In this document: piece after piece, positions 1 to 43,669 of the stretch
Numbering within the stretch: position 1 is the stretch's first letter
Layout of the letters: the number at the start of each line of letters is the position of its first letter
Virus record (IMG/VR): IMGVR_UViG_3300031627_000002
Coordinates: 1 to 43,669 of that record
Direction: 5' to 3' (one strand)
DNA length: 43,669 nucleotides
DNA from: a virus
Taxonomy: Duplodnaviria; Caudoviricetes
The notes under the pieces: generated by a model
Told to the model about the DNA's origin: nothing
Seen by the model: the letters and a program-made list of their open reading frames with translations, nothing else
Databases searched by the model: none
Translations under genes and position numbers: made by a program

Positions 1-1
1 C

Positions 2-490
2 AGTAGCAAAGATCAAGCATGGCGAACACCAGCAGCCCTATACAACGCACTTGATAAAGAATTTGGCTTTACACTTGATGCGGCTGCAAGCCGCAACAAT
101 AAAAAATGTGAAAACTACCTAGGCCCCGATCACCCCAATCCAACCAAGCAAAATAGCTTAAAGGCTCATTGGCAGGGTACGGTATTCTGCAACCCACCAT
201 ACGGTAGAACAGTAAACCAATGGGTACAGCACGCCAAAGAACAAGCCCAGCAAGGCGCAACAGTTGTAATGATAGTAATGGCCTGCACAGATACAAACTG
301 GTGGCACGAACAAGCATGGAAAGCCGCAGAAATACGCCTAGTGCAAGGTCGTGTAAGCTTTAATAGAAGTAATGGCGAAAAAGCAGCAGCAGCACCCAAG
401 GGTAGCGCAATACTTATTTTTAGACCACACGTGCCACACAACGGCTACCCAGAAGGTCCAAGGGTGGTTAGCTGGCCATGCCCTAAATGA
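2..490 (+). CDS. dam: Phage DNA N6-adenine methyltransferase (Dam, T1-like/PF05869 type), 5'-truncated by window edge
   Basis: The frame of ORF 269..490 is open back to base 2. It reads SSKDQAWRTPAALYNALDKEFGFTLDAAAS...VFCNPPYGR...TDTNWW...GRVSF, with the W-x-TP, F-x-LDAAA and NPPY motifs of phage Dam. Confidence 0.9.
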   Translation, partial: SSKDQAWRTPAALYNALDKEFGFTLDAAASRNNKKCENYLGPDHPNPTKQNSLKAHWQGTVFCNPPYGRTVNQWVQHAKEQAQQGATVVMIVMACTDTNWWHEQAWKAAEIRLVQGRVSFNRSNGEKAAAAPKGSAILIFRPHVPHNGYPEGPRVVSWPCPK

Positions 491-509
491 ATAAGCTAAC
501 TACGTAGCG

Positions 510-1418
510 CTAAAGCCAAGAAGTTGGAACGTATTGCCATTCGTAGATCATTGCTTGCTTGATCCCGTACTTGGCTTCTACAGCGTTTAGGAACTCCAAA
601 AAGTCTGGCTTTGTCCACACACCAAAGGCATCCATTATTCCGCAGGCGTTGTGGGTTGTGTAGGGGGAAGCAACGCAAGCAGGGTTGGATAACGCTTCTA
701 CACTGAACATTGGCCATACGTTTGGTTGGCTTAACCATGCTTTGTGGTTTTCTAAATAACTGCCTATCTTTCCGTTTAGTAGATCTTTTGGGTTCCCGTT
801 GTTTTTACAGTATGGCGTGTTGGGGCAACGGCACTTTGGCCCTTTGTCGCCTTTACAGCCACATGCGGCCATTTCGCCTACCCAGTATATTTCGGGGTAA
901 CTTTGGTTGCCTTGGTCGTTTGGCGGTGGCCCTTTGGGGGCGTAGCCGTAGTCTAGTGGAACTGTTGGCCAATACTGCGCCCAAAGCTTTTCTATGTAGC
1001 TTTCGCCTTGCTTACCGTAGTACACGTTTACATTTTCATAATCAAAACCCAAACAAGTGATCTTATTGCTTCCACTGGAATTGTTTAGCTTAGTTATAAA
1101 CTGAAACGCTAGATCCATTGTGTCGTTTGGCTGGAAGGTAGCGGAAGATCCAACCCACGGCCATTTTGGCTCTGTGTCTAGCACTAGTCCTGCTTGGCAG
1201 GTTGCTGGCAATTGATCCAACCAATACTTTTGAAGCCAACCTTGCTTGGCGTAGGTTCCTGCTTTTATGTTTGGGTCCATTAGAATAAAGAACGCACGCT
1301 TTATGTTGTTGTCTTTAATAAACTTTACGTACTGGGCTGCGTATTCTTTAAAGGTTGCTTCGTCTGTTGCTGGCTTTCCAACTATTGCTTCGTGCCACAC
1401 ACCTAATTTCATAGTCAC
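510..1418 (-). CDS. Hypothetical protein (Trp/Cys-rich; possibly glycoside-hydrolase-like barrel)
   Basis: 302-aa ORF, probable ATG start at 1412. GFDYE weakly resembles the GH18 DxE motif; function unsupported beyond that. Confidence 0.65.
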   Translation of the reverse strand: MTMKLGVWHEAIVGKPATDEATFKEYAAQYVKFIKDNNIKRAFFILMDPNIKAGTYAKQGWLQKYWLDQLPATCQAGLVLDTEPKWPWVGSSATFQPNDTMDLAFQFITKLNNSSGSNKITCLGFDYENVNVYYGKQGESYIEKLWAQYWPTVPLDYGYAPKGPPPNDQGNQSYPEIYWVGEMAACGCKGDKGPKCRCPNTPYCKNNGNPKDLLNGKIGSYLENHKAWLSQPNVWPMFSVEALSNPACVASPYTTHNACGIMDAFGVWTKPDFLEFLNAVEAKYGIKQAMIYEWQYVPTSWL

Positions 1419-1585
1419 CTCTGCTACAGACTAGCCTGTGCTGAAATTTTATAAAGAAAAAAAAGCACTACGCATAGGGTGGGAGTTTTTTGAGAAATAT
1501 CCTGCGATGGTAGGTAAACGGCAGTGGCACCAAAACGGCAAAAAGCAAGGGGTGCCCCCTTGCAATTTGGTTTTGGGTTTTGGTT

Positions 1586-1648
1586 TTAGCTAACGCTGGC
1601 AGCGCAAGCTATAAGGGCGTTTAGGGTAGCAAAGTAAAGTAAAAACAT
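1586..1648 (-). CDS. Putative 20-aa hydrophobic micropeptide MFLLYFATLNALIACAASVS
   Basis: Manually translated. Preceded by AAAAGGATCTTACAATG, the same RBS-like string as before ORF 3375..3602 (AAAGGATCTTAAATG). Confidence 0.3.
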   Translation of the reverse strand: MFLLYFATLNALIACAASVS

Positions 1649-1680
1649 TGTAAGATCCTTTTATGGTTTAGGGGTAGGGT

Positions 1681-1705
1681 GCCAGCCCCCACAATAGGGG
1701 CTGGC
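1681..1705 (-). terminator. GC-rich hairpin just downstream of ORF 1715..2281
   Basis: GCCAGCCCC-CACAATA-GGGGCTGGC, a perfect 9-bp stem; no clear U-tract. Confidence 0.5.
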
Positions 1706-1714
1706 GGTTAGGGT

Positions 1715-2281
1715 TTACAGGCTACCGATCAAGGTTGCCAAGTTAGCCTGTATATAGCCAGCGGGATCGGCACTAAACGCCTTAGGATCGGCGGGCGTTA
1801 GCATAACGTGCCTTTGATCCGTGCTGGCATTGTAAAGCTTACCAGTAAAGCCCAAAGCAGTAGCGCTGCGTTGGCAAGTTTGATCCACGCGCCAGCCGTG
1901 CTGGTTATGCAACCAAGTTTTGTAAAGCGCTACCCATGGATCTGCACCTACTACCTGATCGCCTACCTTGTTTTGGTAGCCGCGCAAGATCAACCGATCG
2001 CCGTTAGGCGTTACGCTGCCAGCGGTACCAGCTACCGCAGCTAATAGCGCGGTTGCAAGCTTTACAACGGTATTGCGGTTAGGCATGCGTGCCTTTAGGT
2101 GCCTACCATGGCGGCTACCTGCACCAGCGGGCTGGCGGCTATTGTGCGCGGCTTGCATAACGGCGATCAGATCAACCTGTGCAGCCTGTGCGGCTAACTG
2201 CTGATCGGTAGGTTTAGCGGCTGCCTTTACAGCCTTGTTAGTGGTTTTAGTTTTAGCGGTTTTGGTTTTGGCGTTTGCCAT
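1715..2281 (-). CDS. Hypothetical early protein with Lys/Ala-rich N-terminus; Glu-free paralog of 7711..8277
   Basis: 188-aa ORF with promoter at 2333-2361 and RBS AAGGG. C-terminal TWLHNQHGWRVDQTCQRSA matches TWMKTQHGWKDNMTCGRSA of 7711..8277. Confidence 0.85.
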   Translation of the reverse strand: MANAKTKTAKTKTTNKAVKAAAKPTDQQLAAQAAQVDLIAVMQAAHNSRQPAGAGSRHGRHLKARMPNRNTVVKLATALLAAVAGTAGSVTPNGDRLILRGYQNKVGDQVVGADPWVALYKTWLHNQHGWRVDQTCQRSATALGFTGKLYNASTDQRHVMLTPADPKAFSADPAGYIQANLATLIGSL

Positions 2282-2332
2282 GGTAGTTACCCTTTGGTTT
2301 GCGTTTAGGCGTTAGTGCCTAACTGCCCTACG

Positions 2333-2361
2333 GTTATACAGGCAAACGGTTACGGTTGCAT
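2333..2361 (-). promoter_or_regulatory. Sigma70-like promoter (conserved phage early family)
   Basis: Minus strand ATGCAA-17 bp containing TAAC-TATAAC. Confidence 0.55.
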
Positions 2362-2518
2362 AGTTTTATTTTGGTTTTAGCGGTTTTATTTTGGTGGCAG
2401 GCTTGCAGTGCAGCCTTTTTATTTTTGATCAGCACGGGATCAAACCACCAGATCAGCACGGATCAACGGTGCGATCCTAACCTTATAACGGTTAGCAACA
2501 GTTAGCGATCTATAGGTT

Positions 2519-2618
2519 GCAAGATCGGGCGCTATATATAGGGCAAGATCGGGCGCTATATATATAGGGCGATCAAGGGTAGCGCCTAAACGCTGTACAG
2601 GTAGCAAGATCGGCGCTA
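2519..2618. repeat. Direct repeats GCAAGATCGGGCGCTATATATAGG (2 copies plus a partial third)
   Basis: Copies at 2519-2542, 2543-2569 and partial 2604-2618, inside a GATC cluster. Confidence 0.8.
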
Positions 2619-2805
2619 CGCCCTAACAGGTACCACGGTTAGGGTTAGCAACCGCAAGCCAGCACAAGCCAAACAAGCGCCACTAAGCGGCACACTGCAC
2701 AGGTGTACAGTAGCTAAACGGCTAACCTGTAAAGCGTTAGGTTGGCACGGGAATTGCAGTGTAGCAAGGTGCGTGCCAGATCAAAGATCGTGCCAAGTTT
2801 TTACC

Positions 2806-2940
2806 TGTACACTTGTACAGGTGTACGTTTATACAGGTGTACACTTGTACAGTACTGGATCTTTATACAGGTGTACACTTGTACAGTACTGCAAGCCTGT
2901 GCAGGTGTACGTTTGTACAGTACTGTATGCCTGTACAGTA
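2806..2940. repeat. TGTACA/GTAC palindrome-rich array with a 30-bp direct repeat
   Basis: TTTATACAGGTGTACACTTGTACAGTACTG at 2828-2857 and 2862-2891; many TGTACA and AGTACT palindromes. Confidence 0.85.
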
Positions 2941-2953
2941 TGCCAAAAAGCCA

Positions 2954-3033
2954 TAATGCAAATAGTGCAAATAGTGCAAATAGTGCAAAAGCAATAGTGC
3001 AAATAGTGCAAAAGGTGCAAATAGTGCAAAATA
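2954..3033. repeat. Tandem 9-mer AAATAGTGC array
   Basis: About 7-8 imperfect tandem copies of (A)AATAGTGCA. Confidence 0.85.
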
Positions 3034-3374
3034 AGGTCGTTGTACCGTGAGGTCGCTTTCTATTTTTTTGGGTCGCCCATTTTTGGGGTCGCTGTCCACG
3101 GTCTTTTTCCGCGTGGTCTTTGGTCGCTGTATAAGGTCGCGGTCCACGTTCTTTTTCCGCGGGACGGTCTTTTTCCGCGTGACCTTTTTTGCGGTCTACT
3201 TTTTTGCCACCTAAACCCAAACAAACATGACAAGCGAACGTCCTTATTCCTTGGTCGCTGTCTACCTAAAATGCTAATCTAAAGGTCGCGCTCTTTGTTT
3301 ATAAACAAAAGGGTGACCCTAACGACGCTACCAAAGCCGCTAAGGTCACCCGCACTGTTTGTCAGTGCCGTCCA

Positions 3375-3602
3375 CTACTCGATCCAGTCTACCTTCTGGT
3401 TCTCCGTGGGTTCAACTTCCGCTGCGATCACAGCCGACCCGCTAAACATACTAAGAGCAGCGAGTATAAGGGACGCCATAGAAACCACCAAACGGCGACC
3501 CCGTTGTTGTAGGCGTAGATCGGCAGGGAAGAAGTCTTTGTAAAGGGTAACGGCAAATATTGCCAAAGCAATGGTCACAATGTTTAAGGGTAGGTTGGTC
3601 AT
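3375..3602 (-). CDS. Small hypothetical membrane protein
   Basis: 75 aa with two hydrophobic stretches; RBS AAGGATC; promoter-like sequence at ~3659-3689. Confidence 0.6.
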   Translation of the reverse strand: MTNLPLNIVTIALAIFAVTLYKDFFPADLRLQQRGRRLVVSMASLILAALSMFSGSAVIAAEVEPTENQKVDWIE

Positions 3603-4103
3603 TTAAGATCCTTTAGTGGTTAGTGTTTAGTAGGTTAGCGCCCTTGCTAACCTATATATATAGTAACACAATACAGGTTATAGATGCTACCCATCACCGC
3701 AAGGTAGTAGGAGCAAGACCACACCGCACCAACCATACAGCGGACACATGACGGTCGCGCTCGGCGCCAGCCACACCAAGCCATACCAAGTAAGGACAGC
3801 GACCAACATAGCAACCATACAACATAACCAAGGGTCGGTGTCACCCGCTAAGCAAGCAGGTACTACAGCACAGGGGTCGCTGTCACCCAGGTTCCTCGGA
3901 CGAACACCCCCCCTATTTGTTTTGGGACATTGACTTGTCGAAACCGACAACCCCCCCCCATGACAAAGACCCAAGCCGCCCCTACTGTGGTCGGTGTCAC
4001 CCCCCTCTTAGTCATGGGGGACAGCACCCCCCCTATGAAGTCGCTATCCCCCCCTACTTATAACCAATGACCCCCCCCTATTAGAAGGGGGAAGTCTGCT
4101 ACC

Positions 4104-4502
4104 CTACAGCATGTGCTGTGTAATGCGACCGCTGCATAGCTGTTCTGTGTAACCAGGTCCCTTGGGGTCGGTGTAGGTGTACCATACGCCCTGTGCATTA
4201 CAGACATAAACGTAGTCGGCTTCCATGTTGCTTACCTCGCGACACAAACCTTCGCGGTTTAGCTGCTGCGCTGGACGCCAAAGTTCTTGTGGCATTGGCA
4301 TGACCTTATACCGTTCGCGCATGTGTTGGTCACCCTTACCAACTATAGCGAGCGCCCTTTCGTGGGTGTTGCAAACAAAGCGCAACCATTGCCCAAGTTC
4401 GGCGGGTGTCGCCCAAAAGGCGCAGTACATTGTAGTAAACTGGTTTGGCGCGGTCTGTACCGCAACTATTGCGCTTGTGTATTTTGTGGTGTCCATTGTC
4501 AT
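4104..4502 (-). CDS. Hypothetical phage protein, divergent paralog of 4753..5082
   Basis: Likely start MTMDTT at 4502 after AAGGG and promoter 4553-4581. TMYCAFWATP/ADYVYV align by eye with VIYCHYDGYP/ADFIYV. Confidence 0.7.
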   Translation of the reverse strand: MTMDTTKYTSAIVAVQTAPNQFTTMYCAFWATPAELGQWLRFVCNTHERALAIVGKGDQHMRERYKVMPMPQELWRPAQQLNREGLCREVSNMEADYVYVCNAQGVWYTYTDPKGPGYTEQLCSGRITQHML

Positions 4503-4552
4503 TGTATTGCCCTTAGTGGTTAGTGGTAGGTTGTAGCCCTTGCTACACCTAT

Positions 4553-4581
4553 AAGGTACCACACAACTGGTTAGCATACAA
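4553..4581 (-). promoter_or_regulatory. Sigma70-like promoter (conserved family)
   Basis: TTGTAT-GCTAACCAGTTGTGTGG-TACCTT. Confidence 0.55.
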
Positions 4582-4752
4582 CCACAGCCAAACCTTAGTA
4601 TGACAGTGACCAGCAAGAGGGCGACCCAGTAATAGCTAAACGCAACCATAAGGCGCTGGTCGCTGTCATTCAGATAACAATGGTCGCTGTCACACACAGT
4701 AGCCACAAAGCGACAGCGCGTTCAAGCACTGTCACCTTCTGTTGTGTCTGGC

Positions 4753-5082
4753 TTACTCTAGGTCCATAAAGCGGTGCTTGCGGTACACTGACCAACTTTG
4801 TGTGCTGGGATCAAAGACGTAAATGAAGTCAGCGTAATTCGTTGAGTCACTTATCCTCTTCAGTGTCCGTGCTGGGCTGCCACCGCCTAAAGGAATGGTA
4901 GTTCCATTACTAGCAATGGCCTTGAGGTCACCCCCGTCCATTAGCCGTTGTACGGCTGCGGTAGACCCAAACGAGTCTGCCAGCATCTTGCCAGTGTGCG
5001 ACGGGTAACCGTCGTAGTGGCAATAAATGACCTGGTATTCATTGTTGTTAATTTTGCGTGCTATTAGTGCTGGAGTCCCCAT
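4753..5082 (-). CDS. Conserved phage hypothetical protein (IYCHxDGYP family)
   Basis: Start MGTPALI at 5082. The YCHYDGYPSHTG motif is one I recognise as widespread among phage proteins of unknown function. Confidence 0.8.
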   Translation of the reverse strand: MGTPALIARKINNNEYQVIYCHYDGYPSHTGKMLADSFGSTAAVQRLMDGGDLKAIASNGTTIPLGGGSPARTLKRISDSTNYADFIYVFDPSTQSWSVYRKHRFMDLE

Positions 5083-5360
5083 TCGCTTGCCCTTTGGTGG
5101 TTGGTAGTTTGTAGCGGCTGCTACACTAATAATATAACACATTATGTAGTATTGAACTATATGTCCACTAAACATAGTGGGAAGGCGACCTCAAGGGTTG
5201 GGCGCGACAACGACCCGCACGCAAACCATATATATTAGCTGCACGAGGTCGCTGTCCCCTAGCTAAACTTACTTATAATAAGGGGGTCGCCTTCTTCCCG
5301 AGCGGATTGGTCGCTGTCTTTAGCACTGGGCAAGGTCTTGTGTCCCAGCACTGTCGCTTT

Positions 5361-5624
5361 CTACATAGGCTCTACCACTTCGCCCATCGCCCCTTTCGCG
5401 CAGTCCTCACATATCGTTATGTCTGGGCTTCTTGTTATTCCCGCACAGGTTGTGCAGAAGCAGGACTCCACCTTGTTCAGGCTGTAAGGGACATTGTGAC
5501 CCCAGCCAGCATAGAACCAGTGAAACACATCTTCAGCATCACTTTGTTCTGGTATCGCCTTCTCAATCTTCTTCTTGGTTCTTGGGCACGTAAAACCTAA
5601 GACCATTGGGTAGTCGCCTTCCAC
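5361..5624 (-). CDS. Hypothetical protein with CxxC pairs
   Basis: 87-aa ORF; CTTC and CEDC; AGGAGG upstream. Confidence 0.6.
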   Translation of the reverse strand: MEGDYPMVLGFTCPRTKKKIEKAIPEQSDAEDVFHWFYAGWGHNVPYSLNKVESCFCTTCAGITRSPDITICEDCAKGAMGEVVEPM

Positions 5625-5633
5625 TCTTCCTCC

Positions 5634-5723
5634 TTACCTGTCAAACAGGTCTGTTGTTAGTGTCCAGTAGCCGAGTGCTGCTAGTCCGATCAGCCCCCAT
5701 GACATTAGTATCGTTGTAATCAT
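5634..5723 (-). CDS. Small membrane peptide (29 aa)
   Basis: MITTILMSWGLIGLAALGYW...; RBS GGAGGG upstream of ATG at 5723. Confidence 0.5.
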   Translation of the reverse strand: MITTILMSWGLIGLAALGYWTLTTDLFDR

Positions 5724-5727
5724 TGAT

Positions 5728-5889
5728 TCACCCTCCTTGCTTACAAAGCTTGCGCGACTTCTGCCGCAGTGACTTCTCAATCGCCCTCTTATGCTTCCGC
5801 GCTTTCGCAGCGCTTCGGCCTCCCCCGCCTCTATGTGGTTGCCCATCAACGTCCTTACGGGACTTAAAAAGTTTCGCTTTACCTTTCAT
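5728..5889 (-). CDS. Small highly basic protein (53 aa), not in ORF track
   Basis: Manual translation MKGKAKLFKSRKDVDGQPHRGGGGRSAAKARKHKRAIEKSLRQKSRKLCKQGG*; RBS GGAGGG; fills the gap between neighbours exactly. Confidence 0.6.
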   Translation of the reverse strand: MKGKAKLFKSRKDVDGQPHRGGGGRSAAKARKHKRAIEKSLRQKSRKLCKQGG

Positions 5890-5892
5890 TGT

Positions 5893-6240
5893 CTAACCCT
5901 CCTGGTTCTTGTTCCAGCCAATTCGCCATGCTGTATATTCGTTGTCTGAGATCGTCCCTGCATCATGCAGGTCTGCCATCACTTCTGGGCTTGCTGTGTT
6001 GGTGTCAAGGTGTTCACGCCAGTCGTACCATCCGTATGCTCCCAAGTAGTCCTCTTCGCTTGCCTGCAATACATAGTTGCGTAAGACCTCGGCATCCATT
6101 GCCTCTTCTGCATCGCCTTCAATTAGCAGTCCTGCTTCCACTTGATCGCGCCTTGCAAAGTCTTCTTCCTCTTGCTCTTGCCACTCCCTGTATTCGGTAG
6201 GTGACATAAGCATTGGATCTTTAGGTTCCATGTCTAACAT
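5893..6240 (-). CDS. Small very acidic protein
   Basis: Start MLDMEPK at 6240, downstream of promoter 6294-6322; strongly D/E-rich. Confidence 0.75.
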   Translation of the reverse strand: MLDMEPKDPMLMSPTEYREWQEQEEEDFARRDQVEAGLLIEGDAEEAMDAEVLRNYVLQASEEDYLGAYGWYDWREHLDTNTASPEVMADLHDAGTISDNEYTAWRIGWNKNQEG

Positions 6241-6293
6241 TTCTATTTCCCTTTGGTGGTTTGCTAAGGTACTTGATCGCGCCTTGCCTATAT

Positions 6294-6322
6294 ATAATAC
6301 GCCACAGGTTATTAAGATGCAA
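6294..6322 (-). promoter_or_regulatory. Sigma70-like promoter (conserved family)
   Basis: TTGCAT-CTTAATAACCTGTGGCG-TATTAT, 17-bp spacer. Confidence 0.75.
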
Positions 6323-7000
6323 TAGTCTTTATGTTTTAGTATGACCAGCCGAAAAAGCGAAACGCAGGACGGCGACCCCGCAAGTGCTACCCCCACACGG
6401 GGAAGACACCAGACAGCGACCAACCATAATAGTAGTATACAAACAGGTCGCTGTCACCTATCTAGCAGATCGCGGTCAGCAGGTCGCTGTCCACGCCAGA
6501 AGTTGACTTTCAACGGTCACTTTAGTCAGGTCGCGGTCGTCAGGTCGCCTTCTGTGTGTCAGGGGTCGCCTTCCCCCAAAGAGGTCGCCATCCTTTTTCC
6601 CAAGAGTCTTTTTTTTGGTCGCCCTCCTTTTTCCCAAGAGTCGCCTTCTACTTTTTTGGCGTGGTCGCTGTCTTACCTTTTTTGCCTAGGGTCTATTTTT
6701 TTTGGAGTTTTCCGAATGGAAACTTGGTCGCAGTCTAACTTTTTTTAGCGGTTCAGGTCGCTGTCCTTTCTCCTACTTTTCCAAAAACCCTCCCTTTATA
6801 GACACAGACCACAGACAGCGACCACGAATGGAATGAAAGCGACCACAAAGGGTACACCTCCAAAGACCTAGGTCGGCTTCCCGCAGGCTCGCAGTCGTGC
6901 TTTTTCTGAGTGGAGGGTAAAGACCTCACGCCCGATGGTTGGCAAATCGCCTTTTTTACCCGACCTTCATTCACGAAGACGAGTGTATGTCTAAACCTTC

Positions 7001-7039
7001 GTTATTTGGACTATTTTCATTATTTAGACTATTTGGACT
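7001..7039. repeat. Tandem 9-mer array (minus strand AAATAGTCC/T)
   Basis: TTATTTGGACTATTTTCATTATTTAGACTATTTGGACT; an inverted relative of the 2954-3033 array. Confidence 0.6.
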
Positions 7040-7626
7040 TTCCCTATCTTTCATTTACGCGAGGGTCGTTTGCGCTCCCTGTTTTGCGCGAGAGGTCTTC
7101 CCTGTTGCCTTTAGTGTTCTTCACCCATTAGATAGCGGTCGTTATCGCTTACATTCCTTTATACTTTACCGCCTCAGATAGCTTCTGACACCGTCTACGT
7201 ACAACATTGGGGGCATAGGGTACCCACCGCATACAGACAGCCTTAGATTGGCATCAAAGCGCCATTAGAACGAGTCTACCCACAAGTTGCATTCATGGTA
7301 CCCATACTCAGTCTGCGCAAGACAATAGGATAAAGACTATACGGTCTACCCGACCATGTAGTTCCCAGTGCGTATACAGGGGGTCGTGTTCACCCAACCG
7401 TATCTGAAGGAAGCAGTGCCTATGTCTGTCGTATAGGTAGTCTTTTCTAAACTGAGTATGGATAGTTCTTGTAACCGACAAGCCCCCCCCTATTGGAAAA
7501 GCGTAGTCTATATGAGTATGCGTAGACCAACCCCCCCCTACATGAGTAAGAGCATATACATATGGTCGTTTTCTATACCCCCCCTACTTAGACACCCTTT
7601 GTCTTTAGTAGTTTCATTTCCATAAT

Positions 7627-7664
7627 AAAAAGAAAGCCCCGCTCACGGTAAAGTGAACGAGGCT
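7627..7664 (-). terminator. Rho-independent terminator downstream of 7711..8277
   Basis: Minus strand AGCCTCGTTCAC-TTTACC-GTGAGCGGGGCT (G:U pairs) followed by TTCTTTTT. Confidence 0.75.
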
Positions 7665-7710
7665 GGTGAGGGGTATTAGACCTACTACCATTCAAGCTGT
7701 GCTTGTCTGG

Positions 7711-8277
7711 CTATTCGGGGAAACTCACTCCTTCTGGTGCAAGCAGCACTCGTCGTTGCTTCGGATCTTTATTCGTCACCAACTTATAGTTCGGGTATCC
7801 GTTAGCAATCGCGGATCGCCCGCATGTCATGTTATCTTTCCACCCGTGCTGTGTCTTCATCCAAGTTTCAGCCAACGTCGCACCCATAATGTCCTCCTGG
7901 GTAAGTTCCACAACGCCTTCCTTACTCACGCGTCCTGCCGCGATTGCAGTTTCAATAGCTACTTGGAACTTGTTGATGGTTGCGCTTCGTGCCATACGCC
8001 CGTCACGCCTCTTGATCTCACGTACAAACCGAGCAGTATCCTCACCGTCAATGCGGTTCACTTCCAGTTTCGCTGCCTTGGCTTCCGCTTCCACCATATC
8101 AGCAAGGTTCAACGGTACTGTCACGCTCTGCGTTTGCTGCAACGTGCGGAAGAATAAGTTCGCCGCCGTAGCGTTCGCTGCCGCTTGTGCCTTAGTTGAC
8201 TTCTTCTGTGCCAGTGGAAGGCTGGTTGCCTTCTTACCTGAACTCTTTACTGCTGCCTTCTTTTGTGCTTTTGCCAT
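7711..8277 (-). CDS. Hypothetical early protein, Lys/Ala-rich N-terminus (possible DNA binding); paralog of 1715..2281
   Basis: 188 aa; RBS GTAGGAGG; promoter 8344-8372; downstream terminator. Confidence 0.85.
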   Translation of the reverse strand: MAKAQKKAAVKSSGKKATSLPLAQKKSTKAQAAANATAANLFFRTLQQTQSVTVPLNLADMVEAEAKAAKLEVNRIDGEDTARFVREIKRRDGRMARSATINKFQVAIETAIAAGRVSKEGVVELTQEDIMGATLAETWMKTQHGWKDNMTCGRSAIANGYPNYKLVTNKDPKQRRVLLAPEGVSFPE

Positions 8278-8343
8278 GTTGTCCTCCTACAGACTATGTG
8301 TTGGCTAAATGACGGAAAAACCTAACGCCCTCCATCTGTATAT

Positions 8344-8410
8344 ATAATACCACCAAGGTTACAAGGATGCAACCCTTCTAGCGATCTTGGTGCGACATGC
8401 GTATGTCGCT
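8344..8410 (-). promoter_or_regulatory. Promoter plus upstream palindromic operator-like cassette
   Basis: TTGCAT-17-TATTAT with extended -10 TG; 8380-8410 matches 8793-8823 at 29/31. Confidence 0.8.
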
Positions 8411-8417
8411 GTTTGGT

Positions 8418-8708
8418 TCATGCATCACCTCCAAAGGATTCGCCCAGTTCTAATACAAAAAGCGGGTCGTACTCCAGACATGCTTCCTGCTGTGCCTTGT
8501 CTTTCACGATTCCAAACTTAGTGTCGCCTGATAGCGTGCATCTTGTGCAGACCCACATGAACTTCCCTTTTCGGGAAATCTCTACTGCTGCTGGACCTGC
8601 GGAGAGTTCGCATGGGCAACCCCCACGGCATTCGCATCGCTTCAAGTAAGCCTCTGGAAAGATGGCTTGGATCTCTTCTTCTTCTGTGGTTGGTGTAATC
8701 GTTGACAT
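8418..8708 (-). CDS. Hypothetical Cys-rich (Zn-binding) protein
   Basis: Start MSTITP at 8708; CECRGGCPC and CTRC. Confidence 0.7.
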   Translation of the reverse strand: MSTITPTTEEEEIQAIFPEAYLKRCECRGGCPCELSAGPAAVEISRKGKFMWVCTRCTLSGDTKFGIVKDKAQQEACLEYDPLFVLELGESFGGDA

Positions 8709-8756
8709 TTTGAACTCCTGTTGCTGGGTTGGTGTTGTTACCGTTTTCATGTATAT

Positions 8757-8823
8757 ATAATACCACAAAGGTTACAGGATTGAAATATGTCCAGCGATCT
8801 TGGTGCGACATGCCTACGTCGCT
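8757..8823 (-). promoter_or_regulatory. Second copy of promoter/operator cassette
   Basis: TTTCAA-TCCTGTAACCTTTGTGG-TATTAT plus AGCGATCTTGGTGCGACATGCCTACGTCGCT. Confidence 0.75.
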
Positions 8824-9101
8824 CATAGACCCCACACCTCCATTCCAAGATCCATCACCTTCAAACCAGGACGGTTGAGCCAAGATAAGTCCTCGTCTGG
8901 ATTGTGGGTCGTTATCCTGCCTGCGTCTAAGGTAGCCTCTGCTACCATCTCTTCCTCACTTTCATACAGTTCAGCATGTCCAACAATGCCGTACCAGTCG
9001 CCCGAGATAGTTTCCCAGGTCACCGCCATTGCTTCCATCAACTGGTCAACCTGAACTACAGTTATCTCATGCTTTTCCGCAATCCTTAGCTTTGTCATCA
9101 C
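8823..9101 (-). CDS. Hypothetical protein
   Basis: 92 aa, coupled to the upstream gene through GGAGGTGAGTGATG. Confidence 0.75.
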   Translation of the reverse strand: MMTKLRIAEKHEITVVQVDQLMEAMAVTWETISGDWYGIVGHAELYESEEEMVAEATLDAGRITTHNPDEDLSWLNRPGLKVMDLGMEVWGL

Positions 9102-9493
9102 TCACCTCCCCATAGTTCGCGTAGACCGCGTGGAACTATAAAGTCTATTTCGTCTACCAACGTGATTGTTTCCTCATCATCTGGATTTGGGCATGAAGGT
9201 ACGTATTCACCCGTCCAGTTACCTCGCCCCAACATCTCGCCAAGCATATCTTCAGCGGCTTCCTTGCTCATTTGGCCTACGACCAATGCGTACTCTTCAT
9301 CATTGCGGAAGATTGCCCAATCATCTCCATTCTCCCTAATGTAGAATCTATTCTTCACTTTTGGCGGAACATCGTTTAGAACCCCACGAAGAGTCGCCGC
9401 AATATCGGAAACGTGTATCCTGTGAGAATCTTCTGGCATCCTGTTCTCTATGGCTTCACAAGCCTCTATTAGCTCATTAATCTTTTCTTTCAT
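9098..9493 (-). CDS. Hypothetical protein
   Basis: Likely start MKEKINE at 9493, after promoter 9540-9568; ends GGE*. Confidence 0.75.
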   Translation of the reverse strand: MKEKINELIEACEAIENRMPEDSHRIHVSDIAATLRGVLNDVPPKVKNRFYIRENGDDWAIFRNDEEYALVVGQMSKEAAEDMLGEMLGRGNWTGEYVPSCPNPDDEETITLVDEIDFIVPRGLRELWGGE

Positions 9494-9539
9494 TTCTTTC
9501 CCCTTTTGTGGTTTTTGTAGCCTTATTACTACTGTTTTC

Positions 9540-9568
9540 ATAATACCATACACGTTACAAGGACGAAA
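9540..9568 (-). promoter_or_regulatory. Sigma70-like promoter (conserved family)
   Basis: TTTCGT-CCTTGTAACGTGTATGG-TATTAT. Confidence 0.6.
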
Positions 9569-9572
9569 CCCG

Positions 9573-9872
9573 TCATGCGTTATTGGTGCGAACCACGGTC
9601 TTGGGCTGAGCAAACTCTAACGTCGCTACCAACATCTCTACGATCTCCTGAAGGGCTACCTCACTGGCTGCGTTCTCATCAGCAGCCCATCTTGCGCCTA
9701 CCTTCACAGCCTCTACCATCGTTTCATACATCGCTGGGGCTGAACATATCAGCATACTGTTTGCGTCATAGGGATCGCTCCCCATCTCGGCTATCAGGCT
9801 ACCGTCTTCCGCCTCAATATGGTAACCGTCGCGCTCAACCCACGGACCATCTGTGTATCTTGCTTTTTTCAT
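9573..9872 (-). CDS. Phage hypothetical protein (T-x-GPW...ANxxLIxxAP family)
   Basis: YTDGPW and DANSMLICSAPAMYE resemble a common small phage protein family. Confidence 0.75.
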   Translation of the reverse strand: MKKARYTDGPWVERDGYHIEAEDGSLIAEMGSDPYDANSMLICSAPAMYETMVEAVKVGARWAADENAASEVALQEIVEMLVATLEFAQPKTVVRTNNA

Positions 9873-10189
9873 TGTCCTGACCCCCCTATGAATGTACCTA
9901 TTCTGTACGTTTCGTTATCATCGCTAATCTTGATCACCACGCCACTGAAGAAGCTATCGCTTCGGTAGCCATCCCAGCCTTCCTGCCATTCAGGTGGGTT
10001 CGGGTTGTGGACTGTATTGTTCACTGCCATAAAGTCCGCTACGTGGTAATGATGACCTTTGAACTTAATCCAGTTGTCATGCTTCGAGTCATCATCAAGC
10101 CAATCGTACTCTTCCAATACGGCTTCAGGGACTTCATACCCAAACAGGAACTGCCTATCGTGATTGTTTGTCGTTACTTGTACTTTCAT
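9869..10189 (-). CDS. Phage hypothetical protein
   Basis: 106 aa; ATGA overlaps on both sides; WDGYRSDSFFSGVVI. Confidence 0.75.
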   Translation of the reverse strand: MKVQVTTNNHDRQFLFGYEVPEAVLEEYDWLDDDSKHDNWIKFKGHHYHVADFMAVNNTVHNPNPPEWQEGWDGYRSDSFFSGVVIKISDDNETYRIGTFIGGSGQ

Positions 10190-10335
10190 TTTGAACCTCC
10201 GCTTATTTTTACTGTGAACTTGATTCTAAGAAATGTAAGTTGCTCAACGCAGTCCTGGTACGATGCCGAGTCTTTGCATATAAACGAGCAAGGAGTCTTA
10301 CTTTGAGGATCTTTCCAGCTTACTGTGTATGTCAT
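10186..10335 (-). CDS. Small hypothetical protein (49 aa), not in ORF track
   Basis: Manual translation MTYTVSWKDPQ...GGSK*; ATGA overlaps with both neighbours. Confidence 0.6.
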   Translation of the reverse strand: MTYTVSWKDPQSKTPCSFICKDSASYQDCVEQLTFLRIKFTVKISGGSK

Positions 10336-10517
10336 GCTGCCTTCCTGTTAGCGTCTGCACGATCCTGTAGAAGCTTACGAATCAAGTTCGCGTCACCGCG
10401 TTTTGCACAAGTTGCGACACACTCAGCAGGAGTCTCCTCATGCTCAACATCATATACCCAGACTTCAAATATTGTACTTTGCTCATTTCTTGTGGTGTAA
10501 TACCGAACTCTTTCCAT
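10332..10517 (-). CDS. Small hypothetical protein
   Basis: 61 aa, after promoter 10563-10591. Confidence 0.65.
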   Translation of the reverse strand: MERVRYYTTRNEQSTIFEVWVYDVEHEETPAECVATCAKRGDANLIRKLLQDRADANRKAA

Positions 10518-10562
10518 TTCTAATCCCTTGGTAGTTTTCGCAGCGGTTTTGCTACTGTATAT

Positions 10563-10591
10563 ATACTACCACAAAGGTTAGGGTGATGAAA
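10563..10591 (-). promoter_or_regulatory. Sigma70-like promoter (conserved family)
   Basis: TTTCAT-CACCCTAACCTTTGTGG-TAGTAT. Confidence 0.6.
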
Positions 10592-10626
10592 CGTGTCATG
10601 CGATCATAGTATGACCATGCCAGTCT

Positions 10627-10908
10627 TTATAAGATTGCTTCATTCTCTATCCATTCTATTTGATCCTCGGCACACCCAAGACAAAAGTACTCTACAGAGT
10701 CCCCCTCACCAAGGTCTTTTTTGGCACCAGTCAGTAAGTCGTCGCACCCTGGACATCTACCATAAACACAATTGTCGCAAACCCCTTCATTGTCACTAAA
10801 CTGATAGTCTGGATCAAACTTTACGTCGCAAGAAGAACAATCCTCAAAACCATTGATACACTCTTCACATGGGCACGTACCGATATGTAAACTTCCACTT
10901 TCTAACAT
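10627..10908 (-). CDS. Small acidic multi-CxxC (Zn-finger-like) protein
   Basis: Five CxxC pairs; start MLESG after GGAGGG. Confidence 0.7.
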   Translation of the reverse strand: MLESGSLHIGTCPCEECINGFEDCSSCDVKFDPDYQFSDNEGVCDNCVYGRCPGCDDLLTGAKKDLGEGDSVEYFCLGCAEDQIEWIENEAIL

Positions 10909-11027
10909 TTCACCCTCCAACAGTCCCCTGTCCCTTAGTCGTTGCTCTTGGTCTACTACCTAATGGTCGTCTTCCCTTGGCTGCCCTCAAGCACATGGCT
11001 CCTTTTTCCCTATATTTTTTGGAAAGG

Positions 11028-11615
11028 TTATCCATTTTCGGGGACTTCTTCAATTACCTCTTTTTCTACCATTTGGGTGACTTCTAATACTGTTTGCTCA
11101 AGCCATTCCAGTGATAGCTCTTTACCAACTATTCGGGCATAAGTTATTGAAGGGATATTGTTACGCATAGCTTCTGCAATAACTGTCTTAGACAACTCTA
11201 CTTGGTGTTTCCCATATTCTATAAGCTCAATACGGTCTTTTGAGTAACGTGACATATCTACACACCGAGCCAACTCAATAGATGAGGCGAATAGTAGTCG
11301 TTCAGTAACAAATGAAAGCAACGCGTCACGCTTAGATACATCAACCGTAGGTTCATGTTCAACCCAATCGTCGTGCATTGTCACAGTCCCTCTTTCCATT
11401 TCCCCAATAAAACCTGTGTGATCTACAAAGATACCCACCCCTGTGAGCCTACTGTCCATAAGGTGGAAAGCGTAATCATAGTCTTTAGGTGAGGTGGGAT
11501 TGTCTACCTTTGGCCTGACATACATTTCCATTGTACTAAGCCAGACTTTAGTGTTTGAATAGATCCTCCCACTTGCATAATCTATATCTTTTTGTGTTAT
11601 TTGTTCTGGTCTCAT
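11028..11615 (-). CDS. Hypothetical protein
   Basis: Start MRPEQ at 11615 after CTGTAGGAGG. Confidence 0.75.
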   Translation of the reverse strand: MRPEQITQKDIDYASGRIYSNTKVWLSTMEMYVRPKVDNPTSPKDYDYAFHLMDSRLTGVGIFVDHTGFIGEMERGTVTMHDDWVEHEPTVDVSKRDALLSFVTERLLFASSIELARCVDMSRYSKDRIELIEYGKHQVELSKTVIAEAMRNNIPSITYARIVGKELSLEWLEQTVLEVTQMVEKEVIEEVPENG

Positions 11616-11655
11616 TTTTTGCCTCCTACAGCAATCTTCGTTCATTAGATAGGCG

Positions 11656-11853
11656 TTACGCCATCGGTGCTTCTGCCGCCATGCGGTGATAGCAATTCAA
11701 TGTCTTTGCTACAACCTTGAGATTCAACCTACGGGTGTTCGCATAGGTAGCCAAAGAAGAAACCAAAGTGTCTACAACCTGCTTCTCTGGCAAGGTTCCT
11801 TCTGCTTTTTCGCATAGCAACATCAAATCACGCTCAAACTCAAGTCTAGTCAT
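11656..11853 (-). CDS. Small hypothetical protein
   Basis: 65 aa; GAGGA RBS. Confidence 0.65.
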   Translation of the reverse strand: MTRLEFERDLMLLCEKAEGTLPEKQVVDTLVSSLATYANTRRLNLKVVAKTLNCYHRMAAEAPMA

Positions 11854-11986
11854 TTTACAAAATCCTCTTTTTTTTATAAATGAATGGAAAATACCCCCCC
11901 CTATTCATAATGCCCCCCCTACTGCTCACAAAGGGTTAGAAGCCGCCTTGCTACCCGCTAACCGCTTGTGAGCTACACAAGGCATC

Positions 11987-12382
11987 TCAGGGCGCACCAA
12001 CTGTTCTTAGGTGCAACGCTCGCCTAACTTGCCCAACAAACCTATTCGGGGTTTTGTGACCATAGTCCATCTCTTCAGGCAGCCCCGTAACCGTGACCTC
12101 AACCTCGTCGTCATACTTCTCGTCACAAACACGGCGTTTCAGTACGATTTGTGAATCGGTATCCTTATTGAAACTAACCTGCCCTCCGAAAGTAGACCCT
12201 TCCTGACGCCTTAAATATTTAATGAGTCCTTTCAGTGTGTGGAAGAAGTTCCAATCATCATCTATGTGATTGTAGTGCCCCCACTCCCAAAGGACAGGCG
12301 TTGGCTTTCGCCTTCGCTTTGGAAACATTCTGCGCGGCAATAGGTCGGCAAATATCTCGTGATCGGTTTCTACCTCTTTCAT
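11987..12382 (-). CDS. Hypothetical protein
   Basis: 131 aa; ATGA-coupled; AGGAG RBS. Confidence 0.7.
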   Translation of the reverse strand: MKEVETDHEIFADLLPRRMFPKRRRKPTPVLWEWGHYNHIDDDWNFFHTLKGLIKYLRRQEGSTFGGQVSFNKDTDSQIVLKRRVCDEKYDDEVEVTVTGLPEEMDYGHKTPNRFVGQVRRALHLRTVGAP

Positions 12383-12732
12383 TTTTCACTCCTTACAAAA
12401 TATTCAAGATTAGACACTGTAGATCTCGCCTCAAGTTCAGCGTATTCTCGCTTGATCATCCTCGCGGCTGCCCTCAAGACGCAAACCCTCCCCGCGAGGG
12501 ACGGGTTATCTTCTGTCTCTTTGATCTTCGCATCAATCTCATTGCCTAAACAGATCCCAGCACAGTCCCAAACATCCATAGGTACGTCGTTAAAGTTTTC
12601 ACACTGTGACTCCAAGATATTGTGTCTTCCAACATACTTTTCCGTACCCTCTTTGATACTGGGAGTCACCATCTGCTCGTAAAACTGCTCGTATGTGCAG
12701 TTCTTTCTCATGTAATCACTTCTAGTAAACAT
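12379..12732 (-). CDS. Phage hypothetical protein
   Basis: 117 aa; CTGTAGGAGGGTAA RBS; promoter 12779-12807. Confidence 0.75.
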   Translation of the reverse strand: MFTRSDYMRKNCTYEQFYEQMVTPSIKEGTEKYVGRHNILESQCENFNDVPMDVWDCAGICLGNEIDAKIKETEDNPSLAGRVCVLRAAARMIKREYAELEARSTVSNLEYFVRSEK

Positions 12733-12778
12733 CTTACCCTCCTACAGGCTGTGCGTTTTATTGTTTGCTCGCATTGTA

Positions 12779-12807
12779 TTTATACCACTAAAAAGGTTAG
12801 ATAGCAA
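12779..12807 (-). promoter_or_regulatory. Sigma70-like promoter (conserved family)
   Basis: TTGCTA-TCTAACCTTTTTAGTGG-TATAAA. Confidence 0.7.
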
Positions 12808-12841
12808 GCTGTAAAAACCTTTGTTTGACCTGTTGGTTCCC

Positions 12842-13048
12842 CTACCAATACCCTTGGTATCCTTCATGCCTAAACTTACATTTATCTGTAATGTCTTCAA
12901 TGATATTCCCTTTGAATACGCCTACCCCAAACAGCAGTTCTGCCTGGGCGCTCGCAGTCTTCACTAAAGCGTTGAAGGTTATCTCAAGGTGTTGCAGTCT
13001 TAGTTGATCGTTCCAGAATATAATGAATTGCTCTATTGTCATTTCCAT
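12842..13048 (-). CDS. Small hypothetical protein
   Basis: 68 aa; last gene of the coupled array. Confidence 0.65.
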   Translation of the reverse strand: MEMTIEQFIIFWNDQLRLQHLEITFNALVKTASAQAELLFGVGVFKGNIIEDITDKCKFRHEGYQGYW

Positions 13049-13320
13049 TACTCACACCCTTTGATTGGCCCGAAACTGGGACGGCAACAGTGGTGTCTCA
13101 ACGCTGGATCAGGAATATTTGCTTTCAGTTCTGTTAAATCAACGACAGCCATCCCCTCACCCCACCAATGACGATTGCGATAAACAGCGTTGAGCGCTGT
13201 GCCAGCCGTAAGTAGACCCCCAGTCTCCACGGAATAGCCCTCCTCAAGAGATTGACGGAATAGTTTTATTTCTTCCTCTACTCTCTTGAGCTTAGCGATT
13301 GCTTGCGTTCGGGTCATCAC
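13048..13320 (-). CDS. Hypothetical protein
   Basis: 90 aa; junction motif at 13315-13328. Confidence 0.7.
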   Translation of the reverse strand: MMTRTQAIAKLKRVEEEIKLFRQSLEEGYSVETGGLLTAGTALNAVYRNRHWWGEGMAVVDLTELKANIPDPALRHHCCRPSFGPIKGCE

Positions 13321-13709
13321 TCACCTCCATATCGTTGCTCGATGTATCGCCTACAATTGATGCAAATCTTGTACTTCTTGTCGTAATGAATAAGCGGGTT
13401 GCAGTCTCCATCTGGAGCGCCACGGGGAAACCATTCACACACGGATATGTGATTGAAGTCATCAATGATGTGGAGTTTGTCTCTTGATTTATAGCCGTAC
13501 CCTACCCCCACGATAAAGCCAAAGCCTCCATCGCCTGTGAACGTAAGGTTATCTTCTTCGTCCAGTTCAAACATTATGCGAGTTAGTTCTGGGCAAGTAA
13601 TGTCTGCGTGTGAGTCTGGGTTTGTGCAGTAGAATACGTTATACATCAACCCTTTTGTTTCTGACTTGTCATTTCGAGTGAAGACTACTGTTGCTTTGAG
13701 CTTCATCAC
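13317..13709 (-). CDS. Hypothetical protein
   Basis: 130 aa; ends GGE*; junction motif at 13704-13717. Confidence 0.7.
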   Translation of the reverse strand: MMKLKATVVFTRNDKSETKGLMYNVFYCTNPDSHADITCPELTRIMFELDEEDNLTFTGDGGFGFIVGVGYGYKSRDKLHIIDDFNHISVCEWFPRGAPDGDCNPLIHYDKKYKICINCRRYIEQRYGGE

Positions 13710-13961
13710 TCACCTCCCTTCATAGCGTTGGGGGTCATACTCCCAGTTTTCATCACGCAGTTGTTCGCACGCCTCCTTGACTGTCTTTGTGTGGATGGAG
13801 TTGACATCTGCGTAGTTGTACCAGTGTTCCTCCATGCCGACCCAGAGAGAAGGGCGATCCGATTCCGCGTCAGTATCGCCGTAGCCGTCGTACTCCCAGT
13901 GGACAGTAGCTACCCGTGGATCGTCTTTCAGTTGCTGTAGTGTTCTTGGGTTACCCATCAC
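13710..13961 (-). CDS. Hypothetical protein
   Basis: 83 aa; junction motif variant at 13956-13969. Confidence 0.7.
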   Translation of the reverse strand: MMGNPRTLQQLKDDPRVATVHWEYDGYGDTDAESDRPSLWVGMEEHWYNYADVNSIHTKTVKEACEQLRDENWEYDPQRYEGR

Positions 13962-14263
13962 TCACCTCTCTTTGTACAGTGTCGGCAACGCCAGTTACTT
14001 GTCTTCTTATCAAAAGACCAGCCTTTACCCTTCAGTGCTTTGGCAGCATCTACCGTGCGAAAGGCTTCGGCATCGCCCATGTGGGCATCACCCACCTCGG
14101 TACACCAAGGTTCACCATCAACATAATATGTGGAAGTTTCACGACGGTACTCGGAGTCCATACCTTCTGGTATTTCACCGAAACCGCAATAGATGCTCAC
14201 TGTAATGTCTGTAGAATCAAATGCAGACTGTAGTGTTTCGTAGATCATGCTATCCGCCATCAC
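13958..14263 (-). CDS. Hypothetical protein
   Basis: 101 aa; C-terminal GW...W-x-CxxC; junction motif at 14258. Confidence 0.7.
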   Translation of the reverse strand: MMADSMIYETLQSAFDSTDITVSIYCGFGEIPEGMDSEYRRETSTYYVDGEPWCTEVGDAHMGDAEAFRTVDAAKALKGKGWSFDKKTSNWRCRHCTKRGE

Positions 14264-14502
14264 TCACCTCCTTCGTACCAAGCTTTTGAAACTTTCGCGA
14301 GGACAGTTTTGCAGTCTTGAAGATCTCCTTCCCAGCACAATCTCCATGCAGGATTCTCTTGAATCTCTACTTGTTCGAGGCGGTGGAAAGACTCACCAAG
14401 GTGATTTGTGAGAAGACGTTCGAGGAGAGACTTCTCCAAAAGAGAAAGCTCAAGAGATATTTCTCGCGGCTCGGTGTTGCGGTGTTCGATGTCAGCCATC
14501 AC
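14260..14502 (-). CDS. Hypothetical protein
   Basis: 80 aa; ends GGE*. Confidence 0.7.
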   Translation of the reverse strand: MMADIEHRNTEPREISLELSLLEKSLLERLLTNHLGESFHRLEQVEIQENPAWRLCWEGDLQDCKTVLAKVSKAWYEGGE

Positions 14503-14999
14503 TCACCTCCGTTGTTTGCATACATTCTTTCTTCAAAATCACACTGCTCTTTTATCGCCCGATCATCCTCAACTCCTGTGCAGTGTATACAGATAGACAC
14601 ATCATTCTCATCAGCCATGCTTTCAACTCTTTTCTCTCCACAACAACGACATTTAAAGTGCTTCCTCCATGAATCATCAGACATAAGGTTTTCTGTTGCT
14701 CGCGTGCTGTTGAAGGTTCGCCAAAACTTAGCGAGCATACCCTCAACATTTGTGTCCATTTCATCATAGCTTTTTGACCAATCAACAGGGTGGAATGACT
14801 GTGCTTTCTCCAGCCTTGCCACAAGACCTTTCCTTGTTGGATCGCCAGTTGCGCCAAGCGAACACTTGGACGGTAAATGTGTCGCCATCCACAAGCCTCT
14901 TCCATAAAGGCTCCTGTGGACAACCAGCCCTCCCAACGATGGGACAGCGTAAGCATCCACCACCCTATCCCTCAACACTAAACCTACCTTTTTCATCAC
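14499..14999 (-). CDS. Hypothetical protein with C-terminal Zn ribbon
   Basis: 166 aa; CRCC...CIHC; ends GGE*. Confidence 0.7.
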   Translation of the reverse strand: MMKKVGLVLRDRVVDAYAVPSLGGLVVHRSLYGRGLWMATHLPSKCSLGATGDPTRKGLVARLEKAQSFHPVDWSKSYDEMDTNVEGMLAKFWRTFNSTRATENLMSDDSWRKHFKCRCCGEKRVESMADENDVSICIHCTGVEDDRAIKEQCDFEERMYANNGGE

Positions 15000-15193
15000 T
15001 CACCTCCTTTTTCGACTTCCGTGGGAAGCCTCACTTGAAAACATTGAAGCTCTTCATTCCAAAACGCAGTTACATTGAAACCGCACTCGGCCAAGTCTTT
15101 CTCTTTCCTTATGCATCGAAAGATAGAGCGCATGGCTTGGACTGGAATCGTCCCGCATCCAATGAACTGAACGTGTAAACAGCCTTCCATCAC
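14996..15193 (-). CDS. Small hypothetical protein
   Basis: 65 aa; ends GGE*. Confidence 0.65.
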   Translation of the reverse strand: MMEGCLHVQFIGCGTIPVQAMRSIFRCIRKEKDLAECGFNVTAFWNEELQCFQVRLPTEVEKGGE

Positions 15194-15516
15194 TCACCCC
15201 CTTCTTCTTTAGGTTCACACACGTACCATTGACTACATTGTTCACACTCGATCACGATGTACCCCACACCTGTAGTGTGGAACTTTGCTCGCTGGTTGCA
15301 GGCAGGGCATTCATCCAAGTCTGTCGCTTTCACTCTTACGCGGTGACCAGCAGCCTCCCCAAGCGCAGGGTCATTAGGCAGCACCAACCAGTCTACATTA
15401 GAATCTGGCCCGACATGCAGCACGGCGCTGTCGCCGTACAAGCCCTCCTCTTTAGACTCTTGGTGTGTGCGCTGTCCTGGCCTCGCTGGCTTTGTCCAAA
15501 AAGTATCGCTACCCAT
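15190..15516 (-). CDS. Hypothetical protein with Zn ribbon
   Basis: CPAC...CEQC; ends GGE*. Confidence 0.7.
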   Translation of the reverse strand: MGSDTFWTKPARPGQRTHQESKEEGLYGDSAVLHVGPDSNVDWLVLPNDPALGEAAGHRVRVKATDLDECPACNQRAKFHTTGVGYIVIECEQCSQWYVCEPKEEGGE

Positions 15517-16054
15517 TGCTCACCTCCAAAGACTTTCTCCTGCGTTCAATATCTCTCGCAAAGCCTTCCCTATCTTCAGGCTCAAGCCGTTCTCTCCAAT
15601 AGAAGCCAGACGGCTTTTCAATAATCAAAGACTTTAGGATCTCGTGGCCCCAAGTCGTCGTAAGGACTACTTCGTTGAAAGCCCGATGAACCTCCTCAGT
15701 AGTTGCTGGCTGGTCTTCAAAGTGCCAGTTGTTGATTGACTTCGCCCAACTCACTAAAGTTGCGGGGTCAGGGCAAGTAGGCAACGCTACAACCTCATCT
15801 ACCCGCTCCCCTTTGAGCAGCCTATTCAACTGGTAAGCAGAAACCTCCACCCTTTCTGGCTCTTCTGTCGTCCAAGTTTCACCGTCATCAAGCACCCAGA
15901 TCTCTATATCTGGCGTCCTGTTCATTATCTTACATTCATCCTGGACGATGGGGTGCCAGACAGATTTGAGAGGATCGCCAGGGATATAGTTTTTCCTCGC
16001 CCAATCGCGAAAAGCAACCTCTTCCTCTGCACTAAGTGTCCTAAACAACATCAC
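15509..16054 (-). CDS. Hypothetical protein
   Basis: 181 aa; junction motif at 16049-16062. Confidence 0.7.
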   Translation of the reverse strand: MMLFRTLSAEEEVAFRDWARKNYIPGDPLKSVWHPIVQDECKIMNRTPDIEIWVLDDGETWTTEEPERVEVSAYQLNRLLKGERVDEVVALPTCPDPATLVSWAKSINNWHFEDQPATTEEVHRAFNEVVLTTTWGHEILKSLIIEKPSGFYWRERLEPEDREGFARDIERRRKSLEVSNG

Positions 16055-16308
16055 TCACCTCCTTGATTGTCGCATTGTTCGGCAAATGCCATCCGTTCGT
16101 GGTGGTGCTCAGTTGGCGTAAGCACTTCCTTGTCTATCTCTAGCCTTGCTTTACAATCTCCAGCCTGTGACCGAGATAATCCGCAAGCTATAGGCTTTGC
16201 CTGACCAAAGAATACTGTCCCTCTACTGCCTTTAGGCAGATCTGACTTATGAAAAACAGCCCAACTATAACTATCATCACCATCATATTTCCTTATTACA
16301 AGCCTCAT
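16051..16308 (-). CDS. Hypothetical protein
   Basis: 85 aa; ends GGE*. Confidence 0.7.
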   Translation of the reverse strand: MRLVIRKYDGDDSYSWAVFHKSDLPKGSRGTVFFGQAKPIACGLSRSQAGDCKARLEIDKEVLTPTEHHHERMAFAEQCDNQGGE

Positions 16309-16763
16309 TCCTCACCCCCTTCTTGGCAAGGCTCACAAACGTAGCCTTCCAACTCATTAGAACCAAAGGGGATTCTATTTACAAACTTACCCTGCCCGAA
16401 AGCTGTGCATTCCCCGCAGTGAACACAATCATTTCCAAGGTCAATTAAACCCTCGCTGGTTATCCAGCCTTTTATGATTGTTGATGTAGTGTCATTTATA
16501 GAAAAGCCGTTTTCAAAATGGCTCCCGTGTGCGATGCTGCTTACAATCGCCCACGGCGTCCCTGCTTTGACCGCAAACTCAAACACAACACCAGAACTAA
16601 TCAGGTTGTCCAAAGGTTCATCGCCTTCAGTCGCCATGATAAGTAGTGCTCCTGGGCTGGGCTTTAGCCCCATGTCCTCAAGAAGAGAAATATTCTCTAT
16701 AATGGCGGTATAGAAATCATTTATACCGTCGCTAAATACCTTGTCTAGAACTGATTCTTCCAC
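16305..16763 (-). CDS. Hypothetical protein with C-terminal Zn finger; first gene of coupled array
   Basis: GTG start after CTGTAGGAGGGTAA; CVHC...CEPC. Confidence 0.7.
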   Translation of the reverse strand: MEESVLDKVFSDGINDFYTAIIENISLLEDMGLKPSPGALLIMATEGDEPLDNLISSGVVFEFAVKAGTPWAIVSSIAHGSHFENGFSINDTTSTIIKGWITSEGLIDLGNDCVHCGECTAFGQGKFVNRIPFGSNELEGYVCEPCQEGGEE

Positions 16764-16813
16764 TTTACCCTCCTACAGGTAGCAAGGGGCTTTATTGCCT
16801 TACTCACATTATA

Positions 16814-16842
16814 GTTATACCACTAAACCTGTTAGCATACAA
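16814..16842 (-). promoter_or_regulatory. Sigma70-like promoter (conserved family)
   Basis: TTGTAT-GCTAACAGGTTTAGTGG-TATAAC. Confidence 0.7.
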
Positions 16843-16847
16843 GTTCA

Positions 16848-17015
16848 TTAGGATCTTTGTTTGACCTCCTCCTCACATGTGATGCCGAGTACAAAATAAC
16901 CGTACAACGTCGCTACTATAACAATCGGCCATCCTACTACAATGATTCTAAACAAAGCAGGAAGGAAGCTGAACCCCAACACTGCGAACATTATTGCGCC
17001 TACCATTTGAAACAT
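16848..17015 (-). CDS. Small membrane protein (55 aa), not in ORF track
   Basis: Manual translation MFQMVGAIMFAVLGFSFLPALFRIIVVGWPIVIVATLYGYFVLGITCEEEVKQRS*. Confidence 0.55.
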   Translation of the reverse strand: MFQMVGAIMFAVLGFSFLPALFRIIVVGWPIVIVATLYGYFVLGITCEEEVKQRS

Positions 17016-17113
17016 TTATTCGCCCTTTTTTTTAGTTGTTAGAATGGGCATCTCACCCAACCGAAGGTCTATCTCCCACACGCGGCTTGACCTTTAAGTT
17101 CCGCTACCCGCCG

Positions 17114-17770
17114 TTAGAACGGTAACTCTTTTTGAAGCTCTATCTTAGGCGGCCAAGACCAACCGCCTGACTTGGCTACATTTATCCAAATACTTCGCCA
17201 GTTATCGTATGCTTTGAACCACTCAACTGGGCCGAGGTCACTTTCTGGTTTTGTAGCCCATTCGCGTGCTAACTTTGCAGTCTTGCAGAGCTTCTTATTT
17301 AGTTTATCAAGATCAGAAAGCATTGTTGCTTCCTTCCCTGTTGATGTATTTACTATCAACTGAAGTAAGTCTTCAATTAGTGGGTCAATAGTCTCTACAT
17401 ACTTATCCATAAGCGCATTTTCCCCTACCTCATTAGACAAGACTCCAGCGGCATACTGCCAAGGGACTGTCTCAAGTAGAGCAATGGCACGAATAATGAC
17501 TACGATTGATTCTGGGTGTTCCTTTAGGTTCAAGAATACAGGCTCAACTACTACTGCTATACCCTCTATGACTTGAGCTAAAGATAAAGCTATAAGGTGA
17601 TAAGTATTATCGCACTCTTGATAATAGCAACCCTTACATCTTGCCATTGACCAGTGCAGGCTACTTGGCTGAATCGGTATAATATAAGGCGAATCTTTCA
17701 AAAACCCTTTTACCTCCTTGAATTGACGGGTAAGTGCGTTCTGCAACGCACCGCTTTCTAAGTCTTTCAT
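17114..17770 (-). CDS. Hypothetical protein
   Basis: 218 aa; AAGGAG RBS; promoter 17813-17841. Confidence 0.75.
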   Translation of the reverse strand: MKDLESGALQNALTRQFKEVKGFLKDSPYIIPIQPSSLHWSMARCKGCYYQECDNTYHLIALSLAQVIEGIAVVVEPVFLNLKEHPESIVVIIRAIALLETVPWQYAAGVLSNEVGENALMDKYVETIDPLIEDLLQLIVNTSTGKEATMLSDLDKLNKKLCKTAKLAREWATKPESDLGPVEWFKAYDNWRSIWINVAKSGGWSWPPKIELQKELPF

Positions 17771-17812
17771 TTGCTCTCCTTTGTTATTGGTTTTTTTACC
17801 GCTTTACAAAGT

Positions 17813-17841
17813 ATAATACCACGTATAAGGTTAGATAACAA
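17813..17841 (-). promoter_or_regulatory. Sigma70-like promoter (conserved family)
   Basis: TTGTTA-TCTAACCTTATACGTGG-TATTAT. Confidence 0.7.
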
Positions 17842-17855
17842 TACCCAAAACAAGT

Positions 17856-18389
17856 CTATGGGAGCGGTTTTGGTGCTATGGTTAGGATGGTTTCTAAATA
17901 CCCATCCCTGCCAAACTGGATGCCAATAGAAGCCAGTTCACCAACCCCAAGACTCGCGCTCCCAGACGCAGCCCGCCTGTTCGCTAGTGACTGCATATAC
18001 CACCGATCCCAAATGGGTCGTAGTCTTGCCCACGGAAGTGTCCAGTAAGTTGAGGATGGTTTATGATGGAGTAGGACAATACTATGCCCACCTTGATTAG
18101 CCCAATCAGTAAGCCTCTTGGCTTGATGTGGGTGTAGGTTCTTTAGCGCCCACCTATTTGCTGAACATTCTTTAGCTTCAGCCATGACTGCCTTTCCTCG
18201 CGTAAGCAAGACATAGTCTGGTGGACCCTCTTTCTCATAGCAAGCTATAAAAGTCCCCCCTGCATTACTTCGTATGATTCTCATAGGGGGCGGTGTCCTA
18301 ATGACAACCGCATCCCCACGAGCCTCATATCTGGCGTGGAATAACTCTAAGTGTTGCTCCCATGCCTTTCCCCTGTTCGCATGGCTCAT
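17856..18389 (-). CDS. recU: Holliday junction resolvase, RecU family
   Basis: ANRGKAWE, PPDY, EAKE and HQAKRL match the RecU motifs (NRGxxxE, DY, EAK, HQ). Confidence 0.8.
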   Translation of the reverse strand: MSHANRGKAWEQHLELFHARYEARGDAVVIRTPPPMRIIRSNAGGTFIACYEKEGPPDYVLLTRGKAVMAEAKECSANRWALKNLHPHQAKRLTDWANQGGHSIVLLHHKPSSTYWTLPWARLRPIWDRWYMQSLANRRAASGSASLGVGELASIGIQFGRDGYLETILTIAPKPLP

Positions 18390-18721
18390 TTTTTAGCCTT
18401 GCGCCTACTTCCTTTCTTTAGGAACATTTCATCAGAGTTGATTACTATCTCAAGCTTTAGATCCTTCGCTAAAGTTAGGATCGCTGACCATGTTGGCTTC
18501 CTGCCATCGGAGCCTGTTTTCCACTGGCTACAAGACTGTGGCTTGATACCTAAATAATCAGCCAAACCTACACTAGTAGACCTATTGTCATAAATCCATT
18601 CAGTAGCAAGCTCATTGAAGATCCTGTTTACTGGAAGGGAATTACCGCTCTGTGACAATATCTCCAACAGTGTAATGTCTTCTACTTCTTCTACTACTAC
18701 TTCTTGTTCTTTACTCATCAC
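18386..18721 (-). CDS. XRE-like HTH DNA-binding protein
   Basis: GLADYLGIKPQSCSQWKTG...PTW has an HTH pattern. Confidence 0.7.
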   Translation of the reverse strand: MMSKEQEVVVEEVEDITLLEILSQSGNSLPVNRIFNELATEWIYDNRSTSVGLADYLGIKPQSCSQWKTGSDGRKPTWSAILTLAKDLKLEIVINSDEMFLKKGSRRKAKK

Positions 18722-19194
18722 GCTCTCCTTTGTATTTTATTTGCTAAACGGGCGACTCTTTTTCTTGCTGAAAATGGCGTCACACCAAGCCTTTCTTGTG
18801 TCTCTTTCTCTGTAAGCCCCTCGGCCCTCGCGAAGACCGCTTCCCACTCAGCCTTAGTTGCAAGCGGCTTTATGAATAGCAGTTCGGCAGATGCAATAAT
18901 GCTTGAGCATGTGTTTCTTGGATCTGCTACATCGGCTTCAATCAATTCGTGATTATTCCTCTGGTGGCTCACCTTCATTCCAGAAGAAACTGCTCTTACT
19001 TGCCAGTAAAGCCAAGTCTTAGCTGTCCCTTTGCTTGGGTCAAAGGACTTGAACTTTTCCACGATGCGTATAATCAACGCACTGCGTATATCTTCATAAT
19101 CAAATGGTGTTTTCCTAGTCTCTTTCCAAGTTGTAGCCCTTATCAGGCTATGGTTACCCAGAACCCAAGCCCATGCTTCCGTATTATCTTTCAT
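18718..19194 (-). CDS. Phage sigma70-family (ECF-like) RNA polymerase sigma factor
   Basis: Region-2-like EDI...FDPSKGTAKTWLYW and region-4-like GLTEKETQERLGVT. Confidence 0.75.
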   Translation of the reverse strand: MKDNTEAWAWVLGNHSLIRATTWKETRKTPFDYEDIRSALIIRIVEKFKSFDPSKGTAKTWLYWQVRAVSSGMKVSHQRNNHELIEADVADPRNTCSSIIASAELLFIKPLATKAEWEAVFARAEGLTEKETQERLGVTPFSARKRVARLANKIQRRA

Positions 19195-19293
19195 TATTGC
19201 TCCCTTTTCGGTCTCTTTGTGCTGAAGCTACCCCCCACCCCATCCCACTGAATAGGCCGAGCAAGTAAGCAACGATAAAAACTTGTGCTGTAG

Positions 19294-19881
19294 TCATCCG
19301 TCAAATCTCCTGTTCCAGTTAAAGGCGTGACTGTGCGGATCGCACCTCCACTCATCTGTTCCGTCGTACTCGTGGCTAACTAGATTCAGCACCCACGAAT
19401 CTTCTTGACCCAGTGCTTTCCACCCATGTACTACTCCTGGCGGAATAATAATTGTCTCTGGGTTCTTTTCTGAATCCAGAATCGTTATTTGGTAATCAAA
19501 ATCAAGCTTATCGCTAAAAAATGCCTCCCTCGCATCAAATGTCACAAGCATAACTTTTCCTCTTACACAGAAAAATCTATCCGTCTGCTTTAGGTGACAA
19601 TGCCAACCTTTTACGACACCTGGGTTCGTTACACTTATATAAGCTTGGGATATCGGGCTATTAGTGGAACAATAACTCCAAGAGTTGCGCCAGATCTCAA
19701 CGAGTGACCCTCTAGGATCAACCAACCATTTGAGTTCGTGCTTCTCATCATTTTTTCCACTTCTTTTTGGTACCCTATGGTTTGTAATTGGGACAGTGCG
19801 TTCATTCTTGTACCCAAGACTTACTAAATAGTCTTTGAAGGCTTTGCTTGTCGTATCCAATAACTCTTTATCTATTTTCAT
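19294..19881 (-). CDS. rmlC: dTDP-4-dehydrorhamnose 3,5-epimerase-like cupin
   Basis: DPRGSLVE, GVVKGWH, CVRGKV...DAR and IPPGVVHGW are RmlC signature segments. Confidence 0.85.
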   Translation of the reverse strand: MKIDKELLDTTSKAFKDYLVSLGYKNERTVPITNHRVPKRSGKNDEKHELKWLVDPRGSLVEIWRNSWSYCSTNSPISQAYISVTNPGVVKGWHCHLKQTDRFFCVRGKVMLVTFDAREAFFSDKLDFDYQITILDSEKNPETIIIPPGVVHGWKALGQEDSWVLNLVSHEYDGTDEWRCDPHSHAFNWNRRFDG

Positions 19882-20330
19882 TGCTTCAATAACCTCGTTG
19901 GTATGATTTCAATTGATGGTGGCTCGTTATACATTTCAAGCCACTTTCCTTTTAGGGCAAAGTAAACATTGCTCTTTGCTGGAGCGTTACCTTTCAGGAT
20001 TGACCACAAGGCGGCTTCCGCTGCCCAGCGATAATCTTCATCACGAAGAATCTCACTATAGAAAACCCGTAAACGCCTATCGAGCAGGCTCCAGCGCGTT
20101 GCCCACCTTGCAACCCTTTCGAGATCTTTGTGAGCTATACAAGCGCCTTCTGACAGGGCTAACTTTACGTCCTCGATAAACGTGCCAATCGGCTCCCAAT
20201 GGCTAATCATAGAAACACAAGCGACCACGTGCATTAGTCGCATTCTTTCTTCAGTTGTAATCTCGCGGTTTTCGCTACGGGAGGGCACTTGCAACCTCCT
20301 TCTCGTTAGCCAACGCACCAATATCAACAA
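19878..20330 (-). CDS. Hypothetical protein
   Basis: 150-aa ORF coupled to rmlC; true start uncertain because it overlaps the vWA 3' end. Confidence 0.55.
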   Translation of the reverse strand: MLILVRWLTRRRLQVPSRSENREITTEERMRLMHVVACVSMISHWEPIGTFIEDVKLALSEGACIAHKDLERVARWATRWSLLDRRLRVFYSEILRDEDYRWAAEAALWSILKGNAPAKSNVYFALKGKWLEMYNEPPSIEIIPTRLLKQ

Positions 20331-21798
20331 TATTGTCGCATACCTCGTGCATTACCTTATTGAACGATCCACCACCGACAGTAAGCCCATACACCCTCAA
20401 GCCAGACTGTTCCTTGGCATCAACAAGCGACTGGTATACTTCTGGGCTTACTTCAGCCTCACCATCGGTGATCATGATTAAGTCTGCCCTACCAGCCAGA
20501 AAGCTGAACTCCAAACTAAGCGCTACTACAAAAGGATCATCAAAGTTCGTGCCCCCACTACACTGTAGCTTAGACATCCTAAGCGATACTTCAAGAGCGC
20601 CACCTTCAACTGGCACCGTCTTGTCTAGCTCTGTTGGGCTTGGGTATGAATAGGCCTCTCCATCACCATCTATAGTATAGATAAAATTAACTCTACGGTT
20701 GAAACCAAGGATCGTGCATGACCGCTTTTCTTGTCGTGCTGTAGATATACAACTCATTGCCACCGCAGAAGCCCACATCGCGCGATCACCATTAGTCATG
20801 CTACTGCTTGTGTCTAACATTACAATAATGGGGCCTCTACCTTCTTTTTTCTCACCCTCCATTTGGTATTGGGCCATCTTCTTTTCTGCCATCTTTGCTA
20901 ACTGGTAAGTCCTCATCTGTGGGACTTTCAGCATCGCCATCTCTGTTGGCAACATACGCATGAAGTCATCCCCGCGAGTAACACCAGTGATGACCCCAAC
21001 CCCATCGGGATCTCTTTCTTTACGTTCTGCCGCAGCGAGCCTTCTTAGTCTCCCCGCAAGCATCATTAGTTTCTTTAGCCTGTCATTGTTCTGTAGTTGG
21101 CGAGCTAACTCAAGCCTCTTTGTGTCTTGCTGCCCGAACATAGGGGGCGCAGCTTCCATCCCTGGAGAAATCCCCGCTAAAGCAGACCTTACATCACTGA
21201 CTTCACTTGCTGCATCGGCACAAGCCCCACGAACAGCAGCCCTGAAACCATCTTCCCCATTAGGAGCATCACCATTCTTAGATGGTGAGGGTGGAAGGCC
21301 TAATAGCTCTTTAGCTTTATTTGCCTGCTCTTCCTTCGCTTTCTGTTGCATGTTTTCAATCATTGCAGGCAAGGCACCGTTTATCGCCTTCATCAGCTTA
21401 CTTGTAGACAAAGCGCAGAAGTCAGGATCACCATTCACCTGTTGCCGCAGTGACTCAAACTCATCCAGCCCAGAAATGATCTCATGTGCTTTCTTAGTAA
21501 GCTCGGTTCCAGAACCTGTATCTGCTACTGGCTCTAGTTCCCTGGAAGAGTAAAGCCTTGAAAACACCTCTTTAGCAGTTCCTTGGCAAATGGTGTCTAC
21601 CCTCATCTTTTCTTTGTCATAGTTCGTTATCACACCAGCAGTTTTCATAATGTGGTTAGACATATTGCTTACTTCCCTCGTAAGCTCTGCTACCGACTCT
21701 ACCCTGCTCTCGCTCAAGTAATGAAGCCATTTGTCTAACTTCAAAGTAAGATCAACATTCTGTGAACTGAGATCCCAGCTATTACCGTCCATGATCAA
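20275..21798 (-). CDS. vWA-domain protein (ViaA-like partner of MoxR ATPase)
   Basis: MIDAS motif DTSSSM, GGTNFD and MITDGE; adjacent to a MoxR ATPase. Confidence 0.85.
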   Translation of the reverse strand: MIMDGNSWDLSSQNVDLTLKLDKWLHYLSESRVESVAELTREVSNMSNHIMKTAGVITNYDKEKMRVDTICQGTAKEVFSRLYSSRELEPVADTGSGTELTKKAHEIISGLDEFESLRQQVNGDPDFCALSTSKLMKAINGALPAMIENMQQKAKEEQANKAKELLGLPPSPSKNGDAPNGEDGFRAAVRGACADAASEVSDVRSALAGISPGMEAAPPMFGQQDTKRLELARQLQNNDRLKKLMMLAGRLRRLAAAERKERDPDGVGVITGVTRGDDFMRMLPTEMAMLKVPQMRTYQLAKMAEKKMAQYQMEGEKKEGRGPIIVMLDTSSSMTNGDRAMWASAVAMSCISTARQEKRSCTILGFNRRVNFIYTIDGDGEAYSYPSPTELDKTVPVEGGALEVSLRMSKLQCSGGTNFDDPFVVALSLEFSFLAGRADLIMITDGEAEVSPEVYQSLVDAKEQSGLRVYGLTVGGGSFNKVMHEVCDNIVDIGALANEKEVASALP

Positions 21799-21812
21799 CC
21801 TCCTACCCTTAT

Positions 21813-21841
21813 ATTATAACGCCTAAACTGTTATAGAGCAA
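21813..21841 (-). promoter_or_regulatory. Sigma70-like promoter (conserved family) in front of vWA gene
   Basis: TTGCTC-TATAACAGTTTAGGCGT-TATAAT. Confidence 0.65.
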
Positions 21842-21857
21842 CGCATAAAAAACTAAA

Positions 21858-21883
21858 TGGGACGGGGCTTTCGCCCCCCAACC
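21858..21883 (-). terminator. GAAA-tetraloop hairpin after MoxR gene
   Basis: Minus strand GGGGC-GAAA-GCCCC with T-rich tail; similar to the 23351-23368 hairpin. Confidence 0.55.
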
Positions 21884-23092
21884 CTACTTCATTCCAAAAG
21901 CCCCAGTGTTACGAGCAATTGCTCGCCCAACCTCATTTTTCATTGAGGTGAGTTTGGCTTCAGCGTTTTTATACTCATAATCATCAACACTAATGTCACC
22001 ATTAGCAGCTATACGCTCAAGCTCATCAGATCCTATGCGAATCACTTGGAGTAATGCGCCGAGGTGGTCAACTCCTGGCTGTTTCAAGTCAACCTCAACA
22101 TAGCGCCCTGTCACGCCATCTAATACCTTGGATACCTTCACGATTCCTGGGCAAGCATGTTCAGACACAGCCGCGAAAACAGAAGGGCGCTCATCGTGCT
22201 TGTTCCACATCACACGGGTAAGCACCATCAAGTCGCGAGATATAGCAACTGTCCGCCCCTCCAATACCGCATGAGCTTTGACAGCAGCAAGGCACTGCGC
22301 CCATCTACGGTCAGAAAGCTTGATCCCGTGCTTTATCTCAAGTGTTTCCCATATATCAAGCATGATATCAATAAGATCTTCTGAAATATTTACGGTATCT
22401 GTAACTTCTTGCAAAAGCTCCCTGTTAGCAGAACTGATGGTAACATTGACCGTTGGCCTCGCCCCATTACGGGACATCATCATCAACTCCTTTCTTGCGC
22501 CCCTGTCCTGAAGATAGTCAGTCCACTCACGGAACATAAAACGATCATAAAGCGCATCAAGAATACTTGATTGTGGGTATTCATTACTACAACCAATGAC
22601 TGTTTCAAGAGGCATCTTTACTCTATTCGGCCCTTGATCAAACTCACGCTCCTCAAGCGCGGTGAGCATAGCGTTCAATATAGGATCGCTACCCTTGAAG
22701 ATTTCATCCTTTAGTGAGAACTTCGCGTGCGGAAGGAACCCATCGGTTTTCCGAACATAATCACCCTGCTCAAACTTCTTGAAGTCAAGTGGGCCGAATA
22801 AATCCTCTGGTAAAGAAAAAGCGGTAATCAACCTGCGAAATACTTCATCACCATTGAAGTCAAACGCCTTAGCGATCAAGTTGAACATTGTTGTTTTCGC
22901 GGTACCAGGAGGCCCAAGAAATAATACGTGCCGCCTGCACAATAGAGCCATGATGGCACTATCTATTTCCTTATCCCTATTTATAAGGGCACCTTTCAGC
23001 GCCTCTCTAACCTCAGTCAGTGACTTCCACGCATCATGTGCATTTAAGTCACAGCCAAGCTGGCTTCTTGTTTGTAAGTTTGTCAGTCCCAT
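21884..23092 (-). CDS. MoxR/RavA-like AAA+ ATPase
   Basis: Walker A GPPGTAKT, EDLFGP, DEIFK, SNE and ALYDRF, characteristic of the RavA subfamily. Confidence 0.9.
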   Translation of the reverse strand: MGLTNLQTRSQLGCDLNAHDAWKSLTEVREALKGALINRDKEIDSAIMALLCRRHVLFLGPPGTAKTTMFNLIAKAFDFNGDEVFRRLITAFSLPEDLFGPLDFKKFEQGDYVRKTDGFLPHAKFSLKDEIFKGSDPILNAMLTALEEREFDQGPNRVKMPLETVIGCSNEYPQSSILDALYDRFMFREWTDYLQDRGARKELMMMSRNGARPTVNVTISSANRELLQEVTDTVNISEDLIDIMLDIWETLEIKHGIKLSDRRWAQCLAAVKAHAVLEGRTVAISRDLMVLTRVMWNKHDERPSVFAAVSEHACPGIVKVSKVLDGVTGRYVEVDLKQPGVDHLGALLQVIRIGSDELERIAANGDISVDDYEYKNAEAKLTSMKNEVGRAIARNTGAFGMK

Positions 23093-23179
23093 ATTGCCCT
23101 CCTACAAGCTGTTTTGGTTCTAAATATATAATAACATAAAAAAGGTTATTTACATATCACTAAAATAATTCTGTATGAC

Positions 23180-23329
23180 TCAAGAGTCATTCTCATCAAT
23201 ACGTGCGCAGATGCACGCTTCCCTGTCACAATAGGAACAACGAGAACAACCGCACTCTTGACCTTGGTATTCAAGCCCTAAACCACAGTCTTCACATTGT
23301 GGTCCATTGTCTTCCTCAATATTTTCCAT
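23180..23329 (-). CDS. Small Cys-rich peptide (49 aa, 8 Cys), not in ORF track
   Basis: Manual translation MENIEEDNGPQCEDCGLGLEYQGQECGCSRCSYCDREACICARIDENDS*. Confidence 0.5.
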   Translation of the reverse strand: MENIEEDNGPQCEDCGLGLEYQGQECGCSRCSYCDREACICARIDENDS

Positions 23330-23340
23330 TTACATTCCCC

Positions 23341-23368
23341 TAATAAAGACGGGGGGCTTTCGCCCCCC
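23341..23368 (-). terminator. Hairpin terminator after 23383..24444
   Basis: Minus strand GGGGGGC-GAAA-GCCCCCC followed by GTCTTTATT. Confidence 0.65.
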
Positions 23369-23382
23369 TTTGGTTACCGACG

Positions 23383-24444
23383 CTATGCTACTTGCAAGCC
23401 TTCCATATGGGAAGCCAAAGCATCAAGCATTTCCTCACGATCTTCTGGCGGTGCCTCACCTACAATAGCAATAAATGACTCACGTGCCTTCCCAGGCTCT
23501 AATGACGCAAGCGTATCCCTAATGTTCATTGGCGCTGGAGCATAACGCTCATTTACTTCTGCTTCCTTTAGATCGATCACCTCGTTTGCACGGGCTTTCA
23601 TCTCCTTCACACGATCATGTAGATCGCCCAACGAAACAGAAAGGGCAGCCTCCATGAGGCTTGCTCGTTGCATAATATCGCCAAACCGAGTCATTACGTT
23701 TTCAACAGTATCACTGCGAACACGCCTACTCATTTCCAACCAGCCCTCTACCTGATCACTAATAGCGCCAAGCTCATCGCCTAAAGACTCGCTAGCTCCT
23801 GCTGCTACTGGGGCTTCCCATCCATGCCCTTTTGGAATAGAGGCACAGTGTAGCTGGAATGACTCAAGCCCTTCAAGGGCTACTTGAGCATTAGCAATCT
23901 CCTCCTCAAAGTCAGTTGGGATAAAGTACCAACCCTTCTTGATCGAAAAGCCACATGCGTTACGAATAGCTGGCATCACAATACGCTCACGAACCTCATT
24001 TCCGTCGTAGAAACGCTGCTTATGCGCTACTTTCTCGCGCAGAGCAGATGCGTGAGAAGTACTGCAACCATCAATCCATACTCTTGCGTGTTTGTCCCAT
24101 AGCAATGTTTCGCGTTGCTTCTTAGCAACCTCATCATCGCTAATACGCTCGTGATATAGCAAACCTACTTTGATATAAGCGCCATCTTCAGACACTACTT
24201 CTGCCTGAGCAACTGTTTTCTTACCTTTACGAGTACGGAACTCTCGCACCGCTGCTTTCAATGCAGTGCTTGGATCGATGTTAGAGATTTTAGTATCATC
24301 TCCTCCAGCAGTAGCTACCATCGCCCTAAGCTCGTCTGGCGTGACGTAACAGCTATTGAACTGCCACCAAATACTGAACCCAAGCCCTTTCGCCAGATCT
24401 TCTACAATGGCTTGAGCTTTTGCGTTGTTTTCTACCTTTTTCAT
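23383..24444 (-). CDS. Hypothetical protein, DUF6744/DUF3150-like
   Basis: LGFSIWW, GWYFIP and a helical C-terminus; position upstream of MoxR/vWA. Family call from memory only. Confidence 0.6.
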   Translation of the reverse strand: MKKVENNAKAQAIVEDLAKGLGFSIWWQFNSCYVTPDELRAMVATAGGDDTKISNIDPSTALKAAVREFRTRKGKKTVAQAEVVSEDGAYIKVGLLYHERISDDEVAKKQRETLLWDKHARVWIDGCSTSHASALREKVAHKQRFYDGNEVRERIVMPAIRNACGFSIKKGWYFIPTDFEEEIANAQVALEGLESFQLHCASIPKGHGWEAPVAAGASESLGDELGAISDQVEGWLEMSRRVRSDTVENVMTRFGDIMQRASLMEAALSVSLGDLHDRVKEMKARANEVIDLKEAEVNERYAPAPMNIRDTLASLEPGKARESFIAIVGEAPPEDREEMLDALASHMEGLQVA

Positions 24445-24497
24445 TTTACCCTCCTACAGGTTGTTGAAGCACAACTGTTTTGCTGCACTCTAAAACT

Positions 24498-24526
24498 ATA
24501 ATACCACACTACCCGTTATAAACAAC
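24498..24526 (-). promoter_or_regulatory. Sigma70-like promoter (conserved family)
   Basis: TTGTTT-ATAACGGGTAGTGTGG-TATTAT. Confidence 0.6.
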
Positions 24527-24600
24527 TTCAAAATAGCGCCGAACACAACTTAGTAAGACCGCGCCATCTTATGCTACTTATATAGGGGCTATAGCCAACG

Positions 24601-26565
24601 CTAATACGACATAGCCCTTCCAGCAGGTGTTTCTTCCCATGTGTCGCCATACACACAAGCCTGTGGATCGTAAAACAAGGTCAATCGTGCCCCTTGCAGC
24701 CCAAACTCAGACCTACACTTATCTATATGGACGGCAGCCGCAGGGTGTTCCACTGTCTTGCCTGGAAGTATCCTTTCCACAACTATGCCCGTATGCGCGT
24801 CTTGGCGAATAGCGCTCGCACCTTTCAAGTCACCTAACTTGACCCTTCGTTGCTGGGCAATAGACATATTGTTTGGGTGGCAGATAAGAACAATAGTCAT
24901 CTCTAAATGAACAGATAATGTAGCGTAGTCACGCACCACTGCCTCTATTGCTTTTCTCTCATCATCTGCGTTTTGAACCATGAACCCAAGATGATCAATA
25001 ACAGCGAACCTTACGTCCCGTCTTCTAGAAGAGTAACTAAGAAGATCTCTCATTTGGTCTGTTGCAAGCTCCCCATAATGATCGACCATGTAGATAGGTA
25101 GCCCACCAAGGGTCGCCATCGCATTTGCTCTTGTCGCCTGATCGACCTGTGTAAAATCTCCACCGACTTCTGCTCTTAAGAGTTTCTGTACAGTCCCTAT
25201 CGGCCTTTGCTCAAACGAGGTCAGCAAGACACCAACACCTCTCCTCGCTTGCTCAAGAGCCAGCCATGTCACAAAGCTCGTTTTCCCTGCTGCCGTGTCG
25301 CCTGTTACGACAACCAGTTCGGGCCTCCATCCTCCAAGTGCTTCCTCCATTTTTTGGGAGCCTATCGGTAATCCTTTATGGTTTTGTGGTGAGCTAACTA
25401 ACCTTTCAACTTCCATAGCATAGGCGTCCACCCTAACAAGACCAGCCTCCAATAATGGCTGAGCATTATCAAGAGCAATCATTATCCTTTTTGAAGAGTG
25501 CCCTTTTTCCAGACACTCTGCGGGATCATTTTCTGGGAGCTTTGCGCGGCTACATCTATCCCTACCAAGCTTGTCCGCTACACCTTTAGCGCCCTTTTCC
25601 CCAGCAGCATCAGTATCATAAACAATGACAAAATGTCTATATGGCTCCAGAACATCAAGCCACTCGTCATCCCACGTGCCTGCACCACCAGTACCGCTAA
25701 CTACATTGTCTTTTATACCGAGTTGCCACAAAGCAATAACATCTAGCTCACCCTCACATATATATACATCGTCTGACTTATCTTCTTGTTTTAGCTGCTT
25801 CACACCAAAGAGTGTTGTTGGCCTTCCTGGGCACCGAAGGTAGATCTTCTTTACTTCCCCTACTTCGTGGCACTTCCTACAACCCGCCCCATCACAATAC
25901 AGGCAAGGCCCAGGAACACTCCTAAAGCGCATATTGACGCATTTTCCGTCTTTATCTAAAACTGGTATCGCTACAAACTGTTCTACTATTTTACCATCGT
26001 TATTTTTGATGATTAAAGCGCCTACATACCAAGCTTTAAGTGACTCCTCCGAGAACCCCCTACCTTGTAGGTATGACAAAACTAAAGCACCGTCACTACC
26101 CCACAAGGCTGCCTCGCAATCAGGCAATATATCCTTATGCCACTTATATTTGGGGTTGATATAAGGCTTAGGTGCGTACCTGTCCTTTTTCTGTTTTTGA
26201 GTCTGGACAGCTTTGCTAATCCGATAACCCCCCCCCTTATTTTCCACAGCCCCTACCATCCCCCATTTCTGGAATTTTTTGGCTATTCTATTTTTTGCTT
26301 CCGCTCCACAACTAGCTAAGGTTTTCCCCTCTAAAGCGTAGGCTGCGAGTTGTATAGCGTCACCGCTTATATCACACTTAAAACACCGCCACCCAGAACC
26401 CTCCCCGTTGACCCCAACTGGGCCTCTTTTATCGGTCGATCCACGGGTTACAACATGGCACCCTGGACATGGGCTAATCCCATTACCTCTTGTTTTTTTG
26501 TAGTTTAGGTTAGTTGCTACCTCCCAAACACTTGCACTTTTCAATTCATCTATCCATTTGTTCAC
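24601..26565 (-). CDS. DNA primase-helicase (T7 gp4/Twinkle-like; Zn finger, TOPRIM, SF4 helicase)
   Basis: CPGC...CFKC; CEGELD and YDTDAAG TOPRIM motifs; GDTAAGKT; IDHL; DLKGASAIRQDA; KCR. Confidence 0.92.
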   Translation of the reverse strand: MNKWIDELKSASVWEVATNLNYKKTRGNGISPCPGCHVVTRGSTDKRGPVGVNGEGSGWRCFKCDISGDAIQLAAYALEGKTLASCGAEAKNRIAKKFQKWGMVGAVENKGGGYRISKAVQTQKQKKDRYAPKPYINPKYKWHKDILPDCEAALWGSDGALVLSYLQGRGFSEESLKAWYVGALIIKNNDGKIVEQFVAIPVLDKDGKCVNMRFRSVPGPCLYCDGAGCRKCHEVGEVKKIYLRCPGRPTTLFGVKQLKQEDKSDDVYICEGELDVIALWQLGIKDNVVSGTGGAGTWDDEWLDVLEPYRHFVIVYDTDAAGEKGAKGVADKLGRDRCSRAKLPENDPAECLEKGHSSKRIMIALDNAQPLLEAGLVRVDAYAMEVERLVSSPQNHKGLPIGSQKMEEALGGWRPELVVVTGDTAAGKTSFVTWLALEQARRGVGVLLTSFEQRPIGTVQKLLRAEVGGDFTQVDQATRANAMATLGGLPIYMVDHYGELATDQMRDLLSYSSRRRDVRFAVIDHLGFMVQNADDERKAIEAVVRDYATLSVHLEMTIVLICHPNNMSIAQQRRVKLGDLKGASAIRQDAHTGIVVERILPGKTVEHPAAAVHIDKCRSEFGLQGARLTLFYDPQACVYGDTWEETPAGRAMSY

Positions 26566-27691
26566 TGTTTCCCCGTTCTTTAATCATGTAAAGGTTATTT
26601 CCATCAGCAGATCTTTCAGCACAGATTATTGGGTACCCAAGCCCCCGTAATTCTGAAATCCTCGCTGAATATTTCAATGCTATTCCTGCTAATTCAGCAG
26701 TGCGGACACCGTTGCTGCCTTTGTCCTTAAATAACCGCAGTATTCTCCTACACTGGGCATTCAATCGCTTTGGGCGTGGGCTTGGCGTTGTCACCGTACC
26801 TGCTGGCACTGGCTTCTCTAGCGCCCCCTGTTGCCCCACTGCACCGCCATCTCGCGTAGTACGCCTACGGCTCCTGTAAGCCGCCATAGGGCCAAGGTCG
26901 GTACCGTCACCCATCGCTGTTGACTTTCTCTCTGTTTCAAGCCACTCGCTCACCATCTGAAGCCTAGACTCAATTTTTTTGCCAACTAAAAGATTATCTA
27001 ACCCTAGGTATTTCCTGCCACTTTGGTTACCGCCTCGCCAAAATTTAGGGCCAGGTTCATCTGCCTCGTAAGCGTAACGAATAAGGTTTACGATCTGCTC
27101 TACCGTTGCGTTTCTTAACCCCCCCCTTATTGTTTCTTGGGTAGCAGGACCGAGCTTGCAAGCCGCTGGCCTTACTTGGCGCTTTTTCCATTCCTCATAA
27201 ACAGTAGATACTTCACTGCTCGTAGTTGCAACACCCGTGGACTTAGCAGCCCCCCAAGCGCGAGGACAAGCCTGTTTAGCTTGTGCTTCTGTTGGCCTCC
27301 ACCCACGCCGCCTCTCTAAACAAGAGATCACTTTTTCTTTGGGTGGTGGCGGCAAGTTTAAGTTTCTATCTATTGCAAACCTGCCCCTAGAGGGTTGCTC
27401 TGTAGAGAACCTAGCCACCCAAGCATACTCACTATCACCAGCAACCCATACGGTTACTTCACCAGAAGCCTCCAAGTCAACAAGATCAATTGGGTTCATC
27501 TTTGAACGGTATATCTCTACAATACCGTCCCTATCTGATCTAGACATCAGCTCTAATAATGCTAATTTTGTACTTGGATCTAAGGTTTCAACCCCACGAT
27601 CAAGCCAAAACGATGCTCTCAATACAAAGTCTACACGATTCATTGGTACCCCGAAGGGCGCAAGGCAGTTCCGCTTATGCCTTGCGCCCAT
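26546..27691 (-). CDS. Putative replication protein with C-terminal winged HTH
   Basis: Lies upstream of the primase-helicase; C-terminal YSARISELRGLGYPI is HTH-like. Likely start MNRVDF. Confidence 0.55.
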   Translation of the reverse strand: MGARHKRNCLAPFGVPMNRVDFVLRASFWLDRGVETLDPSTKLALLELMSRSDRDGIVEIYRSKMNPIDLVDLEASGEVTVWVAGDSEYAWVARFSTEQPSRGRFAIDRNLNLPPPPKEKVISCLERRRGWRPTEAQAKQACPRAWGAAKSTGVATTSSEVSTVYEEWKKRQVRPAACKLGPATQETIRGGLRNATVEQIVNLIRYAYEADEPGPKFWRGGNQSGRKYLGLDNLLVGKKIESRLQMVSEWLETERKSTAMGDGTDLGPMAAYRSRRRTTRDGGAVGQQGALEKPVPAGTVTTPSPRPKRLNAQCRRILRLFKDKGSNGVRTAELAGIALKYSARISELRGLGYPIICAERSADGNNLYMIKERGNSEQMDR

Positions 27692-27709
27692 TGTTCTAAA
27701 TGTATTTGC

Positions 27710-28216
27710 CTAAAAAGGGATATCAGAATTATTGCCAGCTTTAGCCTGACCCTGCGTATGGAACTCTTCTGCTTTACCAAGCATCTCTTCCATCTCATCG
27801 GTAATATCCCCGCCCCAGATAGAATAACGTTGACAGCGCACCCGCATAGCCCCGTCAAGCGCTGGCTCATCCTCACATTGAACCATGATAGGCGCAGACA
27901 TAATCACGTTGTCAGTAGCACTTTCATCCTCTGCGTCCCAAGGCTCATTAGTTCCTGCTGCACGCGCAAATTGCGACAGCTTCCAAGCAGCCCGTTCTGT
28001 AAGTGTAAACGTGTCCCAAATGAACCCGCCAACATCCGTCCCGCCATCTGGATCTTCCACACACAGGAACCTAACATCAACTTTGACGTTTCCTGCTTTG
28101 GATTCTCCCCATTTAGTCCCAGCAGCCCACAATACTTTGCTTCCTGCTCTGACTTTTGGTCTTCGCTCGCCGCCACTACTGCCGCCCTCTTCTGTTGGAT
28201 TAATAATAAGTGCCAT
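27710..28216 (-). CDS. Putative ssDNA-binding protein (DUF669-like OB fold)
   Basis: SKAGN, AAWKL and C-terminal DIPF tail; follows a Sak4-like ATPase. Confidence 0.7.
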   Translation of the reverse strand: MALIINPTEEGGSSGGERRPKVRAGSKVLWAAGTKWGESKAGNVKVDVRFLCVEDPDGGTDVGGFIWDTFTLTERAAWKLSQFARAAGTNEPWDAEDESATDNVIMSAPIMVQCEDEPALDGAMRVRCQRYSIWGGDITDEMEEMLGKAEEFHTQGQAKAGNNSDIPF

Positions 28217-28218
28217 CT

Positions 28219-29028
28219 TTACTCCTGTTTGCTGGCTTGTTGCCTGCGTTGTCTACGTTGTTTTTTGGGTTGTTTTGGATCTTCAGCAACACTAAGGTTC
28301 CCAACCTCTTTGTTGCCGATTTTTGCGAGCATAGCCGTAACATCAGGTTCTTCTGTTGCATCAAGTCCAGGCAGCCCTTTAGTGAGGTAATTAGATGGCC
28401 CACGGAACATCACCCTGTGCCTTATCTCTACCTCTTCTCCTTCAGTGACTTGCTCCCTATAAACATAGCCAACAGCGGAAAAGTATCCACAAATCTCATT
28501 AGGCATTTTCCTCCCATCAAAAGATGGCATGGCATACCTGATCCCTGTTGACTCATCTGTTTCGTATTGGGCGAGCGCGGTACAAACGATGGTAAACGGC
28601 AAGTCACGTACCGTCCTGATCATCTTACGCATCCGATCAGTAAGCACACCCCAATCTGCAAGCGAGAACTTTACGTTCGCTCCTGGAGCATTTCCCTTCT
28701 GCATAAGTATGTCATCACGGATCAATCTCTGCATTTCAGTGAGTGAATCAATAATGATTGTTTCGCAGCCAGTTTCCTCCTTTAGCCTGCCGCTCATAGC
28801 ATCTTGAAAAAATGAATATACAGTTTGTAAGTTATTCGCCTCAACAACAATGGCATCAGGGTTAGTTGCCTGTATTGTCATCAAACCATTAGGCTCAACA
28901 AGCAAGATAACTGGGTTAGGTGCTGTACAGCAGAGCCGCGTCTTCCCAGTGCCGCTATCCCCTATAAATAATAGCTTGGCTTGTTTTGGAAGATCTATAG
29001 CTTTCTTGTAAATTAGAACATCGGACAT
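28219..29028 (-). CDS. AAA_24/Sak4-like recombination ATPase
   Basis: GDSGTGKT, IIIDSLTEMQ and DWG motifs. Confidence 0.8.
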   Translation of the reverse strand: MSDVLIYKKAIDLPKQAKLLFIGDSGTGKTRLCCTAPNPVILLVEPNGLMTIQATNPDAIVVEANNLQTVYSFFQDAMSGRLKEETGCETIIIDSLTEMQRLIRDDILMQKGNAPGANVKFSLADWGVLTDRMRKMIRTVRDLPFTIVCTALAQYETDESTGIRYAMPSFDGRKMPNEICGYFSAVGYVYREQVTEGEEVEIRHRVMFRGPSNYLTKGLPGLDATEEPDVTAMLAKIGNKEVGNLSVAEDPKQPKKQRRQRRQQASKQE

Positions 29029-30416
29029 GGTTTACTCTCCTTACTTGTGTTTTTATTTTCTCTTTCAATAAAATGAATTTCATCTCGCTTCTTCTTGCCT
29101 GTATTCGGGCTGTTCAGCATGGAGTCAATTACTAGATCAAGATCAGATCCCCCCTCCATACAAATGCCAGCATATGAACATGAGCTTCCTGGGCCTCTAC
29201 AAAACGGTACCCGTGGAAAAGATGACAGCACAGCCTCTTCAGTCGGTGCAGTTACCAAAGATCTGCGCATCTTAGCGAACCTTTGCGCATCTACTAAAAG
29301 CTCAGCTTTATACCTATCAATCACAGATTTTGCTGGATTCCCCCATTCTCTATGGAATAGTTTCGGATCTACAGTTTGCCTCAACTGCTTTACAAAATCT
29401 TTCAGCTTACTAACGTCATCTACTGAGTAGTCAGCGGTACTTCCTGACTGTCCGCTAATAATAAGATCAACAGCTTCCTTATACTTCCAGCTTGGGCAAT
29501 TTTGTTTCGCTGTAGAAATCTTTCCAGAAGCTAAAACACGAGGCTCTGTCTGCTTTCTGCTAGATGAAACGTCCCAGATATACCCTTTAACATCTCCAAG
29601 ATTAAGATATTCTGCTGCTGCTATATATCCTGGAAGCTGATTATCTAAGTGCAGATCTTTTCCATAAGAGGTTGGGTTTGCTGATGTCTTAAACTCTAAT
29701 ACATAAAGATCTTTAGTCACTTTATGCCTAAGTAAGCAATCAAGCCTCCCTATTTGGTACCAAGGCAAGCGTATCATTCGCCAAGGCATTTTCTCCCTGA
29801 AAGAAGCAAGCCTCCACCCCTTACCTTCCCCTAAATCAACAATGGGAACTTGAGACTTATAAATCTTACCGCTTGCATTCAATACTGGTAAAGCAACTGG
29901 CACCTCAACAGCTAAAACATCAAAGTCCTTTGGGCCGTTTATTCCATAAACATGCAAGTACCCAACTGCTGTATCGTGCAAAGACTTCAGTAAACCATCA
30001 ATCCCTCCATACTTTTCGGCTTGCCTGCCCCAATATTCTGGATCTGACTGCAACTCTTCCGAGATGCGAGCAAGCGGCCCAAAACCGCCGCCCCCACACC
30101 GCTTACAAGATGTGTGCAAACCCGATACATGGGCTGCGCCGCCGCACACGTATAAACAAGTCTCTGAATAAGCTAAACCACCCTCGCCCCAATGGAGGTA
30201 CATATCCTCAAGAATAGTGTGGTAAAAAGAACCCCATTGCATCGCAATACTTGGAAGCCCATTTATTAGCCTTCCATAAGAAAACAACCAGCGACGGCTG
30301 CACCAAGCCTCTCTCCGCTCACTGTTTGTAAGCACCATCGCAGCACTTGGCAGCCCTGCAATAGGCTCCCCGTCATATCTAGGCGCTTCTGTCTTGTATG
30401 GTTTGAACTGTCTCAT
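29013..30416 (-). CDS. PD-(D/E)XK exonuclease (RecB/Cas4-like)
   Basis: GSFYH, VE, GRLD, LEFKTS, QLPGY and terminal C...C..C. Confidence 0.8.
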   Translation of the reverse strand: MRQFKPYKTEAPRYDGEPIAGLPSAAMVLTNSERREAWCSRRWLFSYGRLINGLPSIAMQWGSFYHTILEDMYLHWGEGGLAYSETCLYVCGGAAHVSGLHTSCKRCGGGGFGPLARISEELQSDPEYWGRQAEKYGGIDGLLKSLHDTAVGYLHVYGINGPKDFDVLAVEVPVALPVLNASGKIYKSQVPIVDLGEGKGWRLASFREKMPWRMIRLPWYQIGRLDCLLRHKVTKDLYVLEFKTSANPTSYGKDLHLDNQLPGYIAAAEYLNLGDVKGYIWDVSSSRKQTEPRVLASGKISTAKQNCPSWKYKEAVDLIISGQSGSTADYSVDDVSKLKDFVKQLRQTVDPKLFHREWGNPAKSVIDRYKAELLVDAQRFAKMRRSLVTAPTEEAVLSSFPRVPFCRGPGSSCSYAGICMEGGSDLDLVIDSMLNSPNTGKKKRDEIHFIERENKNTSKESKPCPMF

Positions 30417-30503
30417 ATTGCCCTCCTACTGGCATTACTTTTATAGGGTTAGGTTTTGCTTTACACAACATAAATAACGTATGGGTGGGACAAAATATGT
30501 CCG

Positions 30504-30734
30504 CTACCTACACGCTATTGAATAATGGCTGCCAGACCTACTTCTAACCGTGACGCTGCGTGATGTTACGCGAATAACGCGATCACCACCGCCCATTACT
30601 TGCCCTGCTCTAAATGCAGAGCATGGAACAGAAGCGCCTCTTCGGTGCAAGCGATCCTCCTCCCAACTCTTCAACGCTTGTGGTGGGATATAGCAACCAG
30701 AGCAAAAAACAGCGGCTAACAATAACTTAAGCAT
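30504..30734 (-). CDS. Small putative lipoprotein
   Basis: Signal peptide with lipobox-like CSGC; GGAGG RBS. Confidence 0.55.
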   Translation of the reverse strand: MLKLLLAAVFCSGCYIPPQALKSWEEDRLHRRGASVPCSAFRAGQVMGGGDRVIRVTSRSVTVRSRSGSHYSIACR

Positions 30735-30894
30735 TGTTTACCTCCGCTGCTAAAGAGGCAGCAGCCTGCTTAGCTTCATTTTCGGTTTGGTATGAAAGGT
30801 TGTCCTTATCTGGGTGCAGCACCCACCACTTGTCGCCCATTTGGACTACCCGTATACCTTCGCTATAAATATTGTTTGTAATGTGTTGCGCCAT
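30727..30894 (-). CDS. Small hypothetical protein (55 aa), not in ORF track
   Basis: Manual translation MAQHITNNIYSEGIRVVQMGDKWWVLHP...; RBS GTAGGAGGGCAA. Confidence 0.6.
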   Translation of the reverse strand: MAQHITNNIYSEGIRVVQMGDKWWVLHPDKDNLSYQTENEAKQAAASLAAEVNNA

Positions 30895-30938
30895 ATTGCC
30901 CTCCTACAAGCATTATAAATAGTGTACCCCAATAGTGG

Positions 30939-31166
30939 TTATTTTGCAACCACTAATTTTGGTAGAACTATATTTTTGCCGACAAGAGATGATTTCTTCA
31001 AATCACTACGTTTAAAGTCACTTATTTCACTATAGCTTGTGCGAACACCTTCATGCTTTACTGATACTTTGTACAGTGCTTGCTTACCTATGAAAAACCT
31101 ATCAATAACGACACCTATGTTACCATCTGGCGTCATAACCTCATCATGCAAATTGATTCTAGCCAC
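30939..31166 (-). CDS. Small SH3/KOW-like hypothetical protein
   Basis: 75 aa; DEVMTPDGNIGVV; GGAGG RBS. Confidence 0.6.
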   Translation of the reverse strand: MARINLHDEVMTPDGNIGVVIDRFFIGKQALYKVSVKHEGVRTSYSEISDFKRSDLKKSSLVGKNIVLPKLVVAK

Positions 31167-32811
31167 ACTCGCCTCCTTTTTTAGTTTTTAAAAGCTCATT
31201 TTTAATTGCTGATATCGCCATTTCAGCAGGCACTACTTTTGGTATCTTCGCGTTGATTGCGCTCTTGTAAGCCATCGCCCTGTTTTTCCATTGTCTACGG
31301 TATACAGGATCGTTATCAATAAGATCAACGACAAGTGGCGTTTGCTTGCCTTCCGAGACACGCATAGCGCGACCTATCCTTTGAATAGCCCTGCCGCCTG
31401 CCCTACCTGTACTTGCATTCACAAGGTAATCAAGATTCGGTATATCTAACCCTTCATCTGCTAGCTGCGTGGCAACAATAGCTTGCAGCTTACCTTTCCT
31501 TAAATCTTCCAAAGCATATTCCCTGGCCTTCTTATTCATCTTGCCAGTAACCGCCTTGCAGTCTATTCCTTTTTGGCTCAATTGATCTGCTAGCCAATAT
31601 GCCAAGTTAACTCTAGGGACTAAAATTAAACAGGTTCTACCGTCTTCAGCGCCCTCTAGGCTAACATCAACTAAAAACTGCCTCCTCTCTTTATTGTTAC
31701 ACAACCAATTCAAAGCCATTGCGCTTTTTTTGGTTCCACCTTTATCTCTACCCCAAGCGGAAGAAGGCACCATGATTCCCGTTTCCACAGGAAGTATGCT
31801 CGGCATCATAAGGTACCCCTGCTCTACAAGGTGCCTCGGCTTCATTGAGAAGAGCTGCGGGCCTATGAACATTGGGAGTAAGCATCCCCAACCATCTGGT
31901 CTATCTGGGGTTGCTGTCAATCCCCAACGATATCTTGCGGGAATTTCCTTGAATAGAGATCTGAAGCTATCTGCTGGCGCATGGTGGCACTCATCAAGTA
32001 AAACAACACCCGCAGAAGCCAATAAACCTTTCCTCTTCAAAGGGTTCGCGTGTAGTGTTTGAACCATAGCAATTGCGATTTCATTATCGCCTAACTGCCT
32101 CCACCTGTAATCCCCGCCGCCAGAATTAACTCTCCTCACATCAGTCGCGTACATATTTTCAAACACCCCAGCCCACTGGAGTAGAAGATCCTCAGTATGC
32201 ACCAAAACAATTGAAGGTTGCCCAGTCGCGACAACGGCTGCCGCACCCAAGACTGTTTTCCCCGCGCCGCATGGCAAAGCAATATACCCTTGAACAGATT
32301 GTATGAGTTTATTGCAAGCCTCTATTTGGTATGGTCTTAAATCAACACCAAGATCCTGACAGTTAAGAATAGCTTTTGATCTATTGGTTACTTTTATCCC
32401 GCCATCAACATTGATTGCGTAACCGTGCCTTTTTGCTAAGCGAGCAATTTTAGAAAAAGCCCCCCGTGGCAAGATAATTTCCTCTTCCCACTGCGGGCCA
32501 TTCCGCACTCTATAAAACTTTACGTGCTGCTGTAAGTGCCCATTGCTCAAACCCATTCTTTGCCGCTTTTCTAACTCTGGGTTTTTAATCACAAAATGCT
32601 GCGCTATAGCCCAACGAAGTTTGTCTGGCATTGCTGCATGATCTAGGATCAACTCAGCGCCTACTCTTGCTTTTATAATTTTCAATTTTCCATTATTCAA
32701 AAAGGCGAGGGGAGGGGTAAAGGTATGAATAAGGCTGAAACCTAACCGCTTATAGTAGGAGGGCGGCCCCCTCCCCTCTATTACTTTAGGGCTTAACGCC
32801 GTTTTTCGCAT
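31159..32811 (-). CDS. Superfamily II DNA helicase (DEAD/DEAH, UvsW/XPB-like)
   Basis: LRPYQ, PCGAGKT, DECHH, GLTATP, EGLDIP and QRIGRAMR; true start probably downstream of 32811. Confidence 0.92.
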   Translation of the reverse strand: MRKTALSPKVIEGRGPPSYYKRLGFSLIHTFTPPLAFLNNGKLKIIKARVGAELILDHAAMPDKLRWAIAQHFVIKNPELEKRQRMGLSNGHLQQHVKFYRVRNGPQWEEEIILPRGAFSKIARLAKRHGYAINVDGGIKVTNRSKAILNCQDLGVDLRPYQIEACNKLIQSVQGYIALPCGAGKTVLGAAAVVATGQPSIVLVHTEDLLLQWAGVFENMYATDVRRVNSGGGDYRWRQLGDNEIAIAMVQTLHANPLKRKGLLASAGVVLLDECHHAPADSFRSLFKEIPARYRWGLTATPDRPDGWGCLLPMFIGPQLFSMKPRHLVEQGYLMMPSILPVETGIMVPSSAWGRDKGGTKKSAMALNWLCNNKERRQFLVDVSLEGAEDGRTCLILVPRVNLAYWLADQLSQKGIDCKAVTGKMNKKAREYALEDLRKGKLQAIVATQLADEGLDIPNLDYLVNASTGRAGGRAIQRIGRAMRVSEGKQTPLVVDLIDNDPVYRRQWKNRAMAYKSAINAKIPKVVPAEMAISAIKNELLKTKKGGECG

Positions 32812-32858
32812 CTTTTGTGCGGTTTTAATGCAAACTACCTATATGTATATGTAGCCCT

Positions 32859-32905
32859 TAAAAAAAGCCCCCACCAGATTGTTAAAAAGCGGTCTGATGG
32901 GGGCA
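32859..32905 (-). terminator. Rho-independent terminator on minus strand
   Basis: GCCCCCATCAGAC...ATCTGGTGGGGGC followed by T7. Confidence 0.7.
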
Positions 32906-33010
32906 GAGTTCCAATAATGGAGTACAAACTCTTAGCCGAGAAAGCCAAGAGAGCGGCAACTAAACTAGACAGTAAGCACCAATAAATTCACGATAACCTA
33001 AGAGAACTAA

Positions 33011-34606
33011 TTGAATGATTTAATTGCAAATGGATTGTATCACCCTTGCGTTACGGCATCAAGTAAAGCAAGCAGTATTGACACAGAGTACCAATTTGCT
33101 TTTAATTCGATCAAAAGATCTGTCTGCACGAGAAGTGCCGTATCTAATGCAGGGAAAGCCCTACTTTGGGTAATGGGGGAATTGAAAGCCCATCAAATAC
33201 AAGAAGTTAAGTCTGGGTATTGGTATTTAGAACTTTGCCCTACTTATTTGTCATCAATACCATCTGTCACTAGATGGGCGGCTGGTAACGCATGGAAGCA
33301 AATCAAAAAAGATTTAGGCTGGACTGAGGTTTCCTTATCTAGTGCTGCCTCAATGGGGGCAAAGATAAGGAAACTATCGTTTGGCCAAAAGTGGGGAAGG
33401 CATATACTTCTCACCACTAAAAATAAGTGCTTTCTGTTAGAGGTAGCCCGCAGGTTCAGGCACGCTGGTTTTTTTGAACGGTTCAGTGGGCCTAAGAGCG
33501 CCTCAAAGGTATTTATTGGCACGGTGCCAATACCCGCCAAGTTGCGAGCATTACAAGGGCATATAGGGAAGCGCACGGCTGCTGCTAAGTGCCCTAATAC
33601 CAAAGCCCATAAACACGCAGATAAGTCACCATCTCTAATACTGTGGCGCACTGGTAATGAGCATAAAAGTGGAGCTAAATGTTTTACCTGCGAGAAAACA
33701 TATGCTGTGGAGTATTCTGACAGCAAAGCCAGATTGTTTACACCACATAAAACGACATTTGTTGGCACCCAAACTACTGTAACTACTAAAAAACCCAGAC
33801 ACCAGCACAATAATAACCTACTAGCTAAAGGATCTAATCCTATAGGTGGTTTAGTCTCTACAGTTAAAGCAAACAATAGCTATCTTAGTGCTAAGCTTTT
33901 TAGCTATATTACAGACAATACAGGGTACACAACCAGAAGCATTGGGCATAAACTCCAGAATGAGCCAATACAAATACTAAAATGGTCTGAAGCTCGCAGC
34001 AAAGGGGCTAAATCAACAGATATAGCCCTTACAATTCAGCGCCTTTATAGTAAGGATGTAAGCCAAGGGCAAAAGCACATACTCCCAACCTCTCTATGCT
34101 CTGTCTCGCAAATGAAGCCTACTGAATGGGAGGAAGCATCGTTTGGTATTAGGCCATCTAAGTGGGGTGCTTTTAGGCAATCGTGGGTATTGTTTGATCT
34201 AGATAATATAGCGGGCTTGGGGGAAGATCTATCTCCAATAATCAATAGTATTGAGTCCAATATTGGATCTAATAGTGAGTGTAGTGGGCGCAGCGCCATA
34301 GTCCAAACTGGCCCATCTGGTATTCAAATTTGGGTGGAGCTTAGGGAGAATAGATTCAATCCAAACGCTTGGTTTGCAAACAAGGATGTTAGGGTTTGGT
34401 ATTCGCACCTAGGCGCGAAGTTGCTAAATAGTTTTCACGAAATTGGGTGTATCGGTGGAAAAGTAGACATGGCTTGCTTTGCTGCGGGAAGGTTTGGCAG
34501 AAGGCCAGGGTGGAGACTACTGCCTACTGGAAATGTATTCAGGTCTAGATTAGTTAGTACCCAATGCGAGAGAGTTAGGTTCGCCCGTAATCATCCTCGA
34601 TCCTGA
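33011..34606 (+). CDS. Large hypothetical protein; Zn finger plus possible AEP/Prim-Pol-like C-terminal domain
   Basis: 531 aa; CPN..H...CFTC; VLFDLD and QTGPSGIQIWV resemble AEP motifs I and II. Confidence 0.6.
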   Translation: MNDLIANGLYHPCVTASSKASSIDTEYQFAFNSIKRSVCTRSAVSNAGKALLWVMGELKAHQIQEVKSGYWYLELCPTYLSSIPSVTRWAAGNAWKQIKKDLGWTEVSLSSAASMGAKIRKLSFGQKWGRHILLTTKNKCFLLEVARRFRHAGFFERFSGPKSASKVFIGTVPIPAKLRALQGHIGKRTAAAKCPNTKAHKHADKSPSLILWRTGNEHKSGAKCFTCEKTYAVEYSDSKARLFTPHKTTFVGTQTTVTTKKPRHQHNNNLLAKGSNPIGGLVSTVKANNSYLSAKLFSYITDNTGYTTRSIGHKLQNEPIQILKWSEARSKGAKSTDIALTIQRLYSKDVSQGQKHILPTSLCSVSQMKPTEWEEASFGIRPSKWGAFRQSWVLFDLDNIAGLGEDLSPIINSIESNIGSNSECSGRSAIVQTGPSGIQIWVELRENRFNPNAWFANKDVRVWYSHLGAKLLNSFHEIGCIGGKVDMACFAAGRFGRRPGWRLLPTGNVFRSRLVSTQCERVRFARNHPRS

Positions 34607-34922
34607 TTATATCACCATCGTCAAATGTGCTTACTTCAGCAACAATAACAAAATCACCTTCATCGGCAGCACCCATTCTATGAGGGGTTCCAGGGGGTAT
34701 ATGGGCGTACATTCCTGGGCTTAATTCATAAGTCACATTGTTTTTCTCGAAAATCATTGTTCCGTACAAGACTATTACTGTTTCTTCCTTGTATTGGTGG
34801 AATTGTAATGACATTCTTTGGCCACTTTCTATACGCATAATCTTCCCAGTATATTTCCCAGGAACGTTTGCCCAAATTAGTGTTGAACCCCAAGGGGAAT
34901 GTTTAGTATTACCCTCACTCAT
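34575..34922 (-). CDS. Cupin, mannose-6-phosphate isomerase (type II C-terminal)-like
   Basis: SPWG, GQRMSLQFHQYKEE, IPPGTPHR, EVST and DIIRIEDDYGR. Confidence 0.85.
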   Translation of the reverse strand: MSEGNTKHSPWGSTLIWANVPGKYTGKIMRIESGQRMSLQFHQYKEETVIVLYGTMIFEKNNVTYELSPGMYAHIPPGTPHRMGAADEGDFVIVAEVSTFDDGDIIRIEDDYGRT

Positions 34923-35952
34923 TAGCCGCTGTCTTTTCTATTGATGGCCAAAGCTTGCGTTCAAGTTTGTTCTGTTGAGGCTTTGCATGTACAGATTTAA
35001 TTACTTCTAAATCTTTAAGATTTGGGCTGACTAATTTAGGTAAAAGACCAGCCCTTGTACCACTTCCTGCATTACACCGATCACAAGGGCTAAATCCACG
35101 TTCTTTCTTCTGTAGGAACCTACGTGCAGCAGTAAACTCTGAACCCCACCAAATTTGCTTTAGGCTTCTTTCGTTAGCATTTCCGCAAGTATATTCATGA
35201 CCCCAATCCATACAGCAGATGTTTACGTTACCATTATAGCAAACGGTAATCTCCCTAAATGGCTGAGTACACGTTCTACTGTACGGCTGTTCAGGTATTG
35301 GTTGGTCAGCAGCATTTCCAGCGTGGTTCATCAATGTACGAGAACCACTCTCCCCAGACCTGATCCCTATGTCATCCATTACTATTATTAAGCCCGTCTT
35401 TTTACGGTGATAATTATAGTAAGGGGAAATCCCAGCAGGAATACAATCATCATAAAAATCCATTACTTCAAATCGAGTACATGACTTAGCAAGCTGCTGA
35501 AGCTTGGATCTTTCTGGCTCATATGTATCTAATATTATTATATCAATACCAGCGTCAAAGGCACGGACGGCGTAACCCTCCACTGCATTTTCATGTTTCT
35601 TTGATCGCATCCAATTGCGACCATTAGTTGTTAGTTGGAATTGTGTGTGTGGTAACTGTTCCCTAAAAATACCAACGATTTCTTCCCAATCTGGGTTTAG
35701 AGTAGGCTCGCCGTGCATGGCAAACTCAACCCTAGCCTTTGGGCAAAGTTCCTTTAATTGTAAAGCTACCTTTTTAGCCAAAGGGATGCTCATATAATGG
35801 TACGGCATCCCAGCTTTAGATCTAATTCCATTTAAACCACAGAATGAACAAAGCTTATTACAACCTTCTGTAAGCTCTAATTGTACAGACCATGGCGCAT
35901 GTAGACCCTCTCCCTTACCTTTGCCTATTTTCTTTTTTTTCAAAAACCCCAT
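34915..35952 (-). CDS. Radical SAM protein with SPASM/twitch domain
   Basis: CNKLCSFC, HGEPTL, TTNG; C-terminal CTQPF...GNVNICCMD...C..C. Confidence 0.88.
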   Translation of the reverse strand: MGFLKKKKIGKGKGEGLHAPWSVQLELTEGCNKLCSFCGLNGIRSKAGMPYHYMSIPLAKKVALQLKELCPKARVEFAMHGEPTLNPDWEEIVGIFREQLPHTQFQLTTNGRNWMRSKKHENAVEGYAVRAFDAGIDIIILDTYEPERSKLQQLAKSCTRFEVMDFYDDCIPAGISPYYNYHRKKTGLIIVMDDIGIRSGESGSRTLMNHAGNAADQPIPEQPYSRTCTQPFREITVCYNGNVNICCMDWGHEYTCGNANERSLKQIWWGSEFTAARRFLQKKERGFSPCDRCNAGSGTRAGLLPKLVSPNLKDLEVIKSVHAKPQQNKLERKLWPSIEKTAANE

Positions 35953-36665
35953 TAGATCGCCAACAAGATTTCATCTTTACGCTTAGGGTTGTCCTTCAAC
36001 ATTCCAGGCCACTTATCTTTTAATTGTTTGATTGTAGCTTGCTCTAGATCACTTGTTCTGTAGTCGCAAGCACCACCCTTGTTTGTACGATGAGCGAATG
36101 TAGCCAACACTGCATTGCACCTAGCAATAGAACCGTACTTCATTAAGTGTTGGATTGTATAATCATAGTCTTCTTTCAATCTTAGATCTTCATCGAACCG
36201 CAAACTTGTCGGCTTGACTGCTATAAAATCGCCCACAACGAAAGCACTTGTATGTACGGGCTTGTTTGGATTGAAAAAGAAAGCATTAGCAGTAGGGGCA
36301 ACACCAACCATTCGAGAACCAGTGCTGTCCAATGCTTTAAACATTAAGCGAACTGCATCATCAAGTGTAGCCTCATGTTTTTCAGCTTTATTTGTCGCAA
36401 TTTCTAATTTACGCAAGTCATCGCTCAATTCAATAGCAGGCAGATCCATTGCAAAAGAGTCATCTAAAATAGCATTACGGCTACGGCATAATCCACCAGA
36501 TTCAATAACTTTGGTGGCACCCATCATTTCGTATTGCTTTGCTTCGCCAGCCCCTACGTACCAAGTCAAAGGCCCGCACATCTTCTCCATTTTGGTTACA
36601 TTTTTAGCTCTCTTATGAGAGATCACGCCAATGAATACTTTCACACCGCCAATACGCCTAATCAT
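35952..36665 (-). CDS. GT-A fold glycosyltransferase (TET-associated/GREB1-like)
   Basis: ISHKRA, SRNAI, LSDD, KEDYDY and KGG pattern; directly downstream of a TET/JBP gene. Confidence 0.72.
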   Translation of the reverse strand: MIRRIGGVKVFIGVISHKRAKNVTKMEKMCGPLTWYVGAGEAKQYEMMGATKVIESGGLCRSRNAILDDSFAMDLPAIELSDDLRKLEIATNKAEKHEATLDDAVRLMFKALDSTGSRMVGVAPTANAFFFNPNKPVHTSAFVVGDFIAVKPTSLRFDEDLRLKEDYDYTIQHLMKYGSIARCNAVLATFAHRTNKGGACDYRTSDLEQATIKQLKDKWPGMLKDNPKRKDEILLAI

Positions 36666-37551
36666 TATTTTCTCCAGGTTCTAACAAGCCTCTGCTTTTA
36701 GCTTTTTCCAACTCGCCCAAAGGTGAATCACACCCAAGGATTCCTTCTCTATAATAATGGACAACTGTAATGCGTTCCCAGTCAACCTTTTCTTCACCCA
36801 CTGTAGCGTAAGGGGGTGTGTTCCCGTGCCAGACAACTGGATTGAAAACAACCACATCCCCATGCTTCATATCTATTGCAAACCTATACTCTGGAATGAC
36901 CAACTCAAAACCACTATATTCCCCTTTACGGAAACAAAGCATACAACCCATCCCATCCTTCAAATCTCCACCATCTTGGTGGTAAGCAGAAGGGACACAG
37001 TTATTGATTGTTAATGTTGTAAAGGGTGTCCCTGGGATTACCCAAGCTTGGTGTGTTTTTTCAACATAGGCCATTTGGTCTTTGTATTTATTTGGGGCAA
37101 CATCTTTGAATACTTTTGCTACCTCTCTCAAACAGGGCTGGATGGCATCCCACTTTTCAGGGTGGTGTTGTAAGAAGGCTGTTTGGCGGCAAAAAGGGTG
37201 GCGACCACCTTGCGCTTCAAAAAACCCAGCCACACAACTAGAAACATTACTAGTCCTCGTTTGGCGCGAAACAGTACCATCTGGACGAACATTGGGAACG
37301 CGAGACTCTCCAGCATATACGCCACGGTTATCGCTTTTAAAGCGCTTCATGTAATGGTAAGTTTCGTATGACTGATCTAAAGCTTCTTTAGATATAGCGC
37401 CCCTTCGGTACCCTATAATAAGTGTCCCATCAGGTGCATATACATCGCAAGATTCAGTCAGCACAAAAGAATAATGTTCTTTAGGGGGGTGCTTCCCTTT
37501 CCAGGGGCGTACTTGTTCTTCTGGAATCTTAGATCGGACAGCTATTCTCAT
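36658..37551 (-). CDS. TET/JBP-family 2OG-Fe(II) dioxygenase (DNA base oxidation)
   Basis: TPFTTLTIN, HQDGGD (HxD), WHGNTP and RITVVHYYRE, the hallmark arrangement of phage TET/JBP. Confidence 0.88.
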   Translation of the reverse strand: MRIAVRSKIPEEQVRPWKGKHPPKEHYSFVLTESCDVYAPDGTLIIGYRRGAISKEALDQSYETYHYMKRFKSDNRGVYAGESRVPNVRPDGTVSRQTRTSNVSSCVAGFFEAQGGRHPFCRQTAFLQHHPEKWDAIQPCLREVAKVFKDVAPNKYKDQMAYVEKTHQAWVIPGTPFTTLTINNCVPSAYHQDGGDLKDGMGCMLCFRKGEYSGFELVIPEYRFAIDMKHGDVVVFNPVVWHGNTPPYATVGEEKVDWERITVVHYYREGILGCDSPLGELEKAKSRGLLEPGENND

Positions 37552-38210
37552 TTAATATCACCCGCTGCCTCTTGAATTGTTTTGTATACAGTGTCGGTAA
37601 TATTATCTGTATCGTGCTTTTTAGAGAGGGTGTTTACCCACATTTGGAAAATTGGCGCTGTTTCTTCATTAAGGAAGAGCTGAACCATCCTAACACTGCT
37701 ATTCGGCATATCTTTAGGTTGTGTCCCATCTGGTATTTCTGGGCCAGTTTGCCCAACATACCCTTCTTCTGGAGGTAACATACTAAGGCTTTCTAGATCT
37801 GTCTCAAACTGAGAAAGCAACCCCTCAAGTTCTTCACCACTAAAACCTAGTGAGGTTGCATCAAATTCATCACCAAGGGCAGACAGGGCTTGAATATGGC
37901 TTGACAATACTTGTTCATCCCAACCAGCCAATTCGCCACTACGGTTTAGGGAGATTGATAGCTTACGTGCATCCTCATCAGAGACATCCAGTAAAACCAC
38001 CTGCACATGGGTATTCCCAAGCTTTTTCATTACACTAAGGCGACCATTTCCACCAATCACTTTCATGCTACTGGCTTGGACGACAAGTGGTTCAACCTGA
38101 CCATGGGCTTCCAAGGAAGCACTAATCGCCGCTAGGTTCTTCTCATCATGGACTCTTGGGTTTGCATCATCAGGGACAAGTTTCTTGATAGCAACATTTT
38201 GTACATTCAT
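37548..38210 (-). CDS. ParB/Srx N-terminal-domain protein
   Basis: NPRVH, SLEAHGQVEPLVV, IGGNGRL and LNR..GWD. Confidence 0.82.
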   Translation of the reverse strand: MNVQNVAIKKLVPDDANPRVHDEKNLAAISASLEAHGQVEPLVVQASSMKVIGGNGRLSVMKKLGNTHVQVVLLDVSDEDARKLSISLNRSGELAGWDEQVLSSHIQALSALGDEFDATSLGFSGEELEGLLSQFETDLESLSMLPPEEGYVGQTGPEIPDGTQPKDMPNSSVRMVQLFLNEETAPIFQMWVNTLSKKHDTDNITDTVYKTIQEAAGDIK

Positions 38211-38217
38211 TATTTAC

Positions 38218-38496
38218 TCACATTAGATAGTTAGAGAAAAGTTTTGCTGCGATAGAGCCGACAAAGACCCCACCAATTGCACCAAACATAACCAATTTCG
38301 CGGTAAGCTTTGCGATATGGTGGGAATATTCTGGTGGAGATAGCACGAAAGCGATCTCTGGCGAACCAGATCTTTCTACTACAAAATGCGATACAATTAC
38401 CCACCCTTTTTCTAAAAGGGATGCTAGTGCTGGATCTTGCAAAGCCCTTTTAGGATTTTCAAGGGACATAAAGTGAACAGTCATTCTGTCTGCCAT
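38218..38496 (-). CDS. Hypothetical protein with C-terminal TM helix
   Basis: 92 aa, coupled to the upstream gene. Confidence 0.65.
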   Translation of the reverse strand: MADRMTVHFMSLENPKRALQDPALASLLEKGWVIVSHFVVERSGSPEIAFVLSPPEYSHHIAKLTAKLVMFGAIGGVFVGSIAAKLFSNYLM

Positions 38497-38756
38497 TAGA
38501 GTGCCCTTCTTGAACGGACCAAACTTTTTCCAAATACAGCAGAACGGATACGCCCATCGAAATGGAAAAACCCTACGCGTTCATTTGGGAATCTTGCTTG
38601 ATGTCTTTTTACAATTTTTCTAAAAGACGCTAAATCTACACTATCCATTTCAGACCAGTCTGCCTCTTTTACTATTGTCCCTTTCTTTAAGATGGTTGTA
38701 TCTTTGCTAGATCCATCTTTGTAAAAAAGAATATCTTGTATCAATTTATAAGGCAC
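38496..38756 (-). CDS. Hypothetical protein
   Basis: 86 aa, overlapping neighbours. Confidence 0.65.
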   Translation of the reverse strand: MPYKLIQDILFYKDGSSKDTTILKKGTIVKEADWSEMDSVDLASFRKIVKRHQARFPNERVGFFHFDGRIRSAVFGKSLVRSRRAL

Positions 38757-39618
38757 CTAAAGCCTCTCTTTCAACAGACATAGTTATTGCATTCTTGATA
38801 ACATCACCGTTCAACTCGAATGAAAAGTCCTCAGAGTAATCCGAGGCTTTAGCTTCTAACTGATTGCTTGCATACATTTGGCCCATTGTTTCAATCAAAT
38901 CGTGCCAACTAGCATTTTTGCCAACGCTTACCATCGCTAATTTGTAAGACTTTAGTAGCTGGTCAAATTGAAAACCTTCTTGGGGTACTACATTTACTGT
39001 AGACAAAAGCTTATAAGGGGACTCAAGCGTTACACTTCCTTCTATTAAATCTAAGCTTAAAGTCCTATCTGTTTCGTCAGTTACTATTCCGCAATGCTGT
39101 TCTTCACCAGATTCTACTAAAGCTACCTTACCTATAATCTGGCTCTTAAATTCACCTGAGATCTCGTTTCCAAAAACAGACAGTTGGTGGCTAGACAACT
39201 TTATTACGATTATTTCATCCAGCTTGTAAACCATTGCACTGGCAGCATGAGGAAGAAGCCCGTGTAGTCTGAATCGAACAATTAGTGAAGAGTCTTGTCC
39301 GTTAATATTTACGACGCAGTGCCTAATATCACTATGCCCACTGGCGATTTTTTCTTGTGTGTTCCCATCGTCTATAACTACATGGACGAGATCGTAGCCG
39401 CTTGTTGATTTTACAGATCCCTTAGATCCGTCTTGACCAGCGTGCCAAGCCTGAAGAGATCCTGGGACGTACTCATTAGCTATAGAAGCATCTTCTTCAC
39501 AGGTAATATTGAATGAAACATCAATATCCCAAGAGATATCACCAGTAGCATCTTTACGTGGAACTGCTCGGCACAACCTACCATCAGCAGATGTAGGTAA
39601 CTCTTTTAGACATAACAT
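38746..39618 (-). CDS. Hypothetical protein
   Basis: 290 aa; AGGAG RBS. Confidence 0.75.
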   Translation of the reverse strand: MLCLKELPTSADGRLCRAVPRKDATGDISWDIDVSFNITCEEDASIANEYVPGSLQAWHAGQDGSKGSVKSTSGYDLVHVVIDDGNTQEKIASGHSDIRHCVVNINGQDSSLIVRFRLHGLLPHAASAMVYKLDEIIVIKLSSHQLSVFGNEISGEFKSQIIGKVALVESGEEQHCGIVTDETDRTLSLDLIEGSVTLESPYKLLSTVNVVPQEGFQFDQLLKSYKLAMVSVGKNASWHDLIETMGQMYASNQLEAKASDYSEDFSFELNGDVIKNAITMSVEREALGAL

Positions 39619-39703
39619 TAGCTTTCTCCTACTTGCTTTTAGGGTGGGCAGCTTAAAAGCGCACCTATAGCCCTACTATTAAGTGAAGATAACTTGTCTT
39701 TAA

Positions 39704-39979
39704 TTAATCTTCACGACGAGCATTTCTTTGGCATTTAGAAAACAATTCTGTAATCAGGTTGAAGCTAAGTGCCATAGACTCTAAATCTCGCGTAGCTTCT
39801 TCCGCTTGCACTTTAGCTAAGGCTAGTTCTGTATCTGGGTCTGGGCACGTATGGTTTAATTTCATATTCATACCCATACCGCCGAGCGCACCGCCCCCTG
39901 AAAGGTAAACAAAAACGAGCGCCCAAGGTGGCAGCTTAGAGAGTGGGTTTGTAAAAGATGATTGTTCATCAGTCGCCAT
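39704..39979 (-). CDS. Membrane protein in lysis region
   Basis: Start MATDEQ; one TM segment and a coiled coil. Confidence 0.6.
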   Translation of the reverse strand: MATDEQSSFTNPLSKLPPWALVFVYLSGGGALGGMGMNMKLNHTCPDPDTELALAKVQAEEATRDLESMALSFNLITELFSKCQRNARRED

Positions 39980-40385
39980 TGGCCCCCCCTTGGTAGATTC
40001 CAAAAGCGGCCAACCCTAATAAAACACCTGCTAAAACACCCTCACCCCTACCAACCCATCTATTGAAAGATGGTTGTTCTGTTAGCGGGATTGGCCTTTG
40101 CAACTCTTCTAACAATAGGTCATTTTCTGATTTCATCGTAGCAATATCTACAGAGCATACGGTATACAGCTCTTCACTATATGCTTGCATATCCATAAAA
40201 TCTGCCGCAACAGAGGTTGGGAAGCACACAGCGCCGCATACACCCTCACCGCTTAAGGACAAGCTTCTTGGGAGGGGTGCGCCCCTTGCAACAGCGGAAG
40301 CATTTGCGCATTGGTCAGCCAGTGGATCGCGCCTGATAGGGGCTTCTGGGATGACTAGAAAAATAGCGCCTATGGATAAGAACAT
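39969..40385 (-). CDS. Membrane protein in lysis region (spanin-like candidate)
   Basis: N- and C-terminal hydrophobic segments; downstream of the holin. Confidence 0.55.
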   Translation of the reverse strand: MFLSIGAIFLVIPEAPIRRDPLADQCANASAVARGAPLPRSLSLSGEGVCGAVCFPTSVAADFMDMQAYSEELYTVCSVDIATMKSENDLLLEELQRPIPLTEQPSFNRWVGRGEGVLAGVLLGLAAFGIYQGGANGD

Positions 40386-40651
40386 TAACTATTCTCCTTA
40401 TTCCAGAGGGCAGCAATGTCGTGTTCTGGTGTTTCGCTAATGGTTGCTTCAGCTATAGCCTCATGTACAACAGTTGCTTGCGCTGATGCTATAGCTTTCT
40501 CATTTGCCGCCTGTTGTTCAGCAGCACGCCTTTCAATGCTTGGTATGGGCTTTGCTTTGTGATTAGCAAAAAGGGCGCTGACTGCTTTTATTAGGGCCAT
40601 TAAGCCCCCAGCAGCCAGCGCTCCGATGGCGAGTAGTACGCCTTCTTGCAT
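40385..40651 (-). CDS. Membrane-anchored helical protein (i-spanin-like candidate)
   Basis: Start MQEGVLL; N-terminal TM followed by an Ala-rich helix. Confidence 0.55.
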   Translation of the reverse strand: MQEGVLLAIGALAAGGLMALIKAVSALFANHKAKPIPSIERRAAEQQAANEKAIASAQATVVHEAIAEATISETPEHDIAALWNKENS

Positions 40652-40652
40652 T

Positions 40653-40895
40653 CTACTCAGCCTCTTCTGCTTTTTCTTCAACCGCAGGGGCTTCCTCTTG
40701 CGGAGTTTCCTCTTGCAGGGCTTCCTCTTCAACAACTGGTGAAGGCTCAGTCTCTTCTTGAGAAAGCTCATCACTTCCACCAAGGTTCAGTTGTGAAAAT
40801 AGTGTTGCAGCAGCAATAAGCAAAATTGACACCCAAATGGTTGCCGAATGCTTTTTGGCATCTAGTTTCTTTAATATTCCTTTCAATCTACTCAT
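40653..40895 (-). CDS. Small membrane protein with acidic tail
   Basis: One TM segment plus a Glu-rich C-terminus. Confidence 0.65.
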   Translation of the reverse strand: MSRLKGILKKLDAKKHSATIWVSILLIAAATLFSQLNLGGSDELSQEETEPSPVVEEEALQEETPQEEAPAVEEKAEEAE

Positions 40896-40919
40896 AATTT
40901 CTCCCCGTTGAGAAAATAA

Positions 40920-41129
40920 TTACTCTTCCATTGGCTGTTCAGGCACAACGCCTTCTACAGCTTTGCCGTCTACATACCCTTGACCAAACAAGTAGGCAGC
41001 AACGACCCCTGCGCTAAGTTGAAGAGCTTCACTTAGTTCAACCTCAGTGCTAAAATATTGAGCAATAATTGGAAGCACGGCACCAAGCAGTGCGAACCAA
41101 AACTTACGACTTTTGAGTTTATCTGGCAT
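40920..41129 (-). CDS. Holin
   Basis: KLKSRKFW start, two TM helices and AYLFGQGYVD; adjacent to the endolysin candidate. Confidence 0.75.
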   Translation of the reverse strand: MPDKLKSRKFWFALLGAVLPIIAQYFSTEVELSEALQLSAGVVAAYLFGQGYVDGKAVEGVVPEQPMEE

Positions 41130-41141
41130 TATTCTCTCCTC

Positions 41142-41744
41142 TTACCACCACTGATCTAGTAGGGTGTATGTTATCTTCTTCCACGTTGGGTGGTGGCTTA
41201 TTTGCAATGCAACTAACGACATCATTTCCAAGTGACCTTTTTCTGTTGCGTGGACTTGGCAACCAGCGGACCATTTTCCAACCCGCGTACTTGCTTTTCC
41301 TGCTTTATGGATATTGCATCCAAAATAGCCTTCTTGTACTGAAGATTCATTCATGTCTAATACAGAGTCTCTGTTTGAATCCCTGTAAACCTTTATTTCT
41401 CCACCTGTCTGGACTAAGGCTAGGTATTTACCTCTATGGAGGCCAACTTCATAAACACCTTTATATTGTCCAGGCTTATAAATAGCAGTGCCAAGCTCTG
41501 TCCCGTAAACGGTTGGATTGTTTAAGCAGAAGGCCCCTGGATCAGTAGTGGCTGGCCAGTAGTTGACATACCAACCACCACCTTCTTCTATTTTGTATGC
41601 ACACCCCAGCAGGTCATCAAATTGATCTGATTGGCGGTTTTTGCCTCGGATTCCAAATAAGTTGAGGTTGTATACGCCAGACGTAAATGTGCGGAAACCT
41701 AGGGATTCTATTTGCTGTAAGACTGGAGGCATTTGGTATGCCAT
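41142..41744 (-). CDS. Putative endolysin (YkuD/L,D-transpeptidase-like H...SxGC fold)
   Basis: TTDPG, GCNIHKAG...WSAGCQV and YTLL; next to the holin. Confidence 0.65.
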   Translation of the reverse strand: MAYQMPPVLQQIESLGFRTFTSGVYNLNLFGIRGKNRQSDQFDDLLGCAYKIEEGGGWYVNYWPATTDPGAFCLNNPTVYGTELGTAIYKPGQYKGVYEVGLHRGKYLALVQTGGEIKVYRDSNRDSVLDMNESSVQEGYFGCNIHKAGKASTRVGKWSAGCQVHATEKGHLEMMSLVALQISHHPTWKKITYTLLDQWW

Positions 41745-41779
41745 AATTCACCAATGTGAAAGATAAAGCTGACTATGGG

Positions 41780-41956
41780 CTAAACTTTAGAGGTTATAAC
41801 CTTTTTATCGCTAAAGGTATAGTATTGCCCGTCTAATACGACATGACCATTTGCCCGATTAGACTTGCAGTGAAGCACTTCTGCTTTAGCATCAACTACT
41901 TCCTTCTTTGCCGCCGTTAGAAGTTCTATTAGTCTTTTTCGATCATTGATCTGCAT
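41780..41956 (-). CDS. Small hypothetical protein (58 aa), not in ORF track
   Basis: Manual translation MQINDRKRLIELL...SKV*; TAATG coupling. Confidence 0.5.
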   Translation of the reverse strand: MQINDRKRLIELLTAAKKEVVDAKAEVLHCKSNRANGHVVLDGQYYTFSDKKVITSKV

Positions 41957-42267
41957 TACCTTGCCCCCATTTCTCGAATATCTTCAGCCAATACTGTAAG
42001 GATAGTCTCTAACGCTTGGAGTTTTTGTTCAATTCTTATCAGAGCATTTTCATCTGCTCTTTGTAGGGTTTCAACCTTACTTAATCTTTCAAGGGCGTTT
42101 GCCCCTTCTATTCTATCACGAAAAGAACGCAATAAAACCAATTGTTCATCGGCTTTTTGGAGGGAGGCTTTAGTATCGTCTTTAGATCTTCGTACTACGT
42201 GATCTAGCCCGACGAGTGCGCTTAGCCCGAGAGCTATGAATGACACTATTACTTGCATTTGCTCCAT
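41956..42267 (-). CDS. Membrane-anchored coiled-coil protein
   Basis: Start MEQMQ; N-terminal TM segment. Confidence 0.65.
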   Translation of the reverse strand: MEQMQVIVSFIALGLSALVGLDHVVRRSKDDTKASLQKADEQLVLLRSFRDRIEGANALERLSKVETLQRADENALIRIEQKLQALETILTVLAEDIREMGAR

Positions 42268-42628
42268 TTTCTGTTCGCTCCCCAGCAATTTGTTTTTCTA
42301 CAGAATCAGTTGGAACACAATTTTCCGCTTCTTCTTGAATTGGTTTAGAAATTGGCGCTTCTTGCGCTTTTTCTTCTTGAACGACTATAGGCTGACTTTC
42401 TTCGGCTGTCTCTATCTTCTCTTCTTCATTCCCCTCTGCCATATAGGAGATTTCTTCACGTTTGATAGCCAACGTATCAATAGTAACGGCAGGGAATGAC
42501 GATTCAGCCATTCCCTGCACATTATATAATACTAGGTGCGAAGGGAGTAATTGGTGTTCACCAACCCTTTCAGCACACACAGTAGCGGTTCCGTCTGGGG
42601 AATCCCATCGCACTAGTATTTTTCGCAT
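42182..42628 (-). CDS. Hypothetical protein
   Basis: 148 aa, TAATG-coupled to the structural gene. Confidence 0.6.
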   Translation of the reverse strand: MRKILVRWDSPDGTATVCAERVGEHQLLPSHLVLYNVQGMAESSFPAVTIDTLAIKREEISYMAEGNEEEKIETAEESQPIVVQEEKAQEAPISKPIQEEAENCVPTDSVEKQIAGERTENGANASNSVIHSSRAKRTRRARSRSTKI

Positions 42629-43668
42629 TAGGCTAAGTACGTCACATAAAGTACGTCGCCAGACTCAGGTGCAGCACCAAAGGTAACTTGAGTAGCCGCC
42701 CCAGTATCTGCTACTTGGAACTCATCTACATCGTCAGCACCAGAAGCAAGCTGAGTAAGAGCCTGCCCGTTACGGAACACAGTAGCAACGCGCCAGTTAG
42801 CATCCAAGATGCGGAACCCAAGGTTGAATACAGTTGCCACACCATCACCAGAGAATTCTTGGTAACGAGGACGCCAGCTTAGCATTTGGGTATCAACAGC
42901 ATTTTGCTGAATGGTCACAGCACCACTAGATGCCATCGCAACATCACCACTAATAGCTACAGGATTGTAGTTAGTACCGTCAGCCACAAGCATGTGTCCA
43001 GAAGTGTTTGTGGTCATCGTGATGTCATCACCAGTAATGGTAAGGTCACCAGCAACAGTTACGTTTGCACCGCTCAAGGTAAGTGCTGTAACACCAGTGC
43101 TAGACTTAATAGCGTTACCATTCAACTGAATAGAGCTAGTGGCAATGTTTCCAGCACCATCTAATGTGATAGCTGGGTTGTTAGCAGAATCTAGGATTGC
43201 ATTTGCAGTGACCTTGATTTTACCAGTAAACACGGCAACATCATCAGACTGAGTACCGATGACGAAATCGCCACCCATATCAACATTCAGGATAGTTGCT
43301 GCCGTGATGCTACCACCAAGGCTGGTATCTGTTCCAGCAATGGTAATACCGTCGTTGGCAAGCTTACTATTAGCAATAGAGCCAGCCAAGTCAGTGTTGA
43401 GGATAGCTCCACCAAGAACCAACTTGCCGTAAGCAATGCTTCCAGCCAAGTCAGCGTTAGTGATAGAGTTATTCAACGACAGCTTGCTGTAAGCAATAGC
43501 AGCAGAAGCGTTGATGTCAGCATTGACAACAGTTCCGTCAAGAATCATAGCAGAAGTAATTCCGCTTGCCTTTACTCGAAGATTATCTCCATCAATTTCC
43601 AACGATGAGCCATCAACATTGACGCTAAGAGTGTTTCCTGATTTAGCAAGTCCAGCGCCAGCAACTAT
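42628..43668 (-). CDS. Virion structural/tail-fibre-like protein, 5'-truncated by window edge
   Basis: Frame is open to the window end (IVAGAGLAKSGNTL...). Contains repeats ASAAIAYSKL / AGSIAYGKL / AGSIANSKL and a beta-rich C-terminal domain. Confidence 0.75.
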   Translation of the reverse strand: MVAGAGLAKSGNTLSVNVDGSSLEIDGDNLRVKASGITSAMILDGTVVNADINASAAIAYSKLSLNNSITNADLAGSIAYGKLVLGGAILNTDLAGSIANSKLANDGITIAGTDTSLGGSITAATILNVDMGGDFVIGTQSDDVAVFTGKIKVTANAILDSANNPAITLDGAGNIATSSIQLNGNAIKSSTGVTALTLSGANVTVAGDLTITGDDITMTTNTSGHMLVADGTNYNPVAISGDVAMASSGAVTIQQNAVDTQMLSWRPRYQEFSGDGVATVFNLGFRILDANWRVATVFRNGQALTQLASGADDVDEFQVADTGAATQVTFGAAPESGDVLYVTYLA

Positions 43669-43669
43669 C

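Follow-up and report, generated by a model that had tools for sequence, protein, structure and literature searches.

The window, a genome fragment of 43,669 nucleotides from a marine phage of the Caudoviricetes, carries at 1508..3036 an island in which the dinucleotides TC and GA occur only within GATC. The island lies between a GA at 1506 and a TC at 3037 and holds 26 GATC sites and one other GA or TC, at 2751 in GGGAATT. Its gene (1715..2281, minus strand) encodes a protein of 188 amino acids that has a basic N-terminus rich in Lys, Thr and Ala and no Glu; all nine Asp precede Gln, Leu, Arg or Pro, so that every Asp can be written as GAT-C. The protein has no match in Pfam or PHROG, none in cultured phages or species genomes and no usable one in the Atlas. 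Its structural model (pLDDT 66) found no Foldseek match, and fold comparison gave a best Z of about 4 (highest 4.4), to winged-helix-like chains.

A -10-like element, TGTATAAC (2333..2340, minus strand), lies 52 bases upstream of the gene and is a putative promoter; it is conserved in two relatives (G004 and L160) and was not detected by a consensus promoter scan. Directly 3' of the gene we read a GC-rich hairpin in the sequence (1681..1705, minus strand), beyond which are an ORF for a hydrophobic peptide of 20 amino acids (1586..1648, minus strand), conserved in G004, L160, L161 and L163, and an intrinsic-terminator-like site (1545..1563, minus strand). One island edge sits about 40 bases beyond the latter, and we infer that the island covers a promoter-to-terminator unit. 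Adjoining this edge on the outside is a conserved element of the form CCC..TGCGYAG..T-run (1452..1506, minus strand), present in G000, G001, G004, G005, G034, G046, L160 and L218, which may be a terminase or terminus signal. The non-coding part of the island (2420..3036) contains TGTACA-type repeats and 9-base GTGCAAATA repeats, with 13 GATC within 2427-2858, and the rule also extends some 700 bases upstream from the promoter-like site.

Base composition predicts 190.6 GA and TC in the island, in agreement with the figure of about 190 given by the initial annotation, which had recognised the rule by reading the bases, and 2000 mononucleotide shuffles of the island gave 178.9±10.3 non-GATC sites with a minimum of 147. 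Elsewhere in the window, the longest TC/GA gap is 103 bases. AATC, CATC and GATA are each absent from the island, against expectations of 10.6, 14.8 and 10.5, and the exempt word is therefore GATC itself rather than ATC or GAT. The rule applies to both strands and to coding and non-coding DNA, as that annotation had claimed, and its scarcity of GAG/CTC over 1-5000 (0-6 per 500 bases, against mostly 10-20 further in) and its phage Dam gene 1 kb away were likewise confirmed. The gene in question (2..490, plus strand; about 1 kb from the edge), whose 5' end is cut by the contig start, encodes a Dam-family N6-adenine methyltransferase (PF05869, E 1e-34, 119.6 bits against a curated cut-off of 28.1). 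The outward relaxation that the annotation described holds on one side, where TC/GA is roughly halved and climbs back over some 8-10 kb, but not on the other: both edges are sharp, and at 3037 a TC-rich GGTCGC(TGTC) repeat array begins (3037..7500), with 33 of the 39 copies of GGTCGC in the window falling within 2-8 kb. An assembly artefact, the possibility against which the annotation had hedged, is contradicted by a single contig, possibly from the source run, that covers 1-9000 with no differences, and by a diverged copy of the island covered by a contig of another study.

Outside the island, a paralogue of its gene (7711..8277, minus strand; hhalign probability 98.8%) serves as an internal control. 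It encodes 12 Glu and contains 60 non-GATC GA/TC, and this contrast between a protein without Glu and an ordinary paralogue 5.4 kb away indicates that the rule is positional.

The same island, which the annotation had suggested seeking in related phages, was found in several of them (G004/G005, L159, L160, L161 and L162), and no violation occurs in relatives with nucleotide identities of 76%, 71% and 47%. The two closer ones, G004 and L160, retain both edges. G004 differs by 337 substitutions without a violation (random placement mean 99, minimum 81), L160 by 396 (random placement 111) and L161 by 599 (random placement 141). Nine of the ten proteins of the island-gene family, the window's own included, have no Glu; their zero-violation coding is possible only with GATC allowed, and it was achievable in 0 of 500 shuffles. 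L163 has the same locus architecture and an island gene at 41% identity but not the rule; compared by locus and gene only, it is the sole true orthologue without the rule that we count. The P0129 protein, compared by protein only, is also incompatible with the rule. L164 and L165 were dropped as rule-less orthologues since, on visual comparison, their match is P0134, itself 69% identical to the paralogue at 7711..8277. In G006 (TET 52% identical) the rule is partial, with 37 against 195 in 2,008 bases, and its island gene is weakly homologous to that of the window (E 2e-4, probability 47%). G006 has no Dam match and 0 GATC in its TC-poor zone, although it is a weak control because a five-fold cut in TC leaves only about one GATC expected. 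A search with an 18-base boundary repeat returned 36 loci, none with a gap >222 bases or a match to the island gene.

Two further relatives ban other motifs at the same locus. In G045, which carries DpdA (E 1e-25), the ban falls on isolated G and on one strand, the template of its island gene (2 vs 184 expected), while the other strand has 187 vs 241. In G046, CC/GG doublets are banned (CC 7 vs 161 in 3,066 bases), and the ban ends near the same conserved edge element. G046 has no TET by tblastn, and has a ParB-methyltransferase, Mom and another 2OG oxygenase; we know of no enzyme among these that targets CC/GG. The island genes of G045 and G046 have no detectable homology to that of the window. 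GATC is enriched in both of these islands as well, so that it may be selected for a separate job. The TC island is present in 0 of 17 distant TET contigs (34-42% identity; 10 near complete), no kb-scale island was found in G043 (a complete genome that carries the full pathway, with two DpdA genes), and the known GA modifiers CAjan and iggy have none, their longest gaps being 81 and 171. The controls P12024L, HTVC112P, Altadena, EAb13, Lumi and SP10 (bases 1-25,000) likewise have no kb-scale island.

The window encodes a set of genes that, judged from homology, is predicted to form a thymine-hypermodification system. A ParB-like protein (37548..38210, minus strand; PF02195), the predicted activator, abuts a TET/JBP Fe(II)/2-oxoglutarate dioxygenase (36658..37551, minus strand; PF12851, E 7e-25, 87.6 bits against a cut-off of 34.9), the predicted thymine hydroxylase, and the two genes are arranged in the same way in G001, G002, G003, G006 and G007. 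The catalytic HxD..H..R residues (H191, D193, H242 and R260) are invariant across 27 aligned sequences. The neighbouring genes encode a TET-associated glycosyltransferase (35952..36665, minus strand; PF20691, E 5e-6, slightly below the curated cut-off; phrog_842) and a radical SAM/SPASM protein and a cupin (34575..35952, minus strand; Pfam/PHROG), which are possible tailoring enzymes; a dTDP-sugar epimerase-like protein (19294..19881, minus strand; Pfam) may supply the sugar donor. No C5-methyltransferase was found in 30 contigs, among them the fragmentary window and G001, which is 94% complete (the control search was positive in 9 of 14 genomes), and DpdA, FolE, QueC and QueD were found in none of G000, G001, G003, G005, G006 and G007 by phmmer/hmmsearch, which were positive in G043 and G045; QueE is also absent from G000 and G001. 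These absences make T the likely target of modification. By eye, against the sequences of Dataset S11, the dioxygenase resembles the ParB-dependent clade C1, which has a C-terminal extension. According to PMC13229309, the sole specificity-tested member of that clade weakly prefers NTG/NTA, and a characterised phage T-dioxygenase with an NTC preference, 5mYOX97, belongs to clade C2.

We consider it modestly probable that the island has been purged of TC/GA outside GATC to keep it from being marked by thymine-hypermodifying enzymes of the phage itself, which are predicted to act on TpC. The ParB-activated TET/JBP enzyme would oxidise the T of TC once replication is over, yielding 5-hydroxymethyluracil, to which the glycosyltransferase would attach a sugar. 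Dam would methylate GATC first, placing m6A both 5' of that T and opposite it and thereby blocking the dioxygenase; GATC would then be the only safe spelling of TC/GA and the only way to code Asp. Hypermodification and Dam methylation are known to antagonise each other in CAjan (PMC7544227), and GATC obs/exp in the Dam-bearing contigs is 1.28-1.61, a ratio consistent with the predicted methylation of GATC. The island would lie within or adjoining a long direct terminal repeat and carry the operon that is expressed first. Host RNA polymerase would have to transcribe this operon from virion DNA that is fully modified, and bulky adducts on T would impede it there, which would account for the complete ban within the operon and the milder one across the ~6 kb that follow. 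The initial annotation had likewise suggested a segment kept readable in a self-modified genome; the enzyme cluster, which it had not noticed, the promoter-to-terminator unit and the other motifs in relatives all point this way by inference. However, about 700 rule-obeying bases lie upstream of the putative promoter and the partly depleted zone beyond the island contains late genes, neither of which transcription alone explains well. Also weighing against this reading are the resemblance of the dioxygenase to clade C1 with its NTG/NTA preference, the rule-less L163 and P0129, the partial rule of G006, and the lack of an island in G043, CAjan, iggy and the distant TET contigs.

The same self-modification could have led to a terminal repeat that is kept bare for DNA transactions rather than for transcription, namely its duplication at packaging, binding and cutting by terminase, or the joining of its copies after entry by exonuclease and annealing. 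The terminase gene bears on both readings. In G005 the island lies 4,511-5,994 bases upstream of terL. The terminase matches phrog_675 (E 1e-72), as does that of EAb13; the best cultured matches are EAb13, Lumi and SPO1-like phages (23-32% identity), with 23-29% identity to terminal-repeat phages. The terminal repeats of EAb13 (2,177 bases, 4.1-6.3 kb upstream of terL) and Lumi (2,298 bases, 3.5-5.8 kb) agree in size and position with the island, as expected for a long direct terminal repeat of the SPO1/EAb13 type, about 2 kb long and 4-6 kb upstream of terL. Sequencing depth, given as one figure per assembled contig, is compatible with either a single or a doubled repeat. The island is probably a terminal segment, and the annotation's idea of a terminal region gains indirect support from terminase class and position, although the terminase also matches the Pfam family of lambda gpA, which would allow cos ends. 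A repeat kept bare for such transactions would suit the two sharp edges common to G004 and L160, the edge element conserved in eight sequences (G046 with its other rule included), the rule-obeying non-coding repeats, and the exonuclease and Sak4-like annealase that the phage encodes; the one-strand rule in G045 also suits a single template strand for DNA synthesis. Since the entire modified genome needs replication anyway, and the depletion continues in graded form across the following 6-10 kb, outside any 1.5-kb repeat, we regard this explanation as unlikely, though the most credible of the alternatives.

A self-modified phage might also enter with the island first, as a leader that host nucleases or glycosylases dependent on modification cannot see before they are neutralised by the protein or peptide from the island. 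The depletion is weaker the farther one moves from the island, which is what progressive entry would produce, and T5-like phages are restricted only via sites in the first-transferred repeat (PMC10644984). Against this, the rule of G045 applies to one strand, so that G on the other can still be modified, and the fold search (best Z about 4) found no inhibitor-like fold for the island protein; such a leader is in our view distinctly unlikely.

Evasion of host defences, the other hypothesis of the initial annotation, would have unmodified TC/GA attacked by a DarT-like toxin, by a deaminase acting on TC or at many restriction sites, with the island as the part that the phage cannot protect. Restriction pressure does exist, as CCGG is absent genome-wide, and in three close relatives the island has 0-2 CTAG and 0-3 TTAA against a Markov expectation of about 8-12. 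Yet CTAG and TTAA are already halved genome-wide, L160 and L161 show no avoidance of GGCC/CCGG, and the banned motif varies with the phage gene set. A dinucleotide-level attack would strike the host's own DNA, which carries the same dinucleotide, and outside the island the phage genome has close to normal TC (odds ratio 0.92). Comparing the TC/GA flanking of CTAG, TTAA and GGCC in the genome body with controls gave no consistent signal of protection (for CTAG, 1.56 vs 1.30 in G001 and 1.52 vs 1.54 in G003). This hypothesis retains little probability. Modification of the G of GA by 7-deazaguanine, as in iggy and CAjan, in place of the T of TC would fit a strict GA motif that is known (PMC10484667) and the DpdA beside ParB in the relatives G043 and G045, but it is very improbable given that the six genomes searched lack the pathway genes, with which Pfam scans agree. 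That artefact, low complexity or local mutation bias made the island is next to inconceivable even though it is partly repetitive, because the rule holds in a non-repetitive gene whose amino acids it shapes and is found again in independent assemblies whose identity is as low as 47%, sparing exactly GATC.

Returning to avoidance of the phage's own modification, we think it fairly probable that this 75-80-kb phage lineage purges the target motif of its own enzyme at the genome end, be it TC with TET/JBP, isolated G with DpdA, or CC/GG, dropping amino acids as it does so and keeping methylated GATC as a licensed exception. If true, base hypermodification has a cost that the phage pays in sequence, and the island locates a step that is intolerant of modified DNA, which bears on how host enzymes first read fully modified phage DNA. 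It also bears on why post-replicative modification is motif-specific, a question left open by PMC13229309. From this we would predict that the ParB-dependent T-dioxygenase is specific for TpC and is blocked by m6A, that the DpdA of G045 acts on isolated G, and that G046 has a new CC/GG modifier; L163 is predicted to lack this dioxygenase or to carry a different one. Because the banned motif at the locus differs in relatives whose DNA-modifying genes differ, such islands may reveal modification from sequence alone: the banned motif would be a read-out of the base modification of an uncultured phage, its sequence specificity and its terminus, with G045 showing which strand is kept clean. Scanning metagenomes for motif-free islands could thus uncover new DNA-modifying enzymes together with their specificities, and the ends of genomes.

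No description of such an island or rule was found in literature searches. The closest enzymes are the 5mYOX C1 systems, which also have TET/JBP beside ParB, no C5-methyltransferase and downstream tailoring genes, and 5mYOX97 (C2), whose dinucleotide-level preference in T oxidation resembles the banned TC; that paper describes enzymes only, with no motif-free genome region, and an effect of Dam methylation was found neither in its text nor by a term search of its SI (PMC13229309). The post-replicative modifications of the dPreQ0 phages iggy (GA) and CAjan (GA, GGC) involve the same GA/TC pair, with Dam interference reported for CAjan, but these phages modify G through DpdA, which is absent here. 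The first-step-transfer repeat of T5 and BF23 is a long terminal repeat with first-expressed genes, costly sequences and a repeat-rich non-coding neighbour, a setting that the island may share; it differs in that T5 carries no DNA modification and pays instead for host restriction sites with 5-6 or more specified bases (PMC10644984). Here a dinucleotide is banned in all contexts except GATC, the motif tracks the phage's own genes, and palindrome avoidance is weak and unshared among relatives. The pac site of P1, which is regulated by Dam in a phage that packages by headful and requires methylated GATC repeats if terminase is to cut it, resembles the island in its GATC cluster near packaging genes and its phage adenine methyltransferase, and we know of no dinucleotide ban there. 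Vertebrate CpG islands offer an analogy as promoter regions free of a genome-wide dinucleotide mark; they are target-rich and protected by proteins, whereas the phage island would be protected by lacking the target.

Between positions 1506 and 3037, GA and TC occur as 26 copies of GATC and one other site (at 2751), which bears out the ban on these dinucleotides that the initial annotation had claimed. Shuffles of the island (n = 2000) carry 178.9 ± 10.3 non-GATC sites with a minimum of 147, and outside the island the longest GA/TC-free gap in the window is 103 bases, with TC/GA near normal (odds ratio 0.92). AATC, CATC and GATA are each at zero in the island against 10-15 expected, indicating that the exemption is the 4-mer GATC. 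The same island, which that annotation had proposed to seek in related phages, is present, with no violations, in contigs G004/G005 (76% identity, 1,483 bases), locus L160 (71%, 1,440 bases) and locus L161 (47%, 62% G+C, at least 1,382 bases), where random placement of substitutions gives 99, 111 and 141, respectively. The GATC sites themselves turn over, with 19, 14 and 7 of the window's 26 shared in the same order. Both island edges are common to G004 and L160; L161 has the array-side edge and its contig stops within the island. It is a genuine feature, conserved and under very strong selection.

Glutamate is absent from 9 of 10 proteins of the island gene's family, for which violation-free coding is possible only through GATC and is possible for none of 500 shuffles. 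Besides the window's own, we found seven metagenome loci, four following the rule and three breaking it. Two of the three belong, as assigned by eye, to a paralogue family also encoded in the window at 7711-8277, where the gene has 12 Glu codons and 60 violations; since this paralogue outside the island is ordinary, the rule attaches to the place and not to the protein. L163, an orthologue locus without the rule, is a true counter-example. In two proteins (P0136, P0137) a distant island-protein domain is fused behind an HExxH metallopeptidase-like region (motif identified by eye).

The window, a 43.7-kb piece of a phage genome, is present in seawater metagenomes. Its relative G001 (71 kb, 94% complete) carries head and tail genes missing from the window, and a 79.8-kb contig carries an identical island protein, indicating a genome of about 80 kb. 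In minus-strand order, a GGTCGC array rich in TC (33 of 39 window copies lie in 2-8 kb) ends at 3037 and is followed by 9-base repeats, TGTACA repeats and a GATC cluster, then by a -10-like TGTATAAC (2333-2340), a putative promoter, the 188-aa island gene, a hairpin, a conserved ORF of 20 aa and a terminator-like site (1545-1563) about 40 bases before the island end. An edge element conserved in eight sequences lies where the island ends, and past this terminator-side edge lie Dam, small genes and terL. A 302-aa ORF without a family match (510-1418, minus strand) is inserted between island and Dam; it is missing in G001, G004 and G005 and partly skipped by contigs of two other runs. In runs X4 and X7, short contigs that belong to other organisms or phages, some with a depth above 100, match the GTGCAAATA repeats that lie at 2960-3015 by the island edge.

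Depletion extends beyond the island. Non-GATC TC/GA per kb climbs in G001 through 35, 50, 48, 67, 74, 65, 83 and 93, and coding-strand TC from Dam to terL is 0.09-0.47 of the synonymous expectation. Codon junctions are low for both T|C (0.07 vs 0.27 in the control) and G|A (0.04 vs 0.17), so the depletion acts on both strands.

Genes for a TET/JBP dioxygenase, ParB and a glycosyltransferase associated with TET are present in the window, along with those for a cupin, a sugar epimerase and a radical SAM protein; the enzymes are new members of an already known kind. Searches for a C5-methyltransferase in 30 contigs and for deazaguanine genes in six contigs of the TET clade found none, which, on gene content, makes thymine the likely target base. 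In G006 (TET 52%) TET has two thymine-hypermodification genes beside it, for an amino acid:DNA transferase and a P-loop kinase. Phage enzymes of this type oxidise T after replication, and 5mYOX97 prefers NTC (about 35-80% oxidation vs <3% for most NTA/NTG motifs; PMC13229309). The window dioxygenase resembles, by eye, the ParB-dependent clade, whose one specificity-tested member has a weak NTG/NTA preference (PMC13229309); TC specificity of the window enzyme is a prediction. G001 and G003 carry two extra genes between dioxygenase and glycosyltransferase (G001, L008:3735-5671) that the window does not, one encoding another ParB-like protein and the other a protein of 420 aa that contains the motif CxxxCxxC. 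GATC has an observed/expected ratio of 0.0 in the TET phage contigs G014, G015 and G019 and 0.13 in G007. Two distant TET phages have CpG-free stretches, possibly imported modules, of 1.8 kb (G015, L117:5256-7082, over tail-accessory genes) and 2.0 kb (G024, L137:10498-12460), where about 24-25 per kb are expected.

A terL search returned 27 loci, of which 18 were scanned and five contigs taken whole. The complete genome G046 (terL 63%) has a 3,066-base TC-rich island at the same locus (L246:12860-14927 plus L243:1-1075), where CC/GG doublets are absent except in GATCC and C runs of at least three (CC doublets 7 vs 161 expected; GATCC 17 vs 4.6). We found no TET match in G046; its ParB-N6/N4-methyltransferase, Mom and another 2OG oxygenase are candidates for the cause of the ban, and none of its genes is of known CC/GG specificity. 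In G045 (terL 48%; L251:13750-16450) isolated G is banned on one strand (2 vs 184; opposite strand 187 vs 241), the clean strand being the template for its island gene. G045 encodes DpdA and QueD; it alone shows a match between the banned base and the class of enzyme that does not depend on the TC argument. One locus in this phage lineage thus shows at least three different motif bans. G006 obeys the TC rule in part (0 vs 37.5 in 530 non-coding bases; 37 vs 195 over 2,008). A 2-kb repeat array adjoins its TC-poor island (L098:1554-3490), with TC nearly all on one strand, and TGTCCAC is common to this array and the window's. No kb-scale island was found in G043 (complete, two DpdA genes), CAjan, iggy, P12024L, HTVC112P or Altadena, and no TC island in the 17 distant TET contigs scanned; the island seems to characterise this phage lineage rather than DNA modification at large. 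The gene after ParB is exchanged across the lineage, being TET in some members; G043 has a QueE-FolE-QueD-QueC-DpdA cluster there and a second DpdA beside terL (L247:11119-15175; L250:11311-12132).

The terminase matches phrog_675, with best cultured matches in EAb13, Lumi and SPO1-like phages at 23-32% identity. Terminal repeats lie 4.1-6.3 kb upstream of terL in EAb13 (annotated, 2,177 bases) and 3.5-5.8 kb upstream in Lumi (2,298 bases), and the G005 island 4.5-6.0 kb upstream. By this analogy the island probably is, or sits in, a long terminal repeat; lambda-type cos ends are possible instead. No motif ban was found in the EAb13 or Lumi repeats. A full-text literature search, which left out most subscription papers, returned no account of a motif-ban island. 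Closest among known cases is the first-step-transfer repeat of T5, in which sites for host restriction carry a cost (PMC10644984); T5 differs in that its DNA is unmodified and its costly words are longer than the dinucleotide banned here.

We infer, with good support, a tie between the island and self-modification: very probably it is kept free, in some form, of the phage's own modification. Judging from base J biology, bulky adducts on T would impede RNA polymerase. On the reading that we somewhat favor, because the island edge lies at a terminator-like site and the G045 rule follows the template strand, host RNA polymerase would have to read the first operon, kept bare, from modified virion DNA. 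The T in GATC would have m6A both 5' and opposite, a simple basis for the exemption; in CAjan, Dam and hypermodification are reported to interfere (PMC7544227). That the island is bare so that the repeat can be duplicated, the terminase can act or ends can be joined would better account for the upstream repeats and sharp edges but seems unlikely, and a stealth leader against modification-dependent defence, which would better account for the gradient, is more doubtful still. Host attack on unmodified TC is improbable, and modification of G instead of T, given the gene searches, scarcely credible. The reason for the ban is directly testable.

GATC has a positive role at the P1 pac site. GATC clusters also occur in the islands of G046 and of G045, there at both ends, which suggests that GATC may have an additional positive role in these two. 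CCGG is absent from the window (0 vs 58 expected) and likewise wholly absent from G001, G002, G004 and G005, which suggests that hosts of this sub-lineage carry a restriction system directed at CCGG; the site is common in G003 and L161.

What the first reader, a model, noticed from the sequence alone, without database searches (positions are those of the whole stretch)
1715..2281. Protein sequence rewritten by the DNA rule: zero Glu, every Asp followed by Q/L/R/P
Seen: the 188-aa protein has no Glu (GAA/GAG are forbidden). All nine Asp occur as DQ, DL, DR or DP, i.e. GAT+C = GATC. Its RBS is AAGGG rather than the AGGAGG used elsewhere. The DNA-level constraint therefore overrides amino-acid choice in a gene that has a promoter, a downstream hairpin and a homolog. 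That argues for strong selection rather than low-complexity junk.
Basis: seen in the sequence. Interest (0 to 1): 0.88.

Follow-up and report, generated by a model that had tools for sequence, protein, structure and literature searches.

The report
Phage gene purged of one dinucleotide
A phage found in seawater DNA keeps one 1.5-kb stretch, with a whole gene in it, almost entirely free of the two-letter DNA word GA/TC except inside GATC, which costs the protein all its glutamates; relatives keep the same kind of stretch free of other short words, likely so that it escapes the chemical marks each phage is predicted to put on its own DNA.

Summary
Observation confirmed. The minus-strand 188-aa ORF has no Glu, and 9 of 9 Asp codons are GAT+C. 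It lies in a 1,531-bp island (1507-3037) with a single GA/TC outside GATC. Three diverged relatives carry 98-188 substitutions and none creates a forbidden step (37-72 expected). Homologs outside islands do use Glu. The rule is DNA-level: it holds on both strands, upstream of the gene, and partly at other promoter-like sites. The phage encodes ParB + TET/JBP + glycosyltransferase, and Dam beside the island. A TET relative without Dam (G006) avoids GA/TC with no GATC exemption. Four of 12 further terminase relatives carry islands near the terminase under other rules: AG/CT, CC/GG except CCCG, ACY/RGT, and lone G on the template strand only. Best reading (0.5): a likely unmodified starter unit that avoids the phage's own predicted TC-directed thymine hypermodification, with Dam methylation shielding GATC. 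Against it: no modification is mapped, the tested ParB-dependent enzyme prefers TG/TA, and several relatives with modification cassettes have no island. Protein function is unresolved (basic, weakly winged-helix-like). Not found in eight literature searches; unchecked scan notes describe similar islands in other phages.

The parts
1507..3037 (.). Island with no GA or TC except in GATC (one exception at 2751); GATC 17 per kb against 4 per kb elsewhere
1715..2281 (-). P0001, 188-aa basic protein (pI 10.4) with K/T/A-rich N-terminal tail; no Glu; no Pfam family
2290..2295 (-). GA-free ribosome-binding site AAAGGG
2333..2361 (-). Promoter-like ATGCAA-17-TATAAC, with the TAACC element also seen at other promoter-like sites; read by eye, not found by the consensus scan
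1681..1705 (-). 9-bp GC-rich hairpin right after the stop codon, no T tail
   Evidence: read by eye
1586..1648 (-). 20-codon hydrophobic small ORF whose RBS uses GGATC; similar ORFs follow the gene in G001, L006 and L008 (read by eye)
1545..1563 (.). Terminator-like hairpin with T tails on both strands, about 40 bp inside the island's left edge
2420..3037 (.). Non-coding upstream part of the island with short repeats (GATC-containing units, TGTACA, GCAAATAGT); the last repeat also marks L006 and L008 (read by eye, no repeat finder run)
2..490 (+). Dam-family N6-adenine methyltransferase (PF05869, E 1e-34), cut by the window start; proposed source of the GATC exemption
7711..8277 (-). Paralog of P0001 outside the island, 12 Glu, GGAGG RBS
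34575..38210 (-). DNA-modification cassette: ParB (37548-38210), TET/JBP dioxygenase (36658-37551), TET-associated glycosyltransferase (35952-36665; 27.0 bits, just under the 27.5 cut-off), radical SAM/SPASM, cupin
3600..3683 (-). Example of the shorter GA/TC-free promoter-plus-leader runs; others at 4500-4602, 5084-5154, 6249-6316, 10539-10585, 17778-17834, 30425-30489, 30903-30965, 32812-32877, 39628-39685

Best explanation
The gene sits in a 1.5-kb unit that lacks GA/TC outside GATC, and this unit is likely kept free of the phage's own predicted DNA mark so that host RNA polymerase would read it from incoming virion DNA. Inferred steps: (1) the ParB-TET pair oxidises T in TC after replication, and the glycosyltransferase adds a sugar (a base-J-like mark); (2) in GATC that T pairs with the adenine Dam methylates, which blocks the mark, so GATC is the only safe way to write Asp, Ile-after-G or a GGA-type RBS; (3) the mark hinders promoter opening and early elongation, so promoters avoid it locally and this first unit avoids it wholly, giving up Glu; (4) P0001, a predicted DNA-binding protein with a normal duplicate at 7711-8277, is the starter copy that helps the rest of the marked genome be read. 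Relatives with other cassettes would purge other words in the same way.
For: The rule is symmetric and extends 750 bp upstream of the gene. Motif-defined promoter windows have GA/TC at 0.45 of shuffle expectation in the window (5 sites) and G001 (4 sites) and 0.65 in G002 (7 sites), each with 0 of 300 shuffles as low; CAjan's 5 motif hits give 0.92. G001 (94% complete) holds island end, Dam, TerL and the cassette on one contig. G006 (complete, TET 52%) has no PF05869, PF02086 or PF01555 match. It has 25 GA/TC in bases 1-1554 (134 expected), no GATC, and 0 of 6 Asp as GAT+C in its remote homolog (hhalign E 2e-5), against 6 of 6 in the similarly GC-rich L006 (Fisher p 0.002). In G006 and G007 the TET is followed by a P-loop kinase and an amino-acid:DNA transferase, and no C5 methyltransferase was found in the window, G001 or G006, which points to T as substrate. 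A phage T-dioxygenase with NTC preference exists (5mYOX97, PMC13229309). Other rules come with other cassettes: G042 (AG/CT-free, 1,438 bp) has ParB plus a GT1 glycosyltransferase; G035 (CC/GG-free except CCCG) has a ParB-N6/N4 methylase fusion and a Mom-family protein. G041 has 2 lone G against 216 lone C in 1,880 bp of the template strand, a polarity that fits transcription.
Against: No base modification or transcript was observed. The window's TET looks by eye like the ParB-dependent class, whose tested member prefers NTG/NTA on weak activity data. G007 (complete, TET 45%, kinase, transferase, Dam, C5 methylase) has no island, nor do G034 and G037 (deazaguanine genes) or CAjan, which modifies GA. 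G031, sister of G006 in the TerL tree, has DpdA-type genes and no TET, yet is GA/TC-poor (best 800-bp window 17 against 75), so the word may follow host or ancestry. The Glu-rich ortholog cluster of P0011 seems to share an 80,536-bp contig with a G002-like paralog (inferred from equal contig lengths only), and G002 has TET at 81%. Primase and helicase genes keep near-normal GA/TC, so elongation through marked DNA cannot be fully blocked. The Dam contrast rests on one Dam-less genome: only 2.9 GATC are expected in G006 1-1554, and L006's Dam status is unknown. The cassettes of G038 and G041 were not seen, and no specificity is known for those of G035 and G042.
Confidence: 0.5

Rival explanations
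1. The reader is a host enzyme (a nuclease, deaminase or DNA ADP-ribosyltransferase) that attacks unmodified GA/TC, is blocked by m6A at GATC, and meets this end of the genome first. The words differ among relatives because their hosts differ.
For: GA/TC avoidance spans a TET phage and its TET-less DpdA sister (G006, G031). Depletion fades over about 10 kb on the Dam-terminase side (O/E 0.3 to 1.0 in L022, L021, L019), as expected for a timed exposure. Cassette-bearing relatives can lack islands.
Against: It does not explain why promoters 15-37 kb away avoid the same step. The rest of the genome is full of GA/TC. No such host enzyme was identified, and the host is unknown.
Confidence: 0.2
2. 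The mark is the phage's own, but the island avoids it to escape a host modification-dependent nuclease or glycosylase on the first-entering DNA until P0001 disables that defence.
For: Same cassette and Dam evidence as the best explanation. All six island types lie within about 12 kb of terL, and records G001, G005, G006, G035 and G038 begin or end in the island. The one-sided gradient fits.
Against: The template-strand-only rule in G041 and promoter-level avoidance fit polymerase better than a nuclease. Genome termini and entry order are not shown, and repeats alone can break assemblies there. P0001 has an ordinary paralog and no likeness to known inhibitors.
Confidence: 0.17
3. The island is a packaging or replication control site whose binding proteins need unmarked DNA, and the gene is recoded because it lies inside it.
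For: Repeat arrays upstream, position near terL, and weak fold likeness to winged-helix proteins including RepE (Z 3.2).
Against: The clean zone ends just past the terminator (1507 against 1545) and so follows the transcription unit. Binding sites do not need 567 coding bases purged.
Confidence: 0.07
4. The mRNA avoids a CmdT-like toxin that ADP-ribosylates GA in single-stranded RNA.
For: CmdT modifies N6 of A in GA in mRNA, including Shine-Dalgarno sequences (10.1101/2024.02.24.581662); the RBS is GA-free.
Against: TC is equally absent from the sense strand (0 against 16 expected), the zone runs 750 bp upstream of the gene, and RNA has no Dam mark to exempt GAUC.
Confidence: 0.04
5. Low complexity, mutation bias or an assembly artefact.
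For: The upstream part is repetitive.
Against: The island is 49% GC. It recurs in independent contigs at 45-86% protein identity with 0 forbidden steps where 37-72 are expected, and other public runs cover it with diverged copies.
Confidence: 0.02

Closest known systems
ParB-dependent phage T-dioxygenase pathways (5mYOX clade C1; PMC13229309, parts 1-3, 5 and 6 of 7 read, plus supplement search hits)
   Same: ParB next to PF12851, glycosyltransferase or kinase plus amino-acid transferase downstream, no C5 methylase; dinucleotide-level T specificity is shown for tested members.
   Different: The parts read report no motif-free genome region and no Dam exemption. TC preference was shown for the ParB-independent 5mYOX97, not for the ParB-dependent 5mYOX176.
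Escherichia phage CAjan, dPreQ0 at GA and GGC (PMC7544227, passages read)
   Same: A phage marks its own DNA at the dinucleotide GA.
   Different: The window has no deazaguanine genes by Pfam, GGC is common in the island, and CAjan has no island (longest run 80 bp).
Restriction-site avoidance in first-entering phage DNA (T5 first-step transfer, T7 early region; recalled, one search listing seen)
   Same: A terminal-type region with an early gene is purged of a recognised word.
   Different: The word here is 2-3 bases, removes whole amino acids, is exempted by a methylase site, and likely belongs to the phage's own enzyme.
Base J of trypanosomes (JBP plus glucosyltransferase; its effect on transcription is recalled)
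   Same: TET/JBP oxidation of T followed by glycosylation, proposed to hinder RNA polymerase.
   Different: Base J is placed at a few loci; here the mark would be genome-wide and the control lies in where the target word is missing.

Membership tests
ParB-dependent phage T-dioxygenase cassette | PF12851 dioxygenase with adjacent ParB | tested here: met
ParB-dependent phage T-dioxygenase cassette | No neighbouring C5-cytosine methyltransferase | tested here: met
   PF00145 absent in window (58% complete), G001 (94%), G006 (100%) and G008; present in G007
ParB-dependent phage T-dioxygenase cassette | C-terminal extension and placement in clade C1 | tested here: inconclusive
   Compared by eye with sequences shown; no alignment or tree with the paper's enzymes was made
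ParB-dependent phage T-dioxygenase cassette | Oxidation of T in DNA, and its sequence context | not testable with these tools
   Needs an enzyme assay or modification mapping
Phage Dam (PF05869) | Domain match with NPPY motif | tested here: met
   E 1.4e-34; motif
Phage Dam (PF05869) | Methylates GATC | not testable with these tools
   Recalled for some family members; one search listed only two versions of an unrelated oomycete paper, not read
Restriction-site avoidance in first-entering DNA | Avoided word is a 4-8 bp restriction site | tested here: not met
   The avoided word is the dinucleotide GA/TC, and the palindrome GATC is enriched
Restriction-site avoidance in first-entering DNA | Region is the first-entering genome end | tested here: inconclusive
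   Near terL and at record ends, but contig depth cannot show termini
CmdT-evading transcript | Only the sense strand of the transcript lacks GA | tested here: not met
   TC also 0 on the sense strand, and upstream DNA obeys the rule
Winged-helix DNA-binding protein (P0001) | Significant fold match | tested here: inconclusive
   Best VIA-align Z 4.2 (rmsd 3.8, 88 aligned; ASFV RNA polymerase chain); HSF, CRP, CodY, SarA and RepE at Z 3.0-3.9; Foldseek best E 0.26 to HSF1 DBD

The most novel reading that the evidence does not exclude
A clade of tailed phages swaps DNA-hypermodification cassettes and, for each cassette, rewrites one starter gene unit near the terminase so that it lacks that enzyme's 2-3-base target, with a methylase carving out exempt sites (GATC here, perhaps CCCG in G035). 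The missing word would then reveal the specificity of uncharacterised DNA-modifying enzymes from sequence alone, and the starter protein would be a factor that lets marked DNA be transcribed.
Probability: 0.45. Interest if true: 0.9.

Novelty: new variant of a known kind. Interest (0 to 1): 0.8.

Why it matters
It shows that a phage can escape a two-base recognition word locally by giving up amino acids, something the CmdT preprint calls implausible genome-wide. If the mark is the phage's own, this addresses an open question raised in PMC13229309: why post-replicative, sequence-specific hypermodification exists and how marked incoming DNA is first read. It also gives direct predictions for untested enzymes: TC but not methylated GATC for this TET, AG/CT for G042, CC/GG for G035.

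Tried and rejected
No match for P0001 in GenBank phages by tblastn or in Pfam; PHROGs was not searched successfully. ESM Atlas gave no usable hit for P0001 and only unnamed clusters under 0.9 for the paralog-type domain. Foldseek gave no match at E <= 0.001 in the viral or PDB library. No RNA holder was listed. Contig depth over 1-8500 gave no sign of termini and cannot show them. The sigma-70 scan found 1 site in 1300-5400 against 3.6 expected. Three cultured phages with distant TETs (27-32%) have no GA/TC run over 91 bp. DNA for the Glu-rich ortholog P0011 was not found in viral contigs. P0019 and P0020 among the 13 profile hits were set aside as repeat-driven, and P0021 was left out of alignment A3. 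A codon-controlled test of which strand matters in the window's flanking genes was inconclusive: free GA 0.27-0.54 and TC 0.26-0.45 of expectation. Host: TerL relatives (46-47%) lie in three MAGs of three different labels, one Myxococcales; not accepted as a host call. Eight literature searches listed no paper describing such islands. They cover only open-access PMC and bioRxiv text.

Full report
1. Observation. Bases 1715-2281 read on the minus strand give a 188-aa protein, P0001, with no Glu and nine Asp, all GAT+C. This is one face of a wider rule: 1507-3037 has a single GA or TC outside GATC, while the next longest such run in 43.7 kb is 102 bp. The island is 49% GC and has 26 GATC (5.9 expected), 14 of them in non-coding DNA. 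Synonymous recoding of the same protein never came below 22 forbidden steps in 5,000 tries. The unit runs promoter-like site, AAAGGG, gene, hairpin, a 20-codon ORF, terminator-like site, and the clean zone ends about 40 bp past the terminator (promoter, first hairpin and small ORF read by eye).

2. Selection and controls. Eight of 9 homologs lack Glu. Of 8 metagenome loci, one is the window itself, four carry islands (L004-L007), one is an ortholog with the same upstream repeats but no island (L008), and two are paralog-type genes without islands. In the coding sequence, 38% of single-base changes would create a forbidden step; L001, L005 and L006 differ by 98, 159 and 188 bases and have none. 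Glu-bearing orthologs exist (P0008, P0011, P0012), so the protein does not need to lack Glu.

3. Context. The window is a phage fragment (58% complete) held by seawater metagenome runs (X1 may be its source, X6 and X7 are two other studies). It encodes Dam beside the island and a ParB-TET-glycosyltransferase-radical SAM-cupin cassette. In relatives the order is island, Dam, small genes, terminase, portal. GA/TC density climbs from 0.3 to about 1.0 of expectation over some 10 kb on that side and recovers within about 2.5 kb on the other. Ten of the 14 next-longest clean runs are intergenic leaders on the minus strand, most with a GTG(G/T)TA-type -10 motif; motif-defined windows confirm the depletion (small samples of 4-7 sites).

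4. The Dam contrast. A TET alignment found 218 relatives, 80 kept. Among the 77 new loci, GA/TC-free runs over 150 bp occur only in L041, L042 and L046 (TET 52-57%). Of 13 records fetched through TET, only G006 has a large island, G022 and G024 have runs of 153-165 bp, and the other ten have at most 85 bp. G006 has no detectable adenine methylase, no GATC in its island, and a remote P0001 homolog whose six Asp codons are all GAC. Its gene is only partly purged (9 GA, 13 TC, 2 Glu).

5. Other words in the same clade. A TerL alignment gave 48 viral loci and 3 in MAGs. Twelve further records were fetched whole or mostly (G037 80,000 of 80,695; G036 40,000 of 44,899; G041 40,000 of 44,624). None has a TET of this group. 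Four carry islands under other rules: G042 AG/CT-free over 1,438 bp just upstream of terL; G035 CC/GG-free, its 23 remaining CC steps in 1,572 bp all in C runs ending CCCG; G038 and L191 ACY/RGT-free over up to 1,942 bp; G041 lone-G-free on the template strand. Each holds one complete gene. G031 is GA/TC-poor without a clean island, G025 has an unexamined GGG-free stretch, and six have nothing. G035's island gene also has an ordinary paralog, itself weakly similar to the P0001 family (E 2e-4, probability 47%). The rules are scattered over the TerL tree (FastTree, no formal test).

6. Protein. AlphaFold models reach mean pLDDT 66.6 and 71.4, with an alpha-beta-beta-alpha-alpha-beta-beta core. 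Fold searches are inconclusive but repeatedly list winged-helix proteins. The domain also occurs behind an HEXXH-bearing domain (P0015, P0017; motif read by eye) and at the end of a NYN protein (P0021). A DNA-binding role is predicted, not shown.

7. Mechanism. The best-fitting account is avoidance of the phage's own post-replicative mark, with Dam shielding GATC and transcription from virion DNA as the sensitive step (0.5). Shown: the rule, its conservation, two-strand symmetry, promoter depletion, the cassette, the Dam contrast in one genome and the swapped rules. Inferred: the mark, its TC context, the Dam block, the polymerase effect, early expression and the protein's role. Results against it: the tested ParB-dependent enzyme prefers NTG/NTA; G007, G034, G037 and CAjan have cassettes but no island; TET-less G031 is still GA/TC-poor; a G002-like TET phage may have a Glu-rich ortholog (indirect); replication genes are not purged. 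A host enzyme reading the bare word (0.2) or the mark (0.17) remains open.

8. Literature and earlier notes. Read: PMC13229309 parts 1-3, 5 and 6 of 7 plus supplement search hits; passages of PMC7544227, PMC8256090 and 10.1101/2024.02.24.581662 (its supplements not seen). Other papers were seen only as search listings. T5/T7 site avoidance, base J's effect on transcription and Dam's GATC specificity are recalled. Eight searches found no description of such islands. Six unchecked notes from this scan describe similar motif-free units in other genomes. They are leads, not support, but they suggest the pattern is not confined to this clade.

9. Verdict. Real, strongly selected and probably part of a general phage design. 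It is filed as a new variant of motif avoidance until the mark is mapped. Interest 0.8.

Noticed in passing
window 3038-5400: GGTCGC/GCGACC occurs 19 times (8 per kb against 0.5 per kb elsewhere), mostly in one orientation, making the DNA right beside the island TC-rich on the plus strand (23 TC, 5 GA in 3038-3300). Similar arrays flank the gene in L005, L006, L008 and G002.
   Followed up: partly
window 33011-34606 (+): Lone plus-strand 531-aa ORF with a Cys/His motif and no Pfam match; partly GA/TC-depleted here (0.72-0.75), and its apparent counterpart (by eye) is the most depleted gene in G031 (L205:6438-7904). Possibly a replication-initiation gene needed early.
   Followed up: partly
window 510-1418 (-): 302-aa ORF with no Pfam match between Dam and the island; absent at that place in L001/L002 and not found in G001-G004.
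   Followed up: no
L212:14374-15812 (G042): AG/CT-free island whose long Ala/Thr/Asp-rich gene avoids CTN, AGN, AAG, CAG and GAG codons.
   Followed up: partly
L242:14560-16447 (G041): Strand-specific island: G occurs almost only next to another G on the template strand; modification cassette not seen in the 40 kb fetched.
   Followed up: partly
L211:12929-14500 and L208:1-930 (G035): CC/GG-free island with a CCCG exemption across the record ends; the genome has a Mom-family gene and a ParB-methylase fusion.
   Followed up: partly
L229:13401-15689 (G025): GGG-free stretch of 2,288 bp on one strand in a 66% GC genome.
   Followed up: no
L119:1554-3500 (G006): About 2 kb of degenerate GGACACGG-type repeats after the island, lacking TC on the plus strand while rich in GA.
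   Followed up: no
L026:3735-5674 (G001) and L029:9804-11743 (G002): A second ParB-like gene and a 420-aa Cys-motif protein inserted between TET and the glycosyltransferase; absent from the window.
   Followed up: no
L127-L128 (G008), L159, L164-L166, L183: GC-rich relatives that almost lack GATC genome-wide (0.0-0.5 per kb), the opposite of the window's island.
   Followed up: no
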